A stretch of 64,000 bases of DNA from an uncultured Planctomycetota bacterium (lineage in GTDB: Bacteria > Planctomycetota > Planctomycetia > Isosphaerales > Isosphaeraceae): NCBI GenBank assembly GCA_963845755.1, contig CAWJTV010000037.1, positions 1-64,000 on the forward strand. Direction: 5' to 3'. How positions within the stretch are numbered: the stretch's first letter is position 1; the number at the start of each line of letters is the position of its first letter. Shown piece after piece: positions 1 through 64,000 of the stretch. The notes beneath the pieces were generated by a model. That model saw only the letters and a program-made list of their open reading frames with translations, was not told the origin of the DNA and did no database searches. The position numbers and the translations under genes were made by a program.

Positions 1-1
1 C

Positions 2-731
2 TCCTACGCCATCATCTCTGACGATGAGACGCTGGGGTTTCATGTGTTTCAAGTCCGCTTGAACGCAAAGGTGTCAAGTGAGGACTTGGATGAGATAGCT
101 TTCGAGATCAAGTCCAGAAGAATCGAGCAGGACGACATTGTATCTATGTATTATTATCTTCCTGGGGATGACGCCTAAGATGGTCAATTGGAAATCTTGG
201 TGGACTACGCATTCTCGGCCGGTCTTCCGGACCAGGATTCTCGGCCTGACCACCGAGGAGGAAAGGCGGCTCAGGAGCAAGCCACTCGTGTTGCCCGATG
301 GGAGCAAAGCGCTGGGACGCGGGTTAGCGGATGACGCAATTCAGAACAACCAAATGACGATATACCGCAACTCTGGCCTCAGTGATGCTGCTTATGAGCA
401 CCTACTACAACAGATGATTGACAGCCATCGGGTGACGATTTACCGCAATGCCTCTGGGAAGTGGCGGGTTATATTCGACACGGACCAAGAACCGACACCA
501 CTCGAACTCAAAGAAACCCAGTTCGATGATGGCGTTGCTTTCGAGGTAAGCCACGGGGTGGATCGCTACGTGGTTGACCGCCATGGCGCTCTTCGGGTCT
601 ACACCGGTGGCGAGCTAATCTCGATGCCCGAAGCGATCAAGCCACCTATGTCGGCCACGGAGGGGATCACAGAGAAGGAAGTCCAGAGCATAGATGGTGC
701 GATCATCAGCTTTGTGAGGCGGTCGCCGTGA
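2..731 (+). CDS. Uncharacterised protein, 5'-truncated by window edge, one apparent frameshift near 165; paralog of the 1424-2051 domain
   Basis: Frame 2 reads SYAIISDDE..VRLNAKVSSEDLDEIA..YYYLPG and joins ORF 138..731 (GMTPK..WWTTH..RILGLTTEEE) across a G-run. Confidence 0.6.
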
Positions 732-826
732 ACGCCATCCGCGACTTAGACCCAGCATGCGGAATGGTGAATCCCCTCTTGAGCATGAGTCTCGATCCGA
801 ATCTGTCGGGATTGGCGTGGAAACGG

Positions 827-857
827 AAAAACCCCGCTCCGGTCGAATAAAGCGGGG
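827..857 (-). terminator. Possible intrinsic terminator hairpin (minus-strand orientation)
   Basis: AAAAA-CCCCGCT-N12-AGCGGGG: 7-bp GC stem followed by a U-run on the minus strand. Confidence 0.3.
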
Positions 858-993
858 CTGGCGTAGCAATCCGCGTCTCTTCAGACCGCGAAAGCTTTTT
901 TAATTTCGCAATACTGACTTCTTGTATCCCAAGCCTCACCCGATATGATGAACGGCGGGATGCATCACCGACAACCACGGTGGAGGCGGATCG

Positions 994-1386
994 ATGGCGA
1001 TCGTGTTCTCGTGCGGGACGTGCGGACAGCGGTTCCGGGTCAACGAGGATCGCGCGGGCAAGCGGTCGAAGTGCCCTAAATGCGGGGCTGAGATTCAGGT
1101 GCCGGTTTCGTTGACGTGTGAGGAAGAAACGTCGCAGACAACCGCGGCTCCACCGCCTCTTCCAGTGGTTCCCGGAGTGTCCGCGGCATTGAGGGCGATC
1201 CAGACGACCGAGGAAGACGCCGAGGCGAAGCCGACGGAGCCGAAGAATGTCGGCGATCGACGGATTAAGAAGGCGGCAATTCCCGCGGCCGTGCTCGTCG
1301 TTGCAATCGTCCTGGTCTCAGTGATAGTGGTCAGCTTCGCGACACCGAGGCACAGGCCACAGTCGGAGGGCTCGGGGCCGGGGTGA
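994..1386 (+). CDS. Zinc-ribbon (CxxC..CPxC) single-pass membrane protein; probably continues by frameshift to 2051
   Basis: MAIVFSCGTCGQRFRV..GKRSKCPKCG, Pro-rich linker, hydrophobic helix AAIPAAVLVVAIVLVSVIVVSF; GGAGG RBS upstream. Confidence 0.75.
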   Translation: MAIVFSCGTCGQRFRVNEDRAGKRSKCPKCGAEIQVPVSLTCEEETSQTTAAPPPLPVVPGVSAALRAIQTTEEDAEAKPTEPKNVGDRRIKKAAIPAAVLVVAIVLVSVIVVSFATPRHRPQSEGSGPG

Positions 1387-1423
1387 TTGCCTGCCTTGGC
1401 CGATCCTCGCCAGCCCGAGTTGC

Positions 1424-2051
1424 GTGATTCTTCCGGCTCCCGTTATCGTTTCCTTTCGAGTGACATTAGCAAAGCCTTTGCGGCCGATATTGGAAAGGAC
1501 ATCTTCTCTGTCCGGCTGTCTCGGAAGGTCTCAAAGGCGGTCTAGGATAGATTTCTGGGAAATCCTATCAAACAAGCCGGGCCAACCCGCAGACTGGGAC
1601 AAGGAATCGGCGGACCATAATCCACTTCTATCTTCCGGAGGTTGACGCATTCGGACCGGATCGACCGTTCGGCGGGTCATGGGCGCTTCGTCGATATCAA
1701 CGGCCCGGTCCTAAAGAGTGGCGCGGAGATTGTCGTTCAGGGGTTTACCATCGATGAGGAAATCAAACTCTTGGCCAAGGAAGGGCCGCCGCCTGGAGAT
1801 GTCGTTGGCCAATGGCTCGAGGATTCGATGGGAAGGGGTTTGTGGTTCATCTGTCGGCGGGACGGGCATTCTACCTCACCCAAGGAGGTACATTCGAACA
1901 AGAGTTGGTCGCTCTCGGGCCACAGCCTTTCCGCATCTTCGAGCGAAAAGAGCCAACGTCGTCCGGGGAGTACTACCGGATCAACGATCGCGGCGACCTC
2001 GAGATCCGTTATAACGACGGGCTCTACGCAGTTGCGAGGCATGTCGGATGA
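1424..2051 (+). pseudogene. Frameshifted C-terminal domain of the Zn-ribbon membrane protein (same family as 2..731)
   Basis: Stitched frames give VRLSRKVS..IVVQGFTIDEEIKLL..VVGQWLEDS..GEYYRINDRGDLEI, collinear with VRLNAKVS..RILGLTTEEERRL..DRYVVDRHGALRV. Confidence 0.5.
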
Positions 2052-2285
2052 TCGAACTCCCCGAAGACCCCAGTTACGCCTCGGCTATCGCATCGCCTAC
2101 GGGGAAGCCGCGCCATAGCGGAGATGGCTACATTCGACCACGGCTGGGGCCGAGACTTCGCGGCCCAGATCTGCGGTGAACCCGATGCGATCGAGAAGGA
2201 AGTGTTGAGATGGGTCAATCCGACGATCCATCCCGCGATCGTCCGGGCATTCAGAGATGCCACGGAGGGCCTGAAGCCGCGGTAG
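2048..2285 (+). CDS. Small hypothetical protein (frameshifted)
   Basis: ATG overlaps upstream stop (ATGA); stitched reading MIELPEDPSY..GYRIAYGEAA..IAEMATFDHGWGRDFAAQICGEPDAIEKEVLRWVNPTIHPAIVRAFRDATEGLKPR*. Confidence 0.35.
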
Positions 2286-2628
2286 TGAAGCGATGGGGCG
2301 TAGCCGCGTCCTTCCGTGGGCGACAGACTGGACAGGTCCGGCAGAGATAGGGCGGGAGTGTCGGCCGGGCCGGCTTGCCGGGACAACAGTTTGAACCTTT
2401 GAGCCATGCCGAGCCGTTCAACCCGGTCAGCCGGGCAGACACCATCATCATGTGACCGGCCCTCAGATCATTACTAGGTGGAGCCACTTTACCGTCGGTT
2501 CGACCAGGGCGTCGAAGACATCGAACACGCGTATACGATCGAGGCAGACTCAGAGATATTCCGGGGGCAAGCATCGAGGCGGCTCAGAAATATTTTTGTA
2601 TGAAAAATTTGCGGTGAGGTTTAGGAAG

Positions 2629-3713
2629 ATGTGGTCGTATGTCGGGGCTGTGTTGGCCTCAATCTTAATCCTGTTCGGGTTCGTAGCTATCCTCTTGATC
2701 TGGTTCGCTTGGCCAGCCATATCGAGCCTCTATTCCTCGCATAGGACTAGACTCGCCATCACCGTCGTAGAACTTCTTTCGGCTCTACTGGCTTTCGGAG
2801 CGAAGATGGTCGCAGAAGGTGACGGACATCTTGTGGCGAACATCGCGGCCTGCGAGGGCCTCTTCAGCTTGTTCTTGTGGAAACTCGTGGCGTGGTGTGG
2901 AGACCGCAAACTGGAAGAGGCTATTAGAATCGACGTCAAGGACAGAAACAAACTTCTTCGCAGATTATTTTAGGATTAAGTTATTAGTAGCACTATCCCA
3001 CCTTGTTCATCACAAGAAGCAACGCGTTTGGATGGAGATCGAGAGACGAAAGCAGGACAGGAGGATAGATCGAATTGGCTCTGCTAGAGCCGGCCTGAAT
3101 CCCACGAGCAGCTGCTGACGATCATTCAGCAGCTCGGGGCTTTCTTGCGTGAGCAGTTGCCACAAAACGAACAGAGCGTTGAACAAAACTTTCGGATAGG
3201 ATTTTATGTCGAAAAGAATGGTGTCATGACTCCCGTGGCCTCGTGGGACACAAACAAGAAACGGTTGCATTTCTTACATCCTATAAACAAACACCAAATC
3301 ATTTCCGAGTTGATTGCTTCGATCAACCATCTCACGTGGTTTGCTGTGTCAGGGAAAGGAGAATGCTGATCGTGGAGGATTGCGAGAAGAACTCGTATCT
3401 TTCTTTCATCCCGACCAGAAGAACTACTTGAAATCCCTCGCGGCGTTTCCGATCATTGACTATGGAAATGGTTCTGATCCGCGCGTCCGCCGCGATAGTA
3501 ATCGATACTGACGTAACCGGGTACTTCCGGCGCGACGACGAGCCTTCGATCAAAGTTTACCTGGAACATTTTGCGGTTCGCCTCGACCTCGAAACGTCAA
3601 TCCGAAATCTCCTGCAACCACCAGAAAACCTCGGCAGGAGCCGACCAATGAACAGAGACGAGTCCCGAAAAAAAAGGGAACGGAGGAGCGAGCCAAGGCA
3701 TTCGACCTCCTGA
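2629..3713 (+). CDS. Low-GC membrane protein with N-terminal TM helices and C-terminal GAF-like domain (several frameshifts)
   Basis: 2-3 hydrophobic helices in 2629-2900; downstream fragments stitch to NFRIGFYV..RMLIVEDCEK..FFHPDQKNYLKSLAAFPI..AIVIDTDVTGYF..YLEHFAVRLDLE, a GAF-like pattern. Confidence 0.5.
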
Positions 3714-3823
3714 CCAAGTCGTACAAGAAGGCGGTCGAGAGGCATGTGAAGAGCTTTGAAGAAGACCTCAAGAAGAAGTCGTCGTCAAACCTTGAAGGCC
3801 CTCGTAATCACTCCGGTAAGTAG
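3648..3823 (+). CDS. Small basic hypothetical protein (frameshift in A8 run)
   Basis: AGGAG RBS then MNRDESRKK/GTEERAKAFDLLTKSYKKAVERHVKSFEEDLKKK..GK*. Confidence 0.35.
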
Positions 3824-4023
3824 ATCCTCACCAGACGTTGCATGTTTCTTTCTGGCATCGTCGCACGCCTGGGTCGATGTGTCGAACATTAGTGCGCCTA
3901 GTCTTCGCGAGAGGGCGTGCACACAACCACGCAAACGAACTTGCCCGGTACATCAGCGTGCCGGGCCTAAACCCGCGCACGGGAGTTGTGGCCTGTGCAG
4001 GAGCTTTCATTGGGACATCAGCC

Positions 4024-4188
4024 ATGGGCAAGAAGAAGGACCCGTCAACGACTCCGAGCGTTGCAAGCAAGGCTGGCAAGGACCTTGGAGATCCGAAGAC
4101 TCCCGAGAAGGACAGAGCGCCGATCGCTTCAGCCTTGCGCCAGAGGGTGAAGCCGGAAGATGACAAGAAGGGCAAAGGCAAGAAGTAG
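4024..4188 (+). CDS. Small Lys-rich hypothetical protein (54 aa)
   Basis: MGKKKDPSTTPSVASKAGKDLGDPKTPEKDRAPIASALRQR..; clean codon pattern; stop abuts the convergent gene. Confidence 0.6.
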   Translation: MGKKKDPSTTPSVASKAGKDLGDPKTPEKDRAPIASALRQRVKPEDDKKGKGKK

Positions 4189-4491
4189 TCAGCGGATCCG
4201 ACGCAATCGCGTGATAGCCACGAAGGGATCGTCATCTCTCCGTTGCATGCAACTTCCCGCGGTCCTCGTCCCCGATGTGTGACGCGATGACCTTCGCGTC
4301 TTTCCATCATGGATGAGCCACCCAACCGACCGGCATCTCGTAGGTGTCGTGGTGGGCTCGTCCATGTGCCATTTTGGTTCGTAGCAAGAATCAGCCCACT
4401 CGATCAAGACGAGCGGGTAAGTCCGGCCGCTAGAGTCGCGGGAATGTAGGTGAGACCGACTCACACCTTGACGTGTGCTCTTGCGTTTCAC
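4189..4491 (-). CDS. Small phage-type hypothetical protein (frameshift near 4300)
   Basis: YPLVLIEWADS..W..CRSVGWLIHDG..IP pattern I associate with small phage proteins; directly follows terL stop. Confidence 0.55.
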   Translation of the reverse strand: MKRKSTRQGVSRSHLHSRDSSGRTYPLVLIEWADSCYEPKWHMDEPTTTPTRCRSVGWLIHDGKTRRSSRHTSGTRTAGSCMQRRDDDPFVAITRLRRIR

Positions 4492-5906
4492 TTATAGTAG
4501 CCTCCGGATTGGAACCTGTCGCAGGGCCGGTTGCTCGGCGGCGCCCCTCTGGGAATCGACTGCGGATGCCGTATCGCAGCGCGTCCATGCTGTCCTCGTG
4601 AGGCGATTGATCAGCGGCGGGCTGGTTGAGCCACTCCCCTCCCCGTTGGGCTCTGCGGTAATTCTGGAAGGCGGCTTTGAGATCCTGGCAACGGGGGTGG
4701 ATCAGGAGGTTACCCTGATCGAGCAAAACCTCGATCTGGTCAAGACCGTCCACGACAAGATGGTGGGGACTCCTGGCCAGGAACCGCGATCCGAACACCC
4801 GCTCAAACTCGGCATAGGCTGCTATGCCAATCCCTGTGTTGGCGGTCGCGGCGGGATCGATCCGGACCACGTCCACGCGCCCCTTGCACGGCAGCTCCTC
4901 ACCGCGCCGCTTGATCGCCTTGGCGTTCGCCTCCGAGAACAAACCCTTTGCCACGTAATTGCCGAACACCGTACAGCCCACTGATGGGGGGCGATCTGGC
5001 GGCATTGCCACCAAACAGCCGCGGTAGTCTGACTCGTGCCGGCATCGATAGCCAGCATCACAGACAAAGCGGGGTCATACTCGGCTCGCTCCGTCACATG
5101 CTTCGCGACGTCGAAGCGTGCAAACCAAGCCCCCTCAGATACCTCCAGGATTTCGGCGTAAATCTCTTGCTGGCCAAGCCGGGTCCCCTCGAATCCGGCA
5201 ATCACTTGCTCGAAGAACGTGGCGCCAGGTTGGCGCGGTTCTCATGCGTCGAGCCGCGGACCATCGTCGTCGTCGGGTCCGCGATCAGGGCCTTGATCAG
5301 CGCCGTCGGCTTGGGAGTCGTGGTCACGCAGATTCGCGGTCGATCACCAAGGCGGAGCCCAAAAAGGAGCATATCCCAAGCGGCGGGATAGCGGAACGCA
5401 CAAAGCTCATCGACCCAGGCATGCGAGTGCTGGGGGCCTCTCAAACGCTCTGGTTCGTCGGCGGAATAGGTTGTCGCGATCGATCCGTTGGGCCACGTCA
5501 ACCGCCGCTTGCTCGGTTCGTACCGCGGTCGGAACCACGGCGGGCTGATCGCCGTCAGACCCGACTCGCCTTCGATCATCACATCCCGGACATCGGCCGC
5601 TGTCGGCGCCACGAGTGCAATCCGCCGGCCCGGTCCCGATTCTGCGATCGATCGCACCCATTCGGCGCCGGTCCGGGTCTTCCCCCAACCCCTTCCGGCC
5701 AGAGCCAGGAATGTCCGCCAGTGGCCTGCCGGCGGTCGTTGCGAGGGCCGGGCGCGCGGATGCTCCCGGCATTCACCCGCGGGGAGACCGCACGGGCACG
5801 AGTCGGCGAACCAGTCGAACCGCGCGGCGTCACCCTCATTCGGCTCGGGGTCCGCCGATCCGAGGAGTGCCTCAGCTCTTGCCAGGCGTGTTGCCAGCGC
5901 GATCAC
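4492..5906 (-). CDS. terL: Phage terminase large subunit (Terminase_6-like), split by about 3 frameshifts
   Basis: Walker A AGRGWGKTRTGAEW, LRGPQH..AWVDE (Walker B), VTTTPKP, GTRLGQQEIYAEIL, nuclease AIDAG and HEDSMDALRY across ORFs 5202..5984, 4822..5205, 4430..5014. Confidence 0.93.
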
Positions 5907-6221
5907 GAAGTCGGTCCTCCACAACGGCCATGCGGTCCGCCAGGTCATCAGCCTCTCTCGCCTTGACGGCGGTCGCGACGACATCCAGGTTGATCCGGCT
6001 GGCTTGCAGGATAACCGTCGATGCCGCTGTGACCTCCCTGGGAGATGAGTCCGTATCCTCGATCACTTCTCTCAGCCGCTCGATCACGACCGGTCGCATA
6101 TCCTTCGGGATCGGCCATGTTTCGCGAAGGGCACGGGCGAACAACCGGACATCGTGTATCCGGCGGCGGCGGTCCGCAGGCTCTCCCCCCGACCCCCCAG
6201 GGGGGCTTGATGATCGGCCAT
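5872..6221 (-). CDS. Small helical protein upstream of terL, candidate terminase small subunit
   Basis: RALRETWPIPKDMRPVVIERL..SPREVTAAS..DLADRMAVVEDRL; overlaps terL start; frameshift in GC-rich 5' part; TerS call is positional only. Confidence 0.55.
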
Positions 6222-6223
6222 GG

Positions 6224-6838
6224 TCAACACCCCGAAAAAGAGAACCCGAACGCAGCCACTCTCGACGCTCGGATCGCTTGGAGCGATCGCCTCATCGTTG
6301 CCCCGGTCGTGACCAGATCGTCCACGATGAGCACCAGCAGCGGCGGCGGTTCCCGCAGCATCGCGACGAAGGGGGCCTGTCGCAAGGCGAAGTGCGTTCC
6401 GTGCCAGCGTTTCTCATCGGTCCTGACGAGCACCTCGGCGAACGGCACGCCGAGGGCGTCCGCCACGGCGGAGCCGAGGGCCTCGGCGGCATGCGGTCCC
6501 GAAGCCGAGGCGCCTTGAGGCGGAATGGTCAGGACCATGCCGGGAGGCAGAACCGCGGACCACTCCCGAATCAAGTCGGCGACAGACTCGGCGAACCCGA
6601 CCAGCGTCGCCGGGTCGAACGGGACGCTCCGCTTCCACGCCTTGATGTCTCGGCGGTCCGACTCCCGTCGCGTCGCACTCCAGACCCCCAGGCCGGCGCG
6701 GCGCTGGTGGCTCGGGAGCGATCGGCCGGGCGGTTCCGGTTCGCGGCGGAATCGGGGCGGGATCGCAATGGACGCCAATGGTCGGACTCCCTCGGTCGGC
6801 CGGATCGCAGCCGATACTCTCGAATACTTCCATTCCAT
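6224..6838 (-). CDS. ComF-like type I phosphoribosyltransferase-domain protein
   Basis: PRPP-binding motif VLIVDDLVTTGATM, plus LTIPPQG..AEALGSAVADALGVPF. Confidence 0.85.
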   Translation of the reverse strand: MEWKYSRVSAAIRPTEGVRPLASIAIPPRFRREPEPPGRSLPSHQRRAGLGVWSATRRESDRRDIKAWKRSVPFDPATLVGFAESVADLIREWSAVLPPGMVLTIPPQGASASGPHAAEALGSAVADALGVPFAEVLVRTDEKRWHGTHFALRQAPFVAMLREPPPLLVLIVDDLVTTGATMRRSLQAIRASRVAAFGFSFSGC

Positions 6839-6854
6839 CCTACGCGGATTATCA

Positions 6855-6965
6855 GAACTGTCAAGACTGACATTTCAGTTTAGACTGAAATAACTGAAGA
6901 CGCTGGTCAGATCGCCAAGGTCTTGACTGAGCAAAAGGGCGTCGAATTCGCCTTCGGTCAAGATC
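6855..6965. promoter_or_regulatory. Cluster of inverted repeats upstream of the PRTase-terS-terL operon
   Basis: TGTCA-N4-TGACA (6859-6872), ATTTCAGT-N4-ACTGAAAT (6872-6891), TCTTGACTGA..TCGGTCAAGA hairpin (6921-6963). Confidence 0.4.
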
Positions 6966-7282
6966 AGCGGCGGCCCGGGCCGGCGGCGCGACACTGGGAG
7001 GAATCGCACCGTCCGATCCACGTTGGGCCAGCGGTCCGCAACGCGCGTGGCCACCCGTCCACTTACTAGGCCACAGGGCGGCGGGACCTGCCGGGTCCAA
7101 GAGGCGTACGGCGTATCAGGAAATCCCAGAGCTTGCCCAGTGAGTGCACTCAGTCACCTTGCGGCCTTGACTAGCAACCGAATGGATGCACGCACAGCAT
7201 GGGTGAACCTCTGGGCACACACGGCTCTCAGCCTTATAATAGACGTTCAACTCCCGGCCCCATCCGTCATAATGAGGATGTT

Positions 7283-8417
7283 ATGGCACATTCCTTCGCA
7301 GAAGAGCGGGAACGCATCTTTAACGTGCTCGCGTCGAACCTGAACGCTTTTTTCCCTGAGGCACAGAACACGGTCGTCTGTCCCTTGTGTCGTTCCGCAC
7401 ATGGCAGAGACTCACTCCTTGGCGACGGCCTTGAGTTGACTCGGGAACACTGCATACCAGCGTCTGCGGGCGGAAAGCTCGTCACGCTGACTTGCAGGGC
7501 CTGCAACAACTCCCATGGGATCTCGTCCGACTCACACTTGAAGAACTTGCTGCTCGCGGAGGATGCAGTCGAGGGCATCGGAGGTACGGTGGATGGCACG
7601 ATATCGATCGAGGGTCACCCTTTCCGCTGTGAGGTCGGCTTCGGAAGGGAGGGTGAGAAGTCGTTACACTTCACTCCCATTGTGAAGGCGTCCAATTCGA
7701 AAGAGCGTGATACCGCGTTCGCCATTGTCGAAGCGAGCAGCAACACTGGAGACGACTTCAGTGCCAACCTAGAGCTGCGGTTCCGTTACTGTCCGTTCCG
7801 CTCGAACCTTGTTCTCGTGAAGGCGGCATACCTTTTGATGTTCAAGCAGTTCGGGTACTCCTATATGTCTTCGAAGGCCCAGAATTCGTCGCCGACTGAT
7901 CCTGGAACCCGATGCGAATATCGTCGCCGCTGCTTGCGGACTCAAGCCGCCAGCCGTCCAGGTCCCCCGGGTGAACCGGGCTCTCATCGTCACGTCGCCG
8001 GAGCATCTGCGATGCTTCGTCCTCCCGATCCAGGTCCGCACGACGCATCGAACACAGATCAAGTTTGTGATCCTACCCGGGTTCGATGACGACCCGAAGG
8101 GCATCTACGACCGCTGGCAGGAGATCGGCAAGCAAGGGAACGTCGGGCAGGGGAAGTTCATTGCGTTAGATGCCGGACCTGAGAGTCTCACGGACCCGCA
8201 TCGGTTCGGAGCTTTGGCTCTTTGGGATCACGCATTCGGGCGCGTCCAAGGCGGATTCGATTCACGAGAGAGAACAAGGAAGAAGGCCCGGGTTAATCTG
8301 GGAGGGCGGAAAGGGGGCAAAGGAGAAAGGGACTGCGGAAAGGGGTCAGCACCCAAATCGACAAGTCTCGTGATCGAACATCGCGATGCAGCGGACGTGG
8401 CCGTGCGCTCATCTTGA
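7283..8417 (+). CDS. HNH endonuclease-domain protein (frameshift near 7870)
   Basis: CPLC..LTREHCIPASAGGKLVTLTCRACNNSHG; C-terminal part continues in ORF 7971..8417; exact 3' end uncertain. Confidence 0.85.
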
Positions 8418-8632
8418 GCGTTAGACTGCGGAGTGATCGATCGGCGCTGGCCGACATCTGGAAATCCGCGGGGCTTAGGTGTGTGTCGCCCTGCTCCCGC
8501 CGTTGGTGAGCGTCACTGGGCTGAACCACCAGTCCCTCTGACTGGTCGCATTGAGCGTCATCGTTGGGATGAGGGTCGGCTTGCTGGCACTGGCCTGGCT
8601 CGACCCAAGTCTGTACCTTCAAAGTTGGACGC

Positions 8633-10228
8633 ATGGCCGAATCACAGAGTGTCCAGAAACAGAAGGGGACGACGGCGGCGGAGCTACCTCGCTCGGCTGT
8701 GCTCGAGGTCATTCCTTTCCCTCTGGAGTTACCCCGGAGTCTACCGGGATCAGGGGAAGCGAGGCTCAGGCGATGGGAAGGAGGTCTGTGACCTCCTCGT
8801 TGTATTCGGGGATGATGTAATCATCTTCTCAGACAAGGACTGCCAATTTCCTGAATCCGGCAAGCTAGACCTTGAATGGGCGCGATGGTTTCGAAGAGCG
8901 GTCCTGAAGTCGGCCAACCAGCTCTGGGGTGCCGAGCGCTGGGTGCGGGAGAATCCCCGCCGCGTTTTTGTTGACCGCCGTTGTTCGCAGCCGTTGCCTG
9001 TTCCGCTGCCCGATCCGAATCGGTTGCGAGTGCACCGGATCGTGGTTTCGCACGATGCGGCCCGTCGCTGTCAAGAACTACTGGGTGGGAGCGGGAGCCT
9101 GGTCATTTTCCCGGCTCTCTCTGGAGACGCGCATGTTACCGGCCCAGTCGCCCTACCGGGCTGCGAAGGTGACATCTACGAACTGTGGGGAAATGCGTTA
9201 CGGGATCGTGCTGGGTATTCGAAGACCGTACTGCCCTTCGCCGTCGGTGACCTCGACCCGAGCAAGGGGTTTGTCCACGTCTTCGACGACACGGGACTCG
9301 ATGTGGTTCTGCGCGAACTGGATACGACCCCCGATTTTGTGGCCTATTTGCGGGATCGGGAACAGTACATCCGAAGTGGCCGGCTTCTTATGGCATCAGG
9401 TGAGGATGATCTTCTCGCCCACTACCTTACCGAGGTCAATGGTTATGGCTGGCGTTCGTTCTACATCCCCGATGATCCCGAGACGAAAGTCATTATCCCC
9501 GAGGGCTGTTGAATGACACACAGAAAGATCCGGCGTGGGTCGCTCGGAAGCGGGTGGACGAGGTCAGCTATTTATGGGACAGAATCATCGAGCGATTCAA
9601 TGCCGACATCTTGGACGGGACCTCCGCCGCCTACCCCTTCGCTGACTTCTCCACCCAAGAACTAGCAGTGAGGGCGATGGCTCGGGAGCCGCGTTTCCAT
9701 CGGCGCATCTTGGCGGCTGCGCTGAGTGAATTCCTCCAGGGCAAGCGAGCTGACAGGATCGCCGCCCGGGTTGTTAACCCAATTAGGCCGGGAAGCCCGT
9801 ACTACGTCTTCCTAGGAGTGCAGCCTGATGCCGAGGAAGAACGTGACCAGTATCGCAGGAGACGCTTGGCCATCTGTCTTGCGTATCTCATTGAGGCCGA
9901 GCGGAAGCTCGCCAACGCAAGAGAGGTCATCGTGTTGGCGACCGAGATGCCAGGTTGGACAAGGTGGGTGACGCGAGATGTGATGTACCGTGCTGATAAA
10001 CCGCTGACCGTGGATGAGATCGAAGTGGTTCGGGAGTTCGTTGAAGACCAAGGCGTGCTATCGAAGTTGGTTAAGCGATATGAGGCGAAACCACATGAGT
10101 ACCCCGTCTTCCGGCAACCGCTCCATGCTCGACGCCAGCACCAGCTGGAAAAGCCCCTGAGCGCGAGGAACTCGCCTTGCCCTTGTGGGAGCGGACTAAA
10201 GTTCAAACGGTGTTGCCTCCGTCGGTAA
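8633..10228 (+). CDS. NERD-like/PD-(D/E)xK nuclease-fold protein with C-terminal SEC-C Zn motif (frameshifts near 8690 and 9509)
   Basis: GTTAAE..YLARLCSRSFLSLWSYP..GKEVCDLLVVFGDDVIIFSDK..KSANQL; C-terminus RNSPCPCGSGLKFKRCC. Confidence 0.8.
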
Positions 10229-10400
10229 GGTCATCCTGTGCGGGCGCGGGCCTCGGTCGATCGATGAGGCGTCCACGGCGCCGATCGCCACGCAGCGGTC
10301 ATTGTGGGCGGCGTGGTGGGGCGTCGGAAGTTTGGTGTGTGCATACGATCGTAGCCGACACCGTTTCGACGGTGCGTTAGCGATAAGCAGTAGGGCAGAC

Positions 10401-10548
10401 TCACTTCTCCGAGGAAGCCTTGATCATCGCCAGGATGCCGGCTCTGATCACCTCGGGCAAGCCGGGCCATGCAGCCACGATCCGGCAAGGTCCGGGTCGG
10501 TCTGACAAGTGTCGGTGGGCAAATAGTGGGCAACGGGCGGGCTGGCAA
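10401..10548 (-). other. Element-end mini-ORF (DPDLA..VAAWPGLPEVIRAGILAMIKA) adjacent to the att site
   Basis: With one frameshift reads TDPDLA-IVAAWPGLPEVIRAGILAMIKASSEK*; from memory this motif recurs at ends of planctomycete integrative elements (unverified here). Confidence 0.5.
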
Positions 10549-10591
10549 TCCGTAACCCCTTGGCGGACTTGACCTTTACGCCATCGCGACG

Positions 10592-10638
10592 ACGGTCTGC
10601 AAAACCGTTATACGTGGGTTCGACTCCCACCGGCGCCT
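10592..10638 (+). other. 3' half of tRNA-Cys(GCA): att-site duplication, not an intact tRNA
   Basis: ACGGT-CTGCAAA-ACCGT anticodon arm, GTGGG-TTCGACT-CCCAC T arm, CGGCGCC acceptor 3' strand; no D arm or GGCGCCG 5' strand upstream. Confidence 0.9.
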
Positions 10639-10682
10639 CTCGTGACACAACGTGTAGGTTTTCATCGGAGAGCGGACCACGG

Positions 10683-10923
10683 CCACTGGCCAACATCTCG
10701 GGCAAATGCAGACCTCTCGACCGTCCGGCCCTTCCTGGTCGCGCCGGCTGATGAGCGGCAGTTGATGAGACTCATCCGGAGTTGATCAGTTGTTCGGCCA
10801 ACGGCAGGGAGATGGTCGTCGATGATGGCGATGGGATGCACTTGATCGAGATATTCCTGGACATCGAGCTCACGCCGAAACTGGGCCCAAACTTGGCCAA
10901 GCGAAAAGTGAGTGGGAAGTAAT
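10683..10923 (+). pseudogene. Degraded small planctomycete-type hypothetical protein
   Basis: Fragments RPFLV..AD.RQ / THPELISCSANGREMVVDDGDGMHLIEIFL..K*. Confidence 0.35.
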
Positions 10924-11485
10924 TCGGATCCGATGCATTCCCGATGAGGGCGAGTCGCTCCGATGCCGACGGCCACCGTCTACCGCTCTTCGTGGCAAAA
11001 AATCCGGTTCAGCTTGCGGGACCTGATGATCCTGGTCCTGGTGATCGGGAGCGGACTGGGCGGGATGATCGTGTTCGTCCGCGACATCCGTGCTCAGCGC
11101 GAGGCTGTGGTCGCGATCAAGAACGCCGGAGGGCGGGTCCTCTACGATTCGACCCTGAAAGACTGGAGGCCTGGGTGGTTCAATGGGCTCGTCAAAGGCC
11201 TTGGAGTCGACTGCGTCGAGCATCCAGTCTGTGTATCGATTGATCCCCTACGAGGTCCACTCCCGCTCGTATCGGAAGCGGTATTCGGCGACATAGAGCA
11301 GCTTCCCCGACTGGAGATCCTGGATGTGTCCGGAGCGCAGGTGCACGACTCCTGGCTGGTCCATGTCCAGGGGCTGAGCAACCTGAGGGTCCTCGGCCTC
11401 AACAAGACCCACATTACCGACTCCGGGTTGGGGCGAATCCGACAACTGGGCAATCTCCAGACCATATTCCTCGTCGGCACACAGG

Positions 11486-12848
11486 CAGGGCTTACGCACC
11501 AGATTTCTCTGGGATTTGGGCCAGTACACTCAATAGATAGTCGTTCTTCCACCCCGCCAGCAGGCGGCGAGTCGCGATACTCTTGCCCTTACTGTTCTTC
11601 TCCGCCTTGAGCAGACAGAGCGCCAGCTTGCGGAGCCATGCCAGGTTCTCGGCACTGTTGCCGGCCCAGTGCCTCTGGTCATCCTCGTGGAAACAGACGT
11701 CCAAGACCCAGTGCAGCGAGTTCTCGATCCCCCAATGGCCGCGCACCCACCCCAGATACTCCTCCGCCGTCCCGGCCGCGCTGCCGATGAAGTAGCGGGT
11801 CTCGCTCCCGACGACACCGTTGACCATCCGCTGGCTGATCACCATCACGATCGCCGTCAGCCCGGCCCACAGGCCCGCGTCCCGGATGCCCTTCGGCTCG
11901 GTGATCACGCAGCAACTGCGGGTCTCCTGGCGACCGCTACGGACCCCTTCGGTCTGACACTCGGTGAAGTCCACATCGGGCTCGCCACGTTCCAAGACCT
12001 CCTCGAATGCCCGCTCGATGTCCTGGTAGAGATGCGGCTGATTCTCCTTGACCGCCAGCACATACTGGCCCTCCCCTTCGATGATGTCGGCGGCGATGTC
12101 CTTCTGGCAGCCCATGGCGTCGATGGTCACCACGGCCCCCTTCAGGTCCAACAGCGCCAACAACTCGGGGATGGCCGTAATCTCGTTGGATTTGGCGTCG
12201 GTGGCCACTTGCCCCAGGGTCAAACGATTCTCGACGGCCCAGGCGCTGACCACGTGCAAGGCCGAGCGACCGACGGTGCGCCGCGCCGCGCCGCGTTGGG
12301 CCTTGCCGTCGATGGCGATCGGTCTCAATGCGGGCGGATCCGCGGCGAGCGGGATCAATCCGCGCCGCTCCATCGCGCCGTCATCCAGGCGTAGAAGCAT
12401 CTCTGGAAGGCGAGCGGGTCGAGCAGGCAGAAGACGCGGCGGAAGGTATCGTGCGAGGGGATGCCGCCGGGCAAGGTGAGGATGGTCTGGAGCCAGTCGA
12501 TCTTGGAGTGGGCGTAGCCGGCGATCTGCTCCCAGGTCTCGGCGCCGCAGAACATGGCGCAGGTGGCCATGAAGACGATCTCATCGAGTCGATGGATTCG
12601 CCCCTGCTCGCGGCGCAGGTCGGGGAGGTCAGCGAAATGCTCGAGGATCGAGGCCGGGTCGTGGGCCGGGGGAGTGGAGAGCGGCTCGGGGATGGCGGTC
12701 ATGGTGTGGACGTCCCTGAAGGTGTCGACGGGTCCTGGAGATCGATGGTACAAGAGACGCCCGATCCCCAGCCAGCCGGACTACACAACAGAGTCGAGCT
12801 GCTCATCCCCAGAGCACCCAGTCATCCCAGGCTGGTGCGTAAGCCCTG
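11486..12848 (-). mobile_element. ISAs1-family insertion sequence (1363 bp)
   Basis: Perfect 17-bp terminal IRs CAGGGCTTACGCACCAG; 10-bp target duplication GGCACACAGG at 11476-11485 and 12849-12858. Confidence 0.97.
11492..12702 (-). CDS. ISAs1 DDE transposase (frameshift near 12380)
   Basis: GIPSHDTFRRVF, IAIDGK, KSNEITAIPELL, TIDAMGCQ, VKENQP, RGHWGIENSLHWVLDV. Confidence 0.96.
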
Positions 12849-13233
12849 GGCACACAGGTCACCGATGCCGGATTGGTCCACCTCGAAGACCTGACCGAAC
12901 TGCGGGGTGTGGATCTCCGCGATACGAAGGTCACCGAAGTCGGTATACGACGATTGCGTCACGCACTGCCGAAAGCGCTGATTACCCATTAGCTCTAACG
13001 AGGAATCCGGCCGAAAGGATCAGGATCGCAGGTCACTCGGCTCGTTCAGTACGGTCTCGAGTCGGCTATGTTCGCCAGTCCAGGGGCAGGGACAAATTCG
13101 GTGTCTCAGGTGCCACAAGTGCATGGGCAGCCGGGCACCGCCGGCCGACCACCCTCCATCACACGCGAGGACGGTTGTCTCGTGGAGCCACCTCTCAGAT
13201 ATCGCGAATACCTCCGCGACGTGACCATCCTCT

Positions 13234-13673
13234 CTACCACCCGTCGCCAGCAAGCTGGCCGCGGCTTCTCGACTCAAGCCGACTCACGCGGTTGGCATTC
13301 AGAGTTGAGTGTCTCGACCTGCATGATACCCGCGGCATTAGTTGGACAAGTGGGGGGAACTGTTCCTCAGCGATCGGCGGATTCTTCTTGTACCATCGCT
13401 TGCCGCCCCGCTCGTCATCGCCTGCTAGCAGGATGGAGGCAAACCGCCTGGCGATAACCGACTGGATGCGCCACGGATCGCCGCGAAACGGGACACGCAG
13501 TTCCCTCACATTGGCGAACACTGATCCTTGAACCGTATCGACCAAGCGCCTGCCGAACTGGGGCCATGTTTCCGCAAGGGACCAATTTGGGCCAGGATTA
13601 CATCCGGAAGCGCTTCGTCGAAGCCCTCGAACCATGTCGCGAACGAGACGTCGAATTGCATCTCCCATTCCAT
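13234..13673 (-). pseudogene. Degenerate RelE/ParE (Gp49/HigB-like) toxin; no recognisable antitoxin downstream
   Basis: MEWEMQFDVSFATWF..LRKHGP / VDTVQGSVFANVRELRVPFRGDPWRI..ILLAGD..KRWYKK..IAEEQF. Confidence 0.75.
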
Positions 13674-13817
13674 GGGACTCTCCTGTTCCTCGTAATGGAT
13701 ACATTGCCTCCAAGGAATCGTGTCAATCGCGATGTTTAATACTTGCTTGACTCCCGCTTCTGCCCCCCGGCATAATCGCGCCTGGTAAAGAAAGTGCCGA
13801 CGGTACGAGGCGAGCCT

Positions 13818-16694
13818 ATGATCCTCCCCATTGTCCTGGCGATGATCGCGGATCCAGGCACGGGCGTCCATTACGTGCGCGACGTCAAGCCGGTGTTGGC
13901 TGCGCGTTGCACCAGTTGTCACGGGGCAATCCGACAGAAGGCGGGACTGCGACTGGACACGGCCGAGCTCATTCGCCGGGGTGGCGAGGGTGGTCAGGCC
14001 GTCGAACCGGGTCGGAGCGGGGAAAGTCTGCTCATTGAGCGGGTGACGGCCGCGGCGAACTCGGAGCGGATGCCTCCCGAGAGCGAGGGCACCCGGCTGA
14101 GTCCGCAAGAGGTCGCCGTGCTGCGTGCCTGGATCGATCAGGGAGCACGCGCGCCTGCCGAGCCGACGCCGCCGGATCCGAGGCGACACTGGGCCTTTCA
14201 GGCCCCGGCACGGCCGGCCATCCCGGATGAGGGGAATCGCGACTGGACCCGCAACCCAGTCGAACGCGTTATTGGCGGCTGGCCATCGCGCCCGAAGACT
14301 CAAGCCGGCCCCGCCCATCGGCAAGGACCTGTGGCTCCGCCGCGTCACACTCGACCTGATCGGCCTGCCGCCGACTCTCGCCCAGGCCCGGAGCTTCCGC
14401 GACGATCCTTCGCCGGATTCCGAGGAACGGGTTGTCAACCAGCTCCTGGGCAGCCCTAGGTACGGCGAGCGCCGGGCGCGACACTGGATGGACGTCTGGC
14501 GGTATAGCGACTGGTACGGACTGGGTCAGGAGGCCCGGTACAGTCACCCGCACCTCTGGCACTGGCGCGACTGGATCGTGCAGTCGCTGAACGCCGACAA
14601 GGGTTACGACCGGATGGTCCTGGAGATGCTCGCGGGCGATGAGGTCGCACCCGACGATCCCGATACGGTCCGCGCCACCGGCTTCCTGGCCCGCAATTGG
14701 GATATTTTCAACCGGGACGCGTGGCTCGCGAACACGGTCGAGCACACGTCTCGCGCCTTCCTGGGTCTGACGATCCAATGTGCCCGGTGCCACGATCACA
14801 AGTACGACCCGATCTCCCAGGCTGATTATTATCGGTTCCGCGCCTTCTTCGAGCCGCATCACATCCGGATCGACCGCGTACCCGGGCAGCCCGACCGGAC
14901 CAAGGCGGGCCTGCCGCGCGTCTTCGATGACTTCCCCGATCGACCGACCTACTTGTTCGTACGCGGCGATGAGACGCGGCCCGATAAGTCTCGGTCGATG
15001 CGGCCGGCGACCCCCGCCGTACTGGGCGGCGAAGTCCGGATCGACCCGATCGCTCTGACCCTCGCGGCTTATTGCCCCGACAAAAGGTCCTTCGTCATCG
15101 ATGAGGCGCTGTCCGAATCCGATCGGGGCATCGCCGCTGCCATGAAGGCGGTCGTCGAGGCGCGTGGCCGCTGGGAGCAGGCGGAACGGGCTCTGGCTGC
15201 CGCCCGAGTGGAGGACGAGCGAGCCGTGGAGCGACTCTCCTCCGCGGTCGATAAGCCCGATGCGCTCGCCGCGGCCCGCTCGCTGTCCGACCGCGCGATT
15301 GAGCGGCTAATCGTTGCTCGCCGATCGGCCGGTGACTCCATCGAGGATCGGGCCATCGCCCAGGCCGCCCTGAACCAGGCCGAAGCCAGGCGCACTGCTC
15401 TGGAGGCAGTTCTGGCCGTAGAGCGACTCGAGGACGCGGGGGCCAAGGCAAACGGGTCGGCATCGTGGAGCGAGGCAGCGCGCGCCGCTTCGTCGGCCCA
15501 GCGGGCGTTCGTTCTCGCCGAGGCCTGGTACAAAGTCCTCCAGGCCCGACGCGATACCGACCGAGCCCGGCGTACTCTCACCGCGTTGGACCGTGCCGGT
15601 GCGCGGGGAAACCGGCCACGCTTGGGGATGTCCGTGTGAAGGCAGACGCGGCGTTAGCCGAGGCGCGGGGCCGCCTTGACGCGGCGGAGAAACATCTCGA
15701 TCAGGCCCGGGCCGCCGACAAGACGCTTCGAAATACGGCCTACACCCCGCGTCCACTCGAATTCCCGCGGGCCAAGACGACGTATCGCGACGTGCCGAGC
15801 ACCGCCCCGTATGCGAAAGTCAGCACAGGCCGACGGCTGGGGCTGGCGCGCTGGATCGTCGATCAACGCAACCCGCTGGCGGCTCGGGTTGCAGTCAACC
15901 ACATCTGGGACCGACATTTCGGCGAGCCGCTTGTGAGCAGTGTCTCCGACTTCGGACTCCGCGCACCACGCCCCGAGCTCCAGGAACTGCTCGACTGGCT
16001 GGCCGTCGAATTGATGGAATCCGGCTGGAGCCTGAAGCATCTGCACCGGCTGATCGTCACGTCGCGGGCCTATGGAATGCGATCCTCGGCCGACGGGTCG
16101 GACGACCCGAACCTCCGGATCGACGCCGACAACCATTACATATGGCGGATGAATCCCAGGCGCATGGAAGGGGAGGTCATCCGCGACTCGCTACTGTTAC
16201 TGGCCGACCGACTCGATTCGACGATGAGTGGACCGGATCTGGCGATCGAGTCCGCCGAGTCCGGCATGCGCCGCACGCTTTACTACCGCGTGACACGCGA
16301 CGAGCGCATCCCACTCCTGACCATGTTCGATGCTCCCAACGTCGAGGACTGCTACCGGCGCCATGAGACAATCGTGCCTCAGCAGGCGCTGGCGATGACC
16401 AACAGCGGAATGGTCCTGATCCGCTCGGGCCAGATCGCCGACTTGATCGACCGTGAGGTTGGTCGGGATGAATCTCTTTCGACCCGCTCGGCTTTCGTGG
16501 TCGCCGCGTTCGAGCGAACCCTCGGCCGATCGCCAACTTCCTCGGAGCGTTCCGAATGCGAGACAGGCCTGCAACGACTGACCGGGGTGTTCGCCCGGGA
16601 AGCCAACAGCGCCGGCTCGTCTCCGGAATCCCGCGCCCGGGCGGCGCTCGTGCACGTGCTCCTGAATCACAATGACTTTGTCACGATCCGATGA
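13818..16694 (+). CDS. Planctomycete cytochrome c / PSD1 (DUF1549-DUF1553) protein; frameshifts near 14265 and 15605
   Basis: CTSCH and [11 protein letters not shown] motifs, [48 protein letters not shown]. Confidence 0.93.
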
Positions 16695-16709
16695 CCGGGA
16701 GCCATCGCA

Positions 16710-18185
16710 ATGCCGGCACACGCCTCGAACCAACTGATACAGCCGCGCCGGGCATTCCTGGCGGACATGGGAATGGGATTCGTCGGCTTGGTGCTGGGCG
16801 CGATGCTGCATCGCGACGGGGCGCAATCGCCGCCGATGTGCCTGACCGGACTGCACTCGAGGGCCGGCCACCTCATTCGCCGCGAGCCCGGCGGGTCATC
16901 TGGCTGATGATGCGCGGGGGAGTCAGTCATCTCGAAAGCTTCGACCCCAAACCCGCCTCGACCGCCATGCCGGTAAGACGATCGGCGAGACCCCCTACAA
17001 GCCGACCGTCTTCGATTCGCCGTTCCTCAAGAACGTCCGGGAGCAGGTCGCGAACAACATCATCGACAAGCAGAAGGCTCGGATCTATCCCACCCAGATC
17101 GGGTTCAAGCCGGGTGGGCAGAGTGGGATCGCCGTCAGCGACTGGTGGCCGCACTTGCGCCGTTGCGTAGATGACATGGCCGTGATCCGGTCGATGTTCA
17201 CAACCGACAACAACCATGGTGCCCAGATGGAATTCCTCACGGGGCGGCACCTGCTCGACGGCTGTTATCCGACGATCGGAGCTTGGGTCCACTACGGACT
17301 CGGTTCCCTCAGCGACGATCTACCGCAATTCATCGCGATGGGACCGGCACTCGAGTCGCAATGCATGGGGGGCGTCGATGCCAACTACTTGGGTCCCGAG
17401 CACGCCGGGGTTCATCTCGAGGTGGATCCGGCCAATCCCCTGCCGTTTGCGCAGCCGGGCATGCCCGTCGGGGCCTCGGAGGCGTCGATCAAGGCAGGCA
17501 TCCTCGGCCGGTTGAACCGGCTCGCGGCGCTGGAGTATCCCGACGATCGCAGGTTGCGCGCCGGATTCAGTCGTACGAGCTGGCCTTCCGGATGCAGACG
17601 GCCGTGCCCGAGGTACTGCGATTCAGCGATGAAGACCGATCGACACAACAGCTCTATGGACTGGACCACGAGGTCACTCGTCCGTTCGGCCAGCAACTCC
17701 TGGCGGCGCGCCGGCTGGCGGAGCGCGGCGTTCGCTTCATTCAGGTCTTCCATGGAGGTGGGGCGGCCGGTGCCTGGGACGCCCATGCCGGCCTCCGCGC
17801 GAATCATTCTACGCTGTGTGCGCAGGTCAACCGGCCGATGGCCGGGCTGTTGATCGATCTCAAACGGCGCGGGCTGCTGGAGGACACGATCGTCGTCTGG
17901 GCGACCGAGTTCGGCCGCACACCGTGTGCGCAGGGGGCCGACGGTCGCGACCATCATAACTACGGCTTCTCCGTGTGGCTGGCCGGTGGCGGAATCCAAG
18001 GGGGCATCGTCCACGGTGCCACCGACGAGCTGGGTTTCCACGCCGTCGAGGATCGTCATTATGTTACCGACATCCACGCCACGATCCTCCAGCTTCTCGG
18101 CCTCGATTCCCGCCGCCTCGAGATTCCGGGACGCAAACGCCTCGATGTCGAACATGGCCGGCCGATCCGCGAGATCCTGGCTTGA
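16710..18185 (+). CDS. DUF1501 (sulfatase-like) protein with Tat-like leader; several frameshifts
   Basis: [58 protein letters not shown]. Confidence 0.92.
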
Positions 18186-18253
18186 GCGTGCGATCTGCGG
18201 TATTCATGGAGGGCCAGACGCACGGATTCGACTCCTTTCCCGGAGGCACTAGC

Positions 18254-19540
18254 ATGATTGGACGATGGCTAGTCTTGTGCGCCTGCGCGGGCGCGTTCCT
18301 GGCCGTTCCCTCGGCGCGTGCCGAGATCCAGGCCGGGGCTGCCGTGCGGATCATCACGCCTGAGAAAAACCTGCCCGTCTCGGGCGGGATGGGAATTCCC
18401 CGACCATCACGCGAGAAACGCGACGAGCTGACGGCACGGGCGCTCGTGTTGCGCAAGGGAGAGACGACCGTCGCAATCGTGGGCCTCGATCTGCTCGGGT
18501 TCCCCTCTGCGCTCGGAGATCGCGTGCGTGCGCAGGTCGGCCGCATTTCGGCTCAGAATATTCTCATCGGCTCGACCCACACTCACAGTGCACCGGACTG
18601 TTATGCGTTCCCCGACGACAAGGGCGGGCACACCGGCGACCTCGAATACATGGCCTCCGTCTGTACCAAGACGGCGGAAGCGATCAACGAGGCAATCGAC
18701 CGGCTCCAGCCGGCCTGGATCCGCATTGCGACGGGCGAGGCGAAAGGAAAGATCGCGTATAACTACTACGCGCCTGACCTGTACGACCGGCGGATGAATG
18801 TCATCCAGGCCGTCAGCCCGCGGGGTCAGGTGATCGCCACACTCGTCAACTACGCCGTCCATCCGGAAGTCCTGGGCAACGAAGTAGGCATCCTCAGCCC
18901 GGACCTGGTCGGGCCTCTTTGCAAGCAGATCGAGTCTCAGGCCGGTGGCACGGCCCTGTTCATGAACAGCGCCCAGGGTGGCATGGTCACGGCCGACAAC
19001 CGTAACCTCGATCAGCCGAGGGATCCCCATCGCGGCTACTGGAACGATTCGCGGACCTGGGACGAATGCCTGCGCATCGGGCATCTCATGGCCGGCGAGG
19101 CGCTGCGGATCGTCAAGGACGCTCCGCAGCAAAAGGATCCATCCCTGTTCTGCGACGCGATCTCCGTGCGGTTCCCGGTCAATTCGGAAGAGATGTGGGA
19201 CGTCGTGCTCCATTCGCCGCTGAAGTATCCGCACAATGAAGATCGCTCGATCACGGCGCGCATCAACCTCGTCAACCTCGGCGACGCTCAGATCCTGACG
19301 ATCCCCGGCGAGGCGCTGCCGAATATCGGGTTCTATCTCAAGCGGAAAATGCAAGGGAGGCACAATCTCCTGTTCGGCCTGACGAACGATGCATTCGGCT
19401 ACATCCTGACCAAGGTGGACTTCCAGAGCTTTCCGCGGTATGACTACGTCTCGCGCACTTCGCTGGGCGAGATGACGGGCGAGATCCTGATCGAGAAGTC
19501 GCTCGATCTCGTCAACAAGTCGCCGGCGCCGGGCCGTTGA
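18254..19540 (+). CDS. Secreted neutral/alkaline ceramidase-like metallohydrolase
   Basis: Signal peptide; LTARALVL, STHTHSAP, NYAVHPE, IPGE motifs. Confidence 0.8.
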   Translation: MIGRWLVLCACAGAFLAVPSARAEIQAGAAVRIITPEKNLPVSGGMGIPRPSREKRDELTARALVLRKGETTVAIVGLDLLGFPSALGDRVRAQVGRISAQNILIGSTHTHSAPDCYAFPDDKGGHTGDLEYMASVCTKTAEAINEAIDRLQPAWIRIATGEAKGKIAYNYYAPDLYDRRMNVIQAVSPRGQVIATLVNYAVHPEVLGNEVGILSPDLVGPLCKQIESQAGGTALFMNSAQGGMVTADNRNLDQPRDPHRGYWNDSRTWDECLRIGHLMAGEALRIVKDAPQQKDPSLFCDAISVRFPVNSEEMWDVVLHSPLKYPHNEDRSITARINLVNLGDAQILTIPGEALPNIGFYLKRKMQGRHNLLFGLTNDAFGYILTKVDFQSFPRYDYVSRTSLGEMTGEILIEKSLDLVNKSPAPGR

Positions 19541-19614
19541 ATCAGGTCACTCGGACTAGGAGTAGCCGGTCGAAGGAGTTTCTCGAGCAACCGAAGCGAG
19601 GGGAAGACGCCTGT

Positions 19615-20259
19615 ATGTGGATCGACCGGGTCGTCAAGTGGCTGCTACCGAGAGAGGAACACTTCTTTGACCTGCTCGAGAAAGGCGCCGCTCTGGCTCA
19701 GGAGATCGGCAGCTTGCTCGCGGAATGCTGCGGAGCACCCTCAGAGGACCGCGAGGCGCTGGTCGATCGAATGCGCGAGGTCGAGCACCGGGCCGACCGT
19801 GTGATCGCCGAGGTGTACGAGGCCCTGAATCGCACGTTCGTGACCCCACTGGACCGATCGGACATCTACGAGCTCGCCTCGTGTCTGGAACGGATTGCCG
19901 ACGACGTTTTCGCCACGGCCTTGCAGATCGTCGTCCACGATATGGAGGATCTTCCGCCGGGGAGTTGCGAACTGTCGGCGCTGATCCACGACGCATGCGG
20001 GGCCATCGAGACCGCGGTCGCCGACCTCCGAAACATGAAATACGTCGGCCGGATCCGCAACCAATGCGAGCACCTTGAGCGCCTTGAAAACGAAGGGGAC
20101 AGGATCTATCGCACGCAACTTGCCGCGATGTTCCGGACCGAGACCGACGCGATCCGACTGATCAAGCACAAGGAGTTCCTTGAGGGCCTGGAAGATACGC
20201 TCGATACCTGCGACGACGTGGGCGGTGCCCTCCGGACGATCGTGATCAAGAACGCCTGA
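19615..20259 (+). CDS. DUF47 / PhoU-like phosphate transport regulator
   Basis: LLPREEHFFDL, EHRAD..LNRTFVTPLDRSDI, LENEGD, IKNA; upstream of Pit. Confidence 0.93.
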   Translation: MWIDRVVKWLLPREEHFFDLLEKGAALAQEIGSLLAECCGAPSEDREALVDRMREVEHRADRVIAEVYEALNRTFVTPLDRSDIYELASCLERIADDVFATALQIVVHDMEDLPPGSCELSALIHDACGAIETAVADLRNMKYVGRIRNQCEHLERLENEGDRIYRTQLAAMFRTETDAIRLIKHKEFLEGLEDTLDTCDDVGGALRTIVIKNA

Positions 20260-20268
20260 GGAACGCCG

Positions 20269-21281
20269 ATGAGCACGGCCTCGCTGATCCTCGCCCTGGT
20301 CGTCGTGGCCGCGCTGGCGTTCGACTACATCAATGGCTTTCACGATGCGGCCAACGCGGTGGCGACAGTCGTGAGTACAGGAGTGCTGCCGTTGCGGACG
20401 GCGATCCTCCTGGCCGCCCTGCTGAACTTCGCGGGGGCGCTGACCGGCACGGCCGTCGCCGCGACCATCGGCACCGGTCTGATCGAGCCGTCGGCGGTCA
20501 CGCAGGTCGTGGTCTTGTCGGCCCTGATCGGCGCATACGTTCTGGAACCTGGTCACCTGGTACTTCGGGATTCCGTCATCATCCTCGCACGCGCTGGTCG
20601 GCGGGCTGGTTGGATCCGCGGTGGCTCACGCGGGCGGGCGGCGCGATCCGGGTCCCCGGTCTCCTCAAGGTGGTTGAGAGCCTGGTGATCAGCCCGCTCG
20701 TCGGTTTCGGGATGGGATTTGTGCTGATGCTTGGACTATTCTGGATCTGTCGCAAGCGGAGGCCTTCCCGGTTGAGCCCGATGTTCCGCCGGCTCCAGGT
20801 CGTCTCTGCCGGATTCATGGCCTTGTCGCACGGCAGCAACGACGCCCAGAAGACGATGGGAATCATCGCCATGAGCCTATCAGTCTACTCCGGCGGATCG
20901 CACACGGCCGAACACTTCCAGGTTCCGATCTGGGTGATGGTGGTATGCGCAATGGCGATGGGCGCGGGGACGATGGCGGGGGGCGTCCGGATCATCAAGA
21001 CGATGGGCACGAAGATCATCGACCTGAAGCCGATCCATGGTTTCGCGGCGGAGACCGGCGCGGCGATTACCATCCTGACCGCCTCGCACATGGGGCTGCC
21101 GGTCTCGACAACACACGTGATCAGCGGCGCGATCATGGGGGTCGGTTCCAGCCAGCGCGTCTCGGCCGTGCGCTGGGGCGTGACGGCAAGGATCGCGTGG
21201 GCCTGGGTGCTGACCATCCCCATCAGCGCGGCGGTGGCCTGGGGCTGTTACTATCCGATCGGCCTGGCTCTCGGGCTCTGA
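20269..21281 (+). CDS. pit: PiT-family inorganic phosphate transporter (frameshifts near 20540 and 20640)
   Basis: NGFHDAANAVATVV, HGSNDAQKTMG, GLPVSTTH motifs. Confidence 0.95.
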
Positions 21282-21325
21282 TGCCGTGTCGGAGTGAACC
21301 GATCCTGAAGGCTCACAAGTTCTTA

Positions 21326-22105
21326 TCAGATGGGCGTGACGTTGAAGTAGGAACCGAATAGGGAGATCGTGAAGAGTGCCCCATCGTAGCCGCTGATCGG
21401 CTGCGAAAGGCTGACGTTGGTAAATGGCGGTGGCGTTTGGCCCCCGTCCGCGAGGCTCACATCCATCGTCATGAAGGCGTTGGTCGCCTTCCCGAAATCG
21501 AAGAGTGCGATCGTACCTCCCTGGGCCGGAATGATCTCGGTGATGAACGGCTGCGGGGTATGCGGTGTCGCCAGATCGACGGTCACGCGGAGAACCAGAC
21601 CGGTCGTGTTCTGGATCTTCACGCTGTCGAGACTGACTGCGGGCACGGGAGTGGTCGTACCCCCCGGGACGTGGCCGGGAGTGGTCGTACTCCCCGAGCC
21701 GTGGCCGGGAGTGGAGGCGGTCGAGGAGCCCGACCCACTCACGGGGGGGTTGGCGCCACCGACTCCATCCTGCACATAGCGGTAAAGGTCGCCGAGGATC
21801 AGCCTCTCCGTCGCGATGATCGACCTCGCGGAATGAGGGCGATACAGCCCGATATCGCTCTGCCACGCCGGGGCGAGACCTTCTTCTCCGGACGGAATCC
21901 GCGACGAAAGTCTGGTGAGATGTGCCCCCGCTTGGCCTGTGTCCTTCGTCTTGGCCAGCGTGCTCATGATTGCCCTGACGTCGCGAACGACTCCGGTCAA
22001 CGCGTGCTGCGACAAGAGGAGTGCGGCGGCAGACAACATCACTCTCGGCTCAACGACATCCAGGCTCGGGACAACGTCCCTTCTTCGTTCTTGGCATGGC
22101 TGCAT
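21326..22105 (-). CDS. Planctomycete LEPRxLL-type extracellular protein with Thr/Pro/Gly linker
   Basis: RRRDVVPSLDVVEPRVMLS N-terminus; GGAG RBS before ATG at 22105. Confidence 0.7.
   Translation of the reverse strand: MQPCQERRRDVVPSLDVVEPRVMLSAAALLLSQHALTGVVRDVRAIMSTLAKTKDTGQAGAHLTRLSSRIPSGEEGLAPAWQSDIGLYRPHSARSIIATERLILGDLYRYVQDGVGGANPPVSGSGSSTASTPGHGSGSTTTPGHVPGGTTTPVPAVSLDSVKIQNTTGLVLRVTVDLATPHTPQPFITEIIPAQGGTIALFDFGKATNAFMTMDVSLADGGQTPPPFTNVSLSQPISGYDGALFTISLFGSYFNVTPI
21646..21730. repeat. 30-bp coding tandem repeat (about 2.8 copies)
   Basis: CGGGAGTGGTCGTACYCCCCGRGMCGTGGC units; encode TTTPGH-type linker on minus strand. Confidence 0.75.
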
Positions 22106-22136
22106 TCTCCAGGTGCGTACTTTATCTTTATACCAT

Positions 22137-22194
22137 ACGGAACGAACGCCGGCCGGCATATCTCTGGGACTAAGCCAGCCGGCGTTCGTTCCGT
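22137..22194. repeat. Perfect 17-bp inverted repeat in intergenic leader
   Basis: ACGGAACGAACGCCGGC (22137-22153) and GCCGGCGTTCGTTCCGT (22178-22194). Confidence 0.85.
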
Positions 22195-22393
22195 GGCGCC
22201 AGGAGTACAACGGTTGGACGAGGATTAACCATGCCGTTGCGCGATCATCTTCGCCCGCCACTCGATGATTCCCGGTCGTGGGACGAGCTGCACCGTGCAT
22301 GGCCGACCGTGATTATCATGTCGAACCGGCAGCTCCAATTGCGCTTCAATTATCACGTGGGCCGGACCTTGGGAACGATCCAGCCCCGTAGGA

Positions 22394-23650
22394 TCAGAAC
22401 GTCGTCACCTTCACCGCCTCCCGAAGGAATGCCGGATCGATCGTGATCCCGAACCCGGGGCCGGAAGGAACCCGAATGAGGCCGTTTTCGCATTTCAGCG
22501 ACGAGGTCTCGCTGGTTGCGGGGACATCGGGGTCGCCTTTGAACTCGGTGAACGGGACGGGGTTCGGGATGCACGAGACGAAGTGCGCCGCGTCGAGGTA
22601 GCCCAGCCCCGAGCCCGACATGTGCGGCGTGCAGAGCATCCCCGCGGCGTGGGCCATCCGGGCGACCCGGATCGATCGGATAAAGCCCCCATAGTAATGA
22701 AGGTCCGGCTGGACGATATCGACCCCTCGGTTGGCGATCACCCATCGGAACCCGGCCTCGCTCGATTCCTGCTCGCCCGCGGCCACCGGGATGCGGAGCG
22801 CATCAGCCACCGTCTTCGTGTCTTCCAGATGGTCGAAACGGCAGGGCTCTTCGTAGAAGGCATAGTCGTACTCTTCCATCAGGCGGCCGATCTCGATCGC
22901 CTTGACTACGTCGTAGGAACTATTTGAGTCGGCGTAGAGCGTCATCTCCTTGCCGAAGGCCTCGCGGACCAGGGGGATGAGCCTCTCGGTCCGTCCCGGC
23001 AAGGAATCCGCGTTCTTGCTCATACGACCCCCGAGGCGAAACTTCAGGGCCTTGGCCCCGGTCTCGGCGACGAGCTGCTTCAGATAGGCGACCTCTGCCT
23101 CTGGCGGATTGCCCCGAACGCCGCTGGCGCGGTACACGGCGATGTCCCGACGCTTGACCCCGCCGAGCAGGTCACCGATCGACTTTCCCGTCAGCTTTCC
23201 GAACAGGTCGAGGATCGCGAACTCGGCCGCGGCCACACAGACCCAGAAGGCCAGGCCCTGATATTTGTAGTTGTCGTCGTGCCGGTAGAGATCCCAGAGC
23301 ATCGTCTCGAGCTGGCGGGCGTCCTTGCCCACGAAGAACCGCGCGACCCGGTTGAGGAAGATCGGGTAGGTGTGGACCAGGTGCATGGCGTTGGGGACGC
23401 CGATCCCCTCGGCGCCGTCGGTTGTCCTCACCCGTACGAGGAAGTTTCGACCGTTCCGGAGCAGGTCCATCGCAGCGAGCTTGACCGGCTTCTCCAGCCC
23501 GTCGAGCCGGAGCACCGGTGCCTCCGCGACCTCGTCAAGGCGGCGATAGGTCGCGCGGAGGTCGTCGTCCGCCCTCCCCTGGCGTGTCGCTGTGGCCAGC
23601 ACACCCGCACCCAGGCCGGTCCCGAGAAACGAGCGTCGGGTCGGAAACAT
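22394..23650 (-). CDS. Mandelate racemase / muconate lactonizing enzyme family protein with Tat signal
   Basis: TRRSFLG leader; LKFRLG, YADSN, FYEEP, AAGEQ, VQPDL, TPH motifs. Confidence 0.92.
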   Translation of the reverse strand: MFPTRRSFLGTGLGAGVLATATRQGRADDDLRATYRRLDEVAEAPVLRLDGLEKPVKLAAMDLLRNGRNFLVRVRTTDGAEGIGVPNAMHLVHTYPIFLNRVARFFVGKDARQLETMLWDLYRHDDNYKYQGLAFWVCVAAAEFAILDLFGKLTGKSIGDLLGGVKRRDIAVYRASGVRGNPPEAEVAYLKQLVAETGAKALKFRLGGRMSKNADSLPGRTERLIPLVREAFGKEMTLYADSNSSYDVVKAIEIGRLMEEYDYAFYEEPCRFDHLEDTKTVADALRIPVAAGEQESSEAGFRWVIANRGVDIVQPDLHYYGGFIRSIRVARMAHAAGMLCTPHMSGSGLGYLDAAHFVSCIPNPVPFTEFKGDPDVPATSETSSLKCENGLIRVPSGPGFGITIDPAFLREAVKVTTF

Positions 23651-23697
23651 GATCGATCTCCTTGGTTTGCGTGCCCGTTGCGCCAGATGGGATGCTT

Positions 23698-24252
23698 TCA
23701 GTTCAACCGAGGATCGGCCGGCATCCCTCGCAAGCCGAGGACCGCAGACAACTTGCGAGCGTTGATTGCCCGGATTGCTGACTTCCAGAGTTCGCCGCGG
23801 CCGGTCCAGAAGACATGCTCGGAACTTGCCGGCAGGGTGAGCCACGAGTCGCGATCGAGCTCGCTTTCCAGTTGACCCGGGCCCCAACCGGCGTAATTCG
23901 CGACGACGATCGACGGTTGAGGTTTCTGGCTGAGGACGTGCTGGACCTTCGTGGCTTCGAGAGTGAGGTAGACGCCTGGGATGACCTCCCGGTCGGCCAT
24001 TGCTTCGAGCGTATGGAGGACCGCCAGCGTGCCTGTCACCGGCCCGCCGACGTGGAGCGGCTTGTCCCACTCGAATGCGTCGTCGAAGAGCTTGCCCGAG
24101 AGGTCCGTCATCGTGGTGTTGGTCGGTTTATTCAGGATGACTCCGATCGCCCCCTCGTCGTCATGGTCGATCATCAGGACGACGCTCTGGGAAAACATGG
24201 GCGCGAGCAGGTCGGGTGTTGCAATCAAGAGTTGGCCTTCAAGGGATTGCAT
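23698..24252 (-). CDS. YqgE/AlgH (DUF179) family protein
   Basis: GQLLIATP, GAIGVILNKP, GGPV, YAGWGPGQLESEL, DPRLN. Confidence 0.93.
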   Translation of the reverse strand: MQSLEGQLLIATPDLLAPMFSQSVVLMIDHDDEGAIGVILNKPTNTTMTDLSGKLFDDAFEWDKPLHVGGPVTGTLAVLHTLEAMADREVIPGVYLTLEATKVQHVLSQKPQPSIVVANYAGWGPGQLESELDRDSWLTLPASSEHVFWTGRGELWKSAIRAINARKLSAVLGLRGMPADPRLN

Positions 24253-24388
24253 GGCTATCGAGACCGAGAACTGGGGATGATCCGGCTGCCTCATCACGCA
24301 CACCTTCCATTATAACCCGGAGGTCTACCCTGCGACTCGGCCTCGCGAATTATCGATGGGAGTACCAGGAGGGTCGACGGAAAAACCC

Positions 24389-24841
24389 TCACTCACCAAC
24401 GTCCTCGTTCCAGAGGTTGGGATTCGAGCGGATAAACGCCTCCATCAACGCGACGCATTCCGGATCGTCGAGGATTTCCAGTAGCATACCCCGCGATCTC
24501 AGGTAATCTTCGGGTCCGCGGAAGGTCTGGTTCTCGCCAACGACGATTCGCGGGATGCGGTAAAGGAGTGCCGTGCCCGAGCACATATCGCAAGGGGAGA
24601 GAGTCGAGTAGAGGATGGAGCGGCGATAGTCAACCGCCATGAGCCGGCCGGCGTTTTCGATGGCGTCCATCTCGGCGTGAAGGATGGCACTGTCGCTCTG
24701 GATCCGGCGATTGTGCCCTCGACCCACGATCCGACCTTCGATCACCAGGACCGATCCGATCGGGATTCCCGCCTCGTGAAGCCCTTTTTTCGCCTCGTCG
24801 ATCGCGGCCTGAAAAAATGGGTCGCGGTTGGGAGTCTCCAT
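24389..24841 (-). CDS. Zn-dependent cytosine/nucleoside deaminase (Fcy1-like)
   Basis: GIPIGSVL, LHAEMDAIENAG, TLSPCDMC, WNEDVGE. Confidence 0.92.
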   Translation of the reverse strand: METPNRDPFFQAAIDEAKKGLHEAGIPIGSVLVIEGRIVGRGHNRRIQSDSAILHAEMDAIENAGRLMAVDYRRSILYSTLSPCDMCSGTALLYRIPRIVVGENQTFRGPEDYLRSRGMLLEILDDPECVALMEAFIRSNPNLWNEDVGE

Positions 24842-24951
24842 CGGCGGGGTCTCCAGAGATGATCGGGGAGGTGCGCACGCGGTCGGTCGATCGGATGTCG
24901 GTCTCCGGGTTACAGGATCACGTCGGAGACTGCTGGGGCCGTTGTAAGTGC

Positions 24952-26396
24952 TCACGTCAGCAATGATTTGACCACCTTGCCTGCCTGATTCGTCAGGCGC
25001 ACGTCGAGGCCTCGGAAGCGGTAGGTCAGCTTCAAGTGGTCGAGGCCGAACAGGTTCAGGATCGTGGCATTGAGGTCGTGGACATGGACAGGTTCTTCCA
25101 CGACACGCCAGCCCAGCTCGTCCGTGGCACCGACGGCCCGACCTCCCGTGATCCGGCCTCCGGCCAGCCAGACGCTGAAGGCCAGCCGGTGGTGATCACG
25201 TCCGGCCCGCTGCCCCGGCTGGGTGTTCTGGGTGACCGGCGTGCGTCCGAACTCCGTTCCCCAGACGACCAGGGTGCTGTCCAGCAGTCCCCGCGCCTTC
25301 AAGTCCATGAGCAACGCCCCGATCGGTTGGTCGACGACCCGGCAGTTCTCCTCGACGCCCTTGTGGACCTCGCTGTGGTGGTCCCATCGGCGGTGGAAGA
25401 TACTGACGAACCGAACCCCGCGCTCGATCAACCGCCTGGCCAGCAGGCAGTTGGTGGCGAAGCCGCCCGACTCGCCGGGGCGGTCGGTCCCGTACAGAGT
25501 GTGAGTTTGATACGTCTCGCCAGCAAGGTCGATCAGGTCAGGTGCCCCAGCCTGCATCCGGAAGGCCAGCTCGTAGGCGGCGATCCGATCCTGGATCTCG
25601 GCAGCTTGCGTCAGGTCACGGTGGTGCGCGTTGAGCTGCGCAGCGCGTCGAGCTGGATGCGCTGCATCGGCGCGGTGACTCCGGGCGGATTGGCCAAGTT
25701 CAGGACCGGCTCGCCCTTGTCCTGGAAGAGGACGCCCGCGTGAGCCGTCGGCAGGAAGCCGTTGCCCCAGGTGAGCGACCGCGCCACCGGGCCACGGCCG
25801 GTCACCAGCACTACGTAGCCGGGAAGGTCTTGCGATTCGCTGCCGAGTCCGTAGGTGATCCAGGCCCCGGCGCTGGGGCGGCCCGGCGTGTCGAAGCCCG
25901 TGCTGAGGAGGATCTCGGCCGGGCCATGGTCGAACTGATCGGTGTACATCGAGCGGACGAGGGCGATGTCGTCGGCACATGCGCCGATGTGCGGCAGTAG
26001 TTCGGACATCTCGAGCCCGCCGCGGCCGTAGCGGCGGAAGCCGAACCGACTCGCCATCACCATTGCCCGATCGGGTTTGATGGAGAAGAATCGCTCCTTG
26101 GCGAAGAACGAATCCGGCAACTTCTGACCGGTCAGGTCGGTCAACTTCGGCTTGGGATCGAAGAGTTCGACCTGGCTCGTGCCGCCCGCGAGGAAGATGA
26201 AGATGGCGTTCTTGACCCTCGGGGTGATGTGGGGCAACCGGGGCGCGAGTTGACTCGTATGGGCACCCGTCGAATCCGCGGCTAGAAGCCCATCGCCTTG
26301 CAGGAGCGAGAGCACCGCCGCCGCACCCAGGCCGCTCGCGGTGCTGGTCAGGAAGCGTCTGCGGTTCTGGGCCAGGGAGTCGTCTGAGGGTTCCAT
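24952..26396 (-). CDS. DUF1501 protein with Tat-like leader (frameshift near 25635)
   Basis: [58 protein letters not shown]. Confidence 0.93.
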
Positions 26397-26470
26397 GGTT
26401 CGTCAACCTCTCCGAACGACGGTGATCCGTACCGAATCCACCACGAGACGAGGGCCTCGATTTCGTCGAT

Positions 26471-29017
26471 CTACTCACGCATGATGAACTCATCGAGGTT
26501 GAGGAGCGTCCGTGCGACAGCGACCCAGGCTGCCGCTTCTTGCGGGCCGATCTCCTCCGACACTGGTTCGTTTTCCAGCAGCGCCGCGGCCGTCCGGGGA
26601 TCGGCATCGTAGAGTTTCCGATGGGCCAAATAGACTCGAACGAGGAGATTCGATTCGATCTCATCAGGCTGGCGAGCGAAGGCAATGCGGAACGCGTGGC
26701 GGACCCGCGATTCCGGGCTCCCGGGGCACTCACAAACCGTGCGAAGGCCGAGCGCCCGAGCGCATTGCATGAAGGCCGGGTCGTTCCAGAGTGTGAGGGC
26801 CTGGAGCGGTGTGTTGGACCGGTCGCGGCGCGGGCAGGCGGCGCTGGGGTCCGCCGCATCGAAGTCCTTGAACATCGGATATGCGAAGGTCCTCTGGACG
26901 TTTACATAGATGCCCCGGCGATAGCGTTCGGCCCCCCGACTCGGGGCCATCAGTCGCTCGCTCTTGAACTCGGGCCGGTTCAGGAGCGACGTCGGCAACG
27001 GGGGCTGAATGCTCGGCCCGCCCATTTGCGGGTTCAAGAGCCCGGCGACGGCCAGTCCCTGGTCACGGATCACCTCGGCCTCGAGCCGGAACCGGTTTTG
27101 CCGAGCCAGCAGGACATTGCCCGGGTCCCGTTCTGCGAGGTCTGTCCGCTCTCGCGACGATTGCCGGTAGGTCGCGGAGGTCACGATGAGGCGGATCAGA
27201 GACTTGCGGCTCCAGCCGATGCGGGAGAACTCAGTCGCCAGCCAGTCGAGCAGTTCGGGATGCGACGGAGGCTCGCCCTGAAGCCCGAAGTTTTCCGGTG
27301 AGCCGACCAGGCCAAGGCCGAAGAGCTGTTGCCACATCGCATTGGCGGCGACGCGGGCCGTGAGCGGATTGCCTGGGGCGACCAGCCATTGCGCCAGATC
27401 ATAGCGGTCGGGTTCGGCGTGGCGAGACGGGATCGGCGGGAGGAATGCCGGAGTGCCGGGATGGACTTCTTCGCCGGCCGTCAAGAAGTCGCCCCGCACC
27501 TGCAGAAAGGTCGGTCGCGGTTTCGGGTTCGCGGCAACGGTCAGGGCTTTTGAGCTGGGCGGCGGGGGACGGTTGTTGGCGAGCATCTCGCTATCGAGCA
27601 CACCCGCCTTGAGCCGCGCGTGCTCGGGATCGATCGCGCGGAAAAAAGCAGCGACGTTCCGGATCTCGGCCGCATTGCGCCGGCCGGGCTCGATGGCCAG
27701 GACCGCGGCGACATCGGCCGGCAGTTCTCCGGGATCGACCGAGCGCTCCCAGGCAAGTTGCCGCGCGGGGAGATCGGTCGTCTCGTAGTGTTTCAGACGA
27801 GCTCTTGCCTTCGCCTGCTCTTCTTCGAACTCTCGCAACGTCTGCCGATAAGCCCGCAGCGGCTCGCCGGAGAGGGGTGGTGCGGAGACCTGGGCGTCGA
27901 CCAAGTTGTTGAAGAAGGCATAGAACCGATAGTAGTCGCGCTGGGGGAGAGGGTCGTACTTGTGAGTGTGGCACTCCGCACAGCCGAAGGTCAGGCCCAG
28001 CCAAACGGTCGCCGTCGTGCTGGCGCGATCCTTGGCCGTCTTGACGCGAAACTCCTCCTCATTGTCCTTCCCGACCGCGGATCGGTTGAACATCGTCATA
28101 CGATGGAAGCCGACGGCGGTCCGATCCTCGAGCGTTGCGCTTGGGATCAGATCACCAGCGATTTGCGCGATGGTGAACCGATCGAAGGGCAGGTCGGCGT
28201 TAAACGCGTGGATGACCCAGTCGCGATATCGCCAGGCATCGGGACGGTATCGGTCATCTTCGTAGCCGTCGCTGTCGGCGTAGCGGACCAGGTCGAGCCA
28301 GGGCCTGGCCCAGCGCTCACCGAACTGGGGCGAGGTGAGCCAACGGTCCACCAACCGCTCGTAGGCATCGGGCCGCCCGTCCGCCAGGAATCGATCGACC
28401 TCCGACGGTGTGGGCGGCACTCCGAGGAGGTCGAGGCTCAGGCGTCGAATCAGCGTGACGCGATCCGCCTCGGGCGACGGCGAGAACTCGGCCCGGTCGA
28501 GCCGTGCAAGCACCAGGCGATCGATGGGGTTGCGGCACCAGCCGGAGTTCGACACGTCGGGGATCTCCGGATTTCGGGGTCGTACGAACGACCAGTGCTC
28601 GCTCCAGGACGCCCCTTCTACCACCCATCGTTGGAGCAGCTCGAGCTGGGCCCGGGTCAGCTTGCGCCGGGATGTGGAGGGCGGCATCACCTCGTCCGGG
28701 TCTTCCGAGGTGATTCGCGCGATTAGCTCGCTCTGCGCGGCGTCGCTCGGGACAACCAGGCGATAGCCGCCTCGATCGCCGAACACGTCCGCGCGGGAGT
28801 CCAGGCGCAGACTCGCTTTTCGGCCTCGTGGGTCGGGGCCGTGACATTCGAAGCAGCTCTCGGCGAGGATCGGTCGAATTTCTCGCGCGAAGTCGACCTT
28901 CCCGGGGCCCGCTCCACGCACCGGTACGGCGGCGAGCAGGAAGACAGCCGCTGCCAAGATCGCGCCCCATTCGGGTGTCGGTGATCGGCATGTGGTCGGA
29001 GCACCGAGGGCCACCAT
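26471..29017 (-). CDS. Planctomycete cytochrome c / PSD1 (DUF1549-DUF1553) protein
   Basis: CFECHGPD, FGERWARPWLDLVRYADS, CAECHTHKYDP, PSHPELLDWLA, LLNLDEF. Confidence 0.95.
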   Translation of the reverse strand: MVALGAPTTCRSPTPEWGAILAAAVFLLAAVPVRGAGPGKVDFAREIRPILAESCFECHGPDPRGRKASLRLDSRADVFGDRGGYRLVVPSDAAQSELIARITSEDPDEVMPPSTSRRKLTRAQLELLQRWVVEGASWSEHWSFVRPRNPEIPDVSNSGWCRNPIDRLVLARLDRAEFSPSPEADRVTLIRRLSLDLLGVPPTPSEVDRFLADGRPDAYERLVDRWLTSPQFGERWARPWLDLVRYADSDGYEDDRYRPDAWRYRDWVIHAFNADLPFDRFTIAQIAGDLIPSATLEDRTAVGFHRMTMFNRSAVGKDNEEEFRVKTAKDRASTTATVWLGLTFGCAECHTHKYDPLPQRDYYRFYAFFNNLVDAQVSAPPLSGEPLRAYRQTLREFEEEQAKARARLKHYETTDLPARQLAWERSVDPGELPADVAAVLAIEPGRRNAAEIRNVAAFFRAIDPEHARLKAGVLDSEMLANNRPPPPSSKALTVAANPKPRPTFLQVRGDFLTAGEEVHPGTPAFLPPIPSRHAEPDRYDLAQWLVAPGNPLTARVAANAMWQQLFGLGLVGSPENFGLQGEPPSHPELLDWLATEFSRIGWSRKSLIRLIVTSATYRQSSRERTDLAERDPGNVLLARQNRFRLEAEVIRDQGLAVAGLLNPQMGGPSIQPPLPTSLLNRPEFKSERLMAPSRGAERYRRGIYVNVQRTFAYPMFKDFDAADPSAACPRRDRSNTPLQALTLWNDPAFMQCARALGLRTVCECPGSPESRVRHAFRIAFARQPDEIESNLLVRVYLAHRKLYDADPRTAAALLENEPVSEEIGPQEAAAWVAVARTLLNLDEFIMRE

Positions 29018-29383
29018 GATGCTCACCTGTCCTCCATAGTAGGTATGAGATGAGGGCGGGCGGGAACGTTCGTCGTGATTCCCCGAGTTTTCATTATGGC
29101 AAGGCGGCCTGTCGGATGCTACCCGGCTGCATCGATGCGATGGCGGTGTTTCGATCCACCCGTCCGGCGGGTACTCGACAATTCCTCGCCGGTCGAACAA
29201 GATTCTGAAAGTCCCTATCGAGGGCAAGGCCAGGATACAATCCCCAGGTAGGGGGAGACTGTTGCCATTGCCGCGGATGGCTCGATTAGACAACACGGTA
29301 CTCTCGTGCATGCACTCAGGACGGGACTGAAACCTCGATGCAGCTCCCGTCGGACGTGGCCTCCAAGGTGAAACGCGCAAACG

Positions 29384-30205
29384 ATGGCGACCAGCAATCC
29401 CGATTATCTCTCAGATTCAGCCTTCGGTGCAAAATCCTATGAAGAGCCACGCCGACAGCGTGGTTGCTTGTTCTACGGCTGTCTCATCAGCAGCGGCCTG
29501 GTACTGTTGCTCGTGATCGCTATGGGCATCTTCTCCTACATGGCCTATCGCTCGTTGGTCCGGTTTGTGGAGGAGAACACGGCCTCCACACCACGCGAGA
29601 TTCCCAGGGTCGAGTTGCCGGACGCTGCACGCCGCACGCTCAAGGAACGAATCGAGTCGTTCAAGAAGGCCAAGGATGCAGGCGAGGCCACCGAGCCTCT
29701 GATCCTGACCGCCGACGAGGTCAACACACTCATCGAGGAGGACCCGAGATGGAAGGGGCAGGTCTACCTGGCCATCGACGGTGAAACAGTCCGAGGCAAG
29801 CTCAGCCTCTCCCTGGATAAACTCAGCGAGGTGCTCGAGAAGATCGGCTTCTCCATGCTCCGAGGCCGCTACTTCAACGGAGAGGTCGAGTTGAAGGGTG
29901 GTCTCGAGAACGGCATACTCAACATCATAGTCAACTCGCTCGAGGTGAACGGCCGACCGTTGCCCCAGGAGGTCATAGACTCACTGAAGAACTCCACCGT
30001 CGAGTTTTCCAAGGACCCCAAGGTGGCTGAAGAGGTCCAGAAGATCGAAAGCGTCGAGATCAAGGATGGCAAGATTATCATCAGGGGGCGAACGAGGAAG
30101 AAGGAGCCCGAGCGCGGAGCGTCACCACCCCAACATAACCTCCCCGACGACGTATTTGTTCCCGCTGACGCCTCCCTCCGGCTTGATGGGAGAGGGCCGA
30201 GGTGA
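29384..30205 (+). CDS. Single-pass membrane hypothetical protein
   Basis: RGCLFYGCLI plus TM helix, soluble C-terminal domain, strong codon bias. Confidence 0.8.
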   Translation: MATSNPDYLSDSAFGAKSYEEPRRQRGCLFYGCLISSGLVLLLVIAMGIFSYMAYRSLVRFVEENTASTPREIPRVELPDAARRTLKERIESFKKAKDAGEATEPLILTADEVNTLIEEDPRWKGQVYLAIDGETVRGKLSLSLDKLSEVLEKIGFSMLRGRYFNGEVELKGGLENGILNIIVNSLEVNGRPLPQEVIDSLKNSTVEFSKDPKVAEEVQKIESVEIKDGKIIIRGRTRKKEPERGASPPQHNLPDDVFVPADASLRLDGRGPR

Positions 30206-30340
30206 GGGGGTCCGGGTAGGCTGAAAGATGAGTCAGACCGGATCGATCCATCGTTCAGCCTTCAGTCTTCCGAAGAACCTCCCCTCCGGTCTTCTTCCAC
30301 TTTCCCCGACCAGGGGGACGGAAACCGGGGAGGAGGAGGT
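30168..30340. repeat. Degenerate REP-like palindromes in an intergenic region
   Basis: CCTCCCTCC..GGGAGAGGGCCGAGGTGAGGGG; AGGCTGAA..TTCAGCCT; ACCTCCCCTCCGGT..ACCGGGGAGGAGGAGGT. Confidence 0.4.
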
Positions 30341-30376
30341 CCAAATCTTACCAACACGAATGCAGAAAGGATTCCG

Positions 30377-33158
30377 ATGAGATCGAGACGTCATATTTCC
30401 TGCACAGCTTGGTTTTGTGCCATGCTGGGGGGGCTGGTCCTCGGTGTGACGACCGCCCTCGCCGCCGACCCGACGAAGGTCACGTCGGTCGAAGGGATCA
30501 CCGAGTACCGGCTGGACAACGGCCTTCGTCTCCTGCTAATCCCCGACCAGACGCGTCCCAAAGTGACTGTGAACCTGACCGTGCTAGTGGGTTCGCGCCA
30601 CGAAGGCTATGGGGAAACGGGGATGGCCCACCTGCTCGAACACATGGTCTTCAAAGGGACTCCGACACACCCGGACATCCCCGGGGCCATGAAGGAGCGC
30701 GGCGCCAGTTTCAACGGCTCGACCGACGTGGACCGCACCAACTACTACGAGACCCTGCCCGCCAGCGATGAGAACCTCGAGTTCGCCATCCGCCTCGAAG
30801 CCGACCGCATGGTGAATAGCCCCATCAAAGCGGAGGACCTCGCCACCGAGTTCTCGGTCGTCCGGAACGAGTTCGAGGCCGGCGAGAATTCGCCGGGGTC
30901 GATCCTCTCCCAGCGAATGATGGCCGTCGCCTACGAATGGCACAACTACGGCAAGTCGACCATCGGCAACCGCTCCGACATCGAGCGCGTGCCGGTTAAC
31001 AACCTGCGCGACTTCTACCGGCGGTTCTACCAGCCCGACAACGCCGTACTCGTCGTGGCCGGCAAGTTCGACGAGAAGAAGGCACTTGAATATATATTAA
31101 AATATTTTGGATCTTTGCCGAAGCCCGCCCGCAAGTTGTCGCAGACCTACACGGAAGAGCCCGCCCAGGACGGCGAGCGATTCGTGACGTTGCGACGCGT
31201 GGGGAACGTGGGACTTGTCGGACTGATCTTTCACATCCCGGCCGGGTCTCACGCCGAGTTCCCCGCCGTGAGGATCCTGGCCGAAGTCCTCGATTCCGAG
31301 CCGTCGGGCCGGCTGTATAAGGCACTCGTCGAGACCAAGAAGGCCTCGAGCGTGAGCGCTTTCGGTCAGGCCTATCACGATCCGGGGGCCCTCGAGATCA
31401 TGGCCGAGGTCAACACCAAGGATCGAGCCACGCTCGAGCAGGTCCGAGACACGATGTTCTCGGTCCTCGAGGACGTAGCACAATCGGGCGTCAGTTCGGA
31501 GGAAGTCGATCGTGCCCGCCAATCGCTCCTCAAGAATTACGAGCTGGCGGCCCAGGATCCCAACCGCATCGCCATCGTGCTGAGCGAGTGGGCCGCTCAG
31601 GGTGATTGGCGGCTCTACTTCCTCAATCGCGATCGACTGGAAAAGGTGACCCCCGCGCAAGTCAAGGAAGTGGCGGAAAAGTACCTAACGGCCAGCAATC
31701 GAACCGTCGGCTTCTTCCTGCCGACGACCAAGCCCGAGCGGACGCCGGTTCCCGAGGTGCCCGATATCGCCAAGCTAGTTGACGGTTATAAAGGTCGGGA
31801 GGTCAAGTCGATCGCCCAGGAGACGTTCGACGTCTCGCCGATGGCGATCGAAGCCCGAATCCAGCGGCCCGGGCCGGTCGCGGGGATCAATGTGGCCTTC
31901 CTCCCCAAGAAGACGCAGCGCCAGGCCGTCCAACTGCGGCTGACCCTCCATTATGGGAACGCCGAGAACCTCAAGGGATTCAAAGAGGCCGCAGGCTTCC
32001 TCCCCGAGCTCGATGATCCGGGGTACGAAGTCGATGACGTACCAGCAGATCAAGGATGCGCTGGACAAGAACGTCGCTCGGCTCGGCGCCGGGATGGGCG
32101 GACGTATGAGAGGGATGGGGGGGCCGAGTGCGGGCGCGGTCACACTTACGGTCCAGACCCGACGAGCCAATCTTCCGGCCGTCCTGGAGATTCTCCGGCA
32201 GATCCTCCGGGAGCCGGCGTTGCCCGCCAGCGAGTTGGAGTTGATGAAGAACGAAGCGATCGCCGGCCTCGAGGAGAGTCGATCCGATCCAATGGCCCAG
32301 GGATTCACCCACTTCCAGCGGGTGTACACGCGCCACTATCCCCGCGATGACGTCCGCTACGTGCCGTCTCTCGACGAGCAGATCGAAGGGACGAGGAAGG
32401 TCACCATCGACCGTGTTCGGGCCCTCTATCAAGAGTATCTCGGCGCCGATCATGGCGAGCTGGTGATGATCGGAGACTTCGATCCTTCGGAGGTCCTCTC
32501 GATCCTGGTCAAGACCTTCGAAGGGTGGAAGGCCGAGAAGCCGTACGGCCGGATCGAACGACCGGTAAAGACGGACCTGGCATCGGAGAAGGAAACGATC
32601 TCCACGCCGGACAAGGCCAACGCCCTCTACTTGGCCGGCCTCCAGTTGCCGCTCAAGGACAGCGATCCGGAGTACGCCGCCTTGCTTACGGGTAATTACA
32701 TCCTGGGCGGAGGTAGCCTCTCGTCGCGGATCGCCAACCGACTTCGCCAAAAGGACGGTGTCTCTTACGGCGCGCAGTCGGTCTTCGGGGCGGACCCAAT
32801 CGATCTGCATGCGACCTTGATGATCTTGGCGATCTATAACCCGAAGAACCTCGAGAGGGTCAAGGTCGGAGTGGAGGAGGAAGTCCATCGTCTGCTCCGT
32901 GACGGCGTCATGAGCGAGGAGCTCGACAAGGCCAAGGCCGGATACCTTCAGGAACGCCAGAACGATCGCGCCGACGACCGGGCCCTCGGTAGCATGCTCG
33001 CCGAGAACCTGTACCTAGGACGGACCATGCAATTCGAGGCCGAGCACGAGCGGAAGATCAAGGATCTCACGCCCGATGCGGTCAATACGGCATTGCGCAA
33101 GCACATCGATCCCAAACGGCTATCTGTCATCACTGCGGGAGACTTCAAGACAAAGTAG
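30377..33158 (+). CDS. Secreted M16 (pitrilysin/insulinase) zinc protease (frameshift near 32010)
   Basis: GMAHLLEHMVFKGT (HxxEH), YQPDNAVLVVAG, SRIANRLRQKDGVSYG. Confidence 0.95.
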
Positions 33159-33230
33159 CAGCTCAGTGGTTCGCCCCGGCCGATGGGTGTTCGCGGACCA
33201 CTGACCAGGGCACAAGAAAGGACCCTCTCC

Positions 33231-34298
33231 ATGCGTCGACGCGAGTTTCTGAAGCAGGCCGGCGCCGCGGCCCTGGCCGCCGGCGCCTCCGGCCCGTTCG
33301 TGCATGCCAGCGACAAGGCGGGAAGCGAGCACCCGGTCATCGGCCAGGGCGAGCACCGCTACGAGTGCCACCACAACTGGGGCGAATTGCCCAGCTCGAT
33401 CCACTGGTTCGAGACTCACGGCGTGGCGATCGACAAGGCGGGCTTCATCTACATCAAGCATCGGGCCGGCAGCGATTTCCCCAAACCGACCGATCCGGCC
33501 CAGGACACGATCGTGGTCTTCGACCCGAATGGTAAGTTCGTCCGCTCCTTCGGGAAGGAGTATCACGGGGGAGGCCACGGGATCGACATCCGCGAGGAGG
33601 ACGGACAGGAGTTCCTCTATCTCTCGTGCATGATGCCGGTGGACCTGGTCGTCAAGAGCGACCTGAAAGGCGAGGTTGTCTGGATCAAGAAGGCCCCGCA
33701 AGAGCCGCACGTCTACGATCAGGAAAAGCCGAAGTTTGCACCGACGAACGTCGCATTTGCCCCGGACGGCGGCTTCTACGTCGGCGACGGCTACGGCTCC
33801 AATTACATCCATCAGTACGGCAAGGACGCCAAGTGGGTGCGGACGTTCGGCGGCTATGGTGATGGTCCCGGCAAGTTCAAGACCCCTCACGGTCTCTGGC
33901 TGGACAATCGCCCCGGCCGCGACGTTCAGCTCGTGATCGCCGACCGAGCCAACGCCCGCCTCCAGTACGTGACGCTCGAAGGGAAGCCGGTGAGCATGAT
34001 CCACGATGTCAGCTTCCCGGCGCACTTCGATATCCGGGGCGACGTCCTGCTCGTGCCCGACCTGCACGCGCGCGTCTCGCTCTTCGACAAGGACAATCAT
34101 GTGCTGGTCCACCTCGGCTATGAGCCCCAATGGACCAAGCAGGTGCTCGACGGGTTCAAGATCCGCGCCCAGCCGAGCCGATGGCCGGCCGGGAAGTTCA
34201 TCCATCCCCACGACGCCTGCTTCGACAAGGACGGAAACATCCTCGTGGCCGAGTGGGTCGCAACCGGACGGGTCTCGTTCCTGAGACACGTGAGTTGA
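33231..34298 (+). CDS. Tat-exported NHL-repeat beta-propeller protein
   Basis: MRRREFLK; PTNVAFAPDGGFYVGDGYG, KTPHGL, IADRANAR, HPHDACFD. Confidence 0.88.
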   Translation: MRRREFLKQAGAAALAAGASGPFVHASDKAGSEHPVIGQGEHRYECHHNWGELPSSIHWFETHGVAIDKAGFIYIKHRAGSDFPKPTDPAQDTIVVFDPNGKFVRSFGKEYHGGGHGIDIREEDGQEFLYLSCMMPVDLVVKSDLKGEVVWIKKAPQEPHVYDQEKPKFAPTNVAFAPDGGFYVGDGYGSNYIHQYGKDAKWVRTFGGYGDGPGKFKTPHGLWLDNRPGRDVQLVIADRANARLQYVTLEGKPVSMIHDVSFPAHFDIRGDVLLVPDLHARVSLFDKDNHVLVHLGYEPQWTKQVLDGFKIRAQPSRWPAGKFIHPHDACFDKDGNILVAEWVATGRVSFLRHVS

Positions 34299-34519
34299 AA
34301 GTACTAACCGACAAAACGCTCCGGCCGAGCGCGGATCGGAACCAGTTCGGCTCGGCCGGGGCTGCATCGCCCGGTGACGGCCTCGGATCCCCGGGGACCT
34401 CTCGACAAGACAGGCGCCGGATGGTCTGATGGGCGTATTGATGAACGGCATCTACGCCTCGACGGTCGGGTGATCGTCTTGCCCGTCAGGTATTCGCCTG
34501 TCAATCTCATTGAACCAAC

Positions 34520-35077
34520 ATGGATCGACTCCAGGGTCATCTCCTGATCGCCTCCGCGAGTCTGCTCGACCCCAACTTCGCCCAGACGATCGTGCTGATC
34601 GCCGTCCACAGCGAGGAAGGCGCGCTCGGGTTGATCCTGAACCGCGAGCTGACTATGCCGCTCGAGCAGGTCTGGTCGCAGATCAGTGAGACGCCGTGCT
34701 TGCGCGAAGGATCCGTCCGCCATGGCGGTCCGGTGGCCGGGAGCTTGATGGCCGTACACGACCAGCGGCCCCTCGCCAATCTCGTGGTGACCGACGATCT
34801 CTTCGTCGCCACCGAGCTGAATGCCATGGAGTTACTGGCCGCCTCCGAGGACGGCCAGGCCATCTTCTACGTCGGCCACTCCGGCTGGGGACCGGGACAG
34901 CTCGAGAACGAGCTGACGGAGGGTTCCTGGCTGGTCCTGCCCGCCACGCCCGAACATGTCTTTGGTGATGTCGACACTCTTTCGGCTTGGAAGAAGTCCA
35001 CGGTCGAAGTCGGGCGTCGGCAGTTGCAGGCGATGATCCCGATCCGGCATGTGCCGGAGAATCCCCGGCTCAATTAG
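34520..35077 (+). CDS. Second YqgE/AlgH (DUF179) family protein
   Basis: GHLLIAS..DPNF, GALGLILNR, GGPV, GWGPGQLENEL, NPRLN. Confidence 0.93.
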   Translation: MDRLQGHLLIASASLLDPNFAQTIVLIAVHSEEGALGLILNRELTMPLEQVWSQISETPCLREGSVRHGGPVAGSLMAVHDQRPLANLVVTDDLFVATELNAMELLAASEDGQAIFYVGHSGWGPGQLENELTEGSWLVLPATPEHVFGDVDTLSAWKKSTVEVGRRQLQAMIPIRHVPENPRLN

Positions 35078-36744
35078 AGGCCCGTCTGGATGCGGAAGGC
35101 CGAGTGGACCTGGGTACGGATCCGGGCCATGACGGGCGAGAGGTCGTCGCGCGCGGTGAATGCCTCGATCAGGTAGGCGCGTGGGGCACTCTCCGCGCGT
35201 CGCAGCGCCTCGCGCAACTCGGATGCACTCGTGACCCGTTCGGCCTCGGCACCCAGCGACCGGGCGAGGGCGGGATAATCCCAGCTCCTGCGTTCGTAAT
35301 AGCTCCGAGGTCGATCGACCGCCTCGAGCATGCCATAACCGCCATTGTTCAGGAGCAGCACGATTGGGCGCAGACCTTGCTCGACATGTGTGGCCAGCTC
35401 AATCCCGGTCATCTGGAACGCGCCATCCCCAACGATCACGAGGGGCCTCCGCGACGGATCGGCGATCCCCGCGCCGAGGGCTGCCGGAACGGCGAACCCC
35501 ATGGACGAATAAAAGCCGGCTGCCACGAAGACGTCGGCGCGAAGCTCCAGTCCGATGAACCAACTATCGCCCACGTCGGTGACGAAGCTGTAGCGCGACT
35601 GGTCGAGATCCTGGAGGGCGGCGATCACTTCACTCACGCGGACGATTCCCGGACTGGGCGGACCGGAAGACGCGGGCGTCTCCGACAGACTCGCCGAACG
35701 AGTTCCACGTGCATCGAACCGGGGCACAATGCGATTGCTAGGCGGCAACCGTTCGAGGAGGGCCGCGACGACGTCCGTCATGGAAAGGTCGTGGTAGCGA
35801 TGGTAGCGCACCTGCACGCTCTCTGCTTCGATCATGACCCGCGCCTCGGGGCGAATCCGCTGGCTCCAAAAACCAGTACCGAGGTCGGTTGGGAGCACGC
35901 CGATCCCCAGGACACAATCGGAGCCATCGAGGAGTTCGCGGGTCGCCGGGTCACTGAGGGCTCCGAGGTAGACACCCGCATACTGTGGGTGACTTTCCGG
36001 AAAGGCGGCCTTGCCGAGCAGGTCGGTCACGACCGGAAGTCGCAACCGTTCGGCGAGCCCAATCACCAGGTCCGTCAAAGCATGCCGGCGGACTCCGACG
36101 CCCACGTAGAGCGCGGGACGACTCGCGCCTGCGAGCATCACGCCGATCTCGGAGACGGCCTCACCGATTGCACCGGCCAGAGCCTCGCGGTCCTCCGCAC
36201 TGGGTTTGCCGAGCAGCGGCCCGGACGGCCCCTCGACGGGCACCGCGACTCGATCGCGGGGGATCTCCAGGTAACCGGGTCGCTTCGACGTGACCACCCG
36301 GCGTATCACGCGGTCAATCGTCCCGGGAGCCGATACGGGGTCGTCGAGGATCGCCGCGTCGACCGTGACCTCGCGGTAGATCTGCAACTGGCTCTCGAAT
36401 GTCTTGATCACGTGATGAAGGTGCAGCTCCGGACGGCGCAGGGCGACCTCGGGGCCTCCGCTGACGACCAGCAGCGGCGACTGCTCCGCGTAGGCGCATG
36501 CGACGGGATTGACGGTGTTGAGCGCCCCGGGGCCATATGTCACAACCGCCACGCCCAGACCGCGGAACCGCGCATACGCATCGGCCGCGAAGCCGACACC
36601 CGGCTCGTGAGCACAGACCACCGTCGGCATCCCCACGCGCTCCTGTACCGCATAGACAGGGAGCACAAAGTCGCCCGGGATGCCGAACGTGTGTCCCACG
36701 CCCAGTTCCCGCAGACGTTGGAACAGGTACTCGGTCAGATTCAT
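35074..36744 (-). CDS. ThDP-dependent alpha-keto acid (indolepyruvate/phenylpyruvate) decarboxylase
   Basis: FGIPGDF, HEPGVGFAADAYAR, LHHV, GDGAFQMTG..NNGGYG ThDP motif. Confidence 0.92.
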   Translation of the reverse strand: MNLTEYLFQRLRELGVGHTFGIPGDFVLPVYAVQERVGMPTVVCAHEPGVGFAADAYARFRGLGVAVVTYGPGALNTVNPVACAYAEQSPLLVVSGGPEVALRRPELHLHHVIKTFESQLQIYREVTVDAAILDDPVSAPGTIDRVIRRVVTSKRPGYLEIPRDRVAVPVEGPSGPLLGKPSAEDREALAGAIGEAVSEIGVMLAGASRPALYVGVGVRRHALTDLVIGLAERLRLPVVTDLLGKAAFPESHPQYAGVYLGALSDPATRELLDGSDCVLGIGVLPTDLGTGFWSQRIRPEARVMIEAESVQVRYHRYHDLSMTDVVAALLERLPPSNRIVPRFDARGTRSASLSETPASSGPPSPGIVRVSEVIAALQDLDQSRYSFVTDVGDSWFIGLELRADVFVAAGFYSSMGFAVPAALGAGIADPSRRPLVIVGDGAFQMTGIELATHVEQGLRPIVLLLNNGGYGMLEAVDRPRSYYERRSWDYPALARSLGAEAERVTSASELREALRRAESAPRAYLIEAFTARDDLSPVMARIRTQVHSAFRIQTGL

Positions 36745-36932
36745 TGGCCCTTACCGGAATTCGATTCCATTTGAGGTTCTACTCGGCTGGCCGTGTCCGA
36801 GCTGTCGCCGTCATGATACCCTGGGCCGGCGATGGTGGAAACGGTTATCATGGATAGCCTCGACCACAGCGAGCCGATCGCCCTGTCCGAGAGGTCGACA
36901 CTCGAAGTATCTCGTCCGGGAATTACATAAAT

Positions 36933-37912
36933 ATGAACATTAAATGCCAATTATTAGTTCAGTGGGCTGTCAGCGCGATGCTGGTGATCATCGGCACCTC
37001 GGGCCTTCCCTCATCCGCAGATGAGCCGGATTCAACACCGACCGCGCCGGCCTCGGCGCTCCTGCCCGGCGCCGAGGAAGGATTCGTCGATTCGAGTGGA
37101 GTCAAGATCCATTATGTCAGCCTGGGCCGGAGCCAGGACCCGCTGATCGTCCTCATTCACGGATTCCCCGACTTCTGGTACACTTCGCGCGCCGAGATGC
37201 CGGCCCTGTCGAAGCGATTCCACGTGGTCGCAATCGACCAGCGCGGCTATAACCTGAGCGATCAGCCGGAGGGCGTCGTGAACTACACGACCGACAAGCT
37301 GGTCGGCGACCTGCTGGCGGTGGTCAAACATTTCACGGACGGCAAGGCGGTGATCGTGGGGCACGATTGGGGCGGCCTCGTGGCCTGGACGTTCGCCATG
37401 ACCCATCCCGAGCGGACCGACCGGCTGATCGTGCTCAACCTGCCGCACCCTCGAGGACTGTTGCGCGAACTGGCAACAAACCCACAGCAGCAGAAGAACA
37501 GTCAGTATGCCCGTAACTTCCAGCAGCCCGACGCGGCCAAGAAGGTCTCTGTCGATCTCCTGGTCGCCTGGGTCAAGGATGCGGAGGCTCGAAAGGTCTA
37601 CCGCGCGGCGCTGGCGCGATCGTCGATGGAGGGGATGCTCAATTATTACAAGGCGAACTACCCGCGCATGCCCGACAAGTCAGCCGTCTCCGACGTCAAA
37701 CCGCCAGCACCGACCTTTCCTCCGGTCAAGTGCTCCGTGCTGCTCATTCACGGATTGAAGGACCAGGCCCTGCTCCCCGGTGCGCTGAACGACACCTGGA
37801 ACTGGATCGACGGGGACCTCACGCTCACGACAATCCCGGCGCCGGCCATTTCGTCCAGCAGGATGCCGCCGACCTGGTGACGCGCTCGATGGTCAGTTGG
37901 CTCAGCCGGTAG
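36933..37912 (+). CDS. Secreted alpha/beta hydrolase (epoxide-hydrolase-like); frameshift near 37840
   Basis: [23 protein letters not shown]-terminal AGHFVQQD in the adjacent frame. Confidence 0.92.
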
Positions 37913-37951
37913 TACGAGGATCCCGGCAGATCCATGCCACGAGACGATACC

Positions 37952-39046
37952 ATGTCCGACGATCTGATCAAAGCGCCTCAGAGATCTTGGTTCCTTCGTC
38001 TGGCAGGCGTTCTGATACGGGTTGTGAATTTCGGCGTGGCCGCGCTCATTGCCGTTGGTCTGGCGGGCCAGATAATCCGCGACCGATCGGTCCTCACGGC
38101 CCTGATGATGTACGTGCCGTTGTTGCCGTTAGGGATCGTGGCTCTGGTGCTGGATTTTCGCGACTGGGGTCGCTCGTTGCCTCGACTGCGTTTCGGCCTG
38201 ACGATTCTGGGGCTCATCGCGATTGCCTGGTCGGCGATTTCGATGATCGGTTCAGGAGCGACGAGCGAACTCCGAGCCGGTGATCGGGAGATCGCCTTGT
38301 TGCACTGGAATGTGCAGTGGGGCGGTGGGCTTTTCCGGAGCGATAGGACCTGGCGCGCGCAACGGAAGGCGATGCTTGACGCGAATCCCGATGTGATTGT
38401 CCTGAGCGAGGCACCGCCTACCGATTGGCTTCAGAGACTCGCTGACGATCTCGGTGCGGGCGCGCAATTCGTCGGGTTCTTTCACGACCCGAGGAGCCCC
38501 TACTGGTATCGACTGGTGGTGTGTTCCCGATGGCCGATCCAAAGGGATGGGCAGATGATGTTCCCGGGCGGCGTCGGGATGAGCGTGACGGCCGAGGTGC
38601 GCGGGCGTCGCCTGCGGTTGCTGGTCGTAGACGGCCATAGCTCACCGCTCCGATCTCGCTTGCCGTTCCTCCGGGCGGTCGTCGGAGCCTGCCGTGACGC
38701 CGCGGCGGAGGGACGCCCCTACGACTTCGTACTGGGCGACTTCAACACGCCCAGTCGCAGCCTCGGTTTCGACGGATTGATCGCACTCGACTACCGTCTG
38801 GCAAGCCGGTCGGCAATGGGGTGGCGCGCGACATTCCCGGCCATGCTGCCCGTTTACGACATCGATCATGTTTGGATCGGCGAGCGTCTGCGCGTTCGTT
38901 CCTGCTCGCTCTTCAATGGACCGTGGACGGACCACCGCGGCCACTTCGTTCGCGTACTGGTGGGAGACGTACCCTCAAACCCTTTGGACCCGTCCCATGA
39001 TCGACCCGACCGCCTTCATCGCTCCGGGAGCCATCGTGCTGGGTGA
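37952..39046 (+). CDS. Membrane-anchored endonuclease/exonuclease/phosphatase family protein
   Basis: Three TM helices, HWNV, DVIVLSE, GDFNTP, IDHVW, TDH. Confidence 0.88.
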   Translation: MSDDLIKAPQRSWFLRLAGVLIRVVNFGVAALIAVGLAGQIIRDRSVLTALMMYVPLLPLGIVALVLDFRDWGRSLPRLRFGLTILGLIAIAWSAISMIGSGATSELRAGDREIALLHWNVQWGGGLFRSDRTWRAQRKAMLDANPDVIVLSEAPPTDWLQRLADDLGAGAQFVGFFHDPRSPYWYRLVVCSRWPIQRDGQMMFPGGVGMSVTAEVRGRRLRLLVVDGHSSPLRSRLPFLRAVVGACRDAAAEGRPYDFVLGDFNTPSRSLGFDGLIALDYRLASRSAMGWRATFPAMLPVYDIDHVWIGERLRVRSCSLFNGPWTDHRGHFVRVLVGDVPSNPLDPSHDRPDRLHRSGSHRAG

Positions 39047-39506
39047 CGTCCACCTGGGCGTGGAGTCGAGCATCTGGTACAACGCCGTGCTCCGTGGCGA
39101 CACCGACCGGATCACGATCGGGGACCAGACCAACATCCAGGACCTCACGATGATCCACGCCGACGTCGGTGTGCCGTGCACCGTCGGATGTCGCGTAACC
39201 GTCGGCCATCGCGTCATCCTCCACGGCTGCACGATCGAGGACGACTGCTTGATCGGGATGGGCGCGATCGTGCTCAATGGCGCGCCATATTGGCCGAGGC
39301 TCTATCGTCGGGGCCGGGGCTCTGGTCCTGGAGAACATGGAAGTGCCTCCCGGGTCGATGGTGATCGGCGCCCGGCGCGGGTCCGGCGCGACGTGGACGA
39401 AATGATGCGGGAGCGGATGGAACACGGCTGGAAGCATTACGTGGAACAGGCCCGGCGCCATCGTCGGGAGACATTCCCAATTCGTCCGCACAGTCGGAAC
39501 GGTTGA
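38998..39506 (+). CDS. Gamma carbonic anhydrase family (hexapeptide repeat) protein; frameshifts near 39285 and 39370
   Basis: MIDPTAFIAP..VLRGD..NIQD..IH..VTVGHRVILHGC. Confidence 0.92.
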
Positions 39507-39521
39507 GAGCGGCGACCCCAT

Positions 39522-40314
39522 TCAGTCCTCGGGCGATTCGACCAATGGCAGGAGCCCCGCCGGATCCTGCTGATAGAACGACTTCAGCTCATCGTAGAGT
39601 GCGGAATGGCGCTTCCGAAGCAAGCCGGACTTCTCGAAGAAAGCCTCCGTTGCCACGGCGAAGAACTCCGAGGCGTTCATGGCGCCGTAATGGTCCAGCA
39701 CCGAGTGATGGCCGAGGGCGCTCTGGCTCTTGAGCCGCCGGTACTCCTCCTCCATGACCCTCGTCCAGGAATCATACCGGCTTCGAGGCTTCAGGGTCGG
39801 AGTCCCATCGGCCGCCCCATCCTCCATGTCGAGCAGGTGGGCGAATTCATGCAGCACGAGGTTCGTGCCGCGGCCGTGCCCCTGGCCGATCTCCAGAACG
39901 GTATCCCACGAGACGATGGCCACACCATCCTTCCACGCTTCGCCGAGCGCGACCTCCTCGACCTTGAGTGGTACGACGCTTCCCATCGGTACGACGCGCT
40001 TCGTCCAGTAGGCCGAGGGATAGACCAGGATCGTGATCAGCCGCGGGAAAAGATCGGTTTGGCGATGCAGGAGCAGCCGGCAGGCATGGGCCGCGATGGT
40101 CACCTTGATCTCGTCGGTCAGCTCCAGCTCGCCGCAGCCCTCGAAGACCTTTTCGGCAAGGAAGACCTGCACGAGACCCTGGAGCCGCCCGGCGATCCGC
40201 TTCCGGCAGCGACGCGTAGTATGGGACGTTCTTGTCGATGATATCGAGCCATGCGGTCGGAAACGGCGCGGAACTCAGGCGTTTCCGGCGGAGTCGTTTG
40301 AAGAAGCCGAACAA
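39522..40314 (-). CDS. MtfA-like M90 zinc peptidase (frameshift near 40190)
   Basis: FLAEKVFEGC, ILVYP, GEAW, NLVLHEFAH, EFFAVATEAFFE; TTG start after AAGGAG. Confidence 0.9.
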
Positions 40315-40367
40315 ACGTGTCTCCTTGAACGGACGAGCAGCCGGAGCCGTGCGATCCCGGCGACGGC

Positions 40368-41453
40368 TCAACGAATGGGTTGACCCCGCGCGGCGTCTTG
40401 TAACCGGCGATTGCGCGCGACCTGGTCATCGATGTCCTCGAGTTTCAAGGCTCGGACCATATCGCCGATCGTCGTGCGAGGATCGTTGGACCAGAACAGG
40501 CCCAGGTCTTCCTGAGGCTCGTAGTGATAACCGGCTCGGTCGCCGTATGCGTCGCGGAATGCCTTGCCCTCGCGCAGATGGGCGGACCAGCCCAGCACGG
40601 CATAGCTCAGGTCGATCTGGTGGACCAGCGGTTTTTCCGGCGATTCGACCCGGGCGGCGACCAGTCCCGTGGGCTCGTAGATCGTCGCATTGTTCCGCCA
40701 GCAGCTCGAGACGACGAAATATCGATGACGTCCCGCGCGAGCGGCCGGCAGTGCGGTTGCCGGAGACGCACTCGGCCAGACGACGATCTCCGCCCCTTTA
40801 TCCGCCAGGGCTTGCCAGCCGTCGTCGAAGACGATGTCCCAGCAGATCTGGATCCCCAGCTTGCCGAAGTCGCAGTCGAAGACGGGGAACTCCGAACCTG
40901 GCGTGATCCCCGTCTCCAGGTCGTCGTGGTTGACCATGGCGACCGGGTGCACTTTGCGGTATACGCCAGCCACCTCCCCGCGCCGACCCAGCAGCACAGC
41001 CGCGTTCGAGTAGATCGTGCCCGACGAACCGTCCTCGACGATCTCGAGCGGAACGACGAGGTAGGTCTTGTGCCGTCGCGCCAGGGTGCCGAAGGTTTCC
41101 AGCACTGGGCCGCGCAACGGGATCGCCCGCTGCGACGCCGGCCCGTTCGTGTTCGTCACGATCATCTCCGGCAGGACCCCCAGGTCGAGACCACGGCCAG
41201 GATAGGCTTTCTTCGTGTCCTCGGCCATCGCGTCGATCAACCCGCTCAGGACTTTCAATCGGTCATCCAGTCCCGGGTATTTTCCGTAGGGCCCGTAGAT
41301 GATGGTGCCGACGACGACCTTTCGGGGCGGGTGGTCGTCTTTGGATTTCGAAGACGGGCTCGATTGATCCGTCGTTTGCTGGGCGCGAGATGTCGTCTCG
41401 ACGACCGGGTATGCCGCGAGGGCAATCAGGCAGTACAGGAGCCGCTTCATCAT
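40368..41453 (-). CDS. Secreted carbon-nitrogen hydrolase (nitrilase superfamily)
   Basis: Signal peptide; triad motifs LPE, YRKVH, ICWD. Confidence 0.9.
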   Translation of the reverse strand: MMKRLLYCLIALAAYPVVETTSRAQQTTDQSSPSSKSKDDHPPRKVVVGTIIYGPYGKYPGLDDRLKVLSGLIDAMAEDTKKAYPGRGLDLGVLPEMIVTNTNGPASQRAIPLRGPVLETFGTLARRHKTYLVVPLEIVEDGSSGTIYSNAAVLLGRRGEVAGVYRKVHPVAMVNHDDLETGITPGSEFPVFDCDFGKLGIQICWDIVFDDGWQALADKGAEIVVWPSASPATALPAARAGRHRYFVVSSCWRNNATIYEPTGLVAARVESPEKPLVHQIDLSYAVLGWSAHLREGKAFRDAYGDRAGYHYEPQEDLGLFWSNDPRTTIGDMVRALKLEDIDDQVARNRRLQDAARGQPIR

Positions 41454-41633
41454 GATGTCCCTCTCCTCAGCCGCGCACCGGAGTGGCGACAATGTTCTTC
41501 TGAGCGAGCGCTCGATCCAGCGAATACGATAACACGCCGGTCGTGCCCGAGGGAAACCCAACCAGTTCGTACAGAGTGGGACCCGAGGAAGTGACTGACG
41601 ATCCACCTTGCCGACGGAGGATTCCGCGTCGGC

Positions 41634-42488
41634 TCAACGACCGACCATGCGGCTCTCCAGGTCCTTATCCACGTCGTCTGGTGGCTTCGCGACGGGGAAT
41701 CGCTTCACCGTCCGATCAATCCGGTCTCCGAGCCAACCGACGAAATCCCAGCGCCGGTAGGGGATGTCATCATCCGGGCCGACCGCGTGCTCCCAGATGC
41801 CCGGAACACGCTGCTTGCACCGCGCGCCGCAGGCGAGGCACCAGTAGAAACCGCCGCGCGGCAGGAATCGTGGCGACTGGTACCCATGATCCAGCCGCTG
41901 GAGTCGCCGCAGGTTGATTCCTCCACAGTGCGGGCAACTCTGACGGGCCTCGGCCGCGCTCAGCTCGCCGACTCGAGCACAGCTATCACACGAGTAATAG
42001 GCGAGCCGCTGGGATTCGAGCCATGCCATTTTCCGGGCCTCCTCGTGAGTCAGCTCTTGATGTTGTACCGGTTCCTTTCCGGTTTGAGCATCCAGCAGCA
42101 CTTTCTTCCGGCAGTGAGGACACGGCTTCAAGGTCAGCCATTTCCTGGCGATTAATAGACTTCTGAATGACCATGCTAGCCCGAGAGCGAGATTGAGAAA
42201 CCAAAACAGTGAGTCGGATTTTGATAGGGCCAAGAAGACGAACGGAGTGAGGCCGACCGAGGCGTGAGCGATAAAGAGAAAGCTGATCTGAACCAAATCC
42301 CGCTGTGGCCCCGGTCGCAGGATCAACCAGGAAAGCCCGGCTAGTGTCAGGGGTACACCGGGGATCGTCACGCTGAGGAGCAGAGGACGACCAACACCAC
42401 GAGCGTGCATCGCGGGCAGGCTCATCGCGAGGGCGACCGCGACGTACAGGACCAGCAGCATCAGGTGCTGGATTCTTAACTGCGGCAT
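41634..42488 (-). CDS. Membrane protein with four CxxC pairs in a C-terminal domain
   Basis: Four hydrophobic helices then CPHC, CDSC, CPHC, CLAC. Confidence 0.7.
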   Translation of the reverse strand: MPQLRIQHLMLLVLYVAVALAMSLPAMHARGVGRPLLLSVTIPGVPLTLAGLSWLILRPGPQRDLVQISFLFIAHASVGLTPFVFLALSKSDSLFWFLNLALGLAWSFRSLLIARKWLTLKPCPHCRKKVLLDAQTGKEPVQHQELTHEEARKMAWLESQRLAYYSCDSCARVGELSAAEARQSCPHCGGINLRRLQRLDHGYQSPRFLPRGGFYWCLACGARCKQRVPGIWEHAVGPDDDIPYRRWDFVGWLGDRIDRTVKRFPVAKPPDDVDKDLESRMVGR

Positions 42489-42592
42489 GAAATGCGGTCC
42501 GTTTGGCTTGGCGGAACGAAATCCTACGAGGAACGCTTCCGCTCCAGCATAATGTTGACCTCTGAAAAATGACACGAACTCGCAGCGATCGA

Positions 42593-43048
42593 CTAGTCTG
42601 TCCAGGGCAGCTCGCCCTCGACGCGCTCGCCATCGGCCGTGCCGCCTTCGAGGTGGCTGTCCGCTCGCGTCTGGATGACGAGGAGGTTTACCGGCTCGTG
42701 GCCATCGTTTCGGAACGTCCGGGCCGCCTGCGGGGCCATGCGCACGATGCTCCCTAACGTCACATCGATAAACGCGCCGTCTACCCAGAACTGGCCCCGG
42801 CCGGAGAGGACGACATAGACCTCTTCGTTCTCGCGATGTCGGTGCAAGAACGGATAGCCGCCGCCTGGCGGGAAGACTGTGAGCGACATCTCCAGCCCAC
42901 CGGTCTCGAGGATCTTTTTCAAGAACAGCTTACCCCGGAGCGGTGCCGGCGAGTTGGGCCGCTCGGTGTGGTAGTTCTGCCAGGTCTCCTTCGCACCGGC
43001 GTGGGAACACGTGAAGTTCGCACCTTTGACGATGTTCGGCTCATTCAC
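42593..43048 (-). CDS. Cupin-domain protein
   Basis: PFLHRHRENEEVYVVLSGRG. Confidence 0.9.
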   Translation of the reverse strand: MNEPNIVKGANFTCSHAGAKETWQNYHTERPNSPAPLRGKLFLKKILETGGLEMSLTVFPPGGGYPFLHRHRENEEVYVVLSGRGQFWVDGAFIDVTLGSIVRMAPQAARTFRNDGHEPVNLLVIQTRADSHLEGGTADGERVEGELPWTD

Positions 43049-44427
43049 GGTTTCGTCTTCTCGTCATGGGAATAAGTCGATTCTCGGTCACGACGGAAAA
43101 CAGCGGCCGAAGGCCAGCAGCAACCTCGGCGAGCCCTTGATGCGGATCCTCCGGCGGAGGACGCCCAGAGGAGGCTGCGCTCCTTCGCGACGAATCCCAG
43201 CCAGGTTTCGGTATCGGTGATGACGTGAATCCCGGCGGTCCCTTGCAGCCCATTCTCGACCGAGATCGCCTGATCGCGGATCGTTACCGTGAAATCTCGC
43301 TGTTCCGCACCTGTCATTGTGAAGTGGAATGCGGCGTCGAGCCCGGCGGCCGGAGTCCGTTGAAAGGTCAGGGTCAGGCCGCGCAGGAAGGTGTCGATTG
43401 TACGGGCGTGGATCCCGTTGTGTACGCGCTTAACCCGTTTGGCCGGGAATCGCTTAGTCACGTGAATCTCGGCGTCGGACCCGCGAGTGACGTAGATCGT
43501 CTCCTCTTTGTCCTGGAGAGGGCGGACGACCTCTTTCACGAAACCGGCGCGATCGTCGAGAAACGGACCGAGGACGTCTTCACCGGCCGGGCAGACGGCC
43601 AGGCAATACGCGGCCTTGTAGTTGGCCCCGAACGACAGGCTCTGCCACATCGAGCTCGATTCGGAGGCGCTCACGCGACGTCGATAGTCGAGAGCATCAC
43701 GGCTCTCGGCGATCTCCTCGACCCAATCGGTGAATCCGCCCATGAATTCGCGGTAATTGTGGGTGAGGCAGGCCGAGAAATCGAAGTGTCCATCGGGCGC
43801 AATGGCTCCGACCGGGCAGGCCGCCACGCAGAGCTTGCACTCGAGGCAGGGGTTGTAGTCGATCGGCTGGTCGTATTCGGTGGCCTCGACGTCCAGGAGC
43901 ACCGTCCCCAGCAAGATGAAATTGCCGAAGCGAGGATGGATGACGTTGCGATGAATCCCCATGTGTCCCAGTCCCGCGGCCACCGCGACCGGCTTGTGGG
44001 ACACAATCCAGGTCTTGCCCGGGAACCGGTCCATCTCCATCGGGAACCCCATCGCCGGGTTCAACGCCCGGATCCCCTCTTGTTCGAGCGCCGCGACGAT
44101 CCGCCGCGCGACGGCGTTAACCTCGTCGCCAGTGTGATGGAACTCCAGATTGGCTACCGACCGCGCCGTGCTCCGGATCGGTTCACGGTTCATCCGGCAG
44201 AGGAACGAGAGCAACGTCCTGGTCTTGGGAAATGCGTTTACGATGTCCTCGCGCTGGGAGCCCAGGTCCGCCCGACCAATCTCCACCAGACCAACGTCAT
44301 CCGCCCCCGCCTCCCGCGCCAGACCTTTGAGCCATCCCGCTTCCACCGGCCCTGGACTCCTCCACGGAGGTTCAATCCCTGCTCCCTGGCGTACCCGCCG
44401 CACCGTGGGGTGGTCATCCAAACGCAT
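43045..44427 (-). CDS. QueG/reductive-dehalogenase-like 4Fe-4S protein fused to an SCP2 lipid-binding domain (frameshift near 43160)
   Basis: GADDVG, SHKPVAVAAGLG, CLECKLCVAACP, CLAVCP; C-terminal FHFTMTG..VTIRD..WLGFV. Confidence 0.8.
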   Translation of the reverse strand: MRLDDHPTVRRVRQGAGIEPPWRSPGPVEAGWLKGLAREAGADDVGLVEIGRADLGSQREDIVNAFPKTRTLLSFLCRMNREPIRSTARSVANLEFHHTGDEVNAVARRIVAALEQEGIRALNPAMGFPMEMDRFPGKTWIVSHKPVAVAAGLGHMGIHRNVIHPRFGNFILLGTVLLDVEATEYDQPIDYNPCLECKLCVAACPVGAIAPDGHFDFSACLTHNYREFMGGFTDWVEEIAESRDALDYRRRVSASESSSMWQSLSFGANYKAAYCLAVCPAGEDVLGPFLDDRAGFVKEVVRPLQDKEETIYVTRGSDAEIHVTKRFPAKRVKRVHNGIHARTIDTFLRGLTLTFQRTPAAGLDAAFHFTMTGAEQRDFTVTIRDQAISVENGLQGTAGIHVITDTETWLGFVAKERSLLWASSAGGSASRARRGCCWPSAAVFRRDRESTYSHDEKTKP

Positions 44428-44478
44428 CGGTAACTCCTTGTTTTTTGTAGATACAAGAATCGAGCCGAGAAAAAAGGC

Positions 44479-44933
44479 TCACGTCTGTGACCCTTCAGCC
44501 GGCAATCTGTGGACGGCCTCGATCAGCAAGTTTGCGCCGGCCTCGCCTAGGATCGCGCGGGCCTGGGCCTGGGCCAGTTCCCATGCGGGGATAGATCGCT
44601 TCAGTAGGCTCATTCCCTCATCCGTGACGCGTAGGGGCTGCGCCGCGCATCGGCATCGGGGACGACTTCGAGCCAGCCGTGAGCGACCATTCGCTCGGCG
44701 TTCCGGCTCAAGGTCGAGGTGTCCATGTGCAGAATGTCACAGAGCCGACCGGGCCGGGCCACCCCCAACTTGGCCGTCACGACCAGGATATTCATCTGGC
44801 TGACCTTCACCCCCAGTGACCGCATGGTTTCATCGTAAAGGCTGGTGATCGCCCGATTCAGAATCCGGACCCTCGCCGCGAGGCATTCGCCAGCAACCCG
44901 GTCCACCACGCATTGATCCAGTTGGTCGCTCAT
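44479..44933 (-). CDS. MarR-family transcriptional regulator (frameshift near 44640)
   Basis: CLAARVRILNRAITSLYD, MDTSTLSRN, DAR; heads the Fe-S/cupin operon. Confidence 0.88.
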
Positions 44934-45041
44934 TTGCTTCGCCACTCCGATCCCTCCAACTCGTTCATTGTATATACAATGAATGACTCGGTCAAGGGGA
45001 TCGGCGGCCAAGACGTGGGAGCCGAGGCAGGGACCTCGTCG

Positions 45042-45398
45042 TCAGAACAAGCGACTTCCGGGATACCATCGTGAGATAGCGATCGAGCGGAGCCAGATCA
45101 ACGCGAGCAGATTCAGCACCTTGACCCAGACGAGCCAGGATTGGAGCACGTACGCCTCGCGGAAATCGGTCAGCCCGAAAGTGAAGAATGCGAGGCTATA
45201 AAGGATCTCCCACCGCGATCGGCGGGACCTCACGTATCGCCGGATGACCAGTCCGGCGAAGACGAGCCAGCACGCACCCTCGAAAAGATTGAAGATGTGA
45301 TACGGAATCGAGAACCACGGGTCCATTGGGTCGGGATAGTTCCACCAGACCCGAAACCAGAGAAACTCCGTCACCGCATGGAAACTCATTCTGGTCAT
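45042..45398 (-). CDS. Small integral membrane hypothetical protein
   Basis: Three hydrophobic segments; FNLFEG..FGLTDFRE; start uncertain. Confidence 0.6.
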   Translation of the reverse strand: MTRMSFHAVTEFLWFRVWWNYPDPMDPWFSIPYHIFNLFEGACWLVFAGLVIRRYVRSRRSRWEILYSLAFFTFGLTDFREAYVLQSWLVWVKVLNLLALIWLRSIAISRWYPGSRLF

Positions 45399-45585
45399 TC
45401 CGAGCGCGCTTGGATCAGGTTTGTTGGGGGCGATGCTCCCGTCCGGGTTTTCTCTGCGTGGCCATAGAACACCGGAGTCACCGATTAACCCCGCTGTGAG
45501 CCCTTGATAAAATGCACCCAGTCCTACGCAGATCTCGGTGAACTGATTCTCCGCGCGCCCCCACCCACCGGAACGAGGCGATGTC

Positions 45586-45924
45586 ATGAGAAGTCCCAGC
45601 GACGCGGTGATGGCCAAGCGGATGCTGGAAACCCGCAGGGAAGGTGGTTACCGTCTGGACAGCTCTCTCCGAAAAAGTGTCAAGCGATATCTTATCATGG
45701 CGATCGGCTTCGGAGCAGGCCTCGCTCTCATTGCGTCAACCGGCAACTGGGTCGCCATCGCGTTCTGCCTGGGGCTGATTCTGGGTGCCTGGCTCCGCGA
45801 TTTTGCCTGGCACCTCGCGAGCCAGCGAGCCTGGCCATTCACCGCCAAGATCATCAATCGGGAAATCGTGGAGAACGTGCCGGATCTCGACTCGGTGAGT
45901 TCCGACCGTGCACGAACCGTCTGA
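45586..45924 (+). CDS. Small membrane hypothetical protein
   Basis: Two TM helices, WPFTAKIIN; GAGG RBS. Confidence 0.6.
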   Translation: MRSPSDAVMAKRMLETRREGGYRLDSSLRKSVKRYLIMAIGFGAGLALIASTGNWVAIAFCLGLILGAWLRDFAWHLASQRAWPFTAKIINREIVENVPDLDSVSSDRARTV

Positions 45925-46033
45925 CGTCCGGCCGAAGGCCGCATGAAGCTGTCGCCCGAACCTGAAAGTTCCGACTGGTCTCTGATCCGAAAAGGGCTTG
46001 ATCGCGGTCTGACCTCAGAGAAGGAGAAACCGG

Positions 46034-47131
46034 ATGAGCACGTTGGTCGTCGAGGTCTGCGAGGTCAAGGCGGTCTATCCCCACCCGAACGCCGACGTTC
46101 TCGAATTCGTCACGGTCAAGGGCTGGCCGGTCATCGTCCAGAAGGCGCTGGGCTTGAATGTCGGCGATCGGGTGGTCTACTTCCCGCCCGACAGTGTCAT
46201 GACCTCCGAGCTGGCCGATCGGCTGGGAATCACCAAGTATCTCGCCCAGTTGCCCGCGGAGATCGACGGCACGCGAAAGCCCGGTTTTCGGGTCCGCGCG
46301 GCCCGGTTACGGGGGGAGGCGAGCTACGGGACGATCGATCACCAGGTCGACCCGGCCTGGGAGGTCGGCCGGGACGTCAAGGATCATTACGGCGTAACCA
46401 AATTCGAGCCGCCTATCCGGCCCAGCGACGGGGATTCCCTGCGATCGATGGCCGCCTTCCACGGGTACACGGATATCGAGAACATCCGCAACTTTCCGGA
46501 CGTGCTCCGGCCGGGCGAGGAGGTCGTCATCACGGAGAAGCTCCATGGCAAGAACTGCCGGCTGGGCCTGATTCGGGTCTCGAGCGCCGAAGGCGAAACG
46601 TTCGAGTTCATGGCGGGATCCAACGACGTCCGGCGGAAAGAAGTCAACTCCAAAGGGAGGCCGTCCGACTTCTGGCGTCCGTTGACTGACGCCGTTCGCA
46701 ACCTCTTGCGCGACGTCAGCGGAGGCGAGCGGAGCGCGATCCTCTTCGGCGAACTCTACGGGAGCGGAGTCCAGGACATGGCCTACGGACTCGCCAACGG
46801 CGCCAAGGGGTTCCGGGCGTTTGACATCGCCGTCGATGGCAAGTACCTCGACTATGACCAGAAAACTGCGGCGCTGGATCGCTTCGGCGTGGAACTGGTG
46901 CCGCATCTTTACAGGGGGCCGTTCTCATGGGAGGCCATCGAGAAGCACACGTACGGCCCGACGACCCTGTGCGCACCGGATGTGGCAGGACGGTTCGAAG
47001 GCCGAGAAGGCTGCGTCGTGACTCCGGTGAAAGAGCGGTATGACGCGGACTTGGGAGGCACCGGCCGTGTCATCCTCAAATCGATCTCGGCCGATTACCT
47101 GGCGCGTAAGGGAGGTACGGACGAGCATTGA
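46034..47131 (+). CDS. ATP-dependent RNA ligase, DRB0094 family (N-terminal OB fold plus nucleotidyltransferase)
   Basis: HPNADVLE N-terminus; motif I TEKLHG, GELYG, FRAFDI, REGCVV, ILKSIS; AAGGAG RBS. Confidence 0.92.
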   Translation: MSTLVVEVCEVKAVYPHPNADVLEFVTVKGWPVIVQKALGLNVGDRVVYFPPDSVMTSELADRLGITKYLAQLPAEIDGTRKPGFRVRAARLRGEASYGTIDHQVDPAWEVGRDVKDHYGVTKFEPPIRPSDGDSLRSMAAFHGYTDIENIRNFPDVLRPGEEVVITEKLHGKNCRLGLIRVSSAEGETFEFMAGSNDVRRKEVNSKGRPSDFWRPLTDAVRNLLRDVSGGERSAILFGELYGSGVQDMAYGLANGAKGFRAFDIAVDGKYLDYDQKTAALDRFGVELVPHLYRGPFSWEAIEKHTYGPTTLCAPDVAGRFEGREGCVVTPVKERYDADLGGTGRVILKSISADYLARKGGTDEH

Positions 47132-47140
47132 GTACCGTGT

Positions 47141-48481
47141 TCAGTGTTCAAAGAGGACACTCTTCGCAGCGGACTCACCGGCGAGCCATCCCGTGCTCCA
47201 GGCCGCCTGGAAGTTATAACCGCCGATGAGTCCGTCGAGATCCAGGACCTCGCCGGCGAAGTGCAAGCCCGGAACGAGGCGGCTTTCGAGAGTCCTGGGA
47301 TCGACTTCGTCGAGAGCGATACCGCCGCTGGTCACTTCGGCCTTCTCGAATCCGAGCGTTCCGCGGACCGGGAGTGACAGCCCCTTCATCACGTCGACCA
47401 CCCGTCGGCGCTCGTCGCGTGACAGGTCCGGTCCCATCCGGTCCACCGAGATTGCCGCGGTAATCGCCATGCACTCCGCCAGCCGGCGCGGGATAACCTC
47501 GGGCAAGAGGGAGATCAGGGGCCGTCGCCCCTGTCGGCATGAAAGCTGGAGCGTGCGATCCAGCTCGTCGCGGGAGGCGTCGGGGATCAGGTCCAGCCGG
47601 AGGAATAATCGCTCGGGATCGTCGGACCGCGCCACGGCTCGGCTGACGTCGAGGATCGCCGGTCCGCTGAGTCCGAAGTGGGCAAATAGCACCGCCTCGC
47701 GACGCTCCTGGAGTTTCTCGCCATCGGTCATGTGGACCGAGGCGATCACGTCGGCTAGACTGATCCCCTTCAAGCTGGAAACCCAGTCCATGCCAACCCG
47801 GATGGGTACGAGAGCCGGCCGGGTCTCGACGATCGTATGGCCGAATCGGCGCGCGATGTCGTAGCCATCCCCCGTAGTTCCGCAGCCCGGATAGGACCGC
47901 CCACCCACCGTGACGATCACCCGGCCCGCGGAGACCGTCGAGTCCGGTAGCCGGACCAAGAATCCCGGGGACGGTACGCTCAGCTCCGCGATCGGATCGA
48001 TCGCCCGGGCAGGGCTCAGGCAGTGTAGTGAGGCACCCGACCGTTCGAGACGCCGCAAGAGGGCCTCCAGTACGTCAGTCGCCCGGTCCGAGACCGGAAA
48101 GACCTTACCATTGCCCTCGACCTTGGTCGCAACTCCTGCTTCTTCGAACACTCGAATGGTCGCATCGACGTCCAGTCGACGCAGCGCCGGACCGAGGAAC
48201 GCCCCATTCGGACCGAACGCCTCCTGAATGGCGCGGAGACCTCGACACCGAGCGGGATCGTAGGCCAGGTCGACTGGTCCTGAGATGGCGTCGAGTCGGC
48301 GAAGGCCTCGCGCATTGGTCAGATTGCATCGCGTGCCGCCCGAGATCAGGATCTTTACACCCGCCCGGCGATTCTTCTCGAGCAAGACGACTCGCGCGCC
48401 GCAATCCGCAGCACGGGACGCAGCGATCAGGCCCGCAGCGCCGGCGCCCACGACAGCGACGTCATAATCGAAAGGCGTCAA
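47141..48481 (-). CDS. HI0933/YhiN-family NAD(P)/FAD oxidoreductase
   Basis: VVGAGAAGL, KILISGGTRCNLTN, HFGLSGPAILD, AGEVLDLDGLIGGYNFQAAWSTG. Confidence 0.95.
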   Translation of the reverse strand: MTPFDYDVAVVGAGAAGLIAASRAADCGARVVLLEKNRRAGVKILISGGTRCNLTNARGLRRLDAISGPVDLAYDPARCRGLRAIQEAFGPNGAFLGPALRRLDVDATIRVFEEAGVATKVEGNGKVFPVSDRATDVLEALLRRLERSGASLHCLSPARAIDPIAELSVPSPGFLVRLPDSTVSAGRVIVTVGGRSYPGCGTTGDGYDIARRFGHTIVETRPALVPIRVGMDWVSSLKGISLADVIASVHMTDGEKLQERREAVLFAHFGLSGPAILDVSRAVARSDDPERLFLRLDLIPDASRDELDRTLQLSCRQGRRPLISLLPEVIPRRLAECMAITAAISVDRMGPDLSRDERRRVVDVMKGLSLPVRGTLGFEKAEVTSGGIALDEVDPRTLESRLVPGLHFAGEVLDLDGLIGGYNFQAAWSTGWLAGESAAKSVLFEH

Positions 48482-48608
48482 TTCCACTCCGGAGCGAGGC
48501 GGACCACGAGATCCCTTCGCAGAACACGAAGCGTACTCGAAGCCCCTGGATGCATGCAAAATGCGCTTCGGTGTGAGGCCAAATCGTCGTAAGTTGTTGC
48601 AGCAAAAG

Positions 48609-48681
48609 CGCACCCGGTAGGATTCGAACCTACAACCTTCGGATTCGAAGTCCGCGACTCTATCCGTTGAGCTACGGGCGC
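48609..48681 (-). tRNA. tRNA-Arg (anticodon UCG), CCA not encoded
   Basis: GCGCCCG acceptor, GCTC-AACGGATA-GAGT D arm, CGGA-CTTCGAA-TCCG anticodon arm, GTAGG-TTCGAAT-CCTAC T arm. Confidence 0.95.
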
Positions 48682-48950
48682 CTGTCCTATCAACTATACC
48701 GATCGCGTCGCCGCTCGCAAGTCCCGCAGGAGGAGGACAATCTTCCTGGCCACTCAGGACAGGCCAGACGACCTCGCGCGGCTCTGGGGCCGATCTTCTC
48801 AGCGACGGTCCAGACCAGCACTAGCCCGCAACGCGGCAATCGATCACAATGGAGGAACGTCGAGTCGTTCTCCCCTTTGAGTTCCGGACTTGTTCGAGTC
48901 CGTAAGATTCTTGTGAACGAGCATTCTTCGCCTTACTGCCGGAAAGGCTT

Positions 48951-50372
48951 ATGTCGAAATCACCTACGATCTCCTTCGTTAGCCTAGGTTGTTCCAAGAA
49001 CACGGTCGATTCCGAGAGGATGCTGGGTTTGCTGGCCCAGGAAGGTTGCGCGATCGTGCCCGACTCGCAGCCGGCCGACCTGGTGGTCATCAATACCTGC
49101 GGATTCATCGACGCGGCGCACCAGGAATCGATCGGCGTGATCGAGGAGATGCTCGAACGCAAGCGGTTGGGCCGGATCCAAGGAGTGATCGTGGCGGGCT
49201 GCTTGGCCGAGCGCCAGAAAGAGAGCCTGCTCGAGCAGTTCCCCGAGGTCAACCACGTCATCGGCGTGTTCGGGCGTGAGGAGATCGCCCAGGTGGCGAG
49301 TCGGTTGCTCGGCGGTCTCCAGGAACAGCGGAGTTTGTTTCGCCCCGCAGCGATCCAGGCGCAGGACGACCGCGCCCGACTGCGCATCACACCGCGACAC
49401 CTGGCGTACCTCAAGGTCTCCGAAGGCTGCGACCGGCTCTGTACCTTCTGCGCCATCCCTATGATGCGCGGCAAGCATATCACCAAGCCCATCGAGATGG
49501 TGGTCGACGAGGCCCAGGAGCTGGCTGGCGACGGCGTCCGCGAGCTGGTTCTCGTTGCCCAGGACATGACCTACTATGGGCTGGACCTCTACGGCCGCCC
49601 CCGGCTCGCCGAGCTGCTCCACGAGCTCGACCAGATCGAGGGGATCGACTGGATCCGGATTCTCTACTGCTACCCCCAGTTCTTCACCGACGAACTCTAC
49701 GAGGTCTTGGGACAATCGCGGAAGATCATACCGTACCTTGACATGCCGCTCCAGCACATCAACGACCGGCTGCTCAGGATGATGAACCGACGGCACACGC
49801 GGCAAGAGACCGAGTCGATCATCGAGAGGCTGCGAGCGACGATTCCAGGGCTGGTGCTGCGAACGACTTTCATCGTGGGATTCCCGGGCGAGTTGGAGGC
49901 CGAGTTCGTCGAGCTGGTCGATTTCGTCCAGGCGACGCGTTTCGAGCGACTAGGCGTGTTCACCTACTCGCACGAGCCGGACACTCCGGCGGCCAGGCTG
50001 CCGGACCGTCTGCCGGCCGAAGTCGCCTTGGAACGCCGGGACCGGCTGATGGCCGTACAGCAGCCCATGGCGTTCGCCTTCAATCGTGAGCTCGTGGGTC
50101 GGCGTCTGGACGTGCTGATCGATGCCCCAGCGCCTGAGGGAAAGACCCTCTGGCGCGGCCGCACGTACGCCGATGCGCCCGATGTCAACGGCGTGACCTG
50201 GGTGAAAGGGGCCCATCTGAGCCCGGGTGACCTCGTGTCTTGCGATATCGTCGGGGCGGAAGGCTACGACCTGATCGCCCAGGCGCCGTCCGTACCCCCG
50301 CCCAGAAATCGCAGGGCGCGGCCAATGCCCCGTCGCAAACCGTCTGGCTCATCGTTGGTGATTCTCCAGTAG
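48951..50372 (+). CDS. rimO: Ribosomal protein S12 methylthiotransferase RimO
   Basis: VSLGCSKNTVDSE, INTCGFI, AYLKVSEGCDRLCTFC, YLDMPLQH, TRAM domain. Confidence 0.96.
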   Translation: MSKSPTISFVSLGCSKNTVDSERMLGLLAQEGCAIVPDSQPADLVVINTCGFIDAAHQESIGVIEEMLERKRLGRIQGVIVAGCLAERQKESLLEQFPEVNHVIGVFGREEIAQVASRLLGGLQEQRSLFRPAAIQAQDDRARLRITPRHLAYLKVSEGCDRLCTFCAIPMMRGKHITKPIEMVVDEAQELAGDGVRELVLVAQDMTYYGLDLYGRPRLAELLHELDQIEGIDWIRILYCYPQFFTDELYEVLGQSRKIIPYLDMPLQHINDRLLRMMNRRHTRQETESIIERLRATIPGLVLRTTFIVGFPGELEAEFVELVDFVQATRFERLGVFTYSHEPDTPAARLPDRLPAEVALERRDRLMAVQQPMAFAFNRELVGRRLDVLIDAPAPEGKTLWRGRTYADAPDVNGVTWVKGAHLSPGDLVSCDIVGAEGYDLIAQAPSVPPPRNRRARPMPRRKPSGSSLVILQ

Positions 50373-50394
50373 GCCGTAGTCGGTGAGGGCTCCT

Positions 50395-50997
50395 ATGAAC
50401 CGAACCGAGAACGCCTCCATGACAGTCGACCGGGTGCGACGGCGGTTCTGGAACGTCCCGAACACGCTGACCATCAGCCGGCTCGTACTGGCCCTCGGTG
50501 TCTTCTCGCTGATCGAGTACGAATTCTACGCCTGGGCTCTGGCGATCTTCGTGATCGCGTCGGCGACGGACGCCCTGGACGGCTACTTCGCACGGCTGCT
50601 CAAACAGGACACGCCGCTGGGCCGCCAGCTCGACCCCTTGATCGACAAGGTGATCGTGGCGGGCGGATACATCTACCTGGCGACGATCGAAGGCACGGGG
50701 GTCAGGGCGTGGATGGTCACGGCGATCGTGATTCGGGAGTTGTTGATCCAGGGACTGCGCAGTCACCTGGAGGGGCAGGGGCACGCCTTCGGGGCCCGCG
50801 CCGCGGGAAAACTCAAGACGGTGGTCCAGTGCGTCTCGATCTCGGCCGTCCTGCTGGTCCTTGCCCTGAGCCCCCCTGCCCCGCCGGCGCTCGTGCTATC
50901 CCGCGATATTCTGACGTGGCTCGCCGTGGCGCTGACTCTCTACAGTGGCCTGAGCTACATCTGGATCGCCTTGCCCAGCCTGCGCGGCGAGTCGTGA
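50395..50997 (+). CDS. pgsA: CDP-diacylglycerol--glycerol-3-phosphate 3-phosphatidyltransferase
   Basis: NVPNTLTISR, TDALDGYFAR..LGRQLDPLIDK, GKLKT; follows rimO. Confidence 0.93.
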   Translation: MNRTENASMTVDRVRRRFWNVPNTLTISRLVLALGVFSLIEYEFYAWALAIFVIASATDALDGYFARLLKQDTPLGRQLDPLIDKVIVAGGYIYLATIEGTGVRAWMVTAIVIRELLIQGLRSHLEGQGHAFGARAAGKLKTVVQCVSISAVLLVLALSPPAPPALVLSRDILTWLAVALTLYSGLSYIWIALPSLRGES

Positions 50998-51048
50998 CGT
51001 GCTTCGTCCGACGCCATTCAACTCCTTCATCCGAAGTGGGAAAACTCG

Positions 51049-51882
51049 ATGGAATGGTTGGAATCGCTGGTCCTCGGTCTGGTCCAGGGCATCACCGAAT
51101 TCTTGCCGGTCTCGAGCGACGGCCACCTGCTGGTCACACAGAACGTTTTCGCCCGCATCACGGGCGTGTCGCGCCCTGGTAAGGAAAACCTGTTCTTCGA
51201 TGTGATGCTCCACCTCGGGACGACCGCCGCGATCCTGGTCTACAACCGGGAGCCCATCGCGAAGGGTCTCCGCGGGCTGCTGGGAGCCGTTGATGTCCCG
51301 GCGGGGTTCCGACGCGCCGAGCTGATCCGCGTCGGCCTGCTGGCGGTGGTCGCGACCTCGCCGTTGGTCCCGCTGGCGCTGGGACTCAAGGACAAGATCG
51401 AGGCGACATTCGAGGGAACCACGGTGGCCGGGTATGGGTTTCTGGTGACGGCGGTCGTCCTGTTGACCACGGCTTGGCTGAGCCGTCGCGAAGGGACCAA
51501 AGGGCCCGCCGAGATGAACTGGCTCGATGCCCTGATCATTGGCCTGGCACAGATGGTCGCCCCGCTGCCAGGAGTTAGCCGGAGCGGCATGACCATCGCC
51601 GCAGCCTTGGCGCTCGGGCTGTCTCGCTCATGGGCCGTCGGCTTCAGCCTGCTCATTGCCGTCCCCGCGATCCTCGGCGCGGCGGTGTTCGAGCTCAGGC
51701 ACGTCGATCCCGCCATGCTCACGCCCGATCGATTGGCCCAAACGATCGCCGCCACGGCGATGGCGGGAGTGGTCGGCTATTTCGCAATCCGATGGTTGTT
51801 CAAAGTTGTCCGCTCTGGTCATATCTGGTATTTTTCTGTATACTTGGTGGTGTTGGCGATCGTGGTCCTGACCGCATTCTGA
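51049..51882 (+). CDS. uppP: Undecaprenyl-diphosphate phosphatase
   Basis: QGITEFLPVSSDGHL, PGVSRSGMT. Confidence 0.95.
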   Translation: MEWLESLVLGLVQGITEFLPVSSDGHLLVTQNVFARITGVSRPGKENLFFDVMLHLGTTAAILVYNREPIAKGLRGLLGAVDVPAGFRRAELIRVGLLAVVATSPLVPLALGLKDKIEATFEGTTVAGYGFLVTAVVLLTTAWLSRREGTKGPAEMNWLDALIIGLAQMVAPLPGVSRSGMTIAAALALGLSRSWAVGFSLLIAVPAILGAAVFELRHVDPAMLTPDRLAQTIAATAMAGVVGYFAIRWLFKVVRSGHIWYFSVYLVVLAIVVLTAF

Positions 51883-51914
51883 CCGCGTTACAATCAGGCG
51901 ACGGGGGCTTCCCG

Positions 51915-54900
51915 ATGGCGGGCGAGCAACTGCTCTGGACCGGGCCGTACGGGGCCTCGCTGCGCGATTACGCTCTGGCGGGTGCATCGAGCGATCCGAC
52001 GAGTCTGTGGCTGGTCCCCTCGCGGTTCGCGCGGATCAGGTCCGGCGCGAACTGGCGATGCGATCGAACCGGGCCATGTCGAGTACGCGGGTCTGGTGCC
52101 GTTCCGACCTGTGGCGGTGCCTTCGCGACGAGCTCAACGACGGAGATGGGCCGGCGTTCCTGTCTGAGAGCTCGGCCGGCGCGGTCTTCGGCGAGGCGAT
52201 TCGCCAGGCGCGTCAGGCGGGCGACCTCGCGGCGATCGCCTCGGTCATCGATTGGCCCGGATACCGCCGCCGGCTCCACGAGCGGCTGGCGGACTGGACG
52301 ATTCTCGAACGCCCGATAGGTTCCGCGGTCCCGAAAGAGTCGGTCACCGCCGCGGAGTGGGCGGTCTTCGTGCGCTACCGTGAGTTGCTCCGAAAACTGG
52401 GAGTGGAGGATGCAACGGGTTTCGCCGTCTGGGCTTCCCGGCGGCTGCTTCAGCGACCTCCAGCGTCGCTAAGGGCCTTCGATCAGGTCACGTTCCTCGA
52501 CTGGGAGGCTCCCGCAACGGCCGATTGGCGGATCCTTGATCATGCCTTGAGGCGGGCACAATCCGTCCGGGTCACATTGGCGTACGAGGACGATCCGCTA
52601 TCGATCTCCCACTACGCAGCCGTGGCACCGGTCCGCGAACGGCTCCGTGAACTCGGCTTTGACGAGGTGCCGGTCCGACCGGAGTTCTGGAGGCCGGCCG
52701 GTCTCCGGGAGCTGGAGCAAGCCCTCTTTCGCCAGGGCGAGTTGAGCGGCGCACTGGCCCCAGTGGCCTCGACTCAGGGCTTGAGAATTCGCGGTGTCCC
52801 TCAGGGCGAGGCCGCCGGCCGGTTGCTCGCCCGGGAGATCCGCTCGCACATCGACTCCGGGACAGTTCCCGAAGAGATTCTGGTCCTGTTCCCGGAGTGG
52901 TGTGAACAGGCAGACCTCGCGATGGAGATCGCGCGGGATTGGGGACTCCCGGTCCACGCCGTGCCGAGCCGGCCACTCGGTGCGGACCCGGCCGTCGCCG
53001 CGCTCTTGCTTGCGATTGACCTGCCGGTCGAGGACTGGGTGACCGATCGTCTGATAAGTCTCCTACGCAACGGCCAGGTCCGCCTGGACTGGCCAGGTGC
53101 GGACCTTCTCTCCAGGGCCGCCGCGGCCTCGATCGTCAAGACGTCCTCGGTCTTCCGGGGGCGCGAGCCGCTCTTGCGCTGGCTCGATCGCACGCTCTCC
53201 ACCGAGAAAGCCCAGACGGTGAAGGCCGAGCGTGCCCGGATGGCGCGGGACCTCCTGGCGAACCTATTCGCGCTCCTGGCCCCCCTCGACAAAGCACGGC
53301 CCTTCTCCGAGCAGCTCGAACAAATCGTCCGCATCGGGGAGATCCTCCATCTCGGTGAGTTTGCCCGCTCGGGCCTGGACCAGCTTAGGGACGCCATGGA
53401 GGATCAGGCCGGTGTGCTGGAACGCCTCGGCCGGGGGGATGCGCCGTGGAGCTGGTCGGCGTTCGTCCGCGAGGTCGAGTCGATCGCTCTGGGCCTGAAG
53501 GTACCGGGCCCGCCGCCACGGCCCGGCTCGGTCCGGATGGCCGCGGTTGGCGAGGCCCAGGGGGCTCGGTCTCAATTCGTCATCCTGGCCGGCCTCTCTG
53601 AGGGGACATTCCCGGCGCACGACGCCGTCGAGCCGTTTCTGTCGCTGCGACCTGGCGCGGTTCCCGATGACGTCAGCCGGCACGTGTTCTCGCGCGAGAT
53701 GCTCCGCTTCTCCAGGGTACTCGGTTCGGCGGAGTCGGGCGTCGTATTGATCTATCCGACGACCGACGTGAAGGGGCAGGACCTCCTTCGTGCGGGGTTC
53801 CTTGACGAGTTGCTGGAGCGGCTGACCCCCGAAGCAACCGCGGCATGCCACCACCCGATTCGGCGCGTGGACCCTGCCCTGATCGACTCGCCGGGCCTGG
53901 CGGGCTCGCCGGGCGATCGTCGCGTCCGTGCCGTGGCAATGGCTCGAGCCCAGGGTGACCTTGCACTCCTCTCCGCGTTGGCCGGACAGGCGACTCATCG
54001 GAGAGTGCTGGAGGGGACAGCGTTCGCGCCTCCAGGTCCTGGCGCACCGCCTTCGCGGCACCTCCTTCGGCGAATACGACGGGTTGCTCAAGGACGGTGA
54101 CGCCGTTCTCAACATCGCCGAAGCCTTCCCTCCCGATTACAGCTTCAGCGCCAGCCAGCTCGAGACCTACATCGCCTGTCCGTTTCAGTTCTTCTGCAAG
54201 TATGTACTCAACCTTGAGCCGACCGAACGGCGCGACGAGATCGGCGAAGATTACACCGAGCGCGGCAGCCGGATCCATAACATCCTCCAGCAACTGGAGG
54301 AGATGAAGCAACAGATCCGCGACCAGTCGCACGAGGAATTGGCGCGGATTGCGGTCGGTGCCGAGCTGAATGTGGCGCTGGCCGACGCCTCCGAGGTTGA
54401 TCTCGGCCTGGCGGAGATCGAGCGTCGCCGGCTGATCCAGACCATCGAGCGTTACGTGGTCCAGTTGCAAGGCTATGAGAACGACCCGCAAGCGCGGGCG
54501 ATCCCGCACCTCTTCGAGGTGGAGTTTGGAAAGGAGGATTCTCAGAGGCCACACCTGGAGATCGGCAGGGGCCAACGGATGGTCCGGCTCCAGGGGAAGA
54601 TCGATCGAATCGACCTGGTCGAGTCGCCGGAGGGCCGCGGGTTCCGCGTCATCGACTACAAGAGTGGGGCAGGTCCTTCGACCACCGACGTCAGCAAGGC
54701 ACGGCTGCTCCAGCTCCCGCTGTATGCCATGGCTGTCGAGCGAATCATCCTGGCGGAACAGGCCCTCTCCCTCCGAGATGTCGGCTACTGGGCGTTGCGG
54801 AAGGACGGATACAAGCCGATCGCGTTCCAGGAGTGGGAGGCCGTGCAGGAAGCCCTGGAATCGTACGTCGCCGAGCTGGTCGATCGGCTCCGGCAAGGGA

Positions 54901-55073
54901 TCTTCGTGGTGGATTCGCAGGTCGATGGATGCGAGAGTTTCTGCGATTATCGCGCGATCTGCCGGGTGCGCCAGGCACGGCTGGCGTCCAAGGTGCACGA
55001 TCGGGCCATTCCACCGGAGTTGGCAGTCGAGCGGGCCAGTCGGAAACGCCGAGGATCAGGGGATGAGCTATGA
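51915..55073 (+). CDS. addB: AddB/RexB-like subunit with C-terminal Fe-S PD-(D/E)xK nuclease (frameshifts near 52035 and 54025)
   Basis: Inactive helicase-like body; FSASQLETYIACPFQFF, GKIDRID, VIDYKSG, QLPLYA, CESFCDYRAIC. Confidence 0.88.
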
Positions 55074-58000
55074 GCGCCTCCGATTCCGCTCCGGGGTTCT
55101 CACTCACGGACCAGCAATGCCGGGCGCTTCAGGTGCCCGATGCCAGCGTGGCGTTGAGCGCCGGAGCCGGTTGCGGCAAGACGTTGGTTTTGACCGAGCG
55201 GTTCTTGGCGGCGCTCGACGATACCGGCGGGCGGCCGTTGCGGTCGCTGGTCGCACTGACGTTCACCGAGAAGGCGGCGCGGGAGTTACGACAACGGATC
55301 CGCGCCCGATGCCGGGCCCGGTTGGAGGCGGGTGAGGACCCGGCCCGGTGGTGGGCGATTCTTCGCGGTCTAGACGCAGCGCCGATCGGGACGTTCCACG
55401 AGTTTTGTGCACGACTGCTCCGCCGTCACGCGCTCCAGGTCGGGATCGACCCCGAGTTCGCGATCCTCGACGAGTCCGTCGCCGGTTCGCTCCGCGACGA
55501 GGCGGTCAGGGCGGCGCTCCGCCGTCTGCTGGCCGCGCGCGATCCGGACCTGATCGATCTGGGGACCGACTATGGGCTTCACCAGGTCCGCGAGACGCTC
55601 GGACGACTGACGGCTTCGCGCGGTGCAGTCGATCTCGAGGAGTGGAGCCGGCTCAGCCCCGAGGCGATCGTCGCTCACTGGCGTGGCCTGGTCGCGGACC
55701 GGCTCTGGCCCGCCGTCCGGGATCGGGCCGGCCCGAGCGTACGTCGATGCCTCCAGACGATCGCGTCGCTCGATTCGGATCACGCCAAGATCCGCGAGCG
55801 CCGCGCCGCGTTACCCGAGGCCCTGGCCGTTCTGGTGCCCGGAGCACCCCCCTGCTCCGCCGCGCAGCTCGACGCGCTGGTCGAGCTGCTGAAAGTAATC
55901 AATCTCCCACGTAAGGCCGCCTGGCCCTCGGACGCCGACTACGAGGCGGCCAAGCAGGCTTTCTCGGCGCTACGCGATCAGGTCAAAGATCAGATCAAGC
56001 CCGCGCTGGAATGGGACGAGCCGAGCGTGCTCGGTGCGGCCGAACAGAGCCTGCGGTTCGCCCGGCTGGCCCTGACGGTTCGTCGTGAGCATGAGCAGCT
56101 CAAGAGGCGCCGGCGGGGTCTGGATTTCGACGACCTCATGGTCATGGCCCGAGACCTCCTGCGCAACCATCCCGAGGTGGTGACGCCCGACGCGAACGTG
56201 CCGGGCGCCACGACGATCGAGTTCGTGCTCGTCAACGAGTTTCAGGATACCGATGCGATTCAGGCCGAGATCCTCAGGCTCTTGAGCGGCTCCGCATTCC
56301 TGTCCGGCCGGTTGTTCGTCGTCGGTGACGTCAAGCAGTCGATCTACCGATTCCGCGGGGCCGAGCCGTCGATATTCGCGCAGTGGCGGGCCGAATTCCT
56401 CGAACGCGGCCGGCTTCGCTTGACCGAGAACTTCCGGAGCGTTCCGGGTGTCATCCACTTCGTCAATGCGGCTCTTCGGCGACGGCTTTGGCGATGTCGA
56501 GTCGGGCGACAACGTCGGAAGTCCCGGCGGCCATCGGCTCGTGCCGATCCGCTCCGAAGACATCGGTATACCGACCGTCGAGTTTCTGTGGCCGGCCGCC
56601 GCCGAGGGCGAATCGGATCCAAAGCGGTCGAACCCGCGAGCGGCGAGTGATCGAGGCCCGGTGCCTGGCTCGTCGGCTGCGGGAGCGGCTCGCCGCGGGC
56701 TGGCCTATCCTCGAGCGAACCACCAACCTGACCCGGCCGGCTCACCCGGGCGACATCGCGCGATTGTTCCGCGCCATGACCGATCTCTGGCCGTTTGAAT
56801 CGGCCCTCGCCGACGAGGGATTCGACTACCACACGATTGGCGGCTCGGCCTTCTACGCGCAACAGGAAGTTCACGACGTGATCAACCTGTTGTCGGTGGT
56901 GGAGGACCCGTTCGATGAGATCGCGATGGCCGGGGCGCTCCGAAGCCCGTTCTTCGGCGTCAGCGACGAGGGGCTGTTCTGGCTGGCGACGACGTTTCAG
57001 GACGGCGGGCTGGCGGCCGGCCTTCATCGACTCGACGAGATCGCCAAGCTATCGCCGCTGGACCGCCGCCGCGCGGTTCGGGCCCTGGAGCTGCTGTCTC
57101 GCTGGCGGTCGATGAAGGACCACGTGCCGATGGCGCGTCTGGTCGCCCAGATGCTGGATGAGTCGGGGTTCGAGGCCGCCGTGGTTTGTGAGTTCCTCGG
57201 CGAACGCAAGCTCGCCAACACGCGAAAGATCGTTCGGCTGGCGCACGACTTCGACCGTCAGGGCGGCTTCACGCTGGCGGAGTTCGTGGCGCGGCTGCGG
57301 GCCGACCTGGAGAACGAGCCGCGCGAGGAGCAGGCGGCGACGACCGACGAGTCAGGTGCCAGCGTCCGGTTGATGTCGATCCATCAGGCCAAGGGGCTGG
57401 AGTTTCCGATCGTGGTCTTGCCCGACCTGGCGCGGGCGTCGAGCAATCGGAGTCCTTTGGTGGCGTGCCATCCGGACCTCGGACTGGTCGTGCGCCCGCC
57501 GCAATCGTCGCCGAGCGCGGGCGAGTCGCCGGGGGATTCCGCGCCGGAGAGCTTCGCCTGGCGGGCGTACCTAACGCTCGAGCGTGCGGACGACGAACAG
57601 GAGTCGTTGCGCCTCTTCTATGTGGCGGCCACACGGGCGCGCAACGCGCTGATCCTCTCGGCCGGATTGGGTCCGGACGAGCCGGTGAAGACGACATCCG
57701 TCGCGATGCGTCTCCTCGATGACCGGTTCGACCGGCGGACCGGCCTGTACCGGCTCGCGTCGGTGGAGCCGGGTCCCTTGCAGGCGGTGCACGTCTCGAT
57801 CATGAGCCCTCCCGTCCCGCGCGGCGAGCGCGCCTCGACGTTGACGCGTGCCGCGATTACGACGATTGCGGAGACGATCGGGTCCGTCGCGCCGACCGGA
57901 TCGGATGAGCCCGTGCGAGCCGTCCCGCCTCCGCAATACCTGGACCTCGACCCTGCGTTGGGCCTCTCTCCCCGCACCGCCCGGCTCGACAGCCTGATCC

Positions 58001-58542
58001 GCGCGATCCTGCGCGACCCTCGATGGCTCCGCGGCGAATCGATCGAGTCCATCGCGGCCCGTACCGCAGTACGGCAGGTCCCCGCCGCGAATCCGAGCCT
58101 GGTCCGCGAGGCGATCCGGCGGATCGATCCTCTCTGGGAATCTCCTGCCTTTCAAGCCTTGCGCACCGCCGATGCCGGCTCCGTCCGGTATAACTTCGCC
58201 TTCACGATGGCGTATCCACTCGAGGACACTCCAACGGCGTCAACTGTTATCCACGGAAGCTGCGACATTCTCTTCCGCGATCCCGAGGGGCAGTGGCAGG
58301 TGATCATCCTCGCGGATGCGGGAGCGTGCCCTGCGAGCCAGAGACTCCGGCTCCAGGTATCCGCTCGGGCTGTCACAGGCTCTGGGTATTCACCCGTCCG
58401 CCAGGGCTGGATCGTCAGGCATCGTTCTGACGGCGCTCTCGTCGAGTGGCGCGAAACCGAATTCGATGATTCCAAGATCGCCGTTGCACTTCAGGATCAC
58501 GTCGGGAGGAACGCGGAAGGAGAGGCGCTCGGACTTTCGTAG
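55070..58542 (+). CDS. addA: AddA/RexA-like UvrD-family helicase (frameshift(s) near 56470-56640)
   Basis: AGAGCGKT, TFTEKAAREL, V[N]EFQDT, GDVKQSIYRFRGA, ENFRS, SIHQAKGLEF, RLFYVAATRAR. Confidence 0.92.
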
Positions 58543-58805
58543 AATAAGTCTTCACGTTTCCGCGTCCACGCGCAGGCGGTGGAATCGGCGACGAAGGAGG
58601 ACTGATCGATGATGGAGTCTCCTTCGCTGAAGTCGGGTTGGCCGACATGAGTGTGCCGAGGGCAGGTGCCGAACCGTTCATCCAATCTGTTCGAAACCGT
58701 TCACCCCGGTGAACTGCGACTGCCCTGAAAACAGGTGCTAGATCAGGTGCCAAGCATGAGGAGGACCGTTGTGGACTTTTTTCGACACGCGCAATCTTCC
58801 ACAGG

Positions 58806-58884
58806 TTATAAAAATTAGTTATTAATTTTTTGATTTTATTACTGATGATCCAATCAATTATTATATACAAACATCAATATTTTC
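58806..58884. other. Extremely AT-rich tract
   Basis: About 12 G/C in 79 nt by hand count, in otherwise GC-rich sequence. Confidence 0.85.
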
Positions 58885-58960
58885 AATCCACCCTGACGTT
58901 CATTGATGTCTTGCCGGACCGGGGGTTCGCAACCGTGGTCGGAGTGCCTGCTAGTGGCCC

Positions 58961-59384
58961 TGTCCTGCTCCAGACGGAATGGGAAGAACAGCCCACTCTA
59001 ATAAGCCACAATTTCGAGCGGAGGCTCTCCCATGGCCAAGAAGACTCGCAAGCGATTCAACGCTCGGGAGAAGGTTGCCATCCTGCGGCTCCATCTCATC
59101 GAACACGACGCCATCTTGGATCTGTGTGACCAGAACGGCATCCACCCCACGATGTTCTAACGCTGGAAGAAGGAGTTCTTCGAGAACGGCGCCGCCGACC
59201 TCGAGCCCCGCTCCCGACGCCCCACCGACTCCAAGGACCAGCGAATTGAGCTCCTGGAGCAGAAGCTCCAGCACAAGCACGAGGTCCTCTCAGAACTTAT
59301 GGACGAACATATCAAATTAAAAAAAGAGCTTGGGGAACTCTGAATCGAGCATCGGTTCCCCAGGCCACCCGAGATGCGGTTGTC
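58961..59384 (+). mobile_element. Truncated IS3-family element (left end, orfA and first codons of orfB)
   Basis: TG-starting putative IRL; orfA; A7G slippery site followed by a short orfB start that breaks off next to the ggt stop. Confidence 0.75.
59032..59343 (+). pseudogene. IS3-type transposase OrfA with premature stop
   Basis: MAKKTRKRFNAREKVAILRLHL..LCDQNGIHPTMF*RWKKEFFENG..IELLEQKL..IKLKKELGEL*; TAA at 59158-59160. Confidence 0.85.
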
Positions 59385-59394
59385 CGCTTAAGAA

Positions 59395-61223
59395 CTATCT
59401 TGCCCAAGCGTACGCTTCAACGCGCGGGTCGGCACCGGCACTGAGGACGCCTGTCTTTGGATCAATGGCGATGGCCGCGTTCGAACCTAACGACCATGCG
59501 CCTGCTGATAGCAATTTGTGACCCTTGGCTTGGAGCGCTTTCTGGACTGCATTCGGAATACGGGACTCGACGGACAAGTCTCCGGGGTGGCTCATGTTGT
59601 GCGGAAACACCGAAGACGCGAAACCGCGCGTCGACCACCGCGGAGCTTCGATCGCCTGCTGAACGTTCATGCCGAAGTCGATCATGTTCATGAGCGTCTG
59701 GACGGTCCGCTGAATCTGATCGTCACCGCCGGGGCTGCCAGTGATCAACCAGGGTTGGCCGTCCTTGATCACCAGTGTGCTCTGCAGTGTACTACGCGGG
59801 CGCTTGCCTGGTTCAAGTGAACGCGGCTCACCCGGCGTGAGCGAATAGTAGTCGCCGCGGCAGTTGAATATGAAGCCCAGGTCGGCCATTACGACGCCCG
59901 TGCCGAACCCGCTGTGCAGACTGGGTTCGAAACTCACCATGTTGTGATCCTTGTCGACCACAGCGATATAGCTGGTGTCTCCTCCCGAATAATCGGCCTC
60001 ACCCACGTGCGTGTGTCCGATGCCGGCAGGTGCTGCCGCCACTTTCATGAACTGCTCGGGATTGCCGGGCCGGATCTCGAGCAAAGCGCGATTGGGATCG
60101 ATGAGCTTGCGGCGCTCGGCCGCGTAGGCCTTGGAGAGCAGACCTTCGTAAGGGACTCGCACGAAGTCGGTGTCGCCCAGCTTCTCGCGATCGGCAAATG
60201 CGAGCTTCAGTGCTTCGGCACTCATGTGGATGTATTCCGAGCTGTTGTGCCCCAGCTTCTTGACGTCATAGCCCTCCAGGATGTTCAACAGGAACAGCTC
60301 AGCGGGACCCTGGGACGAGGACGGGTTCTTGTAGACTTCGTAGCCGCGATAGTTCACGGACACCGGTGTTTCAACCTTGGCGGTATACGCCGCGAAATCC
60401 TCGTAACGATAAAGGCCACCGTTCTGTTCGGAGAACTCACCCATGGATCTGGCGATGTCGCCTTTATAGAAGCGATCGCGCACGGCACGCAGCGCCTCGC
60501 GCCGACCTTTTCCCGCCGCAGCCTGCTCGGCTTCGACCAGCTTCCGGAGCATTCGAGCGGAATCGACGTTGCGAAAGATGTCGCCGGGGTGCGGGGCCTT
60601 GCCATTCGGAAAATACACCTTCTTGGAGGTTGGATGTTTCTGAATCTTTTTTGAGCCGGCGATCGCACGCGCCAAACCATCGCCAATTGGGAAGCCGTTT
60701 TCGGCCACGTCGATTGATTGCTCCAGCACCTGGGCAAAGGTCATGGTGCCCCAGCGATCGAGCAGTACATACCACGCATCGATAACGCCGGGCAGCGACG
60801 CGGAAAGCATTCCGTCACTATTGGGAATCTTGCCGCCGTTGTTCTTGTTGTACCAATCGATCGTCGCCAGTTTTGGTGCGGTTCCCTCGGCATTGATCGA
60901 GTACACCTGTTTCTCGCCTGCGTGGTAGACCAGGATGACCGCGTCGCGCCCAGACCATTGGACTCGGGATTGACCAGCGCCAGCACGGCCTGGCCGGCCA
61001 CAATGGCGTCGAACGCGTTGCCACCCGATTCCAGGATTCGCGCGGCGGCTCTAGTTGCCTCCTGTTTCATCGACGAAACAGCATATTGCGTGCCCCGCAC
61101 GACCGGCCGAAACGTTCGGCTAGACGTCGTCGAGCCGTCGGTTTTTTCCTGAGCGTTCAATGGGTATGCGACCAACAGGTTAAGCAGCAATGCACCGAGG
61201 AGACAAATCGGCAATCGTCGCAT
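59395..61223 (-). CDS. ggt: Secreted gamma-glutamyltransferase family protein (frameshift near 60950)
   Basis: Signal peptide, GGNAFDA, FYKGDIA, catalytic GDTSYIAVVD, PGKRPRSTL, GSPGGD, GADPR. Confidence 0.92.
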
Positions 61224-61463
61224 GGCATGACTCCAGGTCGGCGGGTGTGTAATGGTTGACGGAGTGAATGGCGTTGAGCGGGCCGTTTTGATTCGCACGA
61301 GTATGGGCGCGTCGCGACGGTCGGTCAAGAAACGCCAGGTACTTTCGCAATCGCTTGTGGTTCATCCGTCCACCCTATCGGCTGCCCGAGCGCACATAGG
61401 TCTGATCGACCGAAGTCAACTGGGATCAATCGACTTCGGTGTCGTCGGATCCAAGCGAGATAG

Positions 61464-61503
61464 ATCGGGGCGACTGGACGCCGCTAGAACTTCTTTTCGC
61501 CGG
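61464..61503 (+). repeat. att-like site copy A
   Basis: ATCGGGGCGACTGGACGCCGCTAGAACTTCTTTTCGCCGG; 30/40 ungapped identity to copy B. Confidence 0.75.
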
Positions 61504-61605
61504 CGCCTGAGGGCTCAATCTTCTTCGCCGGGCCGCCCCGCGTACGTTCGAATCCCGTCGCCAGTCGCTTCCGCAACCAGCGGCGGGATTTAAGTTTGTG
61601 AAACA

Positions 61606-61645
61606 GTCGGGGCGACAAGACACCGTGAGAACCTTTTATCGCCGA
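61606..61645 (+). repeat. att-like site copy B
   Basis: GTCGGGGCGACAAGACACCGTGAGAACCTTTTATCGCCGA; reverse complement ends TCTTGTCGCCCCGAC, like a tRNA-Pro 3' end. Confidence 0.75.
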
Positions 61646-61711
61646 TGTCCGGGGTTGGGAAGCCGACCCGCGTCGGCGGCTGGATGACGGAAATCCTGTC
61701 GAGCACGTGGC

Positions 61712-62834
61712 TTAGCGATTCACGATGTCTTTCACCCGCTCGGCCAGCGCCGCTGCGATGGTCCCGCCGCCCGGCGCCATCTTGTTCATCATGTAGGAGA
61801 AGGTCATGCGGCGATCCACGTCGATGATCACCAACGAGCCGCCATAACCGCGCCAGGAACACACCCGGCCTTCCGGGGCAAGGCCATAACCGACGCCCCA
61901 CTTGATCGGGATGCCTATCACGAGGTCGATCCCGTTGAATTGCACCTCGAAGATACGGTCGATCGTCTTGGGCGAGAGCAGCCGGACGCCATCGACCTCG
62001 CCGCCGCAGGCCACCGCCGACCGGAGGCGCCAGCGAACGGGCATTGCCGTGGCCGTTGCCCGCGCCGATGTCGGCGCGCCGCCAGCCTTCAGTCCAGGTC
62101 GTTTCCACGCTCATGGTCGGGTTGGTCATCGTCTTGAATGCCACGTTGCTGGGGTCCGGTTGGATCAGGTCGGCCGGCGCCGCCGGTGCCGGCACCACGT
62201 TGGCGACGCGATGGAGCTCCGACGGTGGCAGCCCGATGTGGAAGTCGGCGCCCAGCGGACCCGCAATGTGCGCGGCAAAGAACTCACCCAGGCGCTGGCC
62301 GGTGATGCACCGGATCACTTCGCCGATCAGGTGGCCGTAGTTCAGCGCGTGGTAGCCCGAGGCTGTCCCGGGTGCCCACCAGGGCGCCTGGGCGGCCAGC
62401 AGGGCGGTCGATTTGTTCGAGTCGTACAGGTCCTCGAGGGTGATCGGCTGGTTCCAGCCCGAGACGCCCGAGGTGTGCGACAGGAGCTGGCGAACCTTGA
62501 TCCCCTCCTTGCCCCAGGCCGCGAACTCGGGCCAGTACTTGGCGACGGTCGGGTCGAGGTCAAGTTCACCGCGATCGATCAGGACCAGCGCGGCGAGCGA
62601 GGTCATGCACTTGCTGGTGGAGAACACGTTGGAGATGGTGCTCTCGGTCCACGGCGCGGCGCGGGCCTCGTCAGCCCAGCCGCCCCACAGGTTGACGACC
62701 ATCTCGCCGTCGATGTTGAGGCGAGCGAGGCACCGAGGTCTTCCCCCGACTCGAGCTTGGAGGCGAATAGCTCGCGCAGAGGGTCGAAGCGGCGCGCTGC
62801 ACGTGCCGCCCAGCGCCGTCGGGTGATCGCTCAT
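61712..62834 (-). CDS. Serine hydrolase / class C beta-lactamase-like esterase (frameshifts near both ends)
   Basis: VNLWGG, FSTSK (SxxK), [20 protein letters not shown]. Confidence 0.92.
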
Positions 62835-62927
62835 GAGGCCTCCATACAGCAATTGCAGTTGAAGCTGACGCCGATGTGGCATGGCCGATTGTCGGTGACC
62901 GTCCTGCTGCCCAACCGGTATTCCAAC

Positions 62928-62967
62928 GACAAGGCGACAAGACGGCTATTGAATTCTTTTTGCGCTC
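62928..62967 (+). repeat. att-like site copy C
   Basis: GACAAGGCGACAAGACGGCTATTGAATTCTTTTTGCGCTC; shares GGCGACAAGAC-N7-GAA-N3-TTT with copy B (22/40). Confidence 0.65.
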
Positions 62968-63043
62968 CTGCGCGAAAATTGACGGTTTCGCTCTTCGTGC
63001 ATTGATTAGCGATCGACGGCTTCAGATGAGATACTTCGTTCGC

Positions 63044-63442
63044 TCATGCCTCGTTCGCTACCGCCGCGCTCCGCTCGGAAACCCGGCGGTTCAACTCTTC
63101 ATTGGCCGGCCGGATCTCGAACACGTTCCCAAACTTCAGCGCGGGGTGTTTCGACATCAGCGAGATGGCGTGGTTCAGGTCGCGTGCTTCCAGCAGCAGA
63201 ATGCCGCCGAGCGATTCCTTGGTTTCCACATACGGACTGTCGGTGACCTGGACCTCGCCATCCTTCATCCTCAACGTGACCGCGTTATGGGCGGAATCGA
63301 GCGCTTCTCCCCCCAGGAAATGCCCACCTCGCCGAAGTACGTCGTCGTAGGCGAAGCAATCCTCCATCATTGTCTGCGCGTCTGTCTGCGGAATCTGAGC
63401 AAACGCCGCCTCGTCGAAGAACCCTAAACAGACGTATTTCAT
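63044..63442 (-). CDS. YciI / DGPF-domain protein
   Basis: [30 protein letters not shown]. Confidence 0.92.
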
Positions 63443-63509
63443 GCGACTCTCCGTTCAAGGACCGCCCTGGTGGATTTGTTCGGCCTTCACGCTGCCAAGC
63501 TCTCAATCA

Positions 63510-63959
63510 TTATTTAAAACGGGCCAGGCCGTAACCGTCATCATCAGCCGAGCGGGCTTCCAGTTCTTTAACTTCCTCCAGCCGCTCGGGGGTGACCAGC
63601 CCGGCAAAGTCCTCCGGTTCAAACAACGGACGAATTTCGATTTCGAAGTCTTCAGTCATCGGGTTCGGGCATTTCTTCACCCAGTCAATCGCTTCTTGTA
63701 GTGAAGTGACCTTCCAGACCGAGAACCCGGCGATGAGTTCCTTCGTCTCAGGGAATGGCCCGTCGGTGACGGTGCAATTTGAGCCGGAGAACCGAACACG
63801 GGCGCCGCGAGAGCTTGGCGTCAGTCCCGTACCATCGAGCAGGATTCCCGCATTGATCAATTCTTCGTTGAACTTTTCCATGGCCGAGAACATTTCGGCG
63901 GACGGCATCTCGCCCGCTTCTGACGACGCTGACGCTTTGCCAATCACCAGGACTTTCAT
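63510..63959 (-). CDS. YciI / DGPF-domain protein
   Basis: FNEELINAG, GLTPSSRGARV, VTDGPFPETKELIAG, EIRPLFE. Confidence 0.93.
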   Translation of the reverse strand: MKVLVIGKASASSEAGEMPSAEMFSAMEKFNEELINAGILLDGTGLTPSSRGARVRFSGSNCTVTDGPFPETKELIAGFSVWKVTSLQEAIDWVKKCPNPMTEDFEIEIRPLFEPEDFAGLVTPERLEEVKELEARSADDDGYGLARFK

Positions 63960-64000
63960 GTCGGAACTCCTGAACTTGGTGGATGGGAATGCGATCGAAG

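Follow-up and report, generated by a model that had tools for sequence, protein, structure and literature searches.

Integrons combine the tyrosine recombinase IntI with an attI site and with attC sites, which are folded single-strand palindromes. Tandem genomic islands with att repeats are described by McMurdie et al. (2011, PMC3146451) for the ssrA islands of Dehalococcoides, which depend on the serine recombinase DsiB and include 15 islands without an integration module; in the same account, the DsiB-type integrase gene overlaps att at its 3' end, and the authors suggest that full function may require the circular form or an adjoining island. The examples of accretion at gene ends given in PMC5704250 involve tyrosine integrases, and the site-specific serine-integrase IMEs presented there disrupt their target genes. 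For the tycheposons and tRNA islands of Prochlorococcus, tyrosine integrases are reported in 910 of 937 cases, together with ~40-nt tRNA repeats and an integrase belonging to each element (bioRxiv 10.1101/2020.12.28.424599).

Here we analyze a 64,000-nucleotide stretch of planctomycete DNA (the window), corresponding to positions 1-64000 of contig C37 in genome G000 (14.3 Mb, 88% complete); throughout, G numbers denote the genomes compared, L numbers site loci with their flanks and C numbers contigs. A sequence-only reading of the window had proposed that three co-oriented repeats are att-like sites delimiting gene-sized units, and that these units form an integron-like array built at a tRNA-Pro end. 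Our verdict is tandem accretion of CIME-like units, not an integron.

The repeats and their genomic setting

The ~40-bp repeats, designated sites A, B and C, begin at 61464, 61606 and 62928; these coordinates were reproduced on reanalysis, as were the identities of 30/40 between A and B and 22/40 between B and C, and the A/C pair likewise shares 22/40 positions. All three translate in a single common register. The proposed motif GGCGAC-NN-GAC-N7-GAA-YYYTT describes B and C and misses A, with two matches genome-wide. As had been noted, A and B are 142 bp apart and enclose an empty unit, and B and C are 1322 bp apart and enclose one gene; the stop codons at 61712 and 63044 lie 67 and 77 bp from the ends of B and C, given earlier as about 70-80 bp (Table 1). 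Extending the contig past 64 kb, which the sequence-only reading had proposed in search of further copies, a tRNA-Pro gene and a large serine recombinase (LSR), revealed a fourth, closing junction (D) at C37:65558 and neither of the two genes, so that the array reads A, empty unit, B, hydrolase unit, C, a 2628-bp unit with three genes (two YciI genes and an ECF sigma factor) and D. The whole of C37 contains neither a tRNA-Pro gene nor a gene matching PF07508. The only tRNA in the window is a tRNA-Arg(TCG) on the minus strand (48608-48681); elsewhere in this genome, a tRNA array of ~36 genes and two smaller tRNA clusters are found at C41:590256-593662 and C20:431840-451106.

Table 1. Features of the array and its surroundings in window coordinates, with putative att elements labelled according to the interpretation adopted here
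Feature	Position	Strand	Description
Gamma-glutamyltranspeptidase (GGT) gene, PF01019	59395..61225	-	Frame-broken
REP-like double palindrome	61399..61465	+	Left arm of site A; another copy after junction D
Site A	61466..61494	+	Putative crossover core CGGGGCGAC and P' half-site of LSR attP; truncated integrase-tail frame begins
Unit A-B, empty, 142 bp	61466..61607	+	P' arm and recurrent hairpin-bearing left arm (~61546-61607)
Site B	61608..61709	+	Putative core, P' half-site and best-kept ~33-codon integrase tail copy (one in-frame stop)
Unit B-C, 1322 bp	61608..62929	.	Serine hydrolase cassette
Serine hydrolase gene, beta-lactamase family (PF00144)	61712..62834	-	Two frame breaks in the assembly
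Site C	62930..62962	+	Putative worn core and P' half-site
Unit C-D, 2628 bp	62930..64000, on to C37:65558	.	Two YciI genes and ECF sigma factor
YciI-domain gene (PF03795)	63044..63442	-	C-D cargo
YciI-domain gene (PF03795)	63510..63959	-	C-D cargo

To score the genome, we built a matrix from 111 sites found in other genomes, excluding any site at least 80% identical to A, B or C. The top three scores in 14.3 Mb belong to B (39.9), A (38.7) and C (32.2), followed by a fourth at 15.9 and by a best score of 12.7 on the reversed genome. A, B and C are thus the sole strong matches in G000, and a genome-wide scatter of the motif, named in the sequence-only reading as an observation that would speak against it, is ruled out by this ranking; one partial tail, a lone fragment, lies at C19:413832. 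Beyond this genome, a degenerate site pattern occurs in 20 of 41 relatives and 54 of 121 genomes of the family, with no control matches in either set, and in 20 of 301 genomes phylum-wide, more than half of which belong to the class of the window, with one control match. A scan of the sequence collection for the site returned at least 125 stretches, 80 of them with flanks, nearly all in Planctomycetota records.

The array is located between addA and a TPR/peptidase gene, an interval occupied by unrelated genes in a genome of the same genus, and the genes that flank it (GGT, AddAB and a peptidase-domain gene) include no integrase. GGT accompanies the array in G012 (94% identity over 3.5 kb), and no site bounds it on the left. 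Junction D consists of a B-type left arm, the core and ~12 bp resembling the T-arm of tRNA-Pro (the B' half), followed by non-tRNA sequence; Rfam gave no match over the array, D included, at E-values up to 1. Frame breaks affect the addB/addA-like genes (52007-58542) as well as the GGT and hydrolase genes, and since related contigs differ by indels of 1-2 bases at the GGT and hydrolase breaks, all of these breaks may be assembly errors rather than marks of pseudogenes; relatives of the hydrolase elsewhere are intact, with 376 aa. At the GGT stop codon, a broken insertion-sequence-like remnant (58960-59385) cuts in, adjoining an AT-rich patch (~58800-58890); it has multi-copy matches of 71-80% in relatives and no Pfam match.

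Attachment-site identity and the integrase tail

Judged from sequence comparison, each repeat is a crossover core followed by the P' half of an attP site, and the peptide shared by the three repeats is the C-terminal tail of an LSR. The earlier proposal of att-like sites can thus be made specific, the sites corresponding to att junctions of a planctomycete LSR that targets tRNA-Pro and whose gene and attP overlap. The SRGDKTAIELF ending that the sequence-only reading had named for such recombinases proved to be real: in 4 of the 80 flanked loci (L051, L069, L092, which is 5'-truncated, and L128, which is frameshifted), the frame of an LSR gene continues across the site into the tail, and the products of L069 (525 aa) and L051 contain the Resolvase, Recombinase and Zn-ribbon domains (PF00239, PF07508 and PF13408). 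The predicted LSR structure matches solved serine integrases (Foldseek E 5e-18). At four loci in three genomes (two in G027, one each in G039 and G028), homologues of ~500 aa overlap the 3' end of tRNA-Pro and terminate four or five codons into the tRNA-Pro antisense; among the tRNA-Pro-overlapping elements checked, three (L203, L204 and L228) carry a gene for a TraD/VirD4-like coupling protein. The best 120 database homologues comprise 107 with a short end, mostly RGD/RDD-x-I, and 13 with other ends, and the tail is found in none of them. From the read-through LSRs, the tRNA-overlapping LSRs and the short-ended homologues taken together, we infer that the integrated gene ends as RGD-x-I-stop inside the tRNA and that the displaced P' arm carries an alternative end.

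Several homologues (P0072, P0094, P0098 and similar proteins) have other C-terminal ends resembling read-through into different tRNA genes, which suggests, at the level of protein ends, that members of this LSR family may retarget to other tRNA genes. At L069:1381-7691, a planctomycete-type tailed LSR and, after it, an AbiEi/AbiEii pair lie at the end of a chromosome contig from an alphaproteobacterium, reflecting either transfer between phyla or a chimeric assembly; this contig was rejected as an excised circle, being an ordinary chromosome piece without terminal overlap. The long open frames that enter the site in L083 and L109 do not encode recombinases.

The ten bases GTCGCCCCGA, likened by the sequence-only reading to the end of a tRNA-Pro, are indeed identical to the 3' end of the G000 tRNA-Pro(CGG), whose gene sits on contig C5. 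A tRNA-Pro gene lies near the site in 9 of the 80 flanked loci, in all nine downstream and on the opposite strand, as predicted, and none is present within the fetched flank (up to 6 kb) of the other 71. Of 29 distinct B' junctions, 14 are complete tRNA-Pro genes and the remaining 15 fragments. The idea that the present array was built at a tRNA-Pro end is not supported: the array closes on a short tRNA-like half-site. Isolated scars also occur elsewhere in G000, comprising an LSR 3' remnant that ends in a B' half (C5:527744, minus strand), a worn B' with a D-type flank (C40:40883) and a worn site (C23:50957).

Half-site geometry was assessed by taking the last GG of the core as the inferred centre. 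Counted from this centre, TGAAC lies at position 16 of the P' half-site and at position 11 of the B' half of tRNA-Pro, which puts the motif 5 bp farther from the centre in attP than it is in attB. The same 5-bp shift is given in PMC3783163 for the zinc-ribbon motif of LSRs (positions 16-24 versus 11-19), and in site A the motif occupies positions 16-24, as described there. Over 160 dereplicated sites, the left 25 nt hold 3.7 bits and the right 21 nt 30.5 bits, a contrast biased by use of the right arm to pick sites and of the left arm to dereplicate them; subject to the same selection bias, the left arm is nearly without information, whereas LSR sites are expected to bear motifs on both half-sites.

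These data bear directly on a reading in which no serine recombinase is involved and the repeats are either scars of tyrosine-integrase islands at tRNA-Pro or a dispersed REP/MITE-like repeat. The tRNA-Pro(CGG) of G000 does have a ~43-nt 3' duplication 2.3 kb away, the usual signature of a tyrosine integrase, a REP-like palindrome abuts both A and D, and the Islander authors knew of no serine integrases that target tRNA genes (PMC4383910). However, identity of the sites with the tRNA extends over only ~10-14 bp, and the remainder belongs, in frame, to the 3' end of the LSR gene itself; LSR genes directly overlap tRNA-Pro ends, and the genome has no strong copy besides the three sites. Contradicted in addition by the in-frame read-through and the 5-bp motif shift, this reading is highly improbable. 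The pairing of a tRNA end fragment with a tyrosine integrase, as sought by Islander, does not occur here, the array containing no integrase gene. The tRNA-Pro(CGG) duplication itself (C5:732789-735173), whose second copy lies downstream of the gene, encloses an FAD monooxygenase gene and a worn third copy near 734960, with no integrase inside. The REP-like palindrome has 28 similar copies in G000, often as co-oriented pairs a few kb apart (C1, C8, C13, C19 and C39).

The tail bears the marks of a coding sequence. Over 161 dereplicated sites, chosen by a model that includes the tail region, the RGD frame is open across codons 10-24 in 93%, versus 62% and 77% for the other forward frames, and beyond the DNA motif pN/pS is 0.50 in frame versus 1.4 and 1.3 out of frame, with stops clustering at codons 28-34. 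AlphaFold predicts two helices for the tail (497-506 and 510-517; pLDDT 71-83), with no contacts returned by the model (pTM 0.46). Complex prediction of the tail against the C-terminal domain gave a weak score of 0.46, against 0.00 for the best control, with runs agreeing on at least 80% of contacts and a partner pLDDT of at least 62; in the benchmark for such scores, 116 of 157 solved pairs passed the mark, as did 2 of 215 mismatched pairs, scores up to 0.60 among passing pairs belong to only 18 solved pairs and both mismatched ones, and two parts of one gene tend to pass. We hypothesize that the tail may have a regulatory role. A protein search with the tail region returned no match, an uninformative result for so short a query.

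Units, candidate landing site and proposed mode of assembly

A total of 84 units between successive junctions were surveyed. Their median length is 1754 bp, with 64 units of at most 3 kb and 5 above 6 kb, sizes that are biased downward because loci were limited to 20 kb and large autonomous elements are under-counted; homologous units were kept separate (six of A-B, three of the hydrolase unit), and genes were predicted with our own simple caller. Only one unit holds a near-full LSR, which is frameshifted, and six hold LSR remnants detectable by tblastn. Among the left arms, 44 are singletons, and the rest make up an LSR-3'-end family and several other recurrent ones.

Some of these features recall a dedicated system of the integron kind, in which purpose-built cassettes would be captured and reshuffled by an LSR resident beside the B' junction, the tail from the neighbouring P' arm activating the enzyme. 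Arrays are polar and reach five sites (G001:C1), G002 holds 21 sites, and the cargo has an integron-style composition, comprising glyoxalase, DinB and RibD-C genes, toxin-antitoxin pairs and defence genes, together with dehydrogenases; LSR-tail fusions upstream of cargo units, the constraint on the tail and its weak predicted docking on the C-terminal domain point the same way. Yet no small-unit array in the loci examined has an intact LSR at its end, the orientation of the first cargo gene is mixed (42 minus and 24 plus, n=66), the same units were never seen in a reshuffled order in these loci, and the tail is absent from all of the best 120 LSR homologues, so that we consider a dedicated system unlikely. 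The 21 pattern matches of G002 (L034-L042) lie in a 5.9-Mb, 99%-complete genome with defence-rich cargo, many of whose contigs break at sites. No cognate LSR, of the family that targets tRNA-Pro, was found in G002, in G360, also 99% complete, or in G000, G001 and G366. The 27 PF07508 matches of G000 were rejected as candidate helpers: the best reaches 111 bits over a partial model, compared with 660-970 bits for cognate enzymes against L069, and none of the 15 C-termini inspected ends in the site.

Comparison with relatives bore out the expectation that units vary and that the breakpoints fall at the core. Over its whole length, the B-C unit shares 87-89% identity with units in G360 and G366, which belong to two other genera, and the units that follow it differ; in L083 it begins exactly at the B core. 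After the arm found left of C, distinct P' arms occur in G000/G001, G008, G360 and G366, amounting to at least four different units. In G367 (L216), which represents the empty state, the left arm of the hydrolase unit runs directly into the core, B' and the flank also found after D, and one soil contig (run X6, depth 4.7, 85% likeness) joins the C core to the B' flank of D. The same B' and flank close the arrays of G001:C1, L112 and G366. Of 13 loci checked for the arm left of C, one is the locus itself, six have the arm (35-39 of 42 positions matching) and six lack it; among the six with the arm, five show the next states just described and G012 has lost the P' arm. We read these states as a single non-tRNA landing site that would be either empty or independently filled with different units. 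A-B copies of 142-143 bp are present in five other genomes. Some units have been fused by deletion away from the core (L083/L224 and L196), and in G001 (L033:11698) unrelated DNA bearing repeats truncates the P' arm of site C within the half-site; ~1 kb beyond the cut lies a group II intron-like gene for a reverse transcriptase.

Several units also move together as blocks, including A-B-hydrolase in five other genomes and GGT-A-B-hydrolase-YciI-ECF in G012 at 89-94% identity, and they speak against a simple unit-by-unit movement. Such blocks, 89-94% identical across genera, are expected if the arrays are passive fossils: full-size autonomous LSR elements would have shrunk by deletion, along the CIME route presented in PMC5704250, the small units would never have been mobile, and the spread of blocks would be due to other mobile DNA or to homologous transfer. 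This account, which we regard as possible, if doubtful, fits the LSR 3' remnants of differing length seen in left arms, a 16-kb unit in which a coupling-protein gene accompanies a frameshifted LSR, the worn state of sites B and C and the several site-rich genomes in which no cognate LSR was found. Speaking against it are the persistence of a near-full LSR in only one of 84 units, the 44 left arms that are singletons without a family, the recurrence of units of the same length and ends in different genera and array positions, the small recurrent arm families that bound differing cargo, and the coding signature retained by the tails of LSR-less units.

The explanation we favour, and consider likely, is that a tRNA-Pro-targeting LSR acting in trans serially inserted three small, recombinase-less units at a tRNA-like site away from any tRNA gene. 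Formally, a circle bearing P-core-P' would recombine with a core-B' junction, and integration would yield two junctions, B-core-P' on the far side and P-core-B' on the near side. Because the left half-site carries almost no sequence information, the near junction would again be usable as attB, and each new circle would enter there, displacing older units outward; the implied order of insertion would be A-B, then the hydrolase unit, then the YciI/ECF unit. The small units would have been served in trans by a passing autonomous element. Internal deletion in conjugative or mobilizable LSR elements is their likely origin, some units retaining LSR 3' remnants, and other units may have arisen by excision at secondary cores. 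No circle junction was observed for any unit among the joints listed in four contig sets of relatives (share of words up to 0.30), a result that is no evidence against circles; a joint in run X1 (2950-7155) that connects two REP-like copies was discounted. Since neither a cognate LSR nor a circle was found, the array is probably orphaned, decaying and dormant.

The layout of an integron-like array, as first proposed, is retained, and its machinery is not: there is no recombinase at the array or among its flanking genes, and the units resemble deletion derivatives of integrative elements. Consistent with accretion, the units of the window keep their att junctions and carry no integrase or transfer genes, 83 of 84 units lack a near-full LSR, and both empty and filled states exist; the array on C37 does not abut the target gene, unlike those of 9 of 80 other loci. 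A broader synthesis, which we regard as rather unlikely, would see here a serine-integrase counterpart of the integron in Planctomycetia. The enzyme would read essentially one half-site, and a reusable landing pad would exist at every core-B' junction, among them a portable ~12-bp tRNA mimic that travels between genera along with cargo blocks. Gene-sized cassettes would circularize and be captured in trans, and excision at secondary cores would generate new ones; the ~33-residue tail, gained only on the circle or beside another cassette, would act as a switch of directionality or activity.

Comparison with known systems

We found no description of such a system in planctomycetes in the open literature; tables from TIGER/Islander or from LSR catalogues may list the integrases. 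The locus contributes an ectopic landing site, seen in matching empty and filled states, and a direct linkage between tail and LSR, and it outlines concretely how large genomes of soil planctomycetes could gain and swap single-gene cargo. A finder of tyrosine-integrase islands with a 2-kb floor, such as Islander as described in PMC4383910, would miss units of this kind, and according to the same source (2014) restoration of a tRNA target, as by the present LSR family, was not known for serine integrases. The idea of McMurdie et al. that the integrase is completed on the circle becomes directly testable, because the tail is conserved and both protein forms occur in nature. A one-sided site whose product remains a target would suit serial gene stacking.

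Like the ssrA islands as presented in PMC3146451, the arrays involve an LSR that targets a structural-RNA gene and whose own gene overlaps att at its 3' end, tandem units separated by att sites and units without an integration module. They differ in that the target is tRNA-Pro or a tRNA-like half-site far from any tRNA, in that units are mostly 1-3 kb, and in that no integration module of six genes, including a second small recombinase, was seen beside the LSR; moreover, the C-terminus of DsiB is reported there as divergent, whereas the tail described here is conserved (pN/pS ~0.5). The array is accordingly distinct from the ssrA islands themselves: its target is tRNA-Pro-like, the tmRNA gene of G000 lies on C31, and no dsiB-type module is present at the array.

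With the accretion of CIMEs and of ICEs and IMEs, as set out in PMC5704250, the array shares the loss of integration and transfer genes, the retention of att sites and entry at the target-end junction, and it differs in that the tRNA is restored by the LSR and in that array growth takes place at ectopic half-sites as well. Domain order and fold agree with those of the LSRs of phages and ICEs (LI/A118, phiC31 and Bxb1), as does the motif spacing given in PMC3783163; in contrast to these, the site is strongly one-sided, within the selection bias noted above, and attR-type junctions appear to be reused. As in the tycheposons, judging from their description in bioRxiv 10.1101/2020.12.28.424599, successive integration would take place at tRNA genes, including tRNA-Pro, older elements would be pushed inward and remnants left behind, but here the enzyme is a serine recombinase and the array units carry no integrase of their own.

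Integrons resemble the present arrays in their polar series of gene-sized units, in their cargo of stress, detoxification and defence functions and in exchange at a repeated site. The arrays, unlike integrons, have neither a recombinase nor a shared promoter at their head and carry cargo in mixed orientation, no IntI being found among the genes that flank the present one, and their sites are double-stranded and LSR-type, explained as LSR gene ends. New here, in comparison with all of these systems, are the gene-sized units, the portable non-tRNA target, the one-sided site and the coding-constrained tail.
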